A stretch of DNA of 64,000 nucleotides from an uncultured Gemmatimonadales bacterium (GTDB lineage: Bacteria; Gemmatimonadota; Gemmatimonadetes; Gemmatimonadales; GWC2-71-9), in NCBI GenBank assembly GCA_963748815.1, contig CAVVKJ010000010.1, positions 864,001-928,000 on the forward strand, in the 5' to 3' direction. The position numbers and the translations under genes are program-made. Within the stretch, counting starts at the first letter, position 1, and each line of letters starts with the position of its first letter. Under the pieces are notes generated by a model, which was not told where the DNA came from, did no database searches, and saw nothing but the letters and a program-made list of their open reading frames with translations. Positions 1 through 64,000 of the stretch are shown here, piece by piece.

Positions 1-799
1 GCACCGTGTCCGCCCCCTTGATGGCTTCCACGATGGCGAGCAGGGTGTCGGCCCCCTCGGCGCTCCTCCGGCGGCAGCGGGGACAGCCGGGCGCCTGTTC
101 CACGCCAAGCAGCGGACCCGGGTCGGCGCCGAATGCCGCGCCCCGAATCACACCGACATAGCGATCGGCGCGCACCGAGCGCGCCAGGCTCGCGGTGTCG
201 CGATCGAAGGCGCGCACACCCCACGAGACGTCGTCGTACCCGACCGAGTTGGCCAGCGGCACGAGGGTGCCGTTGGGCAGCACCAGTCGGACCTCCGCGC
301 CTTCGGCGGCGCGGACCGAGAGCGGCAGGTATTCGTCCGCCGGCCACCAGACCTTGCCGCGCGGCTTGAACGACAGCGTGTCGATCCAGAGCGTCGTCGT
401 CTGGGGAATCGCCCGCGGCGCGCGCCGCACCTTGTAAACCAGCGAGTCGCGGGAGCCGTCGGGCCGGGTGGCCCTGAGCACGAACGACATCACGCTGTCC
501 TTGGGGAACGGCACCCAGGCCAGGTACGCGCCGTTGGGCCACACCTTGACCGAGTCGCCGTTGATCGTCAGCCGGGCGTCACCGGTGCCGGTGCTGCCGA
601 GCAGGAACGAGTAGTCGCCTGAGGTCGAGACGATGTCAGCCTTGGCGGGGTAGACGACCGTCAGCGCCAGGGGGCCCGTCGATTTCGGAATGGCGGGGAG
701 CCGGCCCCGGTTGGGGTCGGATTGCCGGGACTGCTGGGCGCCCAGCGGACCGGCCAGACCAAGCGCCAGGATGAGCAGGGAGAGGGAGCGGAGATGCAT
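1..799 (-). CDS. Secreted protein, probably the N-terminal part of an N-acetylmuramoyl-L-alanine amidase (3' end lies outside the window)
   Basis: My own translation from ATG 799: MHLRSLSLLILALGLAGPLGAQQ (signal peptide)...GPLALTVVYP...FLLGSTGTGDARLTINGDSVKVWPNGAYLAWVP. Open to the window edge, so absent from the ORF track. Catalytic domain not visible. Confidence 0.5.
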   Translation of the reverse strand, partial: MHLRSLSLLILALGLAGPLGAQQSRQSDPNRGRLPAIPKSTGPLALTVVYPAKADIVSTSGDYSFLLGSTGTGDARLTINGDSVKVWPNGAYLAWVPFPKDSVMSFVLRATRPDGSRDSLVYKVRRAPRAIPQTTTLWIDTLSFKPRGKVWWPADEYLPLSVRAAEGAEVRLVLPNGTLVPLANSVGYDDVSWGVRAFDRDTASLARSVRADRYVGVIRGAAFGADPGPLLGVEQAPGCPRCRRRSAEGADTLLAIVEAIKGADTV

Positions 800-871
800 C
801 GGCGGAAGGTACTTCCAGAACACGACTTGCGACAAGCGGACCGGGTCGGGGCCACCGGGCCATCCAAACGA

Positions 872-900
872 TTGACGCCCCTCCGGAGGCGGCCTAGATT
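872..900 (+). promoter_or_regulatory. Sigma70-like promoter
   Basis: TTGACG-17 bp-TAGATT upstream of the PP2C gene. Confidence 0.6.
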
Positions 901-985
901 CCGCCTCCCCCCACCCTCTTCGGCCCGGAGCCCTCGTGGCGCGCATGTTCACCCCTTGTTCCACCGCACGGACCCGCCGAATCCG

Positions 986-2047
986 GTGACGATTCCTCCC
1001 GTCCATGTGTCGGTCGCCGGTCGGACCGACGTCGGCCGCACTCGCGATCACAACGAGGACACCTACCTCGTCGCCGACCTCAGCACGGGGCAGCTCTGCG
1101 ACGCAACCGAGGCGCAGGTCTGCCACGTGGGGCCGCGCGGCTCCCTGTTCATGGTGGCGGACGGGATGGGCGGCGCAGCGGCCGGGGAACTCGCGAGCGC
1201 GCTGGCCGCCGAGACGATCCACCTGCACCTGATGAAGTCGTGGGCCGCGGACGCCGAGACGAGCCGGGAAAAATTCGCCTTCCGGGTCCGGGAAGCGGTC
1301 GAGGAGGCCAACCGCCGCATTCACGAGTACGCCCTCGAGCATCCCGACGTGAAGGGGATGGGGACCACGGTGACGGCGGCCGGCGTGTATGGTACCGACC
1401 TCTACCTGGCCCAGATCGGCGACAGCCGCGCCTACATGATCCGCCGCGGCGTGGCGACCCAGCTCACCAAGGACCAGTCCCTCACGCAGCGCCTGGTCGA
1501 CGCCGGCGAGATGACCGAGGAGCAGGCCGAGAAGAGCGAGCGGAAGAACATCATCCTGCAGGCGCTCGGCCCCGACCCGCAGGTGCGGGTGGACCTCACC
1601 TACGAGGAACTGCGCCGCGGCGACGTGCTCATCCTCTGCTCCGACGGGCTCAGCGGCCAGGTGCGGCGGGAGGAGTTTGCGGAGCACGCCGGCCGCATCA
1701 CCGACCTCGCGCTCCTCTGCAGCACCCTCATCGACCTCGCCAACACGCGGGGCGGCCCCGACAACATCACGGTGGTGGCGGCGCGCTTCGAGGGAGACGG
1801 GCTGCCGCTCAGCACGACCGCGCAGGAACCGGGGCACCACGTCTTCGCGTTGCCGGGCGACGAGCCGATCGAGGACGACATCCGCGTCGGCTTCAAGACC
1901 GGGGGCATCCGGATCGAGCGGCCGCTCGCGTTGCCGGCGCGTGAGGAAACGCCCCCGCCGCCGCTGCGTCCCCGGCCGCCGGTCGGCCTCATCAGCGCCG
2001 CGTTGCTCGTCGGCGCCGCCCTGCTCTACTGGCTGATCACCCGATGA
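986..2047 (+). CDS. PP2C/PPM-family Ser/Thr protein phosphatase with C-terminal membrane anchor
   Basis: Motifs TDVGRTRDHNED, VADGMGG, GMGTT, IGDSRAY, LCSDGL, GGPDNIT and a hydrophobic C-terminus. GTG 986 preferred over 722. Confidence 0.92.
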   Translation: MTIPPVHVSVAGRTDVGRTRDHNEDTYLVADLSTGQLCDATEAQVCHVGPRGSLFMVADGMGGAAAGELASALAAETIHLHLMKSWAADAETSREKFAFRVREAVEEANRRIHEYALEHPDVKGMGTTVTAAGVYGTDLYLAQIGDSRAYMIRRGVATQLTKDQSLTQRLVDAGEMTEEQAEKSERKNIILQALGPDPQVRVDLTYEELRRGDVLILCSDGLSGQVRREEFAEHAGRITDLALLCSTLIDLANTRGGPDNITVVAARFEGDGLPLSTTAQEPGHHVFALPGDEPIEDDIRVGFKTGGIRIERPLALPAREETPPPPLRPRPPVGLISAALLVGAALLYWLITR

Positions 2048-3456
2048 CTCCGCGCCTCGCCATCCTCTCGGGCGGCCGCGCCGGCACCGTGGCGTCGATC
2101 CCCGGCACCGTCGCCAGCATCGGACGCCACCCGACCTGCCAGATTCGCCTCGACGCCGACCGCGACACCGCGGTCTCCAACCGGCACGCCGTCATCCAGC
2201 GGAAGGACGGCGTGTGGGTCGTCCGGGACCTCGGCAGCCTCCAGGGGACCTACCTCCACGGCCAGCGCATTTCCGAGGAGCAGCCGCTGAACGACGGCGA
2301 CCTGCTCCGCCTCGGCGCCGACGGCCCCGAGCTCCAGTTCCTGCTGTCGGATCGTGCGCAGGTGGCGGAGCCGAGCCGTGAGCGGGTGACGGCCCAGCCC
2401 GCCAAGCCGGCGCTGAGCACGGAGGAGCTGGAGCGGATCCTCGAGGAGGAACAGGCGGGCCAGCTGGCCCGCGACGCGGCGGCCGCGGCGCGGAAGCAAC
2501 GGCTGGTCCGGATCGTCGCCGGCGTCGTCGCCCTCGTGGCGATTGTCGTGCTCGCCCTGTTCCTCTGGCGGCGCCAGGCGGCCAAGCGCGCGGAGGAGGA
2601 GGCGCGCCTCCTGATGCTGGCCCAGGCCGACAGCATGATGGCAAGCGTCGCGGCGGTCGAGGTGGCCTCACCGTTCATGCGGACCTCGCTCGACTCGGCG
2701 CGGCAGGCCGCCAGCCGGCACCGCGCCTCGCTCGTGGAAGCCGGGCCGAACGCCCTCGCCAGCCACGCCATCATGGCGGCGCTCGACTCCGCCATCACCC
2801 GCGAGCGCGACATCGCCGCGACGGCGGAGTTCAATCCGGACGCGACGGCGGCGCCCAGCGTCGCGGCGGTGGGGCTGGTCATCGCGCTCTACGCCGACGG
2901 CAGCACCTCGCTGGCCACCGGCTTCGCCATCCGGCGGGACGGCACCGGCGGCGTGCTGCTGACCACCCGCCAGGTGGTGCGCAACGCCGATGACGAGTCA
3001 CCGGTCCAGCTCTTCGTGGTCATGCCGGGCGCCGCCCAGCCGATTGCCGCCAGGGTGCTCGCCGTCCACACGGTCGAGGACATTGCCCTGTTGCGTGTGC
3101 AGCAGCGCGGCGGCCTGCCGGTGGTCCAGGGACTCGCCTGGCGCACCCCGGCGGTGGCGGCCGGCAAGCCGGTGTCGATTGTGGGGTACCCGCCGCCGAT
3201 CGACCTCCCACCGAATAATGACTGGCGGAAGACCCCCATCGCGCCGGTCAGCGCCACGGGCACGGCGGCACGGGTGTCGGCGGGGTTCATCACCGTGGAT
3301 GCGTGGGGGTCCGTGGCGGCCGCCGGGAGCCCGATCATCGACGGCGAGGGGCTGGTGGCGGGGATGATCTCGACCGCGGCGCCCTCGGCCGGCGGCCGGC
3401 TCTACGATGCGGTGCCGGTGGAGTTTGCGCTGGAGTTGTTGGACCAATTGCAATAA
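2044..3456 (+). CDS. FHA domain - TM helix - trypsin/HtrA-like domain protein (catalytic His and Ser absent)
   Basis: FHA motifs IGRHP, VSNRHA, DLGSLQGT. TM segment IVAGVVALVAIVVLALFLW. Trypsin-like LTTRQVV, EDIALLRV, AAAGSPIID. Confidence 0.8.
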   Translation: MTPRLAILSGGRAGTVASIPGTVASIGRHPTCQIRLDADRDTAVSNRHAVIQRKDGVWVVRDLGSLQGTYLHGQRISEEQPLNDGDLLRLGADGPELQFLLSDRAQVAEPSRERVTAQPAKPALSTEELERILEEEQAGQLARDAAAAARKQRLVRIVAGVVALVAIVVLALFLWRRQAAKRAEEEARLLMLAQADSMMASVAAVEVASPFMRTSLDSARQAASRHRASLVEAGPNALASHAIMAALDSAITRERDIAATAEFNPDATAAPSVAAVGLVIALYADGSTSLATGFAIRRDGTGGVLLTTRQVVRNADDESPVQLFVVMPGAAQPIAARVLAVHTVEDIALLRVQQRGGLPVVQGLAWRTPAVAAGKPVSIVGYPPPIDLPPNNDWRKTPIAPVSATGTAARVSAGFITVDAWGSVAAAGSPIIDGEGLVAGMISTAAPSAGGRLYDAVPVEFALELLDQLQ

Positions 3457-3457
3457 G

Positions 3458-3489
3458 GCGGGGAAGCGGGGAAGCGGGGAAGCGGGGCA
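3458..3489. repeat. 8-bp tandem repeat (GCGGGGAA)x4
   Basis: Read directly; last unit is GCGGGGCA. Confidence 0.9.
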
Positions 3490-3490
3490 G

Positions 3491-3658
3491 GAATATCAAT
3501 CGGCCGTCACCCCGGCGAAAGCCGGGGTCCAGTGAATATCAATCGGCTGTCACCCCGGCGAAAGCCGGGGTCCAGTGAATATCAATCGGCTGTCACCCCG
3601 GCGAAAGCCGGGGTCCAGTGTCTGGCCCCAGCTGGATCCCCGCTTTCGCGGGGATGAC
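3491..3658. repeat. REP-like palindrome cluster: three 43-bp tandem units plus one inverted partner
   Basis: GAATATCAATCGGCYGTCACCCCGGCGAAAGCCGGGGTCCAGT at 3491, 3534 and 3577, then TGGATCCCCGCTTTCGCGGGGATGAC. Confidence 0.9.
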
Positions 3659-3678
3659 AGTCCTCAGTCCTCAGTCCT
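3658..3678. repeat. 7-bp tandem repeat (CAGTCCT)x3
   Basis: Read directly. Confidence 0.8.
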
Positions 3679-3680
3679 TC

Positions 3681-5318
3681 TCAGGTAGCGAGCAGGACCC
3701 AGCCAATCAGCAGCGTTCCTCCCAAAATCGCGACCGACCACGCCAGCCATTTCCGCGCATCGCGCACGCCGTCGTCGAGGGCGGTGAGGTTCGTCCGCAG
3801 GCGCACCGGGCCCCATGCGCCGGCGGGGCGGACCCGGGCGTAGAAGGCGTCGAGCGTCGCCGTCGATTCCGGCGACGTCAGGAACATCACCGGCACCCAG
3901 ACCGCCATGGAACCGAACGCCGAAAGCATCAGCCGCTGGCCGAAGGTGAAGGAGGCGAAGGCGCTGGTTGAGCCGAGGATGGCCAGGAGCAACCCGGCCG
4001 CCATCGCGGCGATTTCCGCCCAGGCGTTGATCCGCCACCAGAACCACCGCAGGAGCAGCACCAGGCCGGGGCCGGTGCCGATCAGGATGATGAACCGGAA
4101 GACGCCGCCCACACTGTCCATGAAGAACGACACCACCGCCGCGAGCGCCGCGAGGAGTACCGACGCCCACCGCGCGGCCCGCATCAGCCGCGCCTCGTCC
4201 TGCTGGCCGCTGAACCGCGCATAGAGGTCGTTGACCACGTAGCTCGCGCCCCAGTTTACCTGGGTGGACACGGTGGACATGAACGCCGCGAGGAGGCTCG
4301 CGAAGACCAACCCCAGCACGCCGGTCGGGAGGTAGCGCACCATCATGATCGGATACGCCAGCTCCGGATCGGCCAGCTGCGGCAGCACCACCAGCGCGGC
4401 GAGCCCCACCAGCACCCACGGCCAGGTCCGGACCACGTAGTTGAGGATGTTGAAGAGGTGCGCCGCCTTGGTCGCCTCCTTCTCGTTGGCGGTGGAGGAG
4501 AGCCGCTGCACGAACATTCCCCCGCCGTCGCTGTTCCGGAACGCCCACCACTGGACGAAGATGTACCCGAGGAAGGTGCTGATCGGGAGCGTCGCGTCCT
4601 CGCCGGTGGGGAGGAGCTTCAGCTTGTCGCCCTGGCCGCTCTCCCGCAGCGCCGCGGTCAGCCCGGAGAGGCCGCCGACCTCGCCAAGGGCGTAGAACAT
4701 CACCGCAAACGCGCCGGCCATCGCGAGGATGTACTGGACGAAGTCGGTCGCCACCACCCCCCAGAGGCCGGAGGCCGCGGTATAAATCACGACGATGACG
4801 AGAATCGGGAGGATGGCCCAGAGCCGTTCGTCTCCGGGAAGATTCGGGAGCGCATCGAAGACGCCGAGCGCGACGATCATCTTCCGCATCGCCAGCATGC
4901 CATAGCCGATACTGAGGCAATTGAACGGGACGGCAATCAAGAAGGCGCGGAAGGCGCGGAGCCCGGCGGCGGGGCGGCCACCGTACCGGATTTCCGTCAG
5001 CTCCACGTCGGTCAGCACCTTGGCCCGGCGCCAGAGCTTGGCCAGCACCACCGCCACCAGCACGTGGCTCAGCGCAAAGGCCCACCACTCCCAGTTGCCG
5101 GCCACGCCGTCCTTGGCCACGCGGCCCGCCACGTAGAGCGGGGTGTCCACGTTGAAGGTGGTGGCGGCCATCGACGTGGCGGCCAGCCACCAGGGAATGG
5201 CCCGGCCGCCGACGAAGAACTCCGTCAGGCTCCTCGCGCCGCGCCGCGCCACCCAGAGCCCCAGCACCAGCGTCCCGGCCAGGTACGCGACCACCACCCC
5301 CCAGTCGAGCGCTCTCAA
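3681..5318 (-). CDS. Sodium:solute symporter (SSS family)
   Basis: EFFVGGRAIPWW, GLWGVVATDFVQ, LLAAFMSTVSTQVN; many TM segments. Confidence 0.9.
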   Translation of the reverse strand: MRALDWGVVVAYLAGTLVLGLWVARRGARSLTEFFVGGRAIPWWLAATSMAATTFNVDTPLYVAGRVAKDGVAGNWEWWAFALSHVLVAVVLAKLWRRAKVLTDVELTEIRYGGRPAAGLRAFRAFLIAVPFNCLSIGYGMLAMRKMIVALGVFDALPNLPGDERLWAILPILVIVVIYTAASGLWGVVATDFVQYILAMAGAFAVMFYALGEVGGLSGLTAALRESGQGDKLKLLPTGEDATLPISTFLGYIFVQWWAFRNSDGGGMFVQRLSSTANEKEATKAAHLFNILNYVVRTWPWVLVGLAALVVLPQLADPELAYPIMMVRYLPTGVLGLVFASLLAAFMSTVSTQVNWGASYVVNDLYARFSGQQDEARLMRAARWASVLLAALAAVVSFFMDSVGGVFRFIILIGTGPGLVLLLRWFWWRINAWAEIAAMAAGLLLAILGSTSAFASFTFGQRLMLSAFGSMAVWVPVMFLTSPESTATLDAFYARVRPAGAWGPVRLRTNLTALDDGVRDARKWLAWSVAILGGTLLIGWVLLAT

Positions 5319-6853
5319 CCGAGGCGCCTCGCCAGCCAGCGGGCCACCGCCTCCTGCATCAGCCGCTGGCGGTGCCAGGCCACCAGCACCGGGGCGTCAC
5401 CCGGCACTTCCGCCGCCAGTCGCGGGTGGCCGAAGACAATCACCGCATCGGCATCGGCATGCTGCCTGAGCGCCGCCAGCGATTGCGGGCCGAAGCCCGC
5501 GCGCCCCTTCGACGCCCTCGGCTCCGCAAATGCGAGCACCACCCTGCTCCCGCCCCGGTCCACCGCCACGCCCGCCCCCCGCAACGCCATCTCGACGTAC
5601 TCGGTCGAGGAGGCCGGCCACGCCCCGCCGAGGTCGTCGTCCACGATGACGAGTTCGATGGGCATCCGGAGAGAGGAGATGGATCCGCGTACCGCTCCAC
5701 GTGCCAGCAATCGATCGGCGATCGCGGTGGACTGCCCCCCTGCCACCTCATCCCCCAACCCCCTCTCCACCATGTGGAGAGGGGGAGGACCATCCGGGCG
5801 TTCCCCCTCTCCAGTTGCTGGAGAGGGGGACAGGGGGTGAGGTGATATGGACGAGGGGGACAGGGGGTGAGGCGAAATCGGAGCGCGGATTGGGAGGTGA
5901 GGCAAGGAAGCGAGTGCCGCTCCATACCGCCCGAGGGCGTCGTCGATCCGTGCCGCGGACAGGCTGCCGCTCTGCACCGCCTCCCTGATCGCCTCGTAGG
6001 CGGCCTGCGGGTCCGCCGGATAGCAGAGGAGGTCGCAGCCCGCGGCCAGCGCCCGCACCGATGGATTGCTGGCGGCCTCCTGCACGGCGGCCCCCATCAT
6101 CAGCGCATCGGTCACGATCAGCCCCTGGAATCCGAGTTCTGCACGGAGAAACCGGAGGATCGGTTCGGAAAAGGTGGCGGGGGTGCCGCTCGGGTCGAGC
6201 GCCGGCACCCGCAGGTGCCCCGTCATGACCGTGGCGACGCCGGCGAGGACGCCCATGCGGAAGGGAACGAGGTCCGTGGCTTCCAGGCGCTCCCGGTCGG
6301 CCTCGACGGTGGGCACTTCGTCGTGGCTGTCGCGCGTGGTGCGGCCATGTCCCGGAAAGTGCTTGATGGTGGCGAGGGCGCCCGCCTCCTGACAGGCCTG
6401 GACCCAGAGCGCCACGGCCACCCCAACCGACTTCGGGTCGCTTCCGAAGGAGCGCGTCTGAACGATCGGATTGGCGGGTTCGATGTCGAGGTCGGCGTCG
6501 GGCGCCATGACCCAGTTGATGCCCAGGTCCAGCGCCTCGCGGGCGGTGGTGGACGCGGCCAGGCGAATGACGTCGGGATCGTCGAGGGAGGCGAGCGCCG
6601 CCGGCGGGGGAAATTCCGTGAGGCCGGGGAACTGCTGCCCCGCCCCGCGCTCCAGGTCCGCCGCGATGAGCAGCGGCCGGCCCGCGCGCGCGCGCAGGTC
6701 GGTCGTCAGCGCCCGCACGGCATCGGGGCGTCCACCGAAGATGATGAATCCACCCGCCCCGAACGCCAGCGCCGAGGCGATGGTGTCGGCCTCGTGGTCG
6801 AACCCGGAGTCATCCCGCCAGCGGAGCGCGGGGAGGATCAGGCGGCCGTGCAT
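5315..6853 (-). CDS. nagZ: GH3 beta-N-acetylhexosaminidase (NagZ-like)
   Basis: ADLERGAG, QTRSFG, KHFPGHGRTTRDSH, IVTDALMMGA. Start MHGRLILPALRW overlaps the anmK stop. Confidence 0.85.
   Translation of the reverse strand: MHGRLILPALRWRDDSGFDHEADTIASALAFGAGGFIIFGGRPDAVRALTTDLRARAGRPLLIAADLERGAGQQFPGLTEFPPPAALASLDDPDVIRLAASTTAREALDLGINWVMAPDADLDIEPANPIVQTRSFGSDPKSVGVAVALWVQACQEAGALATIKHFPGHGRTTRDSHDEVPTVEADRERLEATDLVPFRMGVLAGVATVMTGHLRVPALDPSGTPATFSEPILRFLRAELGFQGLIVTDALMMGAAVQEAASNPSVRALAAGCDLLCYPADPQAAYEAIREAVQSGSLSAARIDDALGRYGAALASLPHLPIRAPISPHPLSPSSISPHPLSPSPATGEGERPDGPPPLHMVERGLGDEVAGGQSTAIADRLLARGAVRGSISSLRMPIELVIVDDDLGGAWPASSTEYVEMALRGAGVAVDRGGSRVVLAFAEPRASKGRAGFGPQSLAALRQHADADAVIVFGHPRLAAEVPGDAPVLVAWHRQRLMQEAVARWLARRLG
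5746..5872. repeat. Double-hairpin palindromic element inside the nagZ ORF
   Basis: CCCCCTCTCCAC-CAT-GTGGAGAGGGGG and CCCCCTCTCCAG-TTG-CTGGAGAGGGGG within CCTCATCCCC...GGGGGTGAGG arms; the right arm is duplicated. Confidence 0.8.
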
Positions 6854-7956
6854 CAGGGAGGGGTGATCGAGCCGAGCACCCGCGCCCCGCGGGCGCCGGT
6901 GGCGGCGGGGAGGTTGCCGGGCTGGCCGTGCAGCGTGAGGTAGCCGAGCAGCGCGAAGGCGACCGCCTCCTTGGCGTCGCCGTCGAAGAAGATCGAGTCG
7001 AATCGCAGGACGGCCACCGGAGCCAGCAACTCCGTGAGCGCCCGCATCAGGCCGGGGTGATGCACCCCACCGCCGGAGACCACGACCTCCCGGGCGCCCG
7101 GGGCCCATCGCGTGATGGCGCCCACCACGCTCCGCGCCGTGAGGGCGACCGCGGTGGCCACACCGTCGGGTCCTGGGAGCCGCGCATGCAGCGCGCCGGC
7201 GTAGGCGTCGCCAAAGAGCTCGCGCCCGGTGCTCTTGGGAGGTGCGCCAGCGAAGTAGGGATTGGCGAGCAGGTCGACGAGCACCGCCTCGTGCACCCGG
7301 CCGACGGCCGACAGCTTCCCGTCGAGATCGCAGGTGAGCGAGGCGTCGACGCGGTGCGCCATCGCGTCGATGATCGCCATCCCCGGGCCGGTGTCGAAGG
7401 CGATTGCACCCACCTCGCTTCCCCCCTTCGGCACCAGCGTGATGTTCGCCATCCCGCCGAGGTTGAGGAGTACCCGGTCCCGCTCCGCATCGGCAAAGAG
7501 CAGGACGTCCGCCATCGGCACCAGCGGCGCCCCCTGCCCTCCCGCCGCCACGTCCCGCGCCCGGAACCCGCTCACCACCCGTACCCCGAACATCTCGGCG
7601 ACCACCGCCGGCTCCCCCAGCTGCCAGCTCACGATCGGCGGTTCGTGCCAGATGGTCTGCCCGGGGAAGGCGATTCCGTCGATTTCGTCGGCCCGCTTCC
7701 CGCCCGCGTGCAGCACGGCCTGGACCGCCTCCGCGGCCCACTCGGCAATCCGCACATGCAGGCGGGCCAGCGCAGGGGCCGCGGCGCGGCCCTCCAGCGC
7801 CGCCCGCATCTCCGAACGCTCCTCCGTGTCGTAGGGGCGCGTGGCGAACGCCAGCAGCTCGGCGTGGGTCGGCCCGGTAAACCGCACCAGCGCCGCGTCC
7901 ATGCCATCGAGCGAGGTGCCCGACATCAAGCCGACAATCAGCGACGGGCGTTCCAT
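6853..7956 (-). CDS. anmK: Anhydro-N-acetylmuramic acid kinase
   Basis: GLMSGTSLDGMD, DVAAGGQGAPLVP, LNLGGMAN, FDTGPG, PPKSTGRE, KEAVAFA. Confidence 0.95.
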   Translation of the reverse strand: MERPSLIVGLMSGTSLDGMDAALVRFTGPTHAELLAFATRPYDTEERSEMRAALEGRAAAPALARLHVRIAEWAAEAVQAVLHAGGKRADEIDGIAFPGQTIWHEPPIVSWQLGEPAVVAEMFGVRVVSGFRARDVAAGGQGAPLVPMADVLLFADAERDRVLLNLGGMANITLVPKGGSEVGAIAFDTGPGMAIIDAMAHRVDASLTCDLDGKLSAVGRVHEAVLVDLLANPYFAGAPPKSTGRELFGDAYAGALHARLPGPDGVATAVALTARSVVGAITRWAPGAREVVVSGGGVHHPGLMRALTELLAPVAVLRFDSIFFDGDAKEAVAFALLGYLTLHGQPGNLPAATGARGARVLGSITPP

Positions 7957-8870
7957 CAGGCGGGATCCACCGGTGGAGGGTTTCCCAAGATCGGCCGGAG
8001 CCGCCCCTGCGACGCCGCGATTCGGGCCTCGGCGGCGGGGCGATCCGTGCCGGTGCGGACCATCACGATGGCGGTGCGGACACTCCCGCCCGCGGCCTCG
8101 AGCGCCGCGCGCGCTGCGCTCCGGTCGACACCGGTCACCTCCATGACGATCCGCTCGCCGCGGTCGGCCAGCTTCTGGTTCCGCACCTGGAGGTCCACCA
8201 TCAGGTTGCCGTAAGTCTTGCCGAGCCGGATCATGGCGCCGGTGGTGAGGAGGTTGAGCACCAGCTTGGTGGCGGTGCCCGATTTCATCCGCGTGGAGCC
8301 CGTCACCACTTCCGGCCCGACCGGCACGGTGATGCACACATCGCACTGCTCCAGCATTTCCGGCGGTGGCGCGGTGCAGCTGAGGAAGGCGGTGCGGGCG
8401 CCCAGCTCCCGGGCACGGTCCAGGGCCGCGCGCACGAACGGCGTGGTGCCGCTGGCGGCGATGCCGACCACGACGTCGTGCGGGCCGACCTCGCGCTCGT
8501 CGATCGCGCCCGCGGCCGCTGCCAGGTCGTCCTCCGCCCCCTCGACCGACCGCACCAGCGCCTCCGCACCGCCGGCGATGATTCCCTGCACCATCTCCGG
8601 CGGCGACCCGAAGGTGGGGGGACATTCGGAGGCGTCCAGCACACCGAGCCGGCCGCTGGTGCCGGCGCCCACGTAGAAGAGCCGCCCTCCGGCGCGGAAG
8701 GCGGCTTCGATCAGGTCGATGGTCCGGGCAATCGGTTCGCGCGCGGCCGCGACCGCGGCCGGCACGGTGGCGTCCTCCGTCGACACCAGGTCCACGATCT
8801 GGAGGCTGCTCAGCGTGTCGATGTCGGCTGTCCGCGGGTTTCTCCGCTCGGTGAGCCTGGGGTCACGCAC
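7956..8870 (-). CDS. murQ: N-acetylmuramic acid 6-phosphate etherase
   Basis: TERRNP, GAGTSGRLGVLDASECPPTF, GSTRMKSGTATK, GKTYGNLMVD. Confidence 0.97.
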   Translation of the reverse strand: MRDPRLTERRNPRTADIDTLSSLQIVDLVSTEDATVPAAVAAAREPIARTIDLIEAAFRAGGRLFYVGAGTSGRLGVLDASECPPTFGSPPEMVQGIIAGGAEALVRSVEGAEDDLAAAAGAIDEREVGPHDVVVGIAASGTTPFVRAALDRARELGARTAFLSCTAPPPEMLEQCDVCITVPVGPEVVTGSTRMKSGTATKLVLNLLTTGAMIRLGKTYGNLMVDLQVRNQKLADRGERIVMEVTGVDRSAARAALEAAGGSVRTAIVMVRTGTDRPAAEARIAASQGRLRPILGNPPPVDPA

Positions 8871-8991
8871 GGGGGCACCTGGGCCGGGGAAAGGGGAGGC
8901 GGGCTTGCGACGCGAGAGATATCGCTAAATTAGGGCATCAAATCGTCCGGGGGCAACCTCCACCCCCGCTCCCCTCCCAACGAGGATTTCC

Positions 8992-10698
8992 GTGCACCTT
9001 CGCCACGCCGCCCTCGCGCTGTTGATTGCCCTGCCCGCCTGCGCCGGTCCCCAGCCTTCGGGCGTCGCCGAGGGGTGGAGGTTTGCGGGCCAGGCCCGCG
9101 TGACCGACGCGGCCAACGCCGTCGTCGTGTCCGGCAGCCCGATCGCCAGCCAGGTCGGACGGGACATCCTGCAGGCCGGCGGCAACGCGATCGACGCCGC
9201 GGTGGCGGTCGGATTCGCGCTGGCGGTGGTCCATCCCGAGGCCGGCAACATCGGCGGAGGCGGCTTCCTGATGTACCGGGAGGCCGGCGGCGCCGTGTAT
9301 TCGCTCGACTACCGCGAGGAGGCCCCCTCGGGCGCCAGTCGCGACATGTACCTCGAACCCGATGGCGACGTGTCCGACCTCAGCGTCACCGGCGCACTGG
9401 CCGCGGCCGTGCCCGGATCACCGGCAGGGCTGGTCGAAATGCACCGGCGGTTCGGGAAGCTGCCGTTTGCGCAGGTGATCAACCCCGCCATCCAGCTGGC
9501 CAACGAGGGGTACGTGGTCGACGACTACCGCCGCGAGTCGATCGGTGACGAGATGTCGCGGCTCTATCTCTTCCCGGCCTCCCGCGCGCAGTTCCTGCCC
9601 AACAACCAGCCGCCGGTCGTCGGCAGCACGCTGGTGCAGCAGGATCTGGGCAGGACGCTGGAGCGGATTCGCGACAAGGGAGCGGCCGGGTTCTACACCG
9701 GACCGACCGCCGACCTGATCGTGGCCGAGATGGAGCGGAGCGGCGGGATCATCAGCCACGCCGACCTCGCCGCCTACAAGACGTACTGGCGCGAGCCGAT
9801 CGTGATTCCCTATCGCGGCGACACCATCTACTCGATGCCGCCGGCCAGTTCGGGCGGCACCACGATGGGGATGATCCTGAACATGATGGAGGGGACCACG
9901 CCCCTTCCACCCTTTGGTTCGGCGGCCCTCATGCATCTCGAGGCCGAGGTCATGAGCCGGGCCTTCATGGACCGGAACGCCTACATGGGCGACCCCGGGT
10001 TCGTGCACAATCCGGTCGACCAGATGCTGTCGCAGAGCTACGCCGACGAGCGGCGCGCCACGATCGACCCGAAGCACGCGTCGAAGACCGGCGAGGTGCT
10101 GCCGGGCCTGAAGGACGGGCCGTCCACCACCCACTACTCCATCGTGGATGCGGACGGCAACGCGGTGAGCATCACCACCACGCTCAACAACAGCTACGGC
10201 AGCGCCGTGACGGTGACCGGCGCCGGATTCCTGCTCAACGACGAGATGGACGACCTGGCGAGCGCCCCCGGCAAGCCGAACATGTACGGGCTGGTCCAGG
10301 GCGACTCCAACGCGATCCAGCCAGGGAAGCGGCCCCTCTCGGCGATGACGCCGAGCTTCGTCGTGGCGGACGACGGACAGCTGATGATGGTCGTGGGCAC
10401 CCCGGGCGGCCCGCGGATCATCACGATGGTCTATCACGTGATCAGCAATGTGCTGGACCACCAGATGTCGCTCTCCGACGCGGTGACGGCGCCACGGCTC
10501 CACCATCAGGGACTGCCGAACAGCATCCGGATCGAGCGGGGCGGATTTTCACCCGCTGTCATCGCCCAGCTCGAGAAGATGGGGCACGAGGTGAACGAGG
10601 GGGGCTACACCGGTGACGTCGAGGCGATCATCCGCACCCCCACCGGGTGGCAGGGGGTGAGCGATCCGCGGCTGGGAGGGGGAGGGGCCGGTTACTAG
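8992..10698 (+). CDS. ggt: Gamma-glutamyltransferase
   Basis: GGNAIDAAVA, LDYREEAP, STTHYS (nucleophile Thr), LLNDEMDD, PGKRPLSAM, GTPGG; lipoprotein-like signal. Confidence 0.95.
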   Translation: MHLRHAALALLIALPACAGPQPSGVAEGWRFAGQARVTDAANAVVVSGSPIASQVGRDILQAGGNAIDAAVAVGFALAVVHPEAGNIGGGGFLMYREAGGAVYSLDYREEAPSGASRDMYLEPDGDVSDLSVTGALAAAVPGSPAGLVEMHRRFGKLPFAQVINPAIQLANEGYVVDDYRRESIGDEMSRLYLFPASRAQFLPNNQPPVVGSTLVQQDLGRTLERIRDKGAAGFYTGPTADLIVAEMERSGGIISHADLAAYKTYWREPIVIPYRGDTIYSMPPASSGGTTMGMILNMMEGTTPLPPFGSAALMHLEAEVMSRAFMDRNAYMGDPGFVHNPVDQMLSQSYADERRATIDPKHASKTGEVLPGLKDGPSTTHYSIVDADGNAVSITTTLNNSYGSAVTVTGAGFLLNDEMDDLASAPGKPNMYGLVQGDSNAIQPGKRPLSAMTPSFVVADDGQLMMVVGTPGGPRIITMVYHVISNVLDHQMSLSDAVTAPRLHHQGLPNSIRIERGGFSPAVIAQLEKMGHEVNEGGYTGDVEAIIRTPTGWQGVSDPRLGGGGAGY

Positions 10699-10760
10699 GC
10701 GGGGAAGCAACCTGGCGGGGACGCGGGGAAGTGGCCCTCCCCGCATCCCCGCTTTCCCGC
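10699..10760. repeat. Inverted 8-bp-period repeats between convergent genes (possible bidirectional terminator)
   Basis: GCGGGGAA/GCGGGGAC units followed by TCCCCGC/TTCCCGC units. Confidence 0.7.
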
Positions 10761-11543
10761 CTACTTCGCGGTAAACGCCTCCGTCACGGTCATCGTGACC
10801 TTGGCCCCCGGGTAGACTGTGATGTCCTGGTCACCGGTTTCGTTGGCCACCGCCGCGCCGCCCGCGGCACCCACCGCACCACCGACGATGGCGCCGGTCG
10901 CATTGCCACCGATCGCCTTGCCGAGGAGGGCACCGGCGGCGGCGCCGGCGCCGACCTTGGCCGCCGTCCCGCCTGTGATGCCCCGCCCCTTCAACGTGTA
11001 GTCGAGGTGGTCCACCTTGCCGGCGATGGGGTAGCTGGTCCCGCCGATGATGACCGAGACGAGCGACGCCGAGAAGGTCTCCTTGCCGCCCTTGGTGGGG
11101 GCGGACTTGAACTGGTCGAGGCGGATGTTGACGGTCGAGCCCGCCGGAATGACGAGGCGGCCATCGGCCGACATCACGTCCATGCCGACCTTGGCCTGCA
11201 TCATGGCCCCGGACTTCGTGGTCCGCGAGGTCACCGTGTCGGGCACGGTGGCGGCGAAGGTGGCGCCGGCGGCGAGTTCCGCCGGCGGCGCGGGAGCCAC
11301 CGGCTTGGGCGCGGGCTTCGGGGTGGTCGACTTCGGCGTGGCGGCCTTGGGGGTCGCGGCCGTCGTCGTCGCCACCGGGGCCTGAGCCGTGGTGCCGGCG
11401 GTATCGGCCATCGGGTTGGTCGAATCCTGTTGGGCGAGCTGGAGGTCCCGGCTCAGGCTGTCGGCGACGGCGGCGTCGGACTTGTCACCCCCTCCGCAGG
11501 CGGCGAGGCTGAGGACAGCGAGCACAGCGAGTAGATTGCGCAT
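10761..11543 (-). CDS. Lipoprotein with Pro/Ala/Lys linker and glycine-zipper C-terminal domain
   Basis: MRNLLAVLAVLSLAAC lipobox; GAGAAAGALLGKAIGG...GAIVGGAVGAAGG. Confidence 0.75.
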   Translation of the reverse strand: MRNLLAVLAVLSLAACGGGDKSDAAVADSLSRDLQLAQQDSTNPMADTAGTTAQAPVATTTAATPKAATPKSTTPKPAPKPVAPAPPAELAAGATFAATVPDTVTSRTTKSGAMMQAKVGMDVMSADGRLVIPAGSTVNIRLDQFKSAPTKGGKETFSASLVSVIIGGTSYPIAGKVDHLDYTLKGRGITGGTAAKVGAGAAAGALLGKAIGGNATGAIVGGAVGAAGGAAVANETGDQDITVYPGAKVTMTVTEAFTAK

Positions 11544-11619
11544 GTTCGAACTCCTATGGGGGCGGCTTGCCGGTCGCTTCTGCAACCGACGACATTGAGC
11601 AGATGAGAACCCGAAATAT

Positions 11620-13368
11620 ATGTTGAGGCACCTCCGGGCGCTTGTGCCCTACCTCACAAGATACAAATCGAGGTACGCCGCCGGGATGGTGTGCGTGGTG
11701 GTGTCCAACGGGCTGATCACCCTCGGTCCCAAGATCCTGGAGCACGGGATCAACCTGATCGATGGTGGCGGTTCCACCGGGGCGGTCGGCCGCGCCGCCC
11801 TGCTGCTGGTCGGCGTCACCCTGCTCGGCGGTACGGCGCGCTTTGGGATGCGGCAGCTCCTCAACAGCGGCAGCCGGTGGGTCGAATACGACCTCCGGAA
11901 CGACCTCTTCCGCCAGCTCGAACGTCTGAGCCCGTCGTTCTACGACCGCTCCTCCACCGGCGACCTGATGGCGCGCTCCACCAACGACCTCCTCGCCGCG
12001 CGGATGGCGGCAGGTCCCGCGCTGATGTACATGGTGGACACCGCCGTCCGCGTCGCGATGGTCCTCCCCGCCATGGTGGCCATGAGCCCCCGGCTCACCG
12101 CGCTGGCGCTGCTGCCGCTCCTGGGCCTGCCGGTGGTGATGATCTCGCTCGGGCAGCAGATCCACCGGCGGTCGCTGGCCATCCAGGATCAGTTCGGGAC
12201 GATCACCGCCCACGTGCACGAACACATCTCGGGGCTGCGCATCGTGCGCGCCTACCGGCAGGAGGCCGCGGAGACGGCGGAGTTCCGGCGGTTGAACGAC
12301 GAATACCGGGTGCGCAACATTGCCCTGGCCAAGGCGCAGGGGGCGTTCCACCCCTTGCTGGCGCTCCTCGCCGGGCTCGGCGGTGTCGTGGTGCTGGCGG
12401 TCGGCGGCCGGCTCGTGATGGCGGGAACGGTCAGCGTCGGCGAGTACGTGGCGTTCGGCGTCTACCTGATGATGCTCGCCTGGCCGCTGATCGCCCTGGG
12501 GTGGGCGGTGACGCTCGTGCAGCGCGGTGAGGCGGCGATGGGACGGATCAACGCGCTCTTCCACGAGCGCCCCGCCATCATCTCGCCGACCAATCCTGCG
12601 CTGTTGCCGCCGCGGCGCGGCGCGCGGAGCATCGCGCTCGACCGGGTGTGGTTCAAGTACCCGGCCGCCGAGGACCGGGGATGGGTGCTGCAGGATGTCT
12701 CCTTCGAGGTGAAGCCGGGTCAGTCGCTCGCCATCGTGGGCGCCACCGGCTCCGGGAAGTCGACGATCGCCGAGCTCCTGGCACGGAGCTACGACCCCGA
12801 TCGGGGGCGGGTGCTGCTGGACGGGCTGGACATCCGGACCATCGCGCTGGAAGAACTGCGGCAGAATCTCGGCGTCGTGCCCCAGGAGACCTTCCTCTTC
12901 AGCGCCACGGTGCGGGAGAACATCCTCCTCGGCGCCCCCGACGACGGGCGACTCGACCGGGTGGCCGAGGTGTCGCAACTCTCGGAGGCGCTCCCCGACC
13001 TGCCCGATGGGTACGACACGATGCTGGGCGAGCGCGGCATCAACCTGTCGGGCGGGCAGAAACAGCGCGCTTCGATCGCCCGGGCGCTGGCGCAGGATCC
13101 GCCGGTGTTCATCCTCGACGACGCCCTGAGCGCCGTCGATGCGCATACCGAGGCGCGCATCCTCGCGGGGCTCCGCGACGCCCTGGCCGGCCGCACCAGC
13201 GTGATCATTTCCCATCGGCTGGCCGCGGTGCGGGACGCCGACTGGATCATCGTGCTCGACGGCGGCAAGATGGTGGAAGCAGGCGTTCACGCCGACCTGC
13301 TCGCGGCCGGTGGGCGATATTGGGAGTTACTGCGCCGGCAGGAAATCGAGGAGCAGCTGGAGGTGTGA
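11620..13368 (+). CDS. ABC exporter, fused TMD-NBD (MdlA/YheI-like)
   Basis: GATGSGKS, LSGGQKQR, ILDDALSAVD, ISHRL. Confidence 0.93.
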   Translation: MLRHLRALVPYLTRYKSRYAAGMVCVVVSNGLITLGPKILEHGINLIDGGGSTGAVGRAALLLVGVTLLGGTARFGMRQLLNSGSRWVEYDLRNDLFRQLERLSPSFYDRSSTGDLMARSTNDLLAARMAAGPALMYMVDTAVRVAMVLPAMVAMSPRLTALALLPLLGLPVVMISLGQQIHRRSLAIQDQFGTITAHVHEHISGLRIVRAYRQEAAETAEFRRLNDEYRVRNIALAKAQGAFHPLLALLAGLGGVVVLAVGGRLVMAGTVSVGEYVAFGVYLMMLAWPLIALGWAVTLVQRGEAAMGRINALFHERPAIISPTNPALLPPRRGARSIALDRVWFKYPAAEDRGWVLQDVSFEVKPGQSLAIVGATGSGKSTIAELLARSYDPDRGRVLLDGLDIRTIALEELRQNLGVVPQETFLFSATVRENILLGAPDDGRLDRVAEVSQLSEALPDLPDGYDTMLGERGINLSGGQKQRASIARALAQDPPVFILDDALSAVDAHTEARILAGLRDALAGRTSVIISHRLAAVRDADWIIVLDGGKMVEAGVHADLLAAGGRYWELLRRQEIEEQLEV

Positions 13369-13369
13369 G

Positions 13370-13430
13370 GGCAGCGGGGCAGCGGGGCAGGGGCGCGGGG
13401 CTGCGGGGCAGCGGGGCGCGGGGCTGCAGG
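13370..13430. repeat. Degenerate 8-bp tandem repeat (GCAGCGGG/GCGGGGCA)
   Basis: Read directly. Confidence 0.7.
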
Positions 13431-13448
13431 GAGCCGATGGTGCTCAAG

Positions 13449-13517
13449 CCGTCATTCCCGGCGCAAGCGTGGAATCCATTTGAATGGAGTGCGTGGACCC
13501 CGGCGTTCGCCGGGGTG
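13449..13517. repeat. REP-like inverted pair, same family as 3491-3658
   Basis: GTCATTCCCGGCGCAAGCGTGGAATCCA ... TGGACCCCGGCGTTCGCCGGGGTG. Confidence 0.75.
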
Positions 13518-13554
13518 CAGTCGCATCCCGCGATCAGCATGACCGGAGCAGTGC

Positions 13555-14280
13555 ATGAAGAAACCAGAACCGATCACCACCGGCGCAGTAATCCTCGCCC
13601 TCGGCATCGCCGCCGCCGGGTGGCTGGCCGGCGCCGGCCTGGCCGCCAGCCGCACCGCCGACCGGTACGTGACGGTCAAGGGCATCTCGGAGCGCGACGC
13701 GCAGGCCGACCTCGCCCTCTGGCCGCTTCGGCTGGTGGTGAGCGACAACGACCTCAACCGGGCCTACACCCGACTCTCCACCCAGCTCGGGCAGGTGCGG
13801 GTCTTCCTCGCCCGGCAGGGCATCGACACCTCCCTCGTCGAGCTGCAGGCCTTCTCGGTCAGCGATGCCTACACCAACCAGTACCGCAATTCCGACGCGG
13901 TGACCCGCTACGTCATCAACCAGACCCTGATGGTGCGGAGCAGCGATCCCGGCCGGGTGCTGGCGGCCAGCCAGAAGGTCGGGGAACTGGTGCAGGCGGG
14001 CGTGGTATTCTCGTCGGGGCAGGAGTACGGCGGTGGCGGACCGACCTTCGTCTTCTCCGGCCTGAACGACCTGAAGCCGCAGATGATCGCCGAGGCGACC
14101 GGCCGTGCCCGCGAGGCCGCCGACCAGTTCGCCACCGACTCCAAGAGCCACCTCGGCGGCATCCGCCGCGCCAACCAGGGGGTCTTCGAGATCCTGGCGC
14201 GCGACCAGGCGCCCGGCATCAGCGAGCAAGGCCAGATTTCGAAGCGGGTACGGATCGTGTCGACAGTAGAGTATTTCTAG
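13555..14280 (+). CDS. SIMPL (DUF541) domain protein
   Basis: DRYVTVKGISER..ADLALWP, LKPQMIAEAT..AREAA.QFA.DS, LGGIRRANQGVF, KRVRIVSTVEYF. Confidence 0.88.
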   Translation: MKKPEPITTGAVILALGIAAAGWLAGAGLAASRTADRYVTVKGISERDAQADLALWPLRLVVSDNDLNRAYTRLSTQLGQVRVFLARQGIDTSLVELQAFSVSDAYTNQYRNSDAVTRYVINQTLMVRSSDPGRVLAASQKVGELVQAGVVFSSGQEYGGGGPTFVFSGLNDLKPQMIAEATGRAREAADQFATDSKSHLGGIRRANQGVFEILARDQAPGISEQGQISKRVRIVSTVEYF

Positions 14281-14348
14281 ACTGAGGACGGGACTGAGGA
14301 CTGAGGACTGAGGACTGAGGACTGAGGACTGAGGACTGAGGACTGAGG
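14281..14348. repeat. 7-bp tandem repeat (ACTGAGG), about 9 units
   Basis: Read directly. Confidence 0.95.
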
Positions 14349-14382
14349 CCCGAAGGTAACCCCCTGCCCATGGAGCCGTCAC

Positions 14383-15950
14383 ATGAGACGAATCGTCTTG
14401 ATTGCGTTGGTTGCTGGACTCGCGCTGGCCCCTGCCGCACACGCCCAGAAGGCCGCCAAGAAGCCCGGCGGCAAGCCCAACATCCTGGTCATCTGGGGTG
14501 ACGACATCGGGTACTGGAATATCAGCGCCTACAACCTCGGTCAGATGGGCTACAAGACGCCCAACATCGACCGGATCGCTCGCGAGGGCGCCCTCTTCAC
14601 CGACCTGTACGGACAGCAGAGCTGCACGGCGGGACGCGGCGCCTTCCTGACAGGCCAGAGCCCCTTCCGGACCGGCCTGCTCAAGGTGGGACTTCCGGGC
14701 GCCAAGGAAGGGCTCCAGCCGCAGGATCCGACCATCGCCGAGCTCCTGAAGCCACAGGGGTACGTGACCGGCCAGTTCGGCAAGAACCACCTTGGCGACC
14801 TCGACGCGATGCTCCCCACCATGCACGGCTTCGACGAGTTCTTCGGGTCGCTCTACCACCTGAACGCCGAGGAAGAGCCCGAAGACCCCGACTACCCGAA
14901 GGACCCGGCGTTCCGCGCCAAGTACGCGCCGCGCGGTGTGCTCCACACCTGGGCCGAGCCGAACGGAACCCAGCGGATCGAGAACACCGGCCCGCTCACC
15001 AAGAAGCGGATGGAGACGATCGACGAGGAGTTCGAGGCGGCGGCCAGGCACGTTCATCACCAACGCCTCCAAGGGCGACAAGCCGTTCTTCGTCTGGTTC
15101 AACTCCACCCGCATGCACATCTGGACCCACCTCCAGCCCAGAGCGACGGCGTCACCGGCCTGGGCGTCTATCCCGACGGCATGGTCGAGCACGACGCGCA
15201 TGGTCGGCCGACTGCTGAATCTGCTCGACAGCCTTGGCATCGCCGACAACACGATCGTGATGTACTCCACCGACAACGGCGCCGAGAAGTTCTCCTGGCC
15301 CGACGGCGGGACGTCGCCCTTCCGGAACGAGAAGGCCTCGAACTGGGAAGGCGCGTACCGCGTCCCGGGCATGATCCGGTGGCCCGGCACCATCAAGCCG
15401 GGCACGGTGCTGAACGACATCGTGTCGCACGAGGACTGGGTGCCGACGTCTGGTGTCGGCGGCCGGGCAACCCGAACGTGAAGGAGCAGCTGCTGACCGG
15501 ATACCAGGCCGCGGGCAAGACCTTCAAGGTCCACCTCGACGGGTACAACCTCACGGACTATCTGAGTGGGAAGGGCGCGGACCCGCGGAAGGACTTCTTC
15601 TACTTCAACGACGACGGGTCGCTCGTCGGGCTGCGGTACAACCAGTACAAGGTCGTCTTCGCCGAGCAGCGGGCGACAGGGCTCGACGTGTGGCAGGACC
15701 CGTTCGTGCCGCTCCGGTTCCCGAAGCTCTTCAACCTGCGGTCAGATCCGTTCGAGATCGGCGACCACGAGAGCATCAGCTACGACAAGTGGCGGGTGGA
15801 GCACGTCTTCGTGCTGGTGCCGGCCCAGGCAGTACGTGGCCAAGTTCCTTGGCACCTTCAAGGACTTCCCGCCGCGCCAGAAGGCCGGCAGCTTCTCGGT
15901 CGATGAGGTGCTGCAGACGCTGCCAGAATGCGAATCAGCAGAGCAACTGA
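14383..15950 (+). CDS. Arylsulfatase (Cys-type), split by several frameshifts in this sequence
   Basis: PNILVIWGDDIG, SCTAGR, GKNHLG, STDNGAE, WEGAYRVP, HLDGYN, LFNLRSDPFE spread over the three + frames. Confidence 0.85.
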
Positions 15951-15951
15951 C

Positions 15952-16035
15952 GAGGACTGAGGACTGAATCCTGAGGGCTGGGGATTGGGGACTGAGGGCG
16001 AAACCGCTTCCTCTCCGTCCCCAGTCCCCAGTCCC
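15952..16035. repeat. Inverted 7-bp-period repeats between convergent genes
   Basis: GAGGACT/GGGGACT units, then GTCCCCA units. Confidence 0.75.
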
Positions 16036-16036
16036 G

Positions 16037-16765
16037 TTACAGCCTTCCCTTCAGGAACTCGGGCGTGAGTGACTGCAGCCACCCCGCCATTCTCGTGAAC
16101 TCCCCGGTCACCATCAACAGCCCGACGAGGATCAGCAGGAGTCCGCTCGCGCGCATGACCCACGGCAGGTACTTGCGGAACTTCTGGAACCAGTCGAGGA
16201 ACGCCTCCATGGCCCACGCCGCCGCCAGGAACGGCACCGCGAGGCCGGCGGAGTAGGCGCCGAGCAGCGCCATCCCCTGCCCCACGTCGCCCTGGGTAGC
16301 GGCCATGCCGAGGATCCCGCCGAGGATCGGCCCGATGCACGGGGTCCACCCCGCCGCGAACGCCATCCCCACCAGGACCGACCCGAGATAGCCAATCGGC
16401 TTCCGATCCAGATGCACCCGCTGCTCCATCTGCAGGAAGCGGAACTTGAAGACCCCCATCGCGTACAAGCCGAAGAGGATGATCAGCACGCCGCCCACCC
16501 GCTGGAGCCAGACCTGGTAGTACTTGAGCGCGGAGCCGAGGGCGGTGGCGCTCGCTCCCAGGATCACGAAGATCAACGCAAAGCCGAAGACGAACAGCAG
16601 CGCGTGGATCATGGCCATCCGGCGGCGGCCGCTCATCTCTTCCAGCGTCATGCCGGTCAGGAAGCCGAGATAGCTCGGCACCAGCGGCAGCACGCAGGGC
16701 GAGAGGAAGCTCAGCACCCCCGCGGCAAAGGCCACGAAAAAGCCGAGGTTGTCGGGAGTGTTCAC
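16037..16765 (-). CDS. ccdA: Cytochrome c biogenesis thiol-disulfide transporter CcdA
   Basis: AGVLSFLSPCVLPLVP and GWTPCIGPILG. Confidence 0.93.
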   Translation of the reverse strand: MNTPDNLGFFVAFAAGVLSFLSPCVLPLVPSYLGFLTGMTLEEMSGRRRMAMIHALLFVFGFALIFVILGASATALGSALKYYQVWLQRVGGVLIILFGLYAMGVFKFRFLQMEQRVHLDRKPIGYLGSVLVGMAFAAGWTPCIGPILGGILGMAATQGDVGQGMALLGAYSAGLAVPFLAAAWAMEAFLDWFQKFRKYLPWVMRASGLLLILVGLLMVTGEFTRMAGWLQSLTPEFLKGRL

Positions 16766-17232
16766 AGCCCCTCCAGGGCGCGGCTCTGGCAGTCACGGCA
16801 GGTGCCGTGCAGCTCGACGCGGTGGGTGCGATAGCGGAAGCGGTGTTCGTCGGCGATGATCGGCAGCATCCGTTCGAGGCGCTCGTTGGTGAACTCCTCG
16901 ACACCGCCGCACGACACGCAGACGAGATGCCCGTGGGAGCCCTGCGGCGTCGCCCCCTCGTACCGCCGGAAGCCGTCGCCAAACTCATGCAGCCGGATCA
17001 GGCCGCTCTCGACCAGGAGGTCGAGCGTCCGGTACACCGTGGCGATGCCGATCCGCTTCCCCTGGCCGGAGAGGCGCTGGTGGACGGCGGCGGCGGTCAG
17101 GTGGTCGGGGGCGGCAAAAATGGCGTGGGCAATCAGGTCGCGCTGCTGCGTGACGGGGAGCCGATGTTCCCGGAGGTAGTGACGGAACCGCTCGAGGAGA
17201 TCGGCGGCCTCAGCCGAGGTCAGGTGCGCCAT
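16762..17232 (-). CDS. Fur-family transcriptional regulator
   Basis: VTQQR, DHLTA, ATVYRTLDLL, HGHLVCVSCG, GTCRDC. Confidence 0.92.
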   Translation of the reverse strand: MAHLTSAEAADLLERFRHYLREHRLPVTQQRDLIAHAIFAAPDHLTAAAVHQRLSGQGKRIGIATVYRTLDLLVESGLIRLHEFGDGFRRYEGATPQGSHGHLVCVSCGGVEEFTNERLERMLPIIADEHRFRYRTHRVELHGTCRDCQSRALEGL

Positions 17233-17614
17233 CGTCCTCGACGGGGTACCACCGCTCCAGCGGAATCTGGACCGGCGGCTCCTCCTCGGTGCGCTTCGGC
17301 ACCAGGGCCACCAGATCCTCGACGGCGTCCACCGGCCCGCTCCCCACCTCCGCGAATTCGGAGGCGAACTCCCCCCGCTTCTTCCCCTTGAGCGTGTGGG
17401 CGTAGCGCGCGGTGTAGATGACGAGCCGGTCGTCCACGACCCGGGAGAGGATGGCGGTGCCGTACTCCTTGCCGTCGCGACGGAAGGGACGGAACACCCA
17501 GAGGCCGTGGAGCTCCGCGACGGTCAGCTCGGAAGCCACCGCCTGGGCCAGCAGCGCCCACCCGTCGCCGACGCCCGGCTCGGGCGGCGTCGTTACCTGG
17601 TAGCCTGTTCCCAT
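17210..17614 (-). CDS. Hypothetical protein
   Basis: Natural-looking distal part of ORF 17210..18193 (LWVFRPFRRDGKEYGTAILSR); fills the gap in the operon. Confidence 0.65.
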   Translation of the reverse strand: MGTGYQVTTPPEPGVGDGWALLAQAVASELTVAELHGLWVFRPFRRDGKEYGTAILSRVVDDRLVIYTARYAHTLKGKKRGEFASEFAEVGSGPVDAVEDLVALVPKRTEEEPPVQIPLERWYPVEDDGAPDLG

Positions 17615-18693
17615 TTTTCCACGTAGAGTCGAAGGACGTGCATGAAGTCCTGAGCGTTGGTGACGACGCCGTAGGCCTGGTGGGTGCCGCGGTCCTTCAG
17701 CTTGTTGACCACGAACTCCGTCTGGTCCACGCAGATGGTCATCAGTTCGGCCGGGACGCCGTCGTAGTGCGTGTGAAAGGCGGGGAGCATGTTGCCCACC
17801 GCGATCGCGTGCAGGGCCGTGGCCACGAAGATGGCGCCGGTGGCCCGCACCGCGTGCTCCCGCATGGCGTCCTGCGCGGCGAGGGAATCCTGGATGACCC
17901 CGGGGAGCGGCCCGTCGTCGCGGATGGAGCCGGCCAGCACGTACGGCACCTTGCTCGTCACCAGCGCGTGCATGATGCCGCTCGTGATGAGCCCCGACGC
18001 GACGGCCTTCTCGATGGAGCCGGCGGCGCGCACCCGGTTGATGGCGCGCATGTGCAGCCCGTGCCCCCCCTCGGTGGGCTGGCCGGTGTTGGACATGCCG
18101 AGGGTGGTGCCGAAGATGGCCGCCTCGATGTCGTGCACCGCCACGGCGTTGCCGGCCAGGACGGCGTGCACGTAGCCGTTGCGGATGAACCACTCGAAAT
18201 CGGCGCGCGCCCGGGAGTGGACCAGCGCCGGGCCCGCCACCCAGAGGACATACCCGCCGCGCTTCTTCTCCTCGCCGATGCGGGCGGCCAGCTCCTCGTA
18301 GTTCACGGGGCGCTCGCGGCTCACCTCGGTGGACATGAAGCGGAACTCGTTGCCGCTGTGCGCGCCCGGTCAGGAAACCGGCTGGTGTGCACGTACACCC
18401 CCTGGCTGCCGTCCTCCGCCTCCCCCATCACGATCTCCGCCCCGGCCTTCAGCCGGCGCGGCTCCGACACCGCCAGCCCGTCGCCCTGGCGGACGATGAC
18501 GCAGTCCATGCGTGGGCGGGCGGGCATGACCCACCTGCCGCCCCCCAGATGGACGTAGGTGGGGAGGTTGGAGGTCGAAAAGAAGTCCTCGGGCAGGACC
18601 CCGTCGGCCGGAAGGGGAGCAAAGCGCGCCGGTGGGCGCCCCGACGAACGGGGCCTTCGTGAAGTCCGGCGGGGTATATCGAGGAGTGGCCAT
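17593..18693 (-). CDS. TIGR00300-like / ArgZ-AgrE C-terminal-like putative ornithine cyclodeaminase (about 2 frameshifts)
   Basis: DGVLPEDFFSTSNLPT, RMDCVIV, FRFMSTEVSRER, GNAVAVHDIE, VLAGSIRDDGPLP, LHAIAVGNMLP, KLKDRG. Confidence 0.75.
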
Positions 18694-18795
18694 AGGTTGG
18701 GGAATCTTAGGGGTGGCCGGGGGGGGATTCAAGGCAGGCCTCGACACGCGCTATATTTCGAGCACTTGTCCCCCTGACTATACGGAGTTCGAATC

Positions 18796-20415
18796 ATGAG
18801 AGCAGTCTTGACAGCCTCGCTCACCGCGGCCGCCATCGCGGCGAGTCCATTGATGGCCCAGGCGCCCGCGCTGCCGCCGGCTCCAGTGCAGGCCCTCGGT
18901 GCCCCGGCCAAGATGGACAGCCGGTTTGGAGCCCTCGAGTTCAAGGACGGCGCCCCCACGGTCGCGACGGCCGATGCGGTCTACTCCGCCCTCGCCTTCA
19001 CCAACGGCCTGGACGTCTACAACAACAGCTTCCGGGGCGCCTCTGCCTACGCACTCCGAACCGGGTTCTACGGTCTCGGCGCGCGCGGGAACGACGTCGT
19101 CATCTTCTCGGAGCTGATGAATTCGAAGTCGGTCTTCCTGACCGGCAATGCCGACACCATCTACTACCTCTCGATTCTCGACCTCACCAAGGGCCCGATC
19201 GTCATCGAGCAGCCGCCCAAGTCGGTCGGCACCATCAACGACATGTGGTTCTCCTGGATCATCGACATCGGCACGCCCGGTCCCGACCGGGGTGAAGGCG
19301 GGCGGTACCTGATCGTGCCCCCGGATTACGATGGCCCGCTGCCCGAAGGCGGGTATTACATCGCACGGTCGAGCACCGTCCATGCGCTGTATGCCGCCAG
19401 GGCCTACCTGGTCGACAACGACCCGAAGCCCGCTGTCGCCATGATCAGGAAGTCCATGAAGATCTACCCCTACACCCCGGGCGGCGAGGGGACGAGCATC
19501 GCCTCGGCGCTCGAGGGGACGGTCCGGATCGCGCAGAATCCGCCGGTTCCTGAGACCAGGTTCATCGAGGGGTCGAACCAGGTGTTCAATACCATCCCGC
19601 CCAGCGACTACTCGTTCTTCGAGATGATCAACGCCAACGTGCAGGAAGAGCCGGCCACCAGCTACGACGTGGAACTGGCCGGCCAGATGGCGGCCATCGG
19701 CATCGTGAAGGGCAAGCCGTTCAATCCGGACGCTCGGATGAAGAAGATCCTGACCGAAGCAGCCGCCGTCGGGAACGCGACCGGCCGGGTGCTGAACTGG
19801 CGTCCGTTCGAATCGCTGGGCTGGTCCTACTACCCGGGCTCGGCGTGGGGCAGCATGCTCTGGGAGGGTGGCGCCTTCTTCGAGACTCCGCCGCCGATGT
19901 TCACCAAGGACGGCATGTTCAAGCCGCTCCCGCCGACCGGCGCGCGGACCCTCGCCTCGCGGACGGCATTCTACTACGGCTACACCCTCGATTCGCCCGG
20001 CATGATCATGCGGATTCCCGGGGTCGGCTCGCAGTACCTGATGGGCTTCCTCGACGCCAGCAAGAACCCCTTCGACGGGGCCAAGACCTACAAGGTGACG
20101 CTGCCGCCGAACATTCCCGCCCGGGCGTTCTGGTCGTTCACCCTGTATGACAACCAGACCCGCTCCATGCTGGCCACGCCCCAGCTCTATCCCCGCGCCG
20201 GCAGCCAGAGCTATCCCTCGCCGGCCGCCAAGGCGAGCGCCGACGGCTCGACGACGATCTACTTCGGCCCCAAGCAGCCGGCCGGCGTGGATCGCGGCAA
20301 CTGGATCCAGACCGATCCGGCCAAGGGGTGGTTCACCATCCTCCGGCTCTACAGCCCGCTCGAGTCCTTCTTCGACAAGAGCTGGCGGCCGACCGAGATC
20401 GAGCTGGTGAAGTAG
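18796..20415 (+). CDS. Secreted DUF1254/DUF1214 domain protein
   Basis: LTGNADTIY, GPDRGEGGRYL, FWSFTLYD, DGSTTIYFGP, NWIQT, LRLYSP; signal peptide. Confidence 0.88.
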   Translation: MRAVLTASLTAAAIAASPLMAQAPALPPAPVQALGAPAKMDSRFGALEFKDGAPTVATADAVYSALAFTNGLDVYNNSFRGASAYALRTGFYGLGARGNDVVIFSELMNSKSVFLTGNADTIYYLSILDLTKGPIVIEQPPKSVGTINDMWFSWIIDIGTPGPDRGEGGRYLIVPPDYDGPLPEGGYYIARSSTVHALYAARAYLVDNDPKPAVAMIRKSMKIYPYTPGGEGTSIASALEGTVRIAQNPPVPETRFIEGSNQVFNTIPPSDYSFFEMINANVQEEPATSYDVELAGQMAAIGIVKGKPFNPDARMKKILTEAAAVGNATGRVLNWRPFESLGWSYYPGSAWGSMLWEGGAFFETPPPMFTKDGMFKPLPPTGARTLASRTAFYYGYTLDSPGMIMRIPGVGSQYLMGFLDASKNPFDGAKTYKVTLPPNIPARAFWSFTLYDNQTRSMLATPQLYPRAGSQSYPSPAAKASADGSTTIYFGPKQPAGVDRGNWIQTDPAKGWFTILRLYSPLESFFDKSWRPTEIELVK

Positions 20416-20421
20416 CGCAGT

Positions 20422-20462
20422 TACAGGAGACTCACCGGGTCACGGTCGATCGTGACCCGGGG
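20422..20462 (-). repeat. Orphan copy of the priA 3' end (direct repeat, att-like)
   Basis: 40/41 identical to 22703-22743. Confidence 0.92.
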
Positions 20463-20488
20463 GCTCCTGCCCTGCGGCCTCTCCCGGT

Positions 20489-22638
20489 TCAGGGAGCGAC
20501 CGGCGCGAGCGGCGGCAGGCCGTTCAGCTCGCGCGCCGCACCGACCACGTCCCCGATCCCGGCAAAATCCACCGCGATGATGTTTGGCGTCATCCGCCGC
20601 TCCCGCTCGCACTGTCGCGCCCGTTTCACGATCACCTCCCGCTGGTTCACGATCTGCGCATTGCTCGGCTTGGGCGTGGGGGTGGTCTCGATCCAGTGAT
20701 TGATGAGGAAAAGCCCGCCGCGCGGCGTGCCGCGGTTGGCCTTGCAGGAGAAGTCCTCCGGCGTGTGGAAGGTGTAGGGCGTCTCCGCCATCAGCCCCTC
20801 CCACGCCAGGTGGTACCACGGCACGTCGCCGGTGTCGTATTCCCCGAGCACCACCAGCCGACCGCCGCTCGCCACCATCTCGCCCAGGGTCGGCCAGGTC
20901 GGCCCCAGGGGCCCTCGATAGACGAACTCGATCAGGCCGCTCTCCTCGAACGCCGCCACGATGTCCGCCGGAGGCACGTAGTCCTCGAAGTCGATCAGGA
21001 TCACCTCGTTGGGGTGGGTCCGGAGGAATTCGGCGAACGTGCGCAGCACCGGTCCGATCGGAATCGCCCCGAGCTCGCAGTACCCGTGACAGAGGTAGAT
21101 CCCGCTGGCCCCCACCTCGCCGGTGAACTGCTCCCGAATCCGCATGCCCGCGGCCCACGCCTCATTGCCGATGACATTGGCGGTCTTGGCCTTGGCGTAC
21201 GGAACGACATCGAAGTCGGTCCGGACCTTGTCGCCCATCACGTTGCCGCGATAGGGGTCGAGGAGGAACGCGCGCACGCCTCGCTCGAGCAGCAGGGGGA
21301 TGTCCAGGTCCTGGTTGGGGAAGAGCCACACCGGGTTCATCGCCGAGCCCATCGCATTGTGGGCGCCCGGGAACACGACCCGGTTGAAGGGTCGCGCGCA
21401 CAGCGCCACCGCCCCGTTGCACGCGCCGCGGGCCGCGACGACCGGTTCGGGTGGCTCGACCGCCGGCCGCAGGCGCAGCAGGACCGCCGCGCCGATGACA
21501 CCGATCACCAGGAACGTCACGATCCGGACGCCGACCAGGGCCACCGGCGCGACACGGATCTCGTCGCCGCGGCCGCGGAACTCGGCGGGAAGGCTTCGGT
21601 GGGCAAACCGCCGCCAGCCCACGAGGCTGAGCACCAGGAGGAGCGCCCCCCGCTGACGGCCGCGACGGAGAGCGCCAGCGCCGGAAAGCACACCGCGAGC
21701 AGCCCGGCGGCGCCGATCATGAACAGGCGACCGGTCTCCGCCAGCGCCCGCTCGCGTCGGCGAGAAAGGAACTCCCACACCCCCTGGCGGATGGTGCTGG
21801 CATCGAGCTCCTCGCCCGGCACCGCGACCAGTGCGAGCGCCGCTCCGAGGACAGCCACGACGATGCCAATCACGCGCAGCGGACCGAAGAAGGCCATCCA
21901 CAATCCCGTGGCGGCGCCCGCGGCGGCGGCATCGGGAATCCCCGCCGCGAACAGCAAGCGACCCGCGGGAACCACCAGCGCAAGCGCGACCCCGATGGTC
22001 GCGACACCCACGCTCACGGACAGGGCGGTGAGGCGCCGGACCGGGGATACGAGAATTGCCGCCACGAGGAGAAGGAACGCGGCCAGGAATCCCAATCGTC
22101 CGAACACCCGAGCCTGCTCCACGGCGCCAAGCACTCCCACGGCGGCCGTGAGCGCGGGGGCGACCCCCTCGAGATTGAGGAGCGGTTGCAGCGTCGCCGG
22201 AACCCGCTCCGCCGCCGAGGGGCCGGCGACCTTCAGCGCCTCGTGGATCAGCTCGCCCGCGTCGGGAATGGCGAGGAGGATGTTCTCGGCCGTGGACGAC
22301 AGCAGCGCCTGGTGGATCTTGCGCACCGCCGGGCGCAGCAGGGCGCGGAACGGGTCCGAGGCCACGACGCCGCGCGCCACCACCACGAGAATCGGCCGGA
22401 ACGCCGTCAGGTCGGGCTGCTGCCCAATCACCGCGTCGGTCAGCCGCAGGGCGACGAACTCGCTGACCTGAGGGTTCTCGACGCTGGAGCTCACCCGTTC
22501 CGCGAACGCGTCCTCGCTGAGCAGGACCCGGCCCACGTACATCATGATGAGACTGAGCGCCAGCACCAGCAGGCCAACCCCGGCAAGCAGGCTGGCGAGC
22601 CCAGGCGACCACCTGCCACCGCGTCCGGCGTTCGTCAT
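20489..22638 (-). CDS. Multi-pass membrane protein with C-terminal PI-PLC-like phosphodiesterase domain (frameshift near 21650)
   Basis: TM-rich N-terminus; PGAHNAM, LERGVRAFLLD, YLCHGYCELG, HPNEVILIDFED, FLINHW, PNIIAVDF. Confidence 0.75.
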
Positions 22639-22701
22639 AGTTCCTCTGATTTCAAGTGAGGTGACATCTGTCCCGGCGACGGCCTCAAACTCTGCCGATC
22701 G

Positions 22702-25122
22702 CTACAGGAGACTCACCGGGTCGCGGTCGATCGTGACCCGGGGTTCTCCCCCGCCTGCGAGGCGCGTCGCCCCGTAGCGCACCACCCGCCCGAGCACCGC
22801 TCCATCCCCCTTCAGCGCGACATGCCACCGCCACCGCGTCTTGATGCGCGCGAGCGGACAGGGCGCCGGTCCCAGCACGGTCAGGTCCAGCCCGTGCCGA
22901 TCGGCGAGCGCCGCGGCCCATTCCGCCGTTTCCGCCGCCACCCGCCCCACCGCCGTCTCATCCTTCCCGGAGATGACCAGGTTGACGAGCCCGGTGGTCG
23001 GGGGATACGGGGGCGAGCTGCGCAGGGCGAGCTCCTCCGCGAGAAATCCCTCCGCATCGTGCTCGGCGGCCCGCACCAGCGCGTGGTGCGTCGGCTGCCG
23101 GGTCTGGACGAACACCCGCCCCCCCTGGGGACCCCGCCCCGCCCGCCCCGCCACCTGGGCAATCAGCTGGAAGGTCCGCTCCGCCGAGCGGAAGTCGGGG
23201 AGGTGCAGCGCCGTGTCGGCGTCCACCACGCCGACCAGCGTCACGTTCGGGAAGTCGAGCCCCTTGGCGATCATCTGCGTGCCGAGCAACAGGTCGACCT
23301 CGCGCCGCTCGACCGTGCCGAGGATGCGGTGGTGCGCCCACTTCGTGCTGGTCGTGTCGAGATCCATGCGGGCCAGGCGCGCCGTGGGGAACCGCTCCGA
23401 GAGCCACCGCTCCAGCTGCTGCGTCCCGATCCCGCGCATCTGGGCGACGGCATGCCCGCAGGAGACGCAATTTTCCGTGAGGGCGGCCTCGAAGGCGCAG
23501 TAGTGGCAGCGGAGCGCCGGCGGCGACTGGTGCACCGTCAGGCTGATGCTGCACGAGGGACACTCGGGGACGTGCCCGCAATCGGGACACTGCAGGAAGG
23601 CCGCGAATCCGCGCCGGTTGAGGAGGAGCATCCCCTGCTCGCCCCGCGCCAGCACCCGGGAGACCGCCGCGTCCAGCGTCTCCGACCAGGGAATGGCCCC
23701 TGAGCCGGGGATCTTCGGCGTGGAGCGCAGGTCCACCAGCTCCACCGGCGGCAGCTTCCCCGCCCCGACCCGTTCCGGCAGCCGCACCAGCCGCAACCGC
23801 TTCCCCTCCCCCGCCTCCGCCCAGCTCTCCAGCGACGGCGTGGCGCTCCCCAGCACCAGCCGCGCACCCTCGAGCCGGGCCCGCACCGCCGCCACCTCGC
23901 GCGCGTGGTAGCGCGGCGTTTCGCCGTTCTTGTAGGTGGCCTCGTGCTCCTCGTCCACCACGATGACCCCGGGCGCCGTCACCGGCGCGAAGATGGCCGA
24001 CCGGGCACCGACGGCCACCTTCCGTTCTCCGCGGCGGAGCGCCCGCCAGGCGTCGGCCCGCTCCCCGTCCGAGAGTCCGCTGTGCAGCACCGCGACGTCG
24101 TCGCCGAACATGCCCCGGACGCGACGCACCGTCTGCGGGGTCAGGCCGATTTCCGGCACCAGGATGATCGCGCCGCGTCCACTCGCGAGCCCGCGCCGGA
24201 TGGCCTCGAGGTACACGAACGTCTTGCCGCTCCCGGTAATGCCGAAGAGCAGCGCACCCTCGCCTCCCTGCAGCCCCTCCACCTCCGCCAGCGCCCTCCG
24301 CTGGTCGTCGGAGAGCGCGTCCGGCGGCGGGGTTCCCGACTCGCCGGCGAAGGGATCGCGTACCCGCTCCACGTCTTCGAGCCGCGCTTGTCCCCCGGCT
24401 ACCAGGGCACGGATCAGCGCGCTGCTGAACCCGAGTTGGGTCCGCAGGTGGGCCACCGATGCGGTGCCGCCGAGTTCCTCCACCGCCTCATAGAGTGCGC
24501 GCTGCCGGTGCTTGCCGCCAAAGTGCGCCTGGCGCTCGAGCAGGGTCGGCCGCTGTTCCCCGAGGGTCACGACCCGCTCCGTCACCGCGCCGCCGCCGGT
24601 GTCCGGCGACACGATGGTGAGCGTCACGGCACCCACCCGGGCCAGCCGATCCACGGCATCCCACACCCCGCGCTTCATTCCCCGCGCAATGGCGCCCACC
24701 GAGGCGGACCCACCCTTGCGCTCGAGCCACTGCAGAATCTCGGCGCCTGTGCCGCCGGGGACGCGCCGCGCCGCGGCGATCTCCACCACCACCTCGGAGC
24801 TCCCCCAGAGCCCGGCCGGCAGCGCCGCCTTGAGCGCGAGACCGATCGGCGCGCCGTAGTACCCCGCCATCCACTCCACGGTGCGGAGCAGCGCCGGGGT
24901 CAGCGCGGGTTCGTCGTCCGGCGTCGCCAGGATCGGCCGGGCGGCCATGTCCGGGGCGGGGACCTCGACGGCGGTGACGATGCCGATGAGTTCCCGGCCC
25001 CGCACCGGCACGACCACGCGGGCCCCGGCCGCCACGCGGTCGGCCAGGGTGTCGGGGATCTGGTAGGTGTAGGGAGTGGCGAGGGGAAGCGGAAGCGCGA
25101 CCTGCGCGTACCGATCGGTCAT
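22702..25122 (-). CDS. priA: Primosomal protein N'
   Basis: GITGSGKT, LVPEIGLT, VDEEHE, LGSATPS, four CxxC pairs, GTQMIAKGLDFP, QVAGRAGR. Confidence 0.97.
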   Translation of the reverse strand: MTDRYAQVALPLPLATPYTYQIPDTLADRVAAGARVVVPVRGRELIGIVTAVEVPAPDMAARPILATPDDEPALTPALLRTVEWMAGYYGAPIGLALKAALPAGLWGSSEVVVEIAAARRVPGGTGAEILQWLERKGGSASVGAIARGMKRGVWDAVDRLARVGAVTLTIVSPDTGGGAVTERVVTLGEQRPTLLERQAHFGGKHRQRALYEAVEELGGTASVAHLRTQLGFSSALIRALVAGGQARLEDVERVRDPFAGESGTPPPDALSDDQRRALAEVEGLQGGEGALLFGITGSGKTFVYLEAIRRGLASGRGAIILVPEIGLTPQTVRRVRGMFGDDVAVLHSGLSDGERADAWRALRRGERKVAVGARSAIFAPVTAPGVIVVDEEHEATYKNGETPRYHAREVAAVRARLEGARLVLGSATPSLESWAEAGEGKRLRLVRLPERVGAGKLPPVELVDLRSTPKIPGSGAIPWSETLDAAVSRVLARGEQGMLLLNRRGFAAFLQCPDCGHVPECPSCSISLTVHQSPPALRCHYCAFEAALTENCVSCGHAVAQMRGIGTQQLERWLSERFPTARLARMDLDTTSTKWAHHRILGTVERREVDLLLGTQMIAKGLDFPNVTLVGVVDADTALHLPDFRSAERTFQLIAQVAGRAGRGPQGGRVFVQTRQPTHHALVRAAEHDAEGFLAEELALRSSPPYPPTTGLVNLVISGKDETAVGRVAAETAEWAAALADRHGLDLTVLGPAPCPLARIKTRWRWHVALKGDGAVLGRVVRYGATRLAGGGEPRVTIDRDPVSLL
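22703..22743 (-). repeat. priA 3'-terminal copy of the 41-bp direct repeat
   Basis: Matches 20422-20462. Confidence 0.92.
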
Positions 25123-26135
25123 CGCGGCGTGACGCCAAGCCCCGGACCGGTCGGAAGGCGGAGCTGTCCGCCGGCGATGGTGGCGCCGACGAACGGATCC
25201 TTCGAGAGGAGCGCGGCACCGTCGAGGTCCACGATGTCCACCAGCGGAGTGAAATGCGCCGCGGCCGTGATGGCCAGCGAACTCTCGATCATGCAGCCGA
25301 CCATGACCATCATGTGGTGCGCCCGGGCGACGGCGATCATCCGGATCGCCTCGCGGAGGCTGCCGCACTTGGCCAGCTTGATGTTGATGCCGTCCACCTG
25401 GCCCACGAGGCCGGGGATGTCGCTCGCCACCTTGCACGACTCATCGGCGATGATCGGGATGTTGGCGGCCATGCGGATGACCCCGAGCCCCTCGAGATCC
25501 GTCGGCACCAGCGGCTGCTCCAGCACCGTGACCCCGAACTCCTCGAGCACCGGCAGCATCCGGATGGTGTGCTTGACGGTCCAGCCGCAGTTGGCGTCCA
25601 CCCGCAGTTCCCGGTCGGTGGCGTCGCGAATGGCCTCGAGAATTTCCATGTCCCGGTCGCTGCCGAGCTTGATCTTCAGGATGGGGTACTCCTCGGCCTC
25701 CAGCACCTTCATGCGGATGCGCTCGGGGGTGTCGATGCCGATCGTGAAGGTGGACATCGGCGCCTTGGCAGGATCCAGTCCCCACATCTGGTACACCGGC
25801 ACACCGAGTCGCTTGCCGACCAGGTCGTGCATGGCGGCGGAAATGGCGGCCCGGGCGGAGGGGTTCCCCTTGAGCGCCGTTTCCAGTCGCCGGTCGGTCT
25901 CGTCCAGGTCGAACGGGTCGGCGGGGAGGTGCGGCGCGTAGTTCTGCAGCGTCTGCATGACGGTTTCGGAGGTCTCGCCGTAGAACTTGGTCGGCGCCGC
26001 CTCGCCCCACCCTTCGTTGCCGTCGCCGTCGGTCAGCCGGACCCAGACGGTCTTGTAGTCGCTCTGGCCCCCGCGCGCGATGATGAAGGGGTGTGTGGTC
26101 TTGAGTTCGAGGTATTCGGCCTGGAGACGCAGCAT
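25119..26135 (-). CDS. Dipeptide (L-Ala-D/L-Glu) epimerase, enolase superfamily
   Basis: LKIKLG, RVDAN, LEQP, IADES, NIKLAKCG, GCMIES, VDLDG. Confidence 0.88.
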   Translation of the reverse strand: MLRLQAEYLELKTTHPFIIARGGQSDYKTVWVRLTDGDGNEGWGEAAPTKFYGETSETVMQTLQNYAPHLPADPFDLDETDRRLETALKGNPSARAAISAAMHDLVGKRLGVPVYQMWGLDPAKAPMSTFTIGIDTPERIRMKVLEAEEYPILKIKLGSDRDMEILEAIRDATDRELRVDANCGWTVKHTIRMLPVLEEFGVTVLEQPLVPTDLEGLGVIRMAANIPIIADESCKVASDIPGLVGQVDGINIKLAKCGSLREAIRMIAVARAHHMMVMVGCMIESSLAITAAAHFTPLVDIVDLDGAALLSKDPFVGATIAGGQLRLPTGPGLGVTPR

Positions 26136-26202
26136 GGACAGTTCCAATCGTGAGGGCGTGCGGTGCGACAACTCGGTGTCACAGGTAAGCTAACGTTCGG
26201 CA

Positions 26203-26320
26203 ACGAACAAGACGAGGGAAGCTCGGAAGGAAGGGAAACTCGGAAGACTGCTTGGTGGGTGCGTCCGCACCCCCCTTCTCGTTCTTCCGCGTTTCCGGCT
26301 GTTTTCCGCGCTTCCGCGTG
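26203..26320. repeat. Degenerate 9-bp-period inverted repeats
   Basis: CTCGGAAGG/CTCGGAAGA units facing CTTCCGCGT/TTTCCGCG units. Confidence 0.55.
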
Positions 26321-26339
26321 ATTGTTCCTGCGTTGGGAT

Positions 26340-27236
26340 CTACACCAGCGCCGCCACGAACGCCGCGGCGCCCTTGGCCAGCCGCCCCGGCACGTACCCA
26401 CCCTCCAGCGTCCCCATGATCGGCACGCCGGGCATCCGCTCCCGCAGCCGCTCGGTCAGGATCCGGTAGTGCCTCGGCTCCAGGGTGAATCCGCCCAGCG
26501 GGTCCCCCGCCATCGCGTCGAATCCCGCCGACACGATGACCGCCTCCGGCATCCACTCCTTCGTGGCCGCCTCGATGGCAAGCCACAGGTCCCGGACATA
26601 GTGCTCCGGCTCCAGCCCCGGCGGCCTCGGCACGTTGAAGAGATTCCCGACCCCGCGTTCCGACGCGGCGCCGGTGAACGGCCACCAGGGCGACTGATGC
26701 AGCGACACGAACCGCAGGTCGGCATCGCGCTCGACCAGCGCCTGCGTCCCGTTGCCGTGGTGCACGTCCCAGTCGACGATGAGCACCCGCCGCCGCCCCA
26801 GCGCCTGGAAGCGGCGCGCCGCGATCACGGCGTTGTTGACCAGGCAGAACCCCATCGCCCGGTCGGCCAGGGCGTGATGCCCCGGAGGTCGCACCGCCGC
26901 AAAGGCGTGGCGCTCTCCCGCGTGGCTTCGCTCCACGGCGGCCAGCACCGCGCCGAGCGCACCGAGCATCGCGTCCCAGCTGTGGGGGCTCATCACGGTG
27001 TCGGGGTCGAGCTGCCGGCCGCCGGCCGCGTGGGCCGCCCGCAGCGCCTCGAGGTGCGCCGGGGTGTGGACCGAAAGAATGACGTCGGGGTCGGCGGGGG
27101 CAGCGGTGAGCAGGTCGGCGCCGGGGACCAGCGCCAGCGCGTCGAGCACGGCCGCGATCCGGGACGGCGCCTCGGGATGGCCGGGCCCCGCATCGTGGAG
27201 CGCGCAATTGGGGTGACTGTAGACTGCGACGGCCAT
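26340..27236 (-). CDS. Histone deacetylase family (Zn-dependent amidohydrolase)
   Basis: HPE, RPPGHHA, MGFC, DWDVHHGNGTQ, SAGFD, LEGGY. Confidence 0.95.
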   Translation of the reverse strand: MAVAVYSHPNCALHDAGPGHPEAPSRIAAVLDALALVPGADLLTAAPADPDVILSVHTPAHLEALRAAHAAGGRQLDPDTVMSPHSWDAMLGALGAVLAAVERSHAGERHAFAAVRPPGHHALADRAMGFCLVNNAVIAARRFQALGRRRVLIVDWDVHHGNGTQALVERDADLRFVSLHQSPWWPFTGAASERGVGNLFNVPRPPGLEPEHYVRDLWLAIEAATKEWMPEAVIVSAGFDAMAGDPLGGFTLEPRHYRILTERLRERMPGVPIMGTLEGGYVPGRLAKGAAAFVAALV

Positions 27237-27260
27237 GACGCCCGCCGAGGAGGAAGAGTG

Positions 27261-27524
27261 TTACTTGACCGGGCGGCGACGCGTCGGGAGGACGATCAGC
27301 GCGGCGTTGTCGACCACCTGGGCCTGCTCGAGGGACACCGTCTCGTCGTGCAGCGAGGCGCCGCGGAATTTCACCTCGTAGCCCCCCGGATCCCGGGTGA
27401 CGTGGGTCATGACGAGCGCCCGGAGCTTCAGTTCCGCCACCGACGCCGACGGCGGCAGCTTGAGTTCGACCGTGTCCCAGGCGTCCTGCACCGTCACCCG
27501 CACCAGCAGCGCATCGGTGCTCAT
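27261..27524 (-). CDS. Ubiquitin-like beta-grasp protein (EsaB/YukD-like)
   Basis: SVAELK helix, YEVKFRG, and LHDETVSLEQAQVVDNAALIV aligning by eye with ubiquitin [20 protein letters not shown]; no terminal GG. Confidence 0.65.
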   Translation of the reverse strand: MSTDALLVRVTVQDAWDTVELKLPPSASVAELKLRALVMTHVTRDPGGYEVKFRGASLHDETVSLEQAQVVDNAALIVLPTRRRPVK

Positions 27525-27793
27525 GTGGTCACCACCGCGGGCGTGGGAAGGGTGGAGAGGAACCGGCCGACCGCCTGGTCGAAGAAGAGCGTCGAGGCGC
27601 GCACCCGGGTAACCCCGTCGGCGGCGAAGACCGCCAGGGCGATTTCCTCGCCTCCCTGCCCGCGCAGCGCCAGGTAGGCCGGTCCCTCGGACTCGGGGAA
27701 CGCCGCCGACTGCGGCATCCGCTGGGCAAAGAACGCCTTCGCCCGCCCGATCACCTCGGGGCCCGGCAGGGTGGTCGTGGTCTCGTGCACCAT
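27521..27793 (-). CDS. Hypothetical protein
   Basis: 90 aa; stop overlaps the start of the ubiquitin-like gene. Confidence 0.7.
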   Translation of the reverse strand: MVHETTTTLPGPEVIGRAKAFFAQRMPQSAAFPESEGPAYLALRGQGGEEIALAVFAADGVTRVRASTLFFDQAVGRFLSTLPTPAVVTT

Positions 27794-27800
27794 GGTCGGC

Positions 27801-28915
27801 TCAGCGCTTGAGGATGGCGATGCCGGTCGGCTGGGCCGGCAACGGGGTGGTGCTCACCTTGGTGAGCGTGGTCAGGTCGATCACGTCCACCGCGCCGGGA
27901 TCGGCGCCGATCGACTCCTGCGTGACGTAGGCGTACCGGCTGTCCGGGCTGAACGCGACGCCGTGCACGATCTTCTTGGTCGTGGGGATCCGCGCCAGCT
28001 CCTTGAGGGTCCGGGCGTCCACGACGCTCGCGCTCTGCGCCTTCTTGTTCGTCACCACGACGAACCGCCCGTCGGGCGACGGCTCCACGTTGTAGGCGCC
28101 CGCCCCCACCGTCACTTCGGCGCGCATCGTCAGCGCTTCGGCGTCCCAGACCTGCAGCGTCCCCTTGTGGTTGCAGGCGACGTACAGCGTCCGGTCGTCG
28201 GACGAGACGCTCACGAAGGTGGGTGCGCACTCGTTGTCGACCGGAGGCGCGGCGGCCGGCGCGCTCGCGGGGGCGCCGTGATTCATGCCCGCGTGCCCTC
28301 CGGCAGCCGCCGGAGGCATGACCATGCCCGAGCCGGTCGCGGGCGCGCCGCACGATGTCGAACGTCGCCACGTCGATCTGGAGGAGTTCGTCGCTGTGCA
28401 TGCAGGAGATCCAGACCGCCGTCCCCGCGTGATTCACCTTGACGCCGTGCGGCATGTCGCAGGCGGGGATGTCGGTGATGGTCATCATGTCGGGCGTGTA
28501 CACCGCGGAGACCGAATTCACCCGCGGATGGTCGCCGTGAAAGTCGGAATTGGCGACGAAGGCGAACTCGCCGTCGGGCGTGACCGACACGGTGGTGGGG
28601 AAGTACTCCAGCTGCGCCCGGCCGGCCAGGGTGTCGTTGCTCGCGTCGAACCGCCAGAGCGTGCCGTACGGGCGTGCCGTGGGCAATCGACACGTAGTAC
28701 CAGCGCTGGTCGGCGGAGACGGTGATGTTGTGCGGCCCGTCGATGTCGGCGGGCATGACCCCCACCGGCACCACGTGATCCACCACCAGCGTGGCGCCCT
28801 CGGGCCGGAGCCAGGTGACGATGTCGCCCGACTCGCTGACCACCCCCACCCGATAGGACTGGGCGGCGAGGGGTGTCGCGAGCAGGGCCAGGCCGAGCAC
28901 CAGCGTGCGTCGCAT
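27801..28915 (-). CDS. Secreted YncE/YVTN-type beta-propeller protein (2 frameshifts)
   Basis: Signal peptide; repeats GPHNITVSAD, SVTPDGEFAFVAN, MPHGV, EPSPDGRFVVVTN, HGVAFSPDSRYAYV. Confidence 0.8.
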
Positions 28916-28955
28916 TGCGTTCCTCCGGGAAGCCAAGGCAGAGTTGAAAGCTAGT

Positions 28956-29107
28956 GGAGGGGAGGAAAGAGAAAAAGGACTTGGGACTTGGAGGGGCGAA
29001 AGGTCTCAGGAGAAAGGAGAGGCCCAGTCTTCACAGCATCTCCTCCTTTTACTTTTCTCCTTACGCCCCTCCAAGTCCTTAAGTCCCTCTTCTCCCTTCT
29101 CTCTCCT
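28956..29107. repeat. Inverted-repeat element (GGACTTG-type), copy 1
   Basis: GGACTTGGGACTTGGAGGGGCGAAAGG ... CCTTACGCCCCTCCAAGTCCTTAAGTCC. Confidence 0.8.
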
Positions 29108-29789
29108 GTGCTTCAACAGTCCCGCAATACGGCTCCCCCTGTCGCAGGAAGTTCAGCAATCCCGTCCGCCGTCGGAGGACCAGGACCAGCTCCCCGGGAG
29201 GCGGGTCCGCGACCCCCTCGACCGTGAGGAAGGCGGGGAGGGTCGCCCCGGCGGGCGCGGCGGCCTGGTATCGGCGACCATGCCACCCGAATTCGAGCAT
29301 CGGCGGGAGGCGCCGGACCACCTGGTCCAGGAAGAAGTCGTCGTCCACCTGGTAGACGCCCTCGGCGACCACCTCCCCGCCGAGATGGAAGAGGGGATCG
29401 AATGGCTCGCCGTCGCTCCGGGCGAAGTTCTCCTCGGCGGCCTCGTCGAACGCCTCCAGCGCCCCCTCCCGGGCGCGCCACTCGAGATGATGCCGGAGTT
29501 CGTGGGTCAGCGTCTCCCACGCCTCCTCGCGCCACTTGAAGTCGGGATCGAGCTCGGCGAGCGCCAGGAAGGAGCCGTGATAGAGCACCACCCGGCTCTG
29601 GATCTCGTCGACGGCGCCGGTTTCGCCGGCATGGAATGGAATGCAATGGCCCAGCGTGAAGATCTCGGCGCGGGTGGGATGCGGCACGGTGCGCGGAGAG
29701 ACGGTGATCTCGGAGATCCCGTCCAGAAATTCGGTGGGCACCTCGGCGCTGAGGCGGGAGACGAGGGTTTGGAAGTCGTTAAGTCGCAT
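29079..29789 (-). CDS. Zincin-like metallopeptidase family protein
   Basis: VVLYHGSF...ETLTHELRHHLE (HExxH). Confidence 0.8.
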   Translation of the reverse strand: MRLNDFQTLVSRLSAEVPTEFLDGISEITVSPRTVPHPTRAEIFTLGHCIPFHAGETGAVDEIQSRVVLYHGSFLALAELDPDFKWREEAWETLTHELRHHLEWRAREGALEAFDEAAEENFARSDGEPFDPLFHLGGEVVAEGVYQVDDDFFLDQVVRRLPPMLEFGWHGRRYQAAAPAGATLPAFLTVEGVADPPPGELVLVLRRRTGLLNFLRQGEPYCGTVEAQEREGRRGT

Positions 29790-29809
29790 GGAGTATTGAC
29801 CCGGAAAAA

Positions 29810-29930
29810 GGAGAAAGCGGACTTGGGACTGGGAGGGGCGGAAGGCGGAAGGAGAAAAGAGGCCCTCAACCTGATTTCCTCCTTCCGCCTCACTCCTTCA
29901 ACCCCTCCAAGTCCTCAAGTCCCTTCTCCG
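29810..29930. repeat. Inverted-repeat element (GGACTTG-type), copy 2
   Basis: GGACTTGGGACTGGGAGGGGCGGAAGG ... CCTTCAACCCCTCCAAGTCCTCAAGTCC. Confidence 0.8.
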
Positions 29931-29942
29931 TCCTCCAGTCCC

Positions 29943-31210
29943 TCAGACCGCCGCCAGCGCCGCTCCAGGTCGGCAATCAGATCCTCGTAGTGCTCCACCC
30001 CTACCGAGAGCCGCACCATCCCCTCGGTGATCCCCATGCGTGCCTGGTCGGCCGGGGGAATGTCGGCGTGCGTCATGGAACCGGGATGCTGCGCGAGCGA
30101 CTCCGTGCCGCCAAGGCTGACGGCGAGCTTGACCATGGTCAGGGCGTTGAGGAAGCGGAACGCGCCGGCCTGGCCACCCTTCACGTCGAAGGAGATCATC
30201 GATCCGGGCGCCACGCATTGCCGCTGGTACACATCGTACATCGGCGCGCCCTCGGCCAGGTGGCCGAGGTAGTACACCTGCGGCACCTTCGGATGGTCGG
30301 CGAGGAAGTCCGCCACGTAGCGCGCGTTCTTCATCGCCGCCGTCATCCGCATCTTGAGCGTCTCGAGGCTGCGGAGGAGGAGCCAGCCCGTCCAGGGCCC
30401 CGACATCGTCCCCATGAAGGTGCGGAGGGTGCGGATGGGGAGCATCACCTCGCTGGCGCCGGAGGCGGCGCCGGCGATGACGTCGCTGTGCCCGCCGATG
30501 AACTTGGTGGCCGAGTAGAGGACGAGGTCGGCGCCATGCTGGAGGGGATGCTGCCAGAGCGGACCGAGGAAGGTGTTGTCGACCATCACGACGGAAGGAC
30601 GGCCGGGGGCCGCGAGGGTGTGCACCAGGTCGGAGATGCCCTGGATGTCGACCAGCGCGTTGGTCGGGTTGGCGGGGGTCTCGAGCAGCGCCGCCGCGAC
30701 CGGGCGGCCCGCGACCTTGGCCGTCAGCTCGGCGGCGAGGTCGGCCATCGGCACGCCGGCCTGGAAGCCGATCGGCACCACGCCGAGCCGCGGCAGGAAA
30801 TGCTTCACGAAATGGTCGCAACCGCCGTAGAGCGGCTCGCTGTGGATCAGCACGTCGCCCGGGGTGAGGTACGCCAGCAGCGAGGTGGTGATGGCGGCCA
30901 TCCCGCTCTCGAAGACGGCGCACGACTCCGCCTCGTCCCAGAGCGCCAGCCGTCCCTCGAGGATCTCCAGGTCGGGGTTGTTGAGGCGGCTGTAGATCAG
31001 CCCCATCTCTTCCCCGCTCCGCTGTTCCCGGAGGCCGTAGGCCACCTCGAAGAACGCCTTGCCCGCCTCGGCCGATTCGAAGGCGAAGGTGGAGGTCTGG
31101 AAGATGGGGCACTTCACCGCCCCCTCGCTGAGCCGCGGATCGTACCCGTAGCTCATCATCAGACTCTCAGGCCGGAGAGGCTTGCCGCCAATCTCACGGT
31201 GTTTGCTCAT
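29943..31210 (-). CDS. Cys/Met metabolism PLP enzyme (cystathionine gamma-synthase / methionine gamma-lyase family)
   Basis: YSRLNNP, SGMAAI, ETPANPT, VDNTF, YSATKFIGGHSD, AVSLGGTESL; probable indel near 29965 (end AALAAV*). Confidence 0.9.
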
Positions 31211-31239
31211 TGGGCGAGTCCTTTCACAAAAGCGATAAA

Positions 31240-31329
31240 GGAGGAAGAGGACTTGGGACTTGGAGGGGCGGAAGTCCCTTTTCTCCTTCCTCTCTCAGTC
31301 CCCAGTCCTCAGTCCTCAGCCCTCAGTCC
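31240..31329. repeat. GGACTTG-type element copy 3 fused to CAGTCCT heptamers
   Basis: GGACTTGGGACTTGGAGGGGCGGAAG followed by CAGTCCC/CAGTCCT units. Confidence 0.75.
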
Positions 31330-32648
31330 GCTCCTTGAGCCATCCCTTCAGCGTGTCGGCGGCCACCCGATCCTGCGCCATCGAATCCCGGTGCCGCACC
31401 GTCACGGTGCCGTCCTGCAGCGTCTGGCCGTCCACGGTGATGCAGAACGGCGTCCCGGCCTCGTCCATCCGGCGGTAGCGCCGGCCGACCGCGCCGCTGT
31501 CGTCGTAGAAGACGGGGACGTGCTGCTTCAGGTCGTGATAGAGCCGGGTGGCGAACTCCGGCATCCCGTCCTTCTTGACCAGCGGGAAGACGCCGGCCTT
31601 GATCGGCGCGATCGAGGGATGGAAGCCGAGGACCACGCGGGTCTCCCCCTCGACCTGTTCCTCGCGGTAGGCGTCGACCAGGGTCGTGAGAGTGACGCGG
31701 TCGGCGCCCGCGGACGTCTCCACGATGAACGGCACGAACCGCTCGTTGTTGGCCTGGTCGAAGTAGTCGAGCTTCTTGCCGGAGGCCGCCTGGTGCCGCT
31801 GCAGGTCGAAGTCGGTCCGGTTGTGGATCCCCTCGATCTCGTTCCAGCCGAAGGGAAACTCGTACTCGATGTCGTAGGCGGCCTTGGCGTAGTGGGCCAG
31901 CTCGCCCTCGCCGTGCTGGTGCCAGCGGAGCTTGGCGGGGTTGAGTCCGAGGGCGTGGTACCATGCCATCCGGATCTCGCGCCACTGCTCGAACCATTCG
32001 CCGTCGGCGCCCGGCTTCACGAAGAACTGCATCTCCATCTGCTCGAACTCGCGGGTCCGGAAGATGAAGTTGCCGGGGGTGATCTCGTTGCGGAACGCCT
32101 TGCCGATCTGCGCGATGCCGAACGGCACCTTCTGGCGCGAGCCCTGCAGCACGTTCAGGAAGTTGACGTAGATCCCCTGGGCGGTCTCCGGACGGAGGTA
32201 GACGACCGCGGCCGACTCCTCCACCGGACCCATGAACGTCTTGAACATCAGGTTGAAGAGGCGCGGCTCGGTGAGTTCACAGGTCGTGTGCTGCCCGGCC
32301 TTCTTGCTCGGCTTCTGCGGGCAGGCGGCGTCCTCGAGCTTGTCGGCGCGGAAGCGGGCCTTGCAGGTCTTGCAGTCGACCAGCGGGTCGGTGAAGCCGG
32401 CGACGTGGCCGGAGGCCTCCCAGACCTTGCGGGTGCATCAGGATGGCGGCGTCGAGCCCCTCGATGTCGTCGCGGGCGTGGACCATGGCGCGCCACCAGC
32501 GGTCCTTCACGTTCTTCTTCAGCTCGACGCCGAGCGGGCCGTAGTCCCAGACGGAGCCGAGGCCGCCGTAGATCTCGGAGGACTGGAAGACGAATCCGCG
32601 CCGCTTGCAGAGCGACACGAGCTTGTCCATGAGGGTGGTGTCGGCCAT
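31316..32648 (-). CDS. glyQS: Glycine--tRNA ligase, homodimeric type (frameshift near 32430)
   Basis: [58 protein letters not shown]. Confidence 0.95.
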
Positions 32649-32850
32649 CTGCCGGCTCACAGGGAGGGAGTGAAGGAGGAGTCTGGGTACGCGGGATAAT
32701 AGACGGGACGGAAGGGAGCGACAAGCAACGGGTTCTCTGCAAGACTTTGCACGCAATGCACGGCACGATCGGTGGTTCCTTGCGCGATTTCACCTCCACC
32801 GCCCACCGCTATCTCATTTTGCCATAATCACTTATGTTTCTGGCACTGGT

Positions 32851-32866
32851 CGGCACCCGAATTGCT
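32851..32866 (+). promoter_or_regulatory. Sigma54 (-24/-12) promoter
   Basis: CGGCAC-CCGAA-TTGCT, GG-N10-GC spacing, about 70 bp upstream of the pilin operon. Confidence 0.7.
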
Positions 32867-32936
32867 CCTCCGGGACCCCGTCAGGCCACCCGAGTGGCCA
32901 GGAACCCGAACCACCGACCCGTAGCAGGAGTCCGCG

Positions 32937-34759
32937 ATGCGCCCCGAATCCACCCCCCCGGCTGTGTGCCGGCTCACGACCCTGATGGCCGACCGGCGCG
33001 GATTTGCGCTGGAGGCCACGCTGATCGTGCTGGTCCTCATCTCCGTCCTCGTCGGCGCGTCCGTCGCGAGCTACGTGATGGTGCAGCGCTCAGGGAGCGT
33101 GGACTACCGCGGCACGCGGGTCTCCTACGCCGCCGAAGCGGGCGCCGACGCCGTCATCTCCCAGCTCGCCGCCAAGATGACGGACGGCATCCTGAGCTCG
33201 GCGGACCTGGCGTCGATTACCCTGCCGGCGCTCTCGGGGTTCACCTTTGCCACGCCGAGCGTCACCGCCGTCGGATCCCCGATGCCGCGGACCATCACCT
33301 ACGGCCCGTTCAGCGGCCTGGTGGGTCTCAATCAGCAGATCGACATCGGCATCACCGCCACCGACCCCGCCAACAACCGGGCCCAGGTGGTGGTCACCGC
33401 CAACGCCCAGTCGATCCCGCTCTTCCAGTTCGGCGTGTTCTACAACGAAGACCTCGAAATCCACAACGGCCCCGTCATGGAATTCGCGGGCTGGGTGCAC
33501 ACCAACGCGAACCTCTACCTGAATTCAGGCGTCGGCACCTATTTCCACGACCTGATCACCACGCCCGACAGCCTCTTCTGGCAGCGCAAGGCCTATAACG
33601 ATCGGGCCAACAACGATCAAGATCGACGACGCCTCGGGCACCCAGCGCACGCTGAACTTCGACAGCCGGAGCAACCCCGGGCAGTCGTTCGTGACCGCCA
33701 GCAACAGCCTCTTCAACGGCCGCGTCATGACCGGGGTGAGCGGCGTGCAGCCCCTCCGCCTGCCGCTCCCGACCGGCATGGACCCGGTCGAGCTCATCCT
33801 GCCGCGCAACGGCGGCGACGACGCCGACACGCGCGCCGTCAAGTTCGCCTGGAAGGCCACCGCCCACATCACGGTGGACCTGGCCCAGCTGAACAACGTC
33901 AACACCTGCGCCGGCCTCACCATCATCGGCTCGCCGCTCCCGACCGGCGCCTCGTGCGCCATGTTCACCGGCAACGACCAGGGGTTCTGGGACGGCCGCG
34001 AGAACATCGGGGTCGACGTCTTCAACATCAACGTCGGATTGCTGCAGACCTGGGCCGCCGGCAATTCCGCCCGCGACTACAGCATCGTCTACGTCACGTT
34101 CATCAATTCGAGCTCGACGAACGCCAACCGGGACTATCCGGCGGTGCGCGTCCTCAACGGCGCCACGCTTCGCGCGCCGATCACCATCGCCACCGACCGG
34201 CCGCTCTACATCCAGGGCAACTTCAACACCATCGGCTGGCAGCCGGCATCGTTCATCGCGGACGCCCTGACGATCCTGTCCAATTCGTGGAACGACGCGA
34301 CCGGCAGCCACGTCGTGCCGACATCTGGCACCAACAGCAACGCCGGCGGCGGCAATGACCGGACGAACCCGGCCCAGAGCGGCGCCAGCCCGACCACGGT
34401 CTACGCCGCCGTCGCAGCCGGCCACTCGGCCACCCCCTGCGACTGGCAGCGCACCGGGTGCACCGTCCCGACCCCGCCCCCGGCCACCTCCAACGGCAGC
34501 TACGGCGGCGGCCTGGAAAACTTCCCCCGCTTCCTGGAGATCGTGGGGCTCGGGAAACACCATGACTTACCGCGGCTCCCTGGTGTCGCTCTTCCAGAGC
34601 CGGTACGCCGCCCGGCGCCGCTGGGCCTGGACCGGCTACTACAACGCGCCGTATCGTGACTGGGCCTTCGACCTCCGGTTCCGCGATCCGCGCAACCTCC
34701 CCCCGGGCACCCCGGTGGTCGGCAGCGTGATCCAGACCTCCTTCCGGCCGGTCTTCTAG
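32937..34759 (+). CDS. Large PilX-like type IV minor pilin (frameshifts near 33615 and 34545)
   Basis: RRG|FALEATLIVLVLI...YAAEAG; C-terminal GGGLENFPRFLE, YRGSLVSLF, YYNAPYRDWAFD; RBS AGGAG. Confidence 0.75.
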
Positions 34760-34760
34760 G

Positions 34761-35330
34761 ATGGCCGTCATGACACGAACGCACCGGCGTGGCTTCACGC
34801 TCATCGAGATGATCATCGTCATCGTCGTCATGGGACTGGCGATGATGGTCGCGGTGCCCCGGTTCCGGGTCTCCGACAAGACCAAGGCCCGCCAGATGGC
34901 CACCCAGCTGGCGGCCGATCTCGAAGTGGCCCGCTCCAAGGCGATGGCCCACCGGGCGACGGTGCGGGTGGTCTTCGACGAGGCGACCAACTCCTACACC
35001 GGGTACCTCGACTTCGACCGGGACAACGTCATCAACCAGTCGACCGCGGAACGCGACTCGCTCCACGCCTTCGGCACCAGGGTGCTCCCGACCGGGGCCT
35101 CGTTCGGCCGGTCGGGCCAGGCCGACATCACTAATTTCGCGGGCGCGGGGGCCATCACCTTCCCCTCTCCGCAAATCGACTTCGACGGCCGGGGCCTCTC
35201 CACCCCATTCGGCACCCGCGGCGTCGTGTACGTACAACTGGCGGCCGATGCCGGCGCCGTCGCCGCGGTGACCGTCTCCGGCGCGGGCGGCGTCCGGCTT
35301 TGGACTTCTGAGGGAGGGTACTGGCGATGA
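34761..35330 (+). CDS. FimT/GspH-like minor pilin
   Basis: RRG|FTLIEMIIVIVV; LAADLEVARSKA; IDFDGRG. Confidence 0.85.
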   Translation: MAVMTRTHRRGFTLIEMIIVIVVMGLAMMVAVPRFRVSDKTKARQMATQLAADLEVARSKAMAHRATVRVVFDEATNSYTGYLDFDRDNVINQSTAERDSLHAFGTRVLPTGASFGRSGQADITNFAGAGAITFPSPQIDFDGRGLSTPFGTRGVVYVQLAADAGAVAAVTVSGAGGVRLWTSEGGYWR

Positions 35331-35698
35331 AGCGGAACAGTGAAGCGGGGTTCACCCTCATCTCGGTCATCATGGCGGTGGTGATCCTGAGCATCGGGAT
35401 CATGGCCCTCGGGCGCTCGCAGGCGATGCTCGTCCGCGCCCAGGCCACCAGCGCCAGCCGCGACGTCGCCCTCGGCATCGCCCGCAACTACGTCGAGGAG
35501 GTCAGGAGCCGGACCACCGAGCCCGCGTCCGAGGGCGCGACCGCGGTGGACGAGACCGGCACGGCGGCGGCCGGCGGCCACTACAGCCGCTCGCTGACGG
35601 TCACCGACCTCGGGGACGGCCTCTTCCGGGCCATCTGCAATGTCACCTACCCGCGTGGCCCGCAGCCCGTCCAAATCATCACTCTCATCTACCGGTGA
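35327..35698 (+). CDS. PilV/GspI-like minor pilin
   Basis: AG|FTLISVIMAVVILSIGIMAL (Glu+5 replaced by Ser). Confidence 0.8.
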   Translation: MKRNSEAGFTLISVIMAVVILSIGIMALGRSQAMLVRAQATSASRDVALGIARNYVEEVRSRTTEPASEGATAVDETGTAAAGGHYSRSLTVTDLGDGLFRAICNVTYPRGPQPVQIITLIYR

Positions 35699-36627
35699 TC
35701 GCCATGCGCGTGCGTCTCCCCGCCGGCCGGGCCGGCTTTACCCTCGTCGAGCTGATGATCGCCATGATCGTCGGCCTGGTCGTGCTCGCCGCGGCCACCT
35801 CCGTCGTCGCCTCCACCTGGCGGGGCATCGCCGGCGGCCGTTCCCGTGAGGGACTGGAGCGGAACGCCCGGTTCATCAACGAGGCGCTGAACCGCGACCT
35901 CTCCGAGACCGGCGTCGGCATCGCCTCCAGCGTCCGCTTCGGCTCGCTGTCGGCCCGGAACGACACCATCGTCATCCTCAGCGTCCCCTACACCAACGGC
36001 ACCGTTGCGCCGCCGCACACCTTCCAGTACGGGGGCGCACCGCTGGCCGCCGCCACCGGGAGCTGCGGCACCTATTGCGTGGACGTCGACACGGTGGGGT
36101 GGGACCTGGCCGCCAACGACCTGGCCCTCCTGCAGGCCAACAACGAGCGGCGCGTCATCGAAGTGACCGGCGTCAGCCTCAGCGGTGCCATCGCCTCGGT
36201 CACCTTTCGCTCCGACACCACCCTGCTCCAGCACGAGGCGGCGTTCGCCCGCAACCTCACCCTGCCGAACAACGGCGTGGCGGTGACGAAACTCCGGTTC
36301 GTGTCGTATTGGGTGGAGAATGGCTCCCTGATGCGGGCCCAGGAACTGAATGCGGACGGCACGTCCAAGGGCGAACTCATCGCGACCGGCGTGGACAGCA
36401 TCCGGGTGCGTTTGGTGCTCAGCGACGGCCGCGAAGTGGGCACCGCCAACCCGGTCGACGGCGACGGCGACAACGACTGGGACGACATCCTGGCCATCCG
36501 GGTCAACGCCTGGCTGCAGGCCGACCCGCCCGACCGGCGCGTCAACAACGGGCAGCCCGTCACCCGCGCCTACGGCTGGTGGTTCGCCCCGCGGAACCTG
36601 CGCTACGAGAAGAACCGGATTAGCTGA
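35695..36627 (+). CDS. PilW/GspJ-like minor pilin
   Basis: AG|FTLVELMIAMIVG; LNRDLSETG; final APRNL. Confidence 0.82.
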   Translation: MIAMRVRLPAGRAGFTLVELMIAMIVGLVVLAAATSVVASTWRGIAGGRSREGLERNARFINEALNRDLSETGVGIASSVRFGSLSARNDTIVILSVPYTNGTVAPPHTFQYGGAPLAAATGSCGTYCVDVDTVGWDLAANDLALLQANNERRVIEVTGVSLSGAIASVTFRSDTTLLQHEAAFARNLTLPNNGVAVTKLRFVSYWVENGSLMRAQELNADGTSKGELIATGVDSIRVRLVLSDGREVGTANPVDGDGDNDWDDILAIRVNAWLQADPPDRRVNNGQPVTRAYGWWFAPRNLRYEKNRIS

Positions 36628-36667
36628 TCCGGTCCCGCGCCAGCGGGAACCGGCCCCCGAAGGGGCC

Positions 36668-37945
36668 CTACACCTCGATGATCTGGTCCCGCCGCGTCCC
36701 CACGCTCACGTAGCGGATGGGGGCGCCGGCGAGGTCCTGCAGCCGGTCCAGGTAGGCCCGGGCCTGCGGCGGCAGGTCCGCCATCCGGCGGGCGCCCTCG
36801 GTGGATTTCATCCACCCCGGCAACACCTCGTACACCGGCTCCACCCGCTCCAGCCGCTCCACCTCCGCCGGCAGTTCCCCGCTCAGCTCCCCGTCGACCC
36901 GGTATTGCGTGCCCACCGGGATTTCGCCGAAGCTGTCCAGCACGTCGAGCTTGGTGACCGCCAGGCCGGTCAGGCCGTTGACCCGCACCGAATACCGCAC
37001 CACGTTGGCGTCGAACCACCCGCAGCGTCTGGGGCGCCCTGTGACGGCCCCGAACTCGCCGCCGATCCGCTGCAGCGCCTCTCCCCCCTCGCCCAGCGCC
37101 TCCGTCGGCAGCGGCCCGTTCCCCACCCGCGTCGTATACGCCTTCACCACCCCCAGGACACCGTCGATGGCGGTGGGGCCGATACCCGATCCGATCGAGG
37201 CGCCGCCGGCCGTGGTGTTGGAGCTGGTCACGTACGGATAGGTGCCGTGGTCCACGTCGAGCAGCGCCCCCTGGGCCCCCTCGAGCAGGACGCGCTTCCC
37301 CGAGCGCAGCGCCTGGTGCACCAGGAGCCCGGTGTCGGTGGCCAGGGGCAGCAGGCGCGGCGCCAGGCGCTCCAGGAGCGCGACATGCTCGTCCAGCGAC
37401 GCCGGGGCGGCCCCCATCATCGCCAGGAGCTTGTTGGCCCGCTCCAGGCGCTCCGCGAGCAGGCGCCGGAGCCCGGCCCCGTCCCGAAGATCAATGACCC
37501 GGACGCCGCGCCGGCCGTACTTGTCTTCGTACGTCGGCCCGATGCCCCGGCCAGTGGTGCCGATCTTCTGCGACTTCTCGCTCGCCGCGTCGAGCAGCTT
37601 GTGATAGGGGAGCACCAGGTGCGCCCGCTCCGAGATGAACAGCCGCCCCGTCGTGTCCACGCCACGGCCGGTCAGCCCGTCGAGTTCTTTGAAGAGAGTC
37701 TCGGGATCGAGCACCACGCCATTGCCGATGATGCAGCGGGCGCCGGCGTGCAGGATGCCCGAGGGAATCTGCTGCAGGATGAACTGTTCCTCGCCGATGA
37801 CCACGGTGTGGCCCGCGTTCGCCCCGCCCTGGTACCGCACCACGCAGTCGGCCCGCTCGGAGAGCACGTCGACCAGCTTGCCCTTCCCCTCGTCACCCCA
37901 CTGGGCGCCCACCACCACGACGCAGTGCGTCTTCGGATCGAACAT
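36668..37945 (-). CDS. purA: Adenylosuccinate synthetase
   Basis: GAQWGDEGKGK, GGANAGHT, EGAQG, GTYPYVTSS, TGRPRRCGWFD. Confidence 0.98.
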   Translation of the reverse strand: MFDPKTHCVVVVGAQWGDEGKGKLVDVLSERADCVVRYQGGANAGHTVVIGEEQFILQQIPSGILHAGARCIIGNGVVLDPETLFKELDGLTGRGVDTTGRLFISERAHLVLPYHKLLDAASEKSQKIGTTGRGIGPTYEDKYGRRGVRVIDLRDGAGLRRLLAERLERANKLLAMMGAAPASLDEHVALLERLAPRLLPLATDTGLLVHQALRSGKRVLLEGAQGALLDVDHGTYPYVTSSNTTAGGASIGSGIGPTAIDGVLGVVKAYTTRVGNGPLPTEALGEGGEALQRIGGEFGAVTGRPRRCGWFDANVVRYSVRVNGLTGLAVTKLDVLDSFGEIPVGTQYRVDGELSGELPAEVERLERVEPVYEVLPGWMKSTEGARRMADLPPQARAYLDRLQDLAGAPIRYVSVGTRRDQIIEV

Positions 37946-38010
37946 GGGTCCTCTCACGGGCTCAGGCCAACGCAAAGGGCCCCTCGCGGGGCCCGTGTAT
38001 CCTCAGGGAA

Positions 38011-38039
38011 AAGCTAGCGGGCGAACGGCTCCCGGTCAA
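38011..38039 (-). promoter_or_regulatory. Sigma70-like promoter of purA
   Basis: TTGACC-17 bp-TAGCTT on the minus strand. Confidence 0.6.
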
Positions 38040-39118
38040 ATCGGTCCGGCGACGAGCTTGCCCACCTCCTCGGCGGTCTGAAACTCGAGTCCCGCCGGCG
38101 TGTCGCGGGGGGTGTGCATCCGCCGGAGCGTGGCCCAGTCGAGCCGCGCCACCGTCAGCGCGGCCGCGCCCGTCTGCGAGAGCGGCCGGCTGTCCACGTA
38201 GGCCCAGAGCGGCTGCCTCCGTTCCTGGACGACCGGCGCGACGCCGGCAAGCACCGCCGCCACCGACGCGGACCACCGCGCCCCCGGCGCGTCGTGCGAC
38301 ACGACGTAGAGCGTGCCCCGATCGTCGATCGTGTCGAGGTTGATCACCTCGACGCCGACCAGCTGGGGGCCATATTCCCGGGCGAAGATCCTCGCGCCCA
38401 CCAGCCCGAACTCCTCCGCCCCCGTGATGAGGATCCCCACCCCGGCAGCGGGCGCGGCCTCCGCAGCCACCAGCGCCGCCAGGAGACCCGTCCCGTTGTC
38501 CCGGGCGCCCTGGGTGGTGCCGCGCAGCGCCCCCCGCGCGGCGAGCCCGCAGGCGATGAGGGCCAGCACCGCAGCGTACGCCACCGTGTCGCCCCCGAGC
38601 GGGCCCCGGAGCCGGAGCGCCGCCAGCATGGTCAGCGTCGCGATGGCGAGCGCGGCCACCACCCCACCCACGACCCGCCCGGCCATTGAATGGCCCTGCG
38701 CCTTGGTATCGAGGTGCGCCACGATCCACCGCCGAACCGGCGCCTTCCCGCGGGTGGCCACGAGGTTGGCATCCTCCCGCACACCGCCGCCGAGCGAGGA
38801 CCAGCCGAGGGCCGTCCCGCGGACCAGCATCGCGAGCGCCCCCAGGCCGGCCACCCAGGCGGCGAGCGCGGCCCACGGCGGGGCGCCGGGAACGGTGACG
38901 AGCGGAATCTGGATCAGGGTGAGCCAGCCGAGGCCGGCGCCGAACATGGGGAGGGCGTTGAGACTGGAGGGAAAGAAGGAAAACGGCTGTTCCTCGACGG
39001 TGTAGCCCAGCGTGCGCAGATGGTCCCCGACCAGGCGCCGCGCGTGCGCCGCCGCCGGGGTGCCCGCCTCGCGGGAGGCGTCGAGCACCAGGGCGATCAG
39101 CTCACGCGGGCGCGCCAC
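38036..39118 (-). CDS. Membrane-associated M28 family peptidase
   Basis: VAHLDTK, GARDNGTG, GAEEFGLVGA, INLDT, MHTPRDT; internal TM segments. Confidence 0.85.
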   Translation of the reverse strand: MARPRELIALVLDASREAGTPAAAHARRLVGDHLRTLGYTVEEQPFSFFPSSLNALPMFGAGLGWLTLIQIPLVTVPGAPPWAALAAWVAGLGALAMLVRGTALGWSSLGGGVREDANLVATRGKAPVRRWIVAHLDTKAQGHSMAGRVVGGVVAALAIATLTMLAALRLRGPLGGDTVAYAAVLALIACGLAARGALRGTTQGARDNGTGLLAALVAAEAAPAAGVGILITGAEEFGLVGARIFAREYGPQLVGVEVINLDTIDDRGTLYVVSHDAPGARWSASVAAVLAGVAPVVQERRQPLWAYVDSRPLSQTGAAALTVARLDWATLRRMHTPRDTPAGLEFQTAEEVGKLVAGPI

Positions 39119-39120
39119 GC

Positions 39121-40191
39121 CTAGCGCGCCTTTTTCCGCCGGTCGCGCCCGGCCGGCTCCGCCTCGCCCCGCGCCGCCGCCTGCGCCGTCTCCTCGGTGA
39201 TGAGCTTCTCCTTGACCAGGTCGGCGAGGTGCTGCTCGAAGGTCTGCATCCCGTGCTGGTCGCGGCCCTCCGCCATCAGCTTGCGGAGGTCGCCCCACTT
39301 CGCCGGGTCCTTGATGCAGGCGCGCACCTGCGGCGTCCCGACCAGGATCTCGATGGCCGCGACCCGCCCCTCGTCGTCGGGCTTCGGGAGGAGCTGCTGC
39401 GAAATGATCCCGCGGAGCGCCTCCGAGAGCCGGACCCGCCCGATGTCGCGCTCATCGGGCTGGAACATCGCCACCATCCGCTCGATCGTGGTCGGCACGT
39501 CGGGGGTCGGCATGGCCGAAATGACGAGGTGCCCCGTCTCGGCGGCCTTCACCGCGATGTCGGCGGTTTCCGGATCGCGCATCTCGCCGATGAGGATCAC
39601 GTCGGGGTCCTGGCGCAGCGCGGCGCGCAGGCCGATGGCCATGCTCGCGGTGTCCACCCCCACCTCGCGCTGCGTCACCGAACAGTTGATGTCCCGGTGC
39701 AGGAACTCGATCGGGTTCTCGATGGTGACCACGTGCTTCTGCCTGGTGCGATTGATGTGCTCGATGATGGCGGCCACCGTGCTCGTCTTGCCGCTCCCGC
39801 TGACGCCGGTCACCAGCACCAGCCCGCGCTCGGCCTCGGCCAGCGTCGACACCACCTCGGGGAGGCCGAGCGAGGCCACCGACGGCACCGCGAAGGGAAT
39901 GACCCGCATCACGATCATGAAGGACGAGCGCTGCCGCAGGACGTTGACGCGGAAGCGACCCACCCCCGGCATGCCCCACGAGCAGTCGAAGTCCCGGAGC
40001 CGGTCGAGATGCGCCCGGTCCTCCTCGCTGGCGATCAGCTTGTGCGCGATGGCGCGCGTCTGGTCGGGGGTGAGGCGCTGCTTGGTCAGGGGGACGAGCC
40101 GCCCGTTGATGCGGGCGCGAAAGACGTCGCCCGCCTTGATGTGCAGGTCGGACGCCCCACGTTCGACGGCAGCCTTGATGATTTTTTCCAT
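39121..40191 (-). CDS. PilT/PilU-family type IV pilus ATPase
   Basis: ASDLHI, GVSGSGKTST, ALRQDPDVILIGEMRD, ETGHLV, GMQTFEQ. Confidence 0.9.
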   Translation of the reverse strand: MEKIIKAAVERGASDLHIKAGDVFRARINGRLVPLTKQRLTPDQTRAIAHKLIASEEDRAHLDRLRDFDCSWGMPGVGRFRVNVLRQRSSFMIVMRVIPFAVPSVASLGLPEVVSTLAEAERGLVLVTGVSGSGKTSTVAAIIEHINRTRQKHVVTIENPIEFLHRDINCSVTQREVGVDTASMAIGLRAALRQDPDVILIGEMRDPETADIAVKAAETGHLVISAMPTPDVPTTIERMVAMFQPDERDIGRVRLSEALRGIISQQLLPKPDDEGRVAAIEILVGTPQVRACIKDPAKWGDLRKLMAEGRDQHGMQTFEQHLADLVKEKLITEETAQAAARGEAEPAGRDRRKKAR

Positions 40192-40197
40192 GGAACC

Positions 40198-41199
40198 TCA
40201 GCCCCTCGGGTTGGTGGGCGGCAGGAATCCCATTCGCGACTTCACCTCGTCCAGCGTGGTCCGGGCCACCGCGCGCGCGCGCGCCGCGCCGTCGGCCAGC
40301 AGCGCCCGCACCGCGCCCTCGTCGGCCCGCAGCGCCACCGCCCGCTCCCGGATCGGGGCCAGCGCGGCCGACATGTGGTCCGCCAGCACCCGCTTGCAAT
40401 CGAGGCATCCCCACCCGGCGCCCCGACACTTTCGCGCCACCTCGGCCACGGTGGCCGGCGGGGAGAAATGCTTGTGCAGCGAGTAGATGTTGCAGATGTC
40501 GGGATTCCCGGGGTCCTTCTTGGTCACCCGCGCCGGATCGGTCATGGCCGGTCGCAGCTTCTGCCAGATCTCCTCGGGACTGTCGAGCAAGCCGATGGTG
40601 TTGCCGAGGCTCTTCGACATCTTGGCCTGCCCGTCGAGCCCCAGGATGCGCCGCGCCGGCGTCAGCAGCGACTGCGGCTCCAGCAGGTAGTCGGTGCCAC
40701 CGCCGTAGGTCGCGTTCCACCGCCGCGCGATGACCCGCGCCAGCTCGAGGTGCTGCAGCTGATCGTCGCCCACCGGCACCTGGTCGGCCCGGTACAGGAG
40801 AATGTCGGCCGCCATGAGAATGGGATAGTTGAACAGTCCCGCCGGAATGCTCTCCATCCGCTGCGACTTGTCCTTGAACTGCGTCATCCGCTCCAGTTCG
40901 CCGAGGGGGGTGACGGCGTTGAGCAGCCACATCAGCTCGGCGTGCTCCGGCACCTGCGACTGGACGAACAGCGTCGAGCGCGCCGGGTCGATGCCCGCCG
41001 CCAGGAGCCCCACCGCCATGTCGAGGGTGCGCTGCGCGAGGGTGGCGGCGTCGTGCTGCGCGGTGATGGCGTGAAGGTCGACGATGGCGAAGAAGCACTC
41101 GTGCCGGTCCTGGAGCGCAACCCAGTTCTGGACGGCGCCGAGCCAGTTCCCGATGTGCAGGTCACCGGAGGGTTGAATTCCGGAAAATATGCGGGGCAT
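40198..41199 (-). CDS. trpS: Tryptophan--tRNA ligase
   Basis: SGIQPSGDLHIGN, YPILMAADIL, VPVGDDQ, KMSKS. Confidence 0.98.
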   Translation of the reverse strand: MPRIFSGIQPSGDLHIGNWLGAVQNWVALQDRHECFFAIVDLHAITAQHDAATLAQRTLDMAVGLLAAGIDPARSTLFVQSQVPEHAELMWLLNAVTPLGELERMTQFKDKSQRMESIPAGLFNYPILMAADILLYRADQVPVGDDQLQHLELARVIARRWNATYGGGTDYLLEPQSLLTPARRILGLDGQAKMSKSLGNTIGLLDSPEEIWQKLRPAMTDPARVTKKDPGNPDICNIYSLHKHFSPPATVAEVARKCRGAGWGCLDCKRVLADHMSAALAPIRERAVALRADEGAVRALLADGAARARAVARTTLDEVKSRMGFLPPTNPRG

Positions 41200-41204
41200 T
41201 CGGT

Positions 41205-41233
41205 AAGCTACCAACTCGCGGCTGAGGCCGCAA
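41205..41233 (-). promoter_or_regulatory. Sigma70-like promoter of trpS, possibly leaderless
   Basis: TTGCGG-17 bp-TAGCTT, 5 nt before the ATG; no SD. Confidence 0.55.
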
Positions 41234-41257
41234 GTGAATATCGGGGAATGACTTAGT

Positions 41258-41336
41258 GGACTGAGGACTGAGGACTGAGGACTGAGGACTGGGGACTGGG
41301 GACTGAGGACTGGAGGACTGAGGACTGAGGACTGAG
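41258..41336. repeat. 7-bp tandem repeat (GGACTGA/GGACTGG), about 11 units
   Basis: Read directly. Confidence 0.95.
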
Positions 41337-41347
41337 CGGCAGGGTAG

Positions 41348-42136
41348 TTACTTCCCCGCTTCCCCGCTTCCCCGCGTCCCCGCCTCTGTCGTGGTCAGGA
41401 TCCTCGGCCCCGCCGCCGTCACCGCCACCGTGTGCTCAAAATGCGCGGAAAGGCTGCCGTCGGCGCTCACGACCGTCCACTTGTCCGACAGCGTCTTGGT
41501 GACCGGCGACCCGATGGTGATCATCGGCTCGATGGCGATGGTCATCCCCTCGAGGAGCCGGGGCCCGCGCTTCGGGCTCCCGTAGTTCGGCACCTGCGGC
41601 TCTTCGTGGAACCGGGCGCCGATGCCGTGCCCCACCAGTTCCCGCACCACGCCGAACCCGGCCCCTTCCGCCACCGTCTGCACCGCGTGCCCGATGTCAC
41701 CGATGTGATTGCCGATCCGCGCCGCCGCGATCCCGGCCACCAGGCTCTCCTGCGTCACCGCCAGCAGCCGTTCGGTCTCCGGGGAGACCTCGCCCACCGC
41801 GATGGTGGTGGCGGAGTCGGCGTGCAGGCCGTCGAAGTGCACGCCGACGTCGACGCTCACGATGTTCCCCTCGCGAAGCACCCGCTTCTTCGAGGGAATG
41901 CCATGCACGATTTCCTGGTTGATCGAGGTGCAGAGGGTCTTGGGAAAGCCGTAGAGTCCCTTGAACGATGGGGTGGCCCCCTCGTGGCTCCGGATGAACG
42001 CCTCCGCCATGCGGTCGAGGTCCTCGGTGGACATCCCGGCCCGCGTCTCGCGCTGCAGGAGGGCCAGCACGCCGTGCACGATCGCGCCGGCGTGCGCCAT
42101 CGTCTCGATTTCGCGGGGAGACTTGAGGGTGATCAC
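41348..42136 (-). CDS. map: Methionine aminopeptidase type I
   Basis: ITLKSPREI, VHGIP, DVGV, DSATT, GHGIG..FHEEP, IEPM, SAHFEHT. Confidence 0.96.
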   Translation of the reverse strand: MITLKSPREIETMAHAGAIVHGVLALLQRETRAGMSTEDLDRMAEAFIRSHEGATPSFKGLYGFPKTLCTSINQEIVHGIPSKKRVLREGNIVSVDVGVHFDGLHADSATTIAVGEVSPETERLLAVTQESLVAGIAAARIGNHIGDIGHAVQTVAEGAGFGVVRELVGHGIGARFHEEPQVPNYGSPKRGPRLLEGMTIAIEPMITIGSPVTKTLSDKWTVVSADGSLSAHFEHTVAVTAAGPRILTTTEAGTRGSGEAGK

Positions 42137-42705
42137 GAACCCTGCAGCGCCAGCGCCCGGCGCACCCGGGTCGCGATGTCGTCCACCGGCCCCACTGCGG
42201 GAATCCGGACCAGGCTCCCGCGCTGCTCGTACCAGGCCAGCACCGGTGCCGTCTGGTCCCGGTAGCTCTGGAGCCGCGTGGTGACCGCCGTCGGGTCGTC
42301 GTCGGCGCGTCCCTCGATGCCGCGGCGCCGCTCGATCCGTCCGAGAATTTCCGCGTCCGGGACGTCGAAGAAGAGGACCGCGGCCAGCGATCGCCTCCGC
42401 TCGGCCAGCAACCGTTCCATCCCTTCGGCCTGCGGGATCGTCCGGACCACGCCGTCGAAGATGACGCCGCCGGCCGCTGCGGGCCGGTCGAGTTCCTCCT
42501 CGATGACGCCGAGGATGATGTCGTCGCTGACCAGCTGGCCCGCCTCCATGACCGCCTTCGCCTTGAGCCCCAGCGGGGTGCCCCGGCTCACGGCCTCCCG
42601 CAGGAGGTTGCCGGTCGCGAAGGTGGGCAATCCCAGCGCTTCGCCCAGCAGCGCGCCCTGGGTGCCTTTCCCGGCCCCGGGGGGGCCCATCAACAAGATG
42701 TCCAT
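42133..42705 (-). CDS. adk: Adenylate kinase (short LID)
   Basis: GPPGAGKGTQ, GQLVSD, FDGVVRTIPQA, GRADD. Confidence 0.95.
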   Translation of the reverse strand: MDILLMGPPGAGKGTQGALLGEALGLPTFATGNLLREAVSRGTPLGLKAKAVMEAGQLVSDDIILGVIEEELDRPAAAGGVIFDGVVRTIPQAEGMERLLAERRRSLAAVLFFDVPDAEILGRIERRRGIEGRADDDPTAVTTRLQSYRDQTAPVLAWYEQRGSLVRIPAVGPVDDIATRVRRALALQGS

Positions 42706-42728
42706 AAGCCTGTGCATCTCCCCAAAAT

Positions 42729-42807
42729 GGACTGAGGACTGAGGACTGGGACACGGACTCGAATGACGTTTCCGCCCTCAGTCCTCAGTCCCCAGTCCTC
42801 AGTCCTC
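42729..42807. repeat. Inverted heptamer repeats between secY and adk
   Basis: GGACTGA x3 ... CAGTCCT/CAGTCCC x4. Confidence 0.85.
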
Positions 42808-42825
42808 GTCTCCGGCCGTCAACGC

Positions 42826-44139
42826 CTAAATGAAGCGCTGTTGCCGCCCCCGAAACTTGACCCGGCCCGACTTCATGAAGCCGTCGTACTTCCGGAGCTG
42901 GCGGTGCTGTTCGATCTGGGACAGGGTGTCGAGGAGCACGCCGACCACGATAAGCACCGAGGTGCCGCCGAACTGCTGCTGGACGCCGATCTTGGCGCTG
43001 AGGAAGATCGGGATGAGCGCCACCGCGGCCAGGAAGATCGCGCCCGGCAGGGTGATGCGGACCAGCACGTCGTCGATGTAGTCGGCGGTGCTCGCGCCCG
43101 GCTTCACGCCGGGGATGAACCCGCCCTGCTTCTTCAGGTTTTCCGCCACGTCCACCGAGTTGAAGATGATGGAGGTGTAGAAGTAGCTGAACAGCAGGGT
43201 CATCAACGCGAAGACGATGGCGTACGGGAGGCTGCCGGGATTGAAGAAGCCGGCCACCTCGCGGAGCGTCGCGTTCTTGGTGAAGCTCGCCAGGGTGCCC
43301 GGGACGATGATGATCGTCTGGGCGAAGATGATGGGCATCACGCTCGCCGTGAGGAGGCGGATCGGGATGAACGTCTTCTGGCCCTCGCGAATCCGCCCCC
43401 GGCCCATGACCTTGCGGGGAATCTGGATCGGGATCCGGCGCGCCGCGATCGTCATGGCCGCCGTGGCCGCCACGATGGCGACGAGCGCGGCCAGGTAGAA
43501 GAGGGCGCCGATCGGCGAGACCACGCTGCCCTTGATGAGCGAGACCAGCTGGAGCATCCCGGGCCAGAGCCGCTCGAGGATCGAGAAGGTGATGAGCAGG
43601 CTCATCCCGTTGCCGATGCCGCGCTCGGTGATCTGCTCGCCGAGCCACATCACGAAGATGGCGCCGACCGTCAGCGTCACCACCATCACCAGCCGGGAGA
43701 CGAAGTTCGGGTTGGCGACCGCGCCCGGAATCGACTCGGTGAAGAGCGTGAAGGTGTAGGCCTGGGCGAACGAGATGAACACCGTGGCGTACCGGGTCCA
43801 CTGCGTGATCGTCTTCCGGCCTTCCTCCTCCTTCTGCATCTTCGCGATGCTCGGCACGACCCCGCCGACCAGCTGGAAGATGATCGAGGCGGAGATGTAC
43901 GGCATGATGCCGAGGGCGAAGACCGTCGCGCGCGACAGTCCGCCGCCGAGCATGTCGTACAAACCGAAGAACCCGGCGGCGGCCGAGTTCCGGATGAAGT
44001 CCGAGAGCGCCTGGACGTTGACGCCCGGCGCCGCGATGTGCGCGCCGATGCGGTAAATGACCAGGGCCAGCAGCGTGAACAGGAGCTTCCGCTTCAGCTC
44101 CGGGTCGAACGAGAACGACGGGGTGTTGGGAGCAGTCAC
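42826..44139 (-). CDS. secY: Preprotein translocase SecY
   Basis: ALGIMPYISASII, WLGEQITERGIGNG, NLKKQGGFIPG, FGGTSVLIVV. Confidence 0.98.
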   Translation of the reverse strand: MTAPNTPSFSFDPELKRKLLFTLLALVIYRIGAHIAAPGVNVQALSDFIRNSAAAGFFGLYDMLGGGLSRATVFALGIMPYISASIIFQLVGGVVPSIAKMQKEEEGRKTITQWTRYATVFISFAQAYTFTLFTESIPGAVANPNFVSRLVMVVTLTVGAIFVMWLGEQITERGIGNGMSLLITFSILERLWPGMLQLVSLIKGSVVSPIGALFYLAALVAIVAATAAMTIAARRIPIQIPRKVMGRGRIREGQKTFIPIRLLTASVMPIIFAQTIIIVPGTLASFTKNATLREVAGFFNPGSLPYAIVFALMTLLFSYFYTSIIFNSVDVAENLKKQGGFIPGVKPGASTADYIDDVLVRITLPGAIFLAAVALIPIFLSAKIGVQQQFGGTSVLIVVGVLLDTLSQIEQHRQLRKYDGFMKSGRVKFRGRQQRFI

Positions 44140-44610
44140 TTACGCCTCAACGCTGCCGCCGGCCGCCTCGATCTTGGCGCGGGCCGCGGCAGACACCGGA
44201 ATGCCACGGACGGCGTAGGCCCGAGCGGCCTCGCCGGTGCCGAGGATCTTGACCACCTGCTCCGCGTTCTTGATCAGCCCGGCTTCCGTCAGCGTCTCCG
44301 GGGTCACGTCCCCGCCCGCGACCGCCGCGAGGCGGGCCAGGTTGATCGGGATGGACGTCACCTTGAACGGGTTCGTGAAGCCCCGCTTCGGCAGGCGCCG
44401 GTACATCGGCATCTGCCCGCCCTCGAAGCCCGGGTTGGTCGAGCCGCCCGTGCGGGCCTTGTGGCCCTTGTGGCCCTTGCCCGAGGTCTTGCCGATGCCG
44501 GAGCCGGGGCCGCGCCCAATGCGCTTGCGCGACTGGGTCGAGCCGGCCGCCGGCTTCAGGGTCGACAGGGTGACCGACGGGGTCGCCACTTCCTTCGCCT
44601 TCGCCATCAC
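44140..44610 (-). CDS. rplO: 50S ribosomal protein L15
   Basis: RIGRGPGSG..KTSGKGHKG, FEGGQMP. Confidence 0.97.
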   Translation of the reverse strand: MMAKAKEVATPSVTLSTLKPAAGSTQSRKRIGRGPGSGIGKTSGKGHKGHKARTGGSTNPGFEGGQMPMYRRLPKRGFTNPFKVTSIPINLARLAAVAGGDVTPETLTEAGLIKNAEQVVKILGTGEAARAYAVRGIPVSAAARAKIEAAGGSVEA

Positions 44611-44867
44611 GCCTCCTGCGCCGGCGTCACCTCAACGAGGTGACGCACCTTGAAGAGCATCCCGCGGACCGAGGCCGAGTTGTCGAGCTCGACCGTCTGC
44701 TGGTGATGCCGAAGCCCGAGCGAGGCCAGCGTCCGCCGCATGGTGTCGGCGTGGCCGATCCCGGAGCGGATTTGCTTGACCGCGATGCGCTTCGCCGTCT
44801 TTTCGTCTGGAATCGTCGCGGCGTGGTGCTTGGGTCCCTGCCGGCCGACGACGGGATTGCGTCCCAT
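44607..44867 (-). CDS. rpmD: 50S ribosomal protein L30 (N-terminal extension)
   Basis: VKQIRSGIG...TLASLGL...[12 protein letters not shown]; operon position. Confidence 0.92.
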
Positions 44868-44870
44868 GGC

Positions 44871-45504
44871 TCAGCCCTCCTGGCGCGGCTTGTAGCCGAG
44901 ATCGCTGACGTCGATGCCCCGCTCGCGCGCCACCTGGCGCACCGATACCAGCCGGGACAGCGCGTCCATGGTCGCGCCGACCATGTTGTGCGGGTTCGGG
45001 GAGCCGAGGCTCTTGGTGAGGATGTCGGTGATGCCGGCGCAGGCCAGCACCATCCGGATCGGGCCGCCCGCGATGACGCCGGTACCGGCGGAGGCGGGCT
45101 TCAGCAGCACCCGTCCGGCGCCGTGCTCGCCGACGATCTCGTGGGGGATCGTGGCGCCCGTGCGGGGCACGTCGATCATGTTGCGCTTGGCGGCGTCGAC
45201 GGCCTTGCGGACCGCCTCCGACACCTCGTTGGCCTTGCCGGTCGACGACGCCCACCTTGCCCTTGCCGTCGCCGACGGCCACGAGCGCGTTGAACGAGAA
45301 CCGCCGGCCGCCCTTGACCACCTTGGCCACGCGGTTGATGGCAATCACGTTCTCGACGTGGTCGCTGCTCCGGTCCCGGTCGCGGTCGCGGCGGGGACCC
45401 CGGTCGCGGTCGTTGCGGCCGCCGCGGCCCCGCCGCTGCTGCTGCCCGCCCTCGGACGGCGCCTCGGTGGTGCTGCCGGGGACTGCTGCCTGTTCGTCAG
45501 CCAT
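44871..45504 (-). CDS. rpsE: 30S ribosomal protein S5 (frameshift near 45245)
   Basis: [34 protein letters not shown]. Confidence 0.95.
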
Positions 45505-45505
45505 G

Positions 45506-45877
45506 CTAGAACTCCAGTCCGCCGGCGCGCGCGCCGTCGGCGACCGCCTGCACGCGGCCATGGTATCGGTAACCTGCCCGGTCGAACACCACCGTGGTGA
45601 TGCCCGCGGCCTTCGCCTTCGCCGCGAGGAGCGTCCCGACCGCCTTGGCGCGGGCCACCTTGCCCGTGCCCTCGATCGCGATGCCCTCGCTCGTGTCGGT
45701 CACGCCGAGGATCGTCACGCCCAGGTCGTCGTTGACCAGCTGGGCGGAGATGTGCTTGAGCGACCGGAAGACCACGAGCCGCGGGCGCTCCAGCGTGCCG
45801 GCGACCTTCTGCCGGACGCGGAGGTGGCGGCGGTAGCGCTGTTCCCGGCGCGTCTTGGGTGCGTGAATCGCGCGCAT
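45506..45877 (-). CDS. rplR: 50S ribosomal protein L18
   Basis: [23 protein letters not shown]. Confidence 0.97.
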
Positions 45878-45879
45878 GC

Positions 45880-46419
45880 CTACTTCGCTCCTGTCTTGCC
45901 GGCCTTGCGCCGGACCTGCTCGCCCTGGTACCGGATGCCCTTGCCCTTGTAGGGCTCGGGGGGACGGACCGACCGGATCTCGGCGGCGACCTGCCCGACG
46001 AGTTCCTTGCTCGCGCCCTGGATCCGGACCACCGTGTTGTTCTCGACCGTGATCTTGATCCCCTCGGGCGCCTTGAAGGGCACCTGGTGGGAGAGACCGA
46101 CGATCAGGTTGATGCCGTAGGGCTTCATTTCCGCCTTGTACCCGACGCCCTGGAGCTCCAGGACCTTCTGGTAGCCGGCGGTGACCCCCTCGACCATGTT
46201 GGCCACGAGCGTGCGGGTCAGGCCGTGGAGCGCCTTGTGCCGCTTCTCGTCGCTCGGGCGCTCGACGGTGACCTGCCCGTCCGCCAGCGCCACGACCATG
46301 TCGCGGGGGAGGTCCCGGGCCAGCTCGCCCTTGGGTCCCTTGACCGCGATGTGGTTGCCCTTGAGGGCCACCGTGACGCCGGACGGCACCGCCACCGGAC
46401 GCTTGCCGATACGCGACAT
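45880..46419 (-). CDS. rplF: 50S ribosomal protein L6
   Basis: MSRIGKRP, PPEPYKGKGIRY. Confidence 0.98.
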   Translation of the reverse strand: MSRIGKRPVAVPSGVTVALKGNHIAVKGPKGELARDLPRDMVVALADGQVTVERPSDEKRHKALHGLTRTLVANMVEGVTAGYQKVLELQGVGYKAEMKPYGINLIVGLSHQVPFKAPEGIKITVENNTVVRIQGASKELVGQVAAEIRSVRPPEPYKGKGIRYQGEQVRRKAGKTGAK

Positions 46420-46427
46420 GTCGCCTC

Positions 46428-46823
46428 CTACCAGACGACGGCGAGGAGCTCGCCGCCGAGGTTGGCGGTGCGCGCCTGCCGATCGGTCATGAGGCCCTTG
46501 GGCGTCGAGACGATCGCCATGCCGAGGCCGTTCTTGACCCGGGGCAAGTCGCGGCACTTGACGTACTGCCGCAGGCCCGGCGTCGAGACGCGCCGCAGCT
46601 CCCGGATGACCGGCAGCTCGTTGTGGTACTTGAGGTACAGCCGCAGCACGCCGCGACCGCCATCATCGAGCACCTTGCACTCGGCGATGTAGTGATTTTC
46701 GAGTAGCAGACGCGCCAGCTCGACCTTGAGCTTGGACGTCGGCACGTCGACTCGCCGGTGGCCCGCGGAGCAGGCGTTCCGGATGCGAGTCAGCATATCC
46801 GCGACGGGATCTGTCATGCTCAT
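46428..46823 (-). CDS. rpsH: 30S ribosomal protein S8
   Basis: TDPVADMLTRIRNA, VSTPGLRQY. Confidence 0.98.
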   Translation of the reverse strand: MSMTDPVADMLTRIRNACSAGHRRVDVPTSKLKVELARLLLENHYIAECKVLDDGGRGVLRLYLKYHNELPVIRELRRVSTPGLRQYVKCRDLPRVKNGLGMAIVSTPKGLMTDRQARTANLGGELLAVVW

Positions 46824-46838
46824 GTTACTTGCGTCCCC

Positions 46839-47024
46839 TTACCAACTGGCCTTGCGCACGCCCGGGATTTCCCCCTTCAGCGCGAGCTCTCGGAAGCAGA
46901 TTCGGCAGAGGCCGAACTTGCGCAGGACTGCCCGTGACCGCCCACACCGCGCACAGCGGCGGACGGCGCGCACCTTGAACTTGGGCGTGCGCTTGGCTCG
47001 TTCAATCCAACTGGTCTTTGCCAT
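46839..47024 (-). CDS. rpsN: 30S ribosomal protein S14 (zinc-binding type)
   Basis: RCARCGR...GLCRICFRE...GVRKASW. Confidence 0.97.
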
Positions 47025-47061
47025 CGTCTCTCCTGGTGGCGCCCCACGGGGCGCCGGGTAA

Positions 47062-47730
47062 TCACGCCATCGGGACCGGCGTCTCGCCGCGGAACGGCCA
47101 GCCGAGCTCGCGGAGAAGCGCCATCGCCAGGTCATCCCGCCCGGCGTTCGTCACCACCGTAATGTCCATCCCGTGGATCTTCTCGACCTTGTCGTAGTCG
47201 ATCTCGGGGAAAATCAACTGCTCCTTGATGCCGGTCGTGTAGTTGCCGCGACCGTCGAAGCTCTTGTTGGCCAGCCCGCGGAAGTCGCGGACCCGCGGCA
47301 CCGCGATGCTGATGAAGCGGTCGAGGAACTCGTACATCCGCGCGCCGCGCAGGGTCACCGCCGCGCCGACCGGCACGCCCTCGCGCAGCCCGAAGTTCGC
47401 GATCGACTTCTTGGCGCGGGTGATGACCGGCTTCTGGCCGGTGATCTGCGCCAGCTCCGCCACCACCGCGTCGAGCAGCTTCGGCGTCTTGCTGGCCTCG
47501 CCCATGCCGACGTTCAGGACCACCTTGGTGATCCGGGGCAGCTGCATCGGGTTGGTGATCCCGAACTGCTGCGCCAGGCGCGGCCGCACCACGGTCTCGT
47601 AGTACGTCTGCAGCCGGGGCGTGCCCTCGGCGGCCTTCGGGGCGGCGTCGGTGGCGCCCGCCGTCGGCTTGTCCTTGCCCGCCTTGGCCCCGCCGCCCGC
47701 CTTGGGGGCCTTCTCCTTCGTGGTCGCCAT
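47062..47730 (-). CDS. rplE: 50S ribosomal protein L5 (N-terminal extension)
   Basis: [22 protein letters not shown]. Confidence 0.98.
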
Positions 47731-47731
47731 C

Positions 47732-48112
47732 TTACCTGCTCCTCGGAATCGGCTGCCCGGACTTCACGGCGATGCGCTCGACCGTCCCGTCGGTGTCCCG
47801 CCGCCGGCGCACGCGCGTCGGCTCACCGCTCTTCGGGTCGATCAGCATGGTCTTCGAGTGATGGATCGGCGCCGGGAACTCGATGATCCCGCCCTCGGTG
47901 GTCTGCGTCGCGCGGCGGTGCCGCTTCACGACGTTCACGCCGTCGACCGTCACGCGGCCCGTCTTCGGGTAGACGCGGAGCACCTTCCCCTGCTTGCCCT
48001 TGTCGTCGCCCGAGATGACCTGGACGGTGTCGCCCTTGGTGATCGGGAGGCTGAGGCGGACCACCGGCTTCTGGCGGACGCGCTTGGCCTTCTTGTACAC
48101 GAGTGGCTTCAT
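47732..48112 (-). CDS. rplX: 50S ribosomal protein L24
   Basis: [17 protein letters not shown]. Confidence 0.97.
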
Positions 48113-48113
48113 G

Positions 48114-48482
48114 TTACAGGACCTCCGGCGCCAGCGAGACGATCTTCATGTAGCGCTTCTCGCGGAGCTCCCGCGCCACGGGGCCGAAGATGCGGGTCGC
48201 GCGGGGCTCGCCCTTGTCGTCGATGAGGACCGCGGCGTTCTCGTCGAACCGGATGTAGGAACCGTCCTTGCGGCGGGTCTCCTTCACGGTGCGCACGATG
48301 ACCGCCTTGGCCACGTCGCCCTTCTTGACCTGGCCGGTCGGGATGGCGTCCTTGATGGCCACCACCACGGTGTCGCCGAGGCCCGCGTAGCGGCGCCGGC
48401 TCCCGCCGAGGACACGGATCACCAGCGCCTTGCGGGCGCCGGAATTGTCCGCGATTCTGAGAATGCTCTCTTGCTGAACCAT
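48114..48482 (-). CDS. rplN: 50S ribosomal protein L14
   Basis: [24 protein letters not shown]. Confidence 0.99.
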
Positions 48483-48501
48483 GTCTTCCTCGTTCCGTGG
48501 G

Positions 48502-48774
48502 CTACTTGGCCCGCTTGACGATCTCGGTCACGCGCCAGTTCACGGTCTTGGCGAGCGGCCGGGTTTCCATCAGGCGGACGGTGTCCCCCACCTTCGCGCC
48601 GTGCTCGTCCCGCGCCTTCACCGTGATGGTCCGGGTCATCATCTTGCCGTAGACCGCGTGCGCGAAGCGCCGGGTCAGCGTGACCGTGACCGTCTTCTGC
48701 ATCTTGTCGCTCTTGACGACGCCGGTGCGGGTCTTCCGCTGCAGGCGGGTCGTTGCGGTTGTCTCGTCAGCCAT
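48502..48774 (-). CDS. rpsQ: 30S ribosomal protein S17
   Basis: [24 protein letters not shown]. Confidence 0.97.
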
Positions 48775-48783
48775 GATGTGCCC

Positions 48784-48978
48784 TTACGCTTTGGTCGCGC
48801 GCGAACGCAGGACCGTCAGGATCCGCGCGGTGTCCCGGCGCAACGTCCGGAACCGCATCGGGTTGTCAATCGACTCGCTCGCCGACCGGAAGCGCAGCCG
48901 GAAGCGCTCTTCCTTCAGCTCCGCGAGCTTCGCCTTCAGCTCGTCGTCGGACAGGTCCCGCAGTTCAGTCGCGTTCAT
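48784..48978 (-). CDS. rpmC: 50S ribosomal protein L29
   Basis: ELRDLSDDEL...ERFRLRF...ARILTV. Confidence 0.95.
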   Translation of the reverse strand: MNATELRDLSDDELKAKLAELKEERFRLRFRSASESIDNPMRFRTLRRDTARILTVLRSRATKA

Positions 48979-48981
48979 TGC

Positions 48982-49395
48982 TCAGATCTCCTCGCGCTTG
49001 ACGAAGCGCGTCCGCACCGGAAGCTTGGCCTGCGCCAGCGCCAGGGCCTTCCGCGCCAGGTCCTCGGTCACGCCCTCGACCTCGAACAGCACGCGCCCCG
49101 GCCGCACCACGGCCACCCAGCCCTCGGGATTGCCCTTGCCCTTGCCCATGCGGGTCTCGGCGGGCTTCTTCGTGATCGGCTTGTCCGGGAAGATCCGGAT
49201 CCAGACCTTGCCGCCGCGCTTCATTTCGCGGGTCATCGCGACACGCGCCGCCTCGATCTGCCGGTTCGTGATCCAGCCCGGATCGAGCGTCTTGATGGCG
49301 AACTCGCCGAACGACACCGCGATGCCCCGCGAGGCGATGCCCTTGGTCCGGCCCTTGAACGTCTTGCGAAACTTCACCCGCTTCGGTGCCAGCAT
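48982..49395 (-). CDS. rplP: 50S ribosomal protein L16
   Basis: [20 protein letters not shown]. Confidence 0.99.
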
Positions 49396-49400
49396 GGTCC

Positions 49401-50060
49401 TCAGGCCCCCGTGCTGTAGGTGCGGCCGGTCATTTCCTCGACCACCTCACCCTTGAAGATCCAGACCTTGATCCCGATCGTGCCGTACGTCGTCTTGGCC
49501 GTCGAGGTCGCGTAGTCGATGTCCGCGCGCAGCGTGTGGAGCGGCACCCGGCCCTCGCGGTACCCTTCGGTCCGCGCGATTTCCGACCCGCCGAGCCGGC
49601 CCGACACCCGCACCCGGATGCCCTGGGCGCCCATCCGCATGGCGCTCTGCACCGCGCGCTTCATCGCGCGGCGGAACGAGATGCGCTGCACCAGCTGGTG
49701 CGCGATGTTGTCGGCGACGAGCTGCGACGCCACCTCGGGCCGCTTGATCTCCTCGACGTTGATCGCGGCTTCCTTGCCGGTCAGCTGGGCCAGCTCGTCG
49801 CGGAGCTTGTCCACTTCCGCGCCCCGCTTGCCGATGACCACGCCCGGCCGCCCGGTGTGCACCGTGACCGTCACCTTGCCCGGCTTCCGGTCGATGTAGA
49901 TGTCGGCGATGGCCGCATGCCCGAGCCGGGCCCGAAGGTACTTCCGGATCAGCTCGTCTTCCTTGAGCAGCGCCGGCATGTCCTTGGTGGCGAACCAGCG
50001 GGACCGCCACGGCTGCACGATGCCGAGCCGGAAACCGATCGGATGGGTCTTTTGCCCCAT
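49401..50060 (-). CDS. rpsC: 30S ribosomal protein S3
   Basis: [27 protein letters not shown]. Confidence 0.99.
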
Positions 50061-50422
50061 TAGATGCTCCCCTTCGAGGCCACGTGAATCGTCACGTGGC
50101 TGGTCCGCTTGCGGATCGGGGTCGCGCGGCCCTGCGCCGCGGCGGTGAACCGCTTGAGCGGCTGCCCCATGTCCACCATCGCCTTCGACACGTAGAGCGC
50201 GTCCACGTCGAACGACTCGTTGTCCCGCAAGGCCAGCTGCTCCGCGTTCGAGACCGCCGACTTCAGCGTCTTCTCGATTTGCCGCGCCGCCAGCTTCTTG
50301 TTGAACTTGAGGATCGCGTACGCCTCGTTCACGTCCTTGCCGCGGATCAGGTCCGCGACGAGCCGCATCTTCTGGGGCGACTGGCGCACCAGCCGCTGAA
50401 TCGCTGTGCCTGGCATCGTCAC
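50060..50422 (-). CDS. rplV: 50S ribosomal protein L22
   Basis: [23 protein letters not shown]. Confidence 0.97.
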
Positions 50423-50709
50423 TCCGGCTTGGCCTTCTTGTCCGCCACGATCTTGCCGCTGTGGCCGCGGAACAGTCGCGTGGGCGAGAATTCGCCCAGC
50501 TTGTGCCCCACCATGTTTTCCGTCACGTACACCGGCACGAACTTGTTGCCGTTGTGGACGGCGAAGGTGTGTCCCACGAACTCGGGCAGGATCGTGCTCG
50601 CCCGGCTCCAGGTCTTCACGACCTTCTTCTCGTTTTTCTGGTTCAGGGCCTCGACCTTCAGGAGCAATGCGTCCTGGACGAACGGGCCCTTCTTGATGCT
50701 ACGTGCCAT
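50419..50709 (-). CDS. rpsS: 30S ribosomal protein S19
   Basis: [23 protein letters not shown]. Confidence 0.99.
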
Positions 50710-50727
50710 GTCAGAATCCCCAGTGGC

Positions 50728-51567
50728 CTACTTCGTGGCCTTGCCGCGGCGACGGCCGCGCACGATGTGCTTGGTGGACGCCTTCTTGTGGTGCCGCGTC
50801 TTCTTGCCTTCGGCCTTGCCCCACGGCGAGACCGGCGGACGGCCGCCCGACGACTTGCCTTCGCCGCCGCCCAGCGGGTGGTCGACCGGGTTCATCGCGA
50901 CGCCGCGGACGCTCGGCTTGATGCCCAGCCAGCGGCTCTTGCCCGCCTTGCCGACCGACAGCAGCTCGTGCTCCGAGTTGCCGACCTCGCCGATCGTCGC
51001 CAGGCACCGCCCGTGAATCCGCCGCACCTCGGTGGACTTGAGGCGGAGCGTCACGTAGTCGCCTTCCTTGGCCACCACCTGGCAGCCCGACCCGGCCGAG
51101 CGCGCCATCTGGCCGCCCTTGCCGATCTTGAGCTCCACGTTGTGCACCATCGTGCCCAGCGGGATCTCGGAGAGCGGGACCGCGTTGCCCAGCCGGATGT
51201 CCGCGCCCGGGCCCGACATCACCGCATCGCCCTGCTTCAGGCCGGTCGGGTGCAGGATGTAGCGCTTCTCGCCGTCGGCGTACACCAGGAGGGCGATGCG
51301 CGCCGTCCGGTTCGGGTCGTACTCGATTTCCGACACCTTGGCCGGGATCCCGAACTTGTTGCGCTTGAAATCGATCTTCCGGTACTGCCGCTTGTGCCCG
51401 CCGCCGATGTGGCGCGACGTCATGTGCCCCTTGTTGTTCCGGCCGCCGCTCTTGGGCAGCGGCTCCAGCAGGGACTTCTCCGGCGTGCCGCGCGTGATCT
51501 CGTCGAACCCGGAGACCGAGCGGAAGCGCGTGCCGGCCGTCATCGGGCGGAACTGTCGAATGGTCAT
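50728..51567 (-). CDS. rplB: 50S ribosomal protein L2
   Basis: [29 protein letters not shown]. Confidence 0.99.
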
Positions 51568-51571
51568 GGGC

Positions 51572-51859
51572 TCAGCCCTCGAAAACCGGGAGAGTCTCGC
51601 CGTCCTTGAGGACGACGATGGCCTTCTTCCACCGGGCGGTCGTGCCCCGCGTGCGGCCCCGGGTCACCTCGTGCCGCCGCATCTGCATGGTGCGGACGTC
51701 GGTCGCGGTGACGCCGAACAGCTTCAGGAGCGCATCCCGGATCTGGTACTTGTTGGCGTCCGGATGCACCTGGAACGCGTACTCCTTGCGCGCCTGGTAG
51801 GCCGCCGAGCTCTTCTCGGTGATCAGCGGCTTGACGATCACTTCGTGCAGGGCGGGCAT
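51572..51859 (-). CDS. rplW: 50S ribosomal protein L23
   Basis: PLITEKS, ANKYQI, WKKAIV. Confidence 0.97.
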
Positions 51860-52681
51860 TTACTCGCTGCCTTTCTTCTTCGGCTCGGCCTTGCGGGCGG
51901 TGCTGCGCCGCGCGCCGGCTTTCGGAGCCTTGACCTTGGGCGCCTTCGCCTTCGGCGCCGCCTTCTTCTTCGGAGCCGCCTTCGCCTTGGCCGGCTTGGC
52001 CGCCGCCTTCGGCTTGGCCGCCTTCTTCGCCTTCTTCGGGGCCGCCGCGGCGTCGGTCGCCGTGCTCACCTCGCCGCCCAGCGCGCCCTGCTCCACCACC
52101 AGCGCGTCGGCCCAGAGGATGTCGTACGCCGAGGCGTCGGCGTAGGGCAGCACCCCGGCGCGCGGCAGGTTCCGGGCGCTCAGGTAGGCCGTCGTGTTGA
52201 TGCCGTGCGTCAGCACCAGGACCTTCCGGCCCTCAAAGCCGAGCTTGCCGAGCAGCGCCGTCATCTGGCTGGTCTTGGGCGTCGCGAACTCGAGGCGCTC
52301 CACCACGGCCAGCAGGCCGTCGGCGGCGCGGGCATTGAGCGCCGACTTCCGCGCCAGCTGCCGCACCTTCTTCGGGATGCCGGTCCGCCAGTCACGCGGG
52401 GTCGGCGCGAAGGCGACACCGCCGCCGCGCCAGTGCGGCGCCCGGGTGGTCCCCTGCCGCGCGCGGCCGGTGCCCTTCTGCTTCCAGGGCTTCTGGTTGC
52501 CACCCGACACTTCCGCCCGGGTCTTCGCCTTCTGCGTGCCCTGGCGCTGGTTGTTCATGAACACCTTGACGGCCTCGTGGAGCGCCGGCTGGTGCACCGT
52601 GCCGTCGAACATGTCGGTCGGCAGCGCGAACGCCGTCTTCGCCTTGGCGCCGGCCGCGGAATACAGAGGAGCCTCAATCAT
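51860..52681 (-). CDS. rplD: 50S ribosomal protein L4 with Lys/Ala/Pro-rich C-terminal tail
   Basis: [30 protein letters not shown]. Confidence 0.98.
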
Positions 52682-53300
52682 GGCGGCTCTTGCCTCCCTG
52701 CTTGGAGACGGTCACGATGCCGTTCTTCGACCCGGGGATGGCCCCGCGCACGAAGAGGAGATTCCGCTCGGCATCCACCTGCACGACCGTCAGGCCGAGC
52801 TCGGTGTGACGTGCCGCGCCATGGTGGCCCGGCATCTTCTTGCCCTTGATGACGCGGGACGGATTGGTGCCCGGCCCGATGGAACCCGGCTTCCGGTGCC
52901 GCGTGTTGCCGTGCGAGGCCGGGCCGCCGCCGAAGCCGTGGCGCTTGACCACGCCCTGGAAGCCCTTGCCCTTGCTGGTGCCGGTCACCTTGACCCGCTC
53001 GCCCGCCGCGAAGATCTCGACCGTCACGGTCGAGCCCGCCGCCGGCGCGGCGTCGCCCGCCACGTCGAATTCCCGGATGACCCGGGGCGCCACCTCGAGG
53101 CCCGCCGCCTTCGCGTGCCCGAGTGCCGCCTTGCTCGCCCGCGTGGCCTTCTGCGCGCCGAAGCCGAGCTGCACCGTGCCGGTCTTGACCTGCACCACCT
53201 GGCAGGGACCCGCCTCGATCACGGTCACCGGGGTGGCGGTGCCGTCCTCGGCGAAGACCCGCGTCATGCCGAGCTTCCGGCCAATGAGTCCGTTCGTCAT
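52674..53300 (-). CDS. rplC: 50S ribosomal protein L3
   Basis: [25 protein letters not shown]. Confidence 0.98.
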
Positions 53301-53302
53301 GG

Positions 53303-53611
53303 CTACTGGACCTTGATCTCGACGTCCACGCCGGCCGGCAGGTCGAGCTTCGTCAGCGCGTCCACCGTCTGCGGGCGGGAGTCGTTGATGTCGAGCAGGC
53401 GCTTGTGGGTCCGGAGCTCGAACTGCTCGCGGCTCTTCTTGTCCACGTGCGGGCTGCGCAACACCGTCCACCGCTCGATCTTGACCGGGAGCGGGATCGG
53501 ACCCGACACCTGGGCGCCGGTCTTTTCCGCCGTGCGCACGATGTCCGCCGCGGCCTGGTCCAGCACCACGTGGTCGAACGCCTTCAGGCGGATGCGAATT
53601 TTCTGAGCCAT
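53303..53611 (-). CDS. rpsJ: 30S ribosomal protein S10
   Basis: [25 protein letters not shown]. Confidence 0.99.
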
Positions 53612-53630
53612 CGTTCTCTCGTTTCTCGAA

Positions 53631-53692
53631 GGCGGGTCAGCGGGGAAGTGGGGAGGCGGGGAGGACTTCCCCGCTTCCCCGCGTCGCCGCCC
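53631..53692. repeat. Inverted 8-bp-period repeats between tuf and rpsJ
   Basis: GCGGGGAAGTGGGGAGGCGGGGAG ... CTTCCCCGCTTCCCCGC. Confidence 0.75.
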
Positions 53693-53698
53693 TGTCGC

Positions 53699-54901
<1,203 letters not shown>

Positions 54902-54951
54902 GGCTCGCTATCCTGTCGAGATGTGGGGAGTCTGCTGAGTGCCTCTCGGCC

Positions 54952-57052
54952 TCAGCCTTTCTGCTGCTTGGTAATGATGCCTTCCGCGATGTTCTTCGGC
55001 ACTTCTTCGTAATGGTCAAACTGCATCGAGTAGACGGCGCGCCCCTGCGTCATGCTGCGGAGCGTGGTCGAGTACCCGAACATTTCCGACAGGGGGACGT
55101 CCGCGGCCACCACCTGGGCGTCGCCGCGCTGCGTCATGCCGCCGATCTTGCCGCGCCGGCTGGACAGGTCGCCGATGACGTCGCCGAGGAAGTCGGAGGG
55201 GCTCACCACCTCGACCTCCATGACCGGCTCGAGGAGGACCGGGTGGGCCATCCGCGCCGCTTCCTTGACCGCCATCGAGCCGGCGATCTTGAACGCCATT
55301 TCGCTCGAGTCGACGTCGTGGTAGCTGCCGTACACCAGCGTCACCTTCACGTCCACCATCGGGTAGCCGGCCAGGATGCCGCCCTCGAGCGCCTCGCGAA
55401 TGCCCGCTTCCACCGGCTTGATGAACTCCCGGGGAATGACGCCGCCGACGATCTTGTCCTCGAACACGAAGCCCTGCCCGACGTCGGCCGGCTCGCAGTG
55501 GATGACGACGTGGCCGTACTGGCCCTTGCCGCCCGACTGCCGGATGAACTTGCCCTCGACGTTCTCGACCCGCTTCCGGATCGTCTCGCGGAAGGCCACC
55601 TGCGGCTTGCCGACGTTGGCCTCGACCTTGAACTCGCGCTTCATGCGGTCCACCAGGATTTCCAGGTGGAGCTCGCCCATGCCCGCGATGATGGTCTGGC
55701 CGGTCTCGACGTCGGTCCGGACCCGGAACGTCGGGTCCTCTTCCTGCAGCTTCTGCAGGGCGATGGTCAGCTTGTCCTGGTCCGCCTTCGTCTTCGGCTC
55801 GATGGCCACGTCGATGACGGGGTTCGGGAACTTCATGGCCTCGAGGATGATCGGCTTGTCCTCGTCCGACAGGGTGTCCCCCGTCCGGGTGTCCTTCAGG
55901 CCGATGGCGGCGCCGATGTCGCCCGCCCACACTTCCTCGATCTCTTCCCGCTTGTTCGCGTGCATCTGGAGCAGCCGCCCCACCCGCTCGCGCTTGTCCT
56001 TGGTGCTGTTGTACACGTAGCTGCCCGACTTCAGCGAGCCGGAGTACACCCGGAAGAAGGTCAGCCGGCCGACGTACGGGTCGGTGGCCACCTTGAACGC
56101 CAGCGCGGAGAAGGGCTCGTCGTCCCTCGCGTCGCGATGCGCCGGGGTGTCGTCGTGCAGCGGCAGGTGGCCCTGCACCGGCTTGACGTCCATCGGGCTC
56201 GGCAGGTAGTCGATGACCGCGTCGAGCAGCGCCTGCACGCCCTTGTTCTTGAACGAGGCGCCGCAGAGCACCGGCACGATCGACCCGGAGCAGGTCGCCT
56301 TCCGGATGGCGGTGTTGATCTCGTCGAGGGTCAGTTCCTGGCCGGCCAGGTACTTCTCCATCAGCGACGTCGTCCGACTCGACCGCGGCCTCGATCACCT
56401 CGTGCCGGGCCTGCTCGACGCGCTCCTTGAAGGCGTCGGCGACGGGCATCTCGGTGAAGGTCTTGCCGAGGGTCTCTTCGTCGAAGATGTACTCGACCCG
56501 GCGCAGCACGTCGATGTGGCCGGTGAAGGTCTCGCCGGAGCCGACCGGCAGCTGGATCGGGAACGCCCGCTTGGTCAGGCGGTTCCGGATCATGGTCAGG
56601 CAGCGGTCGAAGTCGGCGCCGACCCGGTCCATCTTGTTGGCGAAGATGATCCGCGGCACGCCGTACCGGTCGGCCTGGCGCCAGACGGTCTCGGTCTGGG
56701 GCTCGACGCCGGCCACCGAGTCGAGCAGGGTGACGGCGCCGTCGAGCACGCGCAGCGACCGCTCCACCTCGACCGTGAAGTCCACGTGGCCGGGGGTGTC
56801 GATGATGTTGATCCGGTGCGTGACCCCGTTCCGGATCCAGAAACAGGTCGTGGCGGCGGAGGTGATGGTGATGCCCCGCTCCTGCTCCTGCTCCATCCAG
56901 TCCATGGTGGCCGCACCCTCGTGCACTTCACCGATCTTGTAGTTCTTGCCGGTGTAGTAGAGGATCCGCTCGGTCGTAGTCGTCTTCCCGGCATCAATGT
57001 GGGCCATGATGCCGATGTTCCGGTACAATTCGAGCGATGTTTGACGCGACAT
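54952..57052 (-). CDS. fusA: Elongation factor G (frameshift near 56368)
   Basis: [47 protein letters not shown]. Confidence 0.97.
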
Positions 57053-57082
57053 ACGGTCCCTGTCTCTAGTCTCTATTCAGCG

Positions 57083-57129
57083 AAAAAGCGGGGCGACCGA
57101 CCGGGCAGATGCCCGTGGTATCGCTCCGC
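57083..57129 (-). terminator. Intrinsic terminator-like hairpin about 30 nt upstream of fusA
   Basis: Minus strand GCGGAGCGATACCACGGGCA-TC-TGCCCGGTCGGTCGCCCCGC followed by TTTTT. Confidence 0.55.
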
Positions 57130-57301
57130 GCACGTCCGGGCTTGCGCCCGAGACGAGGAATCTCAAGGACTCCCTCGCAGTTTCGTCGGAAGACCAGAGG
57201 TGGCGGGCGGTCTGGCCGCCGTCACGTGGTCCGATTATCGGGCGACCCTCCGCCCACAACCGGGGCGAACACGAGGTTCGCCCCTGTACCCTGCTAGGCG
57301 C

Positions 57302-57772
57302 CTACCAGCGGTAGTGCGCGAACGCCCGGTTGGCCTCGGCCATGCGGTGCGTGTCTTCCTTCTTCTTGATGGTGCTGCCCTCGCCCTTCGCGGCCAGGAT
57401 CAGCTCCGCCGCGAGGCGCTCCGCCATCGTCTTCTCGGTGCGGTCCCGGGCGAACCCGATGATCCACCGCATGGCCAGCGCGCCGCGGCGGTCCGGACGG
57501 ACCTCCACCGGCACCTGGAGCGAGGCGCCGCCGACCCGGCGGCTCTTCACTTCGAGCGCGGGCTTGGCGTTGTTGACCGCCTGCTTGAAGACCGTGACGC
57601 CCGGCTGCCCGGTGCGCTCCTCGATCAGGTCCATGGCGGTGTAGAAGATGCCTTCCGCCGTGCTCTTCTTGCCTTCGGTCATCAGGTTGTTGACGAACTT
57701 GCTGACCGTCTGGCTGTCGTAGCGCGGATCGGGCGGCACCGGCCGCCGGACCGCCTTGTTCCGGCGGCTCAC
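57302..57772 (-). CDS. rpsG: 30S ribosomal protein S7
   Basis: [25 protein letters not shown]. Confidence 0.99.
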
Positions 57773-58164
57773 TTCTTCCCTCCGGCCGCGCCGGCCTTCG
57801 GACGCTTGGCGCCGTACTTCGAGCGCGACTGGCGGCGATCGTTGACGCCGGCGGTGTCGAGGCTGCCGCGGACGATGTGATACCGCACGCCCGGCAGGTC
57901 CTTCACGCGGCCGCCGCGGATCAACACGATCGAGTGCTCCTGCAGGTTGTGCCCTTCGCCCGGGATGTAGGCGATGACTTCGAACCCGTTCGTCAGCCGG
58001 ACCTTCGCAACCTTGCGGAGCGCGGAGTTCGGCTTCTTGGGTGTGGTGGTGTAGACGCGGGTGCAGACGCCACGCCGGAGGGGATTCCTCTTGAGCGCAG
58101 GCGACTTGCCCTTGTAGACCGGCGTCTTGCGACCGTTCCGGACGAGTTGGTTGATGGTCGGCAT
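57769..58164 (-). CDS. rpsL: 30S ribosomal protein S12
   Basis: [31 protein letters not shown]. Confidence 0.99.
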
Positions 58165-58219
58165 ACCCTGCACTTGTTCGTGGTCCGAATAAAATGGCCG
58201 CAAATGGCGGCAGACACCA

Positions 58220-58248
58220 AAGATAGAGGGCCTTCTGGCGGGAGTCAA
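58220..58248 (-). promoter_or_regulatory. Sigma70-like promoter of the str operon
   Basis: TTGACT-17 bp-TATCTT. Confidence 0.7.
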
Positions 58249-58417
58249 GGGAGGGGGTATGGCGGGAACGTCCCCATCGCCGAACCGCCCCCATCCTCCG
58301 TCATGGCGGGGGCGGCCGGCGTCTATCCTGTGACACTGCAACAGTTTAACCCATCCCCAAGCGGGCCGATGGGGCGCTCCCCCCGAGGCGGCCATTCCGC
58401 GGCCGGACCGGGAGAGC

Positions 58418-58557
58418 AATACCAGTTGTTGCAGAAGGAGAACGGCAACGCGTTCGCGTAGCTCCCCTCGTACGACATGTCCCTGAACGCGGCGACCGTT
58501 GAAGCCTGGCCGTTGATATACCGACGCCGGGGTCACATCCGAACGCCACCCCGTGTC
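58418..58557 (-). pseudogene. Decayed remnant of a paralogous M8 metalloprotease C-terminus
   Basis: My translation [28 protein letters not shown] resembles the neighbour's YISLTNNPLSAITVGSLRDMGYTVSSANADPYS. Confidence 0.6.
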
Positions 58558-61326
58558 CTACCGCACTCGCGTCAGCCTCCCACCAGCATCGATCGCCAGC
58601 ACCGTCCAGTCGGGGATCGCCTCCACCAGGTGGACCCCTCCCCCCTGCCCCGGCGCGCGGAGATTTGCCGAACTCACCGAGTACGGATCTGCGTTCGCCG
58701 AACTGACCGTGTACCCCATATCCCGGAGGGAGCCGACCGTGATGGCGCTGAGCGGGTTGTTTGTCAGGCTGATATAGCCGGTCATCAACTCGGCGCCCAT
58801 GACCGACTCACGCCAATGCGCGTCCCTGGTGCCAGGCCCGCCCCCGGCCTCGACCGGGACGCGAGGGCCAAAATATGGTACGCCGGCGCAACACGCCGCC
58901 GTAAAGGCATCCACCGCATTCACGCCAGGGAAGTACGGCTCGGACGTTCCCCCGCCGACCAGGAGCGAAGGAGGGACGGTCCACAGGGTCCCGAAGCCGA
59001 TGACGTGCCCCATTTCGTGGAGGATGACCGCCGAGAAGACCCCATTGGCGTCCAGCAGCGCCAGGTCGGAGGAATCGAACCGCATCGCGCCGACGGCGGT
59101 GAACTTGCTCCCGCTGCGGATCAGGCAGGGCCCCGCGGAGCCCAGGATGCCGCCGGGTCCGTCGATCGAATCGATGGTCACGAAGATCAGGATGTCGTCG
59201 ATCGTTTCGCTGATGCCCGGATACGTCGGCCCGCAAACGGAGCCGGGCGCCTGGAAGAGGGGGACGCTGGTGAGGTTGCCGTAGATGATGCTCGACCAGC
59301 GTGCCGCCGCGTTGACAAACGCAAGCTGCCGGCTCGGCGACATGGCCGTGAGATAGCGCAGGTCGATGTTGTACTCGCTGACGAACGCACTGCCGGTCGC
59401 GTTGAAGGTGATGTTCGCCGGGGTCGTGCCGGTGACCGCAGCGATGGTCGTCTGCGCACCGACACCGGCGCCCAGCGTGCGCCTCGTCGTGGAGCTCCCG
59501 TCGGCCAGCGTCCGCACGCTGCTGGCGGTGGTCCATCCGCCCCCGATCCCCGGACCCCATCGGACCTCCACGTTTGGCACCGGATTGCCGTACAGGTCCT
59601 TGACCGATGCGACCAGCGGGAGACTCAGCGGGTTCCCGATGACCGCGCTCTGGTTGTCGCCCGACACCAGCGTGAGGGACGACGGGGGCCCGGGGTTCGC
59701 GGTGGCCGTGAACGTCTCCTGCATGCCCGCCACGGCCGCGAGTCGTGCCGTCAGGAACTGATTGCGCGTCCCGGCCACCGTGCCAAGCGTCCAGGTCGTC
59801 GAGGTGTAGCCGTTCGCGTCGGTAACTGACGAGGCCACCCCCGTGCTCCCATTCGCGGGCGCCCAGTTGACCGTCGCACCGGATCGCACGTTGCCGTACG
59901 CGTCCCGTACCAGGACCGACACTGGCTCCGGCAGGACCGCACCGACGATGGCCGTCTGGAAATCTCCGGTGTACCGCTCGATTCGGGCCGGGGGCCCAGC
60001 CACCGCATTGAACTGGAAGAGGACGATGACGCCGGGATCCTCGGCGGCAGGGACCCGCGCGCCGACCAGTTGTGTCCCCGCGGTCGGAAAGAGCGTGAAC
60101 GCCAGCGACGCCTGCCCAGCGGCGTTGGTCACGCTGCTCGTGGCACCCTCAGGAAAATCCCAGACGACGGTGGTGCCCGCCACCGGGGCGCCCGCCGAGT
60201 CGCGCACCTGCACGACGAGCGGCTGTGCCAGGAGGGTCCCAACCGTGCCGGCCTGCCCGTTCCCTGACAGGATCGCGATCTGGGTCGGGCGCTGCGTGGC
60301 CGTGGCCACGAACGATGCCGGCGACCCGGTGAGGCCGGCCACGGTCGCCCGCAGCCCCTGGTTGTTGATCCCGACCGTCGCCCCAAGCGTCCACTCGGTG
60401 GACGATGTGCCGCCGGCGTCCGTCACGTTCTGCGTGGTCGACAGCGACCCGCCGCCGGCCGTGACCTCCCATCCGACGAACACCCCCTCCACCGGAACTC
60501 CCCCGCCGCCCGGAGTCGTCACCACGACTGTCGGCCGCAGGGGTGCGGGCGTGCTGATGACCCCGGTCTGGTTGTCGCCGAAGGCGATGGTCAGCGTTCC
60601 CGCCGAGAGGGTCGCCGACCCGGTGAAGTACTCCCACGGGGCGCCGGGCACGTAGACCCGCACCTTCTGCAGGTTGGCGCCGACGACGGGACCGGGAGAC
60701 CACGAAGTCGAGGCCACCCCGGAGGCATCGGTCACCGAGGTGCCCGGCATGGTGACGCCCCGGCCCTCGATCGCGCTCCAGGTGACGATCGCCCCCACCA
60801 CCGGGTTGTTCAGCAGGTCCTCGACCCGCACCGAGAGCGGTTGCGGATAGGGCTGCACCACCTCCCCAACCTGTGACTCGCCGGCGAGCCTGATGAGCTT
60901 CGCGGCGGCCCCCGAGGCAGCGGACGCGGTAAATGTCGGCACGGCGCCCTGATAGCCTGGGATGCCGGCCGTGACGGTGTTGTTATTGGTGCCGGAGGTG
61001 GTACCGAGGATCCAGGTGACCGAGGCGACCCCCTGCGCGGTGGTGACTGCGGAGGTGCCTACCGTTCGCCCACCGCCGGCGGTCACGGTGAAAGTCACCG
61101 TGACGCCGGCCATCAGGGCGCCATTCTGGTCGCGCACCGTCACGCCGATGGTGGCGGGAAGCGCCGCGCTGACCGTGCCGCTCTGGCCATCGCCAGTCTT
61201 GGTGACGGTGGTGGGCACCAGCGTTGCGGGCGGCTGGGTCGGTCCACCGTCGGAGGAGCCGCATTGCCAGGCGGTCACGCACGCCAGGAGCGCTCCGGCC
61301 ACCCGCACCCCCCGGTTCCATCCCAT
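58558..61326 (-). CDS. Lipoprotein-like surface protein with Ig-like (Big_1-type) repeats and leishmanolysin-like (M8) Zn-metalloprotease domain
   Basis: Signal ending in Cys; repeated GDxQ.G...V.D..G.PV....W....T...G....WTLG; IDGPGGILGSAGP, HEMGHVIGFG, HWRE...ELMTG. Confidence 0.85.
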   Translation of the reverse strand: MGWNRGVRVAGALLACVTAWQCGSSDGGPTQPPATLVPTTVTKTGDGQSGTVSAALPATIGVTVRDQNGALMAGVTVTFTVTAGGGRTVGTSAVTTAQGVASVTWILGTTSGTNNNTVTAGIPGYQGAVPTFTASAASGAAAKLIRLAGESQVGEVVQPYPQPLSVRVEDLLNNPVVGAIVTWSAIEGRGVTMPGTSVTDASGVASTSWSPGPVVGANLQKVRVYVPGAPWEYFTGSATLSAGTLTIAFGDNQTGVISTPAPLRPTVVVTTPGGGGVPVEGVFVGWEVTAGGGSLSTTQNVTDAGGTSSTEWTLGATVGINNQGLRATVAGLTGSPASFVATATQRPTQIAILSGNGQAGTVGTLLAQPLVVQVRDSAGAPVAGTTVVWDFPEGATSSVTNAAGQASLAFTLFPTAGTQLVGARVPAAEDPGVIVLFQFNAVAGPPARIERYTGDFQTAIVGAVLPEPVSVLVRDAYGNVRSGATVNWAPANGSTGVASSVTDANGYTSTTWTLGTVAGTRNQFLTARLAAVAGMQETFTATANPGPPSSLTLVSGDNQSAVIGNPLSLPLVASVKDLYGNPVPNVEVRWGPGIGGGWTTASSVRTLADGSSTTRRTLGAGVGAQTTIAAVTGTTPANITFNATGSAFVSEYNIDLRYLTAMSPSRQLAFVNAAARWSSIIYGNLTSVPLFQAPGSVCGPTYPGISETIDDILIFVTIDSIDGPGGILGSAGPCLIRSGSKFTAVGAMRFDSSDLALLDANGVFSAVILHEMGHVIGFGTLWTVPPSLLVGGGTSEPYFPGVNAVDAFTAACCAGVPYFGPRVPVEAGGGPGTRDAHWRESVMGAELMTGYISLTNNPLSAITVGSLRDMGYTVSSANADPYSVSSANLRAPGQGGGVHLVEAIPDWTVLAIDAGGRLTRVR

Positions 61327-61329
61327 GCG

Positions 61330-61905
61330 CAGCTCCTGTCCGGTCGACACCGAGGTGGACCGGAGAAACCTGATGCCGGGTGCACCGTCGCGCCAGAGGC
61401 GGGGCTTGGACTGATTGCCCCCGACGCTCACTTCGAGCTCGTGCACGCCCTCCCCGGCAACCGCACCGAGCGTCCACCCAACGGACGCACTCCCTGCGTC
61501 GTCGGTTATTGACTCCGCGGCGGTACCGACCCGCCGCCGGCCGCGACACGCCATGTCAACGTGACGCCCGGGACGGGTTGATTGGTGGCGTCCTTGACGA
61601 TCACCGCCGGGTGCTTCGCCAAGTCAGCTGCGACCTCCCCGGTCTGCCAGTCTCCATCGACCTTGTCGATGAACGCGATGGCGGTCGCGGTGAAGGACAC
61701 GACGTCGCCGTCCGGCCCCGGGATGCTCGCGGTGACTTCCTGCCGTCCCGACCACACCCCGGTCCCGAGCGCCCAAAACGTGGCGGCCAGACCGGCGTCA
61801 TTCGTGACGGCCAGTGGATAGGTGACACGCCCTCCACCGGCGGTGACGAAGAATGCCACCTCTGCACCCGGCACCGGGGTGCCGTGCTGGTCGGTGACGA
61901 GAACC
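61330..61905 (-). pseudogene. 5'-truncated fragment of another Ig-repeat protein (about 2 repeats)
   Basis: VLVTDQHGTPVPGAEVAF...TNDAGLAATFWALG; VKDATNQPVPGV...TDDAGSASVGWTLG; no signal peptide. Confidence 0.65.
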
Positions 61906-62925
61906 GAAGTCGTAGTGGTAGGCAGCGTCATAGCCGGAAATCATGGCGTCCGCCCGGGCCAGCGAGACGTGCGCCACCAGGCGCGCCAGCAGCCAGGCGT
62001 TGAGGTGGCGCTTCGCGGCGAGGCTGCGCGCGGCGTCGTTCCAGGTCTGGTGGATCGCCGCCCAGCCAGTAGTACGCGATGTCGGTCTGCTCCTGGGTGC
62101 GCTCCGACACCAATCCCCCCAATCGCTTGACCTCGTCGTAGTCCGCGAGATACGCGCGGCGTCTGGACGGCCGCCTCCACCGTGGCCGCGCCATACATCG
62201 GCGGCGCGCGGAATTGCGAGCCGCTGGCCAGGACGAACGGACGGATGTTGCCCCACTGCGGAATCGCCCGCGGGCCGGTCAGCGCCGTCGCCGTCCCCAC
62301 GGTCGAACGGAACCTCCCCGGCTCGCCGGTCGAGGTGAACACCACCGCCGCTGGACCGGCGGAACCGTCGCCGGCGCGGAGCGCCAGCATGGCGGCGGCG
62401 GCATCGTGGCCGAGCTGCACGCCGCGGGTCACCTCGTCGCAGTCATCCAGCGCGGCCATGTAGTCGTTGTACGCCTGCGTGATGAAGTCCAGCGCCGCCG
62501 GCGTCGGCAGCTCCGCGCCGATGGAGGCCAGCACCTCATACGCTCCGGTGGCGATGGCCGCCTCGACCGACAGAGGGCGGGTCGACCTGCCCGTCATACG
62601 CGTACGGCTCGAAGCGGCGCTGCACCGCGTTCAGCACATCGTGCATGGTCGTGTTGGCCATCGCCTGGATGCGGGCCTCGGCAGGCGGGTTGGTGGCCGC
62701 CAGCGTGCTGAACTGCGCGATGTTGTCGTTCCAGTCTTGCACGGCCTCGACCAGTTCGGCGCGATGGTGGCCGCCCCGCCACGCCATCGGCGCGGCATCG
62801 AGTTCGAGCGCCTGTGGGGAGTCGCCGCTCGTGAGCGGCGCCGTGGCATCCGTTCCGGGCTGGTCGCTGCAGGCGGCGATCGCCAGCAGCATCGCAACGG
62901 GGATGACGATTCGTGAGGTGCGCAT
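61906..62925 (-). pseudogene. Vanadium haloperoxidase/PAP2-like lipoprotein, 3'-truncated before the catalytic motifs
   Basis: LLAIAAC lipobox; MHDVLNAV, WGNIRPF, YLADYDEVKRLG, RTQEQT.IAYYW, ADAMISGYDAAYHYDF, then abrupt switch; several frameshifts. Confidence 0.7.
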
Positions 62926-63128
62926 CGGTGCCTCGCTTCAAATGGGGGGGTGTGGGCGGACTCCCGTCCCGACCTCCGCGGACGGGTCATGCCGCCGTGG
63001 AGTCTATTGCGGCGCACGGCTTCGTTGTGCACCTTAGGGGAGTTCCTGAAGCGCACGGTCACCCCCGCCTGCTTCTGGCTCCCTCTACCAATAGACGCGC
63101 CGACAGGCGCCAAATCGGGCCATCCATC

Positions 63129-63707
63129 ATGGATTCCACTGGGCGGGTGACGGAACTGCTGCATCGGGCCGGCGCGGGCGACCCCACCGCCGCGGCCGCC
63201 GTCTTTCCCCTCGTCTACGACGAACTCCGCCTCCTGGCCCACCGCCAGCTCCGCCGCGAATCCTCCGGCCACAGCCTCAACACGACCGCCCTGGTCCACG
63301 AGGCGTACCTCAAGCTGGTGGACCAGACCCGGAGCCCAGATCACGGACCGCTCGCACTTCTTCGCCGTCGCGGCCACCGCCATGCGCCGGATCCTGGTGG
63401 ATCACGCCCGCCGGCATGGCGCGGCAAAGCGAGGCGCCGGCGCGAAGCGGGTCCCGCTGGAGATGGTCGACGGACTCGCCGCGGAGGAGCGCGCCGACCT
63501 GCTCGTGGCGCTCGACGCGGCGCTGCTCCAGCCTCGCGGCGCTCGACGCGCGGCAGGCGAAGGTGGTCGAGTGCCGGTTCTTCGGCGGGTTGACGGAGGA
63601 GGAGACGGCCGAGGCGCTCGGCACCAGCCCCCGGACGGTCAAGCGGGACTGGGCGAAGGCGCGGAGCTGGCTCTACCAGGCGCTGTATCCGGATCGTGGT
63701 GGGCTGA
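63129..63707 (+). CDS. ECF sigma factor, TIGR02999-like (frameshifted in this sequence)
   Basis: VTELL, PLVYDELRLLAHRQL, SLNTTALVHEAYLKL, AMRRILVDHAR, VVECRFFGGLT.EE, TVKRDW..ARSWL. Confidence 0.88.
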
Positions 63708-63711
63708 GCCG

Positions 63712-64000
63712 ATGCCGCCATCCCCCTCCCCGGGCCGGTTTCGGCAGGCCGACGCGATTCTCGATGCCGCTCTCGACCTCGAAGGCGAGGAACGGATCGC
63801 CTTCGTCGAGCGGGCCTGCGAGGGCAACCCCGCGCTCAAGTCGATGGTGCAGCGCTTGCTGCGTGCGCTGGAGCACTCCAGCGACTTCCTCTCGGCGTCG
63901 GCGGTCGAGGTGGCGCGCCCACTTCTCGATGTCGTCACCGCCCCCGGTGGGGAGCAGGAAGCGCTCCCCCCACCGGAGCAGGTGGGTCCGTACCGTGTGC
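63712..64000 (+). CDS. Ser/Thr protein kinase, N-terminal part (partial)
   Basis: ILDAALDLEGEERIAFVERACEGNPALKSMVQRLL ... VGPYRV, the usual kinase N-terminus downstream of this ECF class. Confidence 0.8.
   Translation, partial: MPPSPSPGRFRQADAILDAALDLEGEERIAFVERACEGNPALKSMVQRLLRALEHSSDFLSASAVEVARPLLDVVTAPGGEQEALPPPEQVGPYRV

Follow-up and report, generated by a model that had tools for sequence, protein, structure and literature searches.

How did the 3' end of the replication-restart gene priA come to stand twice in one genome, once on the gene itself and once as a free piece on the far side of a neighboring gene, and does this repeat mark the attachment site of a mobile element? The window, by which we mean the whole stretch of 64,000 nucleotides analyzed (C10:864001-928000), comes from a metagenome-type assembly of 3,156,669 bases (3.16 Mb) in 19 contigs that is 86% complete. 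A repeat search returned 20422-20462 and 22703-22743 as a single family of two 41-nt copies with 98% identity (40/41), a spacing of 2281, and 2.24 kb enclosed between them. With the stop codon, the copies are 42 nt long (20421-20462 and 22702-22743). Minus-strand translation of either gives PRVTIDRDPVSLL followed by a stop, and the only two differences, stop TAA versus TAG and Arg CGT versus CGC, are silent. Repeat search and translation therefore confirm what the earlier note had described: two 41-bp copies, one peptide, and silent changes only. A search for further copies across all 19 contigs finds the tail at exactly these two sites; all 13 genus relatives with a match have one copy per genome.

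The true end of priA is the copy at 22702-22743, which forms the last 42 nt of the gene and carries the TAG stop. priA (22702-25122, minus strand) encodes 806 amino acids starting with MTDRYAQ, has the Pfam domains PriA_3primeBD, DEAD, Zn_ribbon_PriA, and PriA_C, and shares 82 to 96% amino acid identity with genus relatives over its last 332 residues. The other copy (20421-20462, minus strand) is an orphan, 13 codons and a TAA stop with no priA body attached, located 5 nt past the stop of a DUF1254/DUF1214 gene. It is identical at 41/42 positions to the priA tails of three relatives (G001, G014, and G002) and at 40/42 to the functional tail of its own genome. As the states at both differing sites, the stop and the Arg codon, are also present in functional priA alleles of relatives, the two tails plausibly derive from two functional alleles, and the proposal that silent-only divergence points to an incoming functional allele is a plausible one.

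Similarity to priA stops at 20462, and a junction stretch of 26 nt (20463-20488) separates the orphan from the stop of the inserted gene, here called ins (20489-22638, minus strand). A single gene had been claimed between the copies, and one gene is indeed there, but it is frameshifted: comparison with four relatives shows a shift of -1 in a tract of six C residues (21646-21651), so that ins reads as two overlapping frames. Its product has a membrane N-terminal half and a C-terminal domain, and orthologues lie behind priA in relatives. No match to ins was found in the Pfam, NCBIfam, or PDB sequences searched; its nearest ESM Atlas clusters carry PF26146/PF26178 (score 0.98), and as a lead, the C-terminal domain is a candidate PI-PLC X-like phosphodiesterase. 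On another contig (G000:C5:49238-50221) there is a paralogue with 50% identity in an open frame of 701 aa. From the ins start codon to the priA stop there is a spacer of 63 nt (22639-22701). On the other side of the orphan, the DUF1254/DUF1214 gene (18796-20415, plus strand; 539 aa, Pfam PF06863 and PF06742), hereafter DUF1254, is convergent with priA.

The interval behind priA is hypervariable among species of the genus. In 15 relatives with a readable locus, the gap from the priA stop to a conserved motif in the putative promoter region of the next conserved gene is either empty or holds DUF1254, ins, Dps plus ClC, a membrane protein of 403 aa, a TonB receptor, or a piece of a sulfatase. DUF1254 adjoins priA in 4 of the 15 relatives (one of them with the sulfatase fragment too), comes with a 120-nt spacer in another, and is accompanied by Dps and ClC in two; ins is at the site in four, the membrane protein and the TonB receptor are found in one relative each, and the site is empty in two. 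Both variable cargo and empty sites, for which the earlier note had suggested looking in relatives, are seen. The motif at the far edge of the site (18700-18735, minus strand), TTGAAT and TAAGAT separated by 17 nt, is present at no more than three substitutions in the window and in the loci of the 15 relatives. Judged by eye from 8/12 consensus positions, it may be a promoter; a promoter scan of 18500-23000 listed none. The gene behind it has a Pfam ArgZ-like_C_2nd domain at 17596-18336.

Two versions of the site account for the two sides of the window junction. In type A (G001, G014, G007, and G002), the DUF1254 stop lies 5 to 6 nt from the priA stop. In type B (G013, G016, G015, and G003), ins is found directly behind priA, 54 to 63 nt from its stop if the window is included; spacers in the relatives are 61, 54, 57, and 57 nt, and that of the window is partly similar to the one in G013. 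ins also lies behind priA on metagenome contigs L064 and L066. Left of the junction, the window is collinear with type A, from DUF1254 through 42 nt of priA, and the orphan occupies the position relative to DUF1254 that the priA tail has in type A relatives. The DUF1254 gene itself shares 89 to 95% nucleotide identity with the copies in G001, G002, G014, G008, G006, and G007. Right of the junction, collinearity is with type B, starting at the ins stop and continuing through priA. Each side therefore follows a pre-existing version of the locus, with 26 nt in between. These 26 nt show nothing significant when compared to the DNA downstream of ins in type B relatives, the best alignment (G013, 17/25) being equalled by 117 of 500 shuffles.

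We conclude that two haplotypes were probably stacked by one illegitimate join together with homologous recombination, and that the repeat is likely a scar rather than a trace left by a new mobile element. The segment 20422-20462 is likely the cut-off priA tail, remaining beside DUF1254 as in type A relatives, and the illegitimate junction would be at 20462/20463 or inside 20463-20488. DNA of one site version would have entered a cell carrying the other, or the two would have met in one population. One end would have recombined by homology, within priA or beyond the far side of the site, while the other, with too little usable homology, would have been joined illegitimately; it is because of this shortage that the versions would have been stacked and not swapped. 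A circularized fragment entering by a single crossover in the short priA homology could lead to the same product. The structure agrees with the earlier proposal that insertion kept priA whole and displaced the old tail. A run of G (20459-20463) lies at the junction edge; with the parental sequences unsampled, this shared run is all that can be given as possible microhomology. All relatives are other species, 5 to 9% apart in rpoB, and no genome near enough to serve as a parent was found; along priA, no sharp change of affinity was seen.

Orphan priA tails are also present at two other loci of the genus. G008 carries a decayed tail of roughly 140 to 165 nt, flanked by the stops of Dps and ClC. 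Metagenome contig L065 has a tail of 58 nt, matching at 54/58 positions and with its stop lost, that is fused to an internal position of a degraded ins, with the stop of a convergent TonB receptor 13 nt on; the junction shows a GG/GGG overlap between ins and priA sequences, again with unsampled parents. With the 41 nt of the window, all three events differ in tail length, and they differ likewise in the cargo-side breakpoint, which is 26 nt past the ins stop in the window, inside ins in L065, and beside the ClC stop in G008. As lengths and breakpoints vary in this way, there is no fixed crossover site. The three loci have a common layout, priA, a co-oriented gene, the orphan, and a convergent gene, behind which a preference for the site may lie. 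At a single gene, three tails among some 21 loci of the genus are more than chance might be expected to give.

The repeat contains a dyad of 26 bp (20435-20460), and a pattern match agrees with the earlier description of a 10-bp inverted repeat around a 6-bp core. The dyad, CCGGGTCACG-GTCGAT-CGTGACCCGG, has no mismatch in the orphan and one in priA (22716-22741), and the pattern has no match in 100 shuffles of the window. Its arms are the RVT and RDP codons of the priA tail. The tail peptide is invariant in 14/14 aligned genus sequences, save for P/T, V/I, and T/S at three positions, whereas arm complementarity ranges from 4 to 10 of 10, with only 4 to 8 of 10 in 9 of the 14 sequences and no compensating change. 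Judging from these alignments, the dyad is a by-product of the RVT and RDP codons that synonymous changes break in relatives. All five tails adjoining DUF1254, namely those of G001, G002, G014, and G007 plus the orphan, have it perfect (10/10), and no other aligned tail does, a restriction that fits linkage or selection and not pure chance. In the predicted RNA fold of either strand, the dyad is the core of a long hairpin between two convergent genes (plus strand, -43.7 kcal/mol, z -4.6), and we speculate that the orphan and its flank might serve as a transcript end for these genes. That the priA tail is itself prone to recombination, its conserved C-terminal peptide in G+C-rich codons forcing a hairpin-forming palindrome at which breaks or stalls would lead to recurrent cassette stacking in the genus, seems improbable.

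Could the 41-bp repeat instead be attL and attR of a minimal cassette placed by site-specific integration, with the priA tail as attB and a tyrosine recombinase encoded elsewhere, whether a host Xer, the integron integrase of the genome, or another? Direct repeats around one gene, an intact priA, the 10-6-10 dyad within the repeat, and cargo that differs among relatives would all be expected, and the genome does encode tyrosine recombinases, for example, at C8:50337-50924, where about 47 attC-like repeats lie alongside. As the earlier note had claimed, an integrase is absent from the locus: PF00589 has matches at seven places genome-wide, the nearest on the same contig at C10:642379, and none in the window; PF00239 resolvases are absent from the genome; and among 46 open frames of at least 170 aa between 9 and 35 kb, there is no recombinase, transposase, or mobile-element gene. 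Its further step, to an att site and a cassette mobilized in trans, is not supported by the other loci with intact ins (G013, G016, G015, G003, L064, and L066), all six of which lack a flanking repeat or second tail. An attB with a fixed crossover is hard to reconcile with the three orphans described above and with a dyad that varies although the peptide is conserved. No copy of the attC-like repeat of the genome (48 places on C8 and 9 on C10) occurs in the window at up to six substitutions, and GCCTAAC/GTTAGGC is absent between 17 and 26 kb; an integron cassette was rejected, there being no attC site at the cassette end. A generic dif core pattern has four places in the genome, of which C10:380370 is the best-looking candidate. 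The dyad is unlike it and no dif-like site lies at the junction, and a Xer-dependent element (IMEX or dif module) was rejected on that ground. The region also has no match in plasmid and phage collections. We thus regard site-specific integration as unlikely.

Still less credit can be given to an assembly artifact, in which the sample would have held one strain with the DUF1254 version and another with the ins version, chained together in one contig. Both versions do exist in the genus, the assembly is of the metagenome type and incomplete as given above, and the window junction is known from this one assembly. Yet a false join via the 41 bp would run into the body of priA and not into 26 nt followed by the ins stop, an adjacency found in no sampled version. 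The copies differ at two positions, rpoB is one open frame of 1492 aa, and analogous orphans are found in G008 and in L065, which are independent assemblies. A local origin is very improbable. Here, the tail would have been duplicated in tandem in place, for example, by hairpin slippage, with ins inserted later, or gene conversion would keep the copies alike; the strong hairpin that the dyad can form and the near identity of the copies would suit this course, but it requires two events where one suffices. It also leaves unexplained why the flanks match different pre-existing versions of the site and why the same ins-priA distance is found in relatives free of the duplication. Two adjacent tails with nothing between them were not seen among the 15 genus relatives and 77 metagenome loci, and a tandem-duplication remnant was rejected, as the intervening ins is unrelated to its neighbors and its sole paralogue, 50% identical, is on another contig.

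Stacking of two haplotypes leaves a scar of a kind that is already known, and several systems invite comparison. Integrase-borne islands insert in the 3' ends of genes (tRNA, tmRNA, icd, and others), where the repeats correspond to the end of the target gene and the incoming copy restores it. The priA locus is similar in that its direct repeats are made of the 3' end of a gene; in contrast to such islands, it lacks an integrase, a fixed repeat boundary, and element ends, and its cargo is free of repeats in relatives. This calls for caution, as a direct repeat of a gene end with a dyad need not be an att site; here the codons of a conserved peptide account for the dyad.

Displacement of 3' ends and orphan arrays are also said to occur at T6SS/Rhs effector-immunity loci. 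As far as the available part of the source on these loci goes, a new module placed behind the conserved part of a gene displaces the old 3' end downstream, as at priA, and the orphan ends, like those of priA, mark successive stackings at a hot spot. According to the same part of that source, those loci exchange toxin tips and immunity genes under strong diversifying selection, and the ends they displace vary, whereas at priA, the invariant tail of a housekeeping gene is displaced and the cargo consists of unrelated single genes. For these displaced ends and orphan arrays, recombination that is homologous on one side and illegitimate on the other has been proposed (Kirchberger et al. 2017, PMC5361080, in its available part).

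In Campbell-type insertion, a direct duplication of the homologous piece is found on both sides of the insert, as it is at priA. Single crossovers of circular molecules in Escherichia coli (lacZ) gave duplications of homologous segments of 109 to 950 bp in the available portion of PMC3240628; the priA duplication, at 41 bp, is smaller than all of these, and no circular intermediate is known for it. Gene turnover at chromosomal hot spots that lie between core genes and lack mobile-element genes has been described as well (Oliveira et al. 2017, PMC5635113), and the part of that paper available to us describes, as for the priA site, one interval between conserved genes with differing accessory genes in related genomes and no integrase. 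These hot spots are statistical and cross-species, and tail scars like those of priA are not described in that part.

The priA site is a clear case from nature of how accessory genes can accumulate between core genes in the absence of mobile-element machinery, with the displaced tail as the record of the join; only its recurrence, with three events at priA in a single genus, might exceed the ordinary. Close in kind is homology-facilitated illegitimate recombination (HFIR), which is reportedly known from naturally transformable Acinetobacter, Streptococcus pneumoniae, and Pseudomonas stutzeri. The priA scar differs from HFIR in that it is known from sequence evidence, with its parents unsampled, and in carrying a second copy of a short stretch of the flanking gene, whereas HFIR typically deletes resident DNA. 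What the two share is that homology to a conserved flanking gene anchors one end of the incoming DNA while the other end is joined illegitimately, with no need for an element-encoded enzyme and with junctions that differ from event to event.

A search for repeats returned one two-copy family, a 41-nt sequence at 20422 to 20462 and 22703 to 22743 whose copies are 40/41 identical and lie 2,281 nt apart. With the stop codon included, each copy is 42 nt long and encodes PRVTIDRDPVSLL*, and the two differ only at the stop (TAA on the left, TAG on the right) and at one Arg codon (CGT versus CGC). The right copy is the end of priA (22702 to 25122), which encodes an 806-aa protein with all PriA Pfam domains. 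The left copy is joined to no priA body; this orphan tail lies 5 nt past the stop of a convergent DUF1254/DUF1214 gene (18796 to 20415), referred to here as DUF1254. The sole gene between the copies, ins, occupies 20489 to 22638 on the same strand as priA. The earlier note had described a priA 3' end present twice around one gene; this observation is real, and the region reads as described. Across the genome under study (G000; 3.16 Mb, 19 contigs, 86% complete), the tail occurs in these two copies and nowhere else, both at the priA locus. A crude genome scan for similar arrangements (16-mer seeds; repeats of 28 to 400 nt, 0.3 to 12 kb apart, overlapping the stop of a frame of at least 250 codons) gave 29 rows, all of which, apart from the priA pair, read as tandem paralogues or repeat proteins. 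Elsewhere on the same contig (C10), a 53-nt exact direct repeat at C10:419748 and 421540, 1.8 kb apart, resembles part of a tRNA gene and may represent a pair of such genes or reflect insertion at one.

To place this arrangement among relatives, the 8 kb 3' of priA was taken from 20 of them and the window genes were mapped onto it; 15 of these, all from the genus of the window, have a locus that can be read. From the priA stop to the conserved motif that precedes the next conserved gene, the content differs in almost every species of the genus. DUF1254 abuts priA, with stops 5 to 6 nt apart, in G014, G007, and G002, as well as in G001, which carries a sulfatase fragment on the far side and no second tail between that fragment and DUF1254; in G010, DUF1254 follows a 120-nt spacer. 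Only ins is found, 54 to 61 nt behind the priA stop, in G013, G016, G015, and G003. The site is empty in G004 and G005, and it holds DUF1254, Dps, and a ClC channel in G008 and G006, a 403-aa membrane protein in G012, and a TonB-dependent receptor in G009. Five genus-level metagenome contigs add DUF1254 (L063), ins (L064 and L066), a sulfatase (L067), and an ins remnant with an orphan tail (L065). The empty sites and alternative cargo for which the earlier note had looked to relatives are both present, the site being variable in content across the 15 genus loci. Among the loci compared, DUF1254 and ins occur together only in the window, where the left part, through the orphan tail, has the layout of the DUF1254 version and the right part, from the ins stop to priA, that of the ins version. 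The intervening 26 nt (20463 to 20488) resembled by eye the spacer of the ins and empty versions near the promoter of the next gene, a match that was dropped, with 117/500 shuffles scoring equally in the best case.

Two genes on the far side of DUF1254 appear disrupted. The next conserved gene (17593 to 18693, minus strand) matches Pfam ArgZ-like_C_2nd at 17596 to 18336, and an in-frame stop and implausible residues between the apparent start at 18693 and this domain suggest frameshifts in its 5' part. The halves of Pfam Sulfatase fall in two overlapping plus-strand frames, 14383 to 15903 and 14936 to 15478, which points to a likely frameshift in a sulfatase gene.

Thirteen genus relatives matched the tail pattern, each with a single occurrence per genome, and no second tail accompanies ins at the six other loci where this gene is intact. 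More sensitive self-comparison brought out two further orphan tails, in G008 and L065. The first (L026:4949-5115) is a decayed tail of about 140 to 165 nt between the Dps stop and the ClC stop, its own stop overlapping that of Dps; over the first 33 nt it shares 91% identity with the G008 priA tail, and over the remainder about 80%, with indels. In G006, which has the gene order of G008, no orphan is recognizable, as 14 and 21 of 200 shuffles score equally; any recognizable tail is gone from this sister arrangement. In L065, whose PriA protein is 88% identical, priA is followed by a 345-nt ins remnant, in which two segments of the protein have been fused, and then by a 58-nt tail (remnant and tail at L065:6918-7320). 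This tail matches at 54/58, has a mutated stop codon, and is attached directly to internal ins sequence, and a convergent TonB receptor gene stops 13 nt after it. Of the 77 metagenome loci in which at least 300 nt lie behind priA, L065 alone carries a second tail, and the 72 from outside the genus have none. There are thus three independent stackings in the genus, all with the same layout: priA, a co-oriented gene, an orphan tail, and a convergent gene with its stop next to that tail. The tail lengths and the cargo-side breakpoints differ among the three, a pattern that a recombinase acting at one core would not produce.

A central element of the earlier note was a 26-bp dyad in the tail, read together with the repeat as an att site. 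The dyad is perfect at 20435 to 20460 and has one mismatch at 22716 to 22741, and shuffled windows contain no match to it. Its arms are the R-V-T and R-D-P codons of the priA tail. Among 14 aligned genus sequences, the tail peptide is invariant but for P/T, V/I, and T/S at three positions, while the arms are complementary at 10/10 positions in three sequences, 9/10 in two, and 4 to 8/10 in nine, the breaks being synonymous changes without compensation. Because such changes break the arms uncompensated while the peptide stays invariant, the dyad, judged from this alignment, is a by-product of coding and not a conserved site. A perfect dyad is nevertheless present in all five tails that abut DUF1254 (G001, G002, G014, G007, and the orphan) and in none of the others aligned, and G007 lies far from G001, G002, and G014 in the rpoB tree. 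There are two explanations: DUF1254 and the tail move together, or the convergent gene benefits from the hairpin. Folding of the orphan plus its flanking sequence gives a long hairpin at 20424 to 20469 (-43.7 kcal/mol, z -4.6; 0/200 shuffles as stable), which has no U-run and is not listed by the terminator scan.

Compared with its counterparts in G013, G016, G015, and G003, the ins gene is shifted by -1 at six consecutive C (21646 to 21651), and the shift reflects either genuine inactivation or a homopolymer error of the assembly. Frameshifts were also considered as decay of ins in G013 and G003. They are probably assembly errors, because rpoB too is split into several frames in both assemblies; frameshifts in genes of these two genomes, ins included, give no basis for calling pseudogenes. 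A paralogue with an open frame, 50% identical, is encoded at C5:49238-50221 of the genome under study. Searches of Pfam, NCBIfam, and PDB sequences gave no match to ins. As a lead, its C-domain may be PI-PLC X-like, a name taken solely from an ESM Atlas match; AlphaFold2 on a five-sequence alignment of this domain reached a mean pLDDT of 42, too poor to warrant a fold search.

In the rpoB tree of 14 genomes (built without G005, G010, and G011, for which sequence was lacking), DUF1254 marks a clade of G014, G002, G008, G006, G000, and G001, plus the distant G007, and the ins version is found in the neighboring lineages G013 and G003/G015/G016. The closest counterpart of the window ins is in G013 (81%, versus 74 to 76% for the others). 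An old ins in the lineage, with DUF1254 arriving together with a short priA tail, would fit; the reverse order is also possible. The orphan is 41/42 identical to the G001, G014, and G002 tails and the functional tail 39/42 to each, affinities that, at two differences, are only suggestive. The earlier proposal that the incoming copy came from a functional priA allele holds insofar as the states at both variant positions are seen in functional alleles of relatives, and is likewise only suggestive. Comparison of priA with 13 relatives in 150-nt steps gave no clear switch of nearest relative that would mark a recombination tract.

The simplest account, and in our view a probable one, has two versions of a hypervariable site stacked by an illegitimate join at one end, with the other end resolved by homology. 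One junction would have been joined illegitimately and the opposite end by homologous recombination, leaving the DUF1254 and ins versions side by side; a single crossover with a circular fragment would lead to the same product. Movement of a cassette with att sites by a recombinase acting in trans would account for a repeated gene end around one gene, and the genome has PF00589 matches at seven places (none in the window) and an integron-like array (C8:7415-50924). In the latter, about 47 attC-like repeats (about 60 nt, with GCCTAAC...GTTAGGC ends, 0.5 to 1 kb apart) span C8:7.4-49.5 kb beside a tyrosine recombinase match (C8:50337-50924), and nine further copies lie at C10:175272-188004 with no adjoining recombinase match. 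The window contains no copy of this repeat, the genome has no PF00239 match, and the best dif-like candidate that a generic core pattern picks out in the genome (C10:380370) is unlike the dyad. Of the 46 open frames of at least 170 aa in the interval from 9 to 35 kb, those with Pfam matches serve metabolism, transport, or housekeeping; the region matched nothing in plasmid and phage collections; and searches of the literature on priA-downstream DNA and on priA attB and integrative elements turned up no description of priA serving as a site of integration. Given the ins loci that lack a second tail, the varying breakpoints, and the unconserved dyad, this proposal of the earlier note is largely unsupported, and we regard site-specific integration in trans as improbable.

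Misassembly, with two strains that carry the DUF1254 and the ins versions chained in one contig, is less probable again, the same layout recurring in G008 and L065. Least probable of the three is a local duplication of the priA end, with which the near-identity of the copies would agree; each half of the locus has the layout of a version found separately in relatives.

Stacking of two versions may also account for the shortness of the tails, because incoming DNA that shares a long stretch of priA would just take the place of the resident version, and stackings between long repeats would be lost quickly by recombination between the repeats. A join that is illegitimate at one end and homologous at the other follows the logic of homology-facilitated illegitimate recombination, and also that of the displacement of 3' ends which PMC5361080 proposes for Rhs and T6SS loci; a single crossover of a circular fragment yields the same product (PMC3240628). 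The priA locus is a further example of a kind of scar already known.
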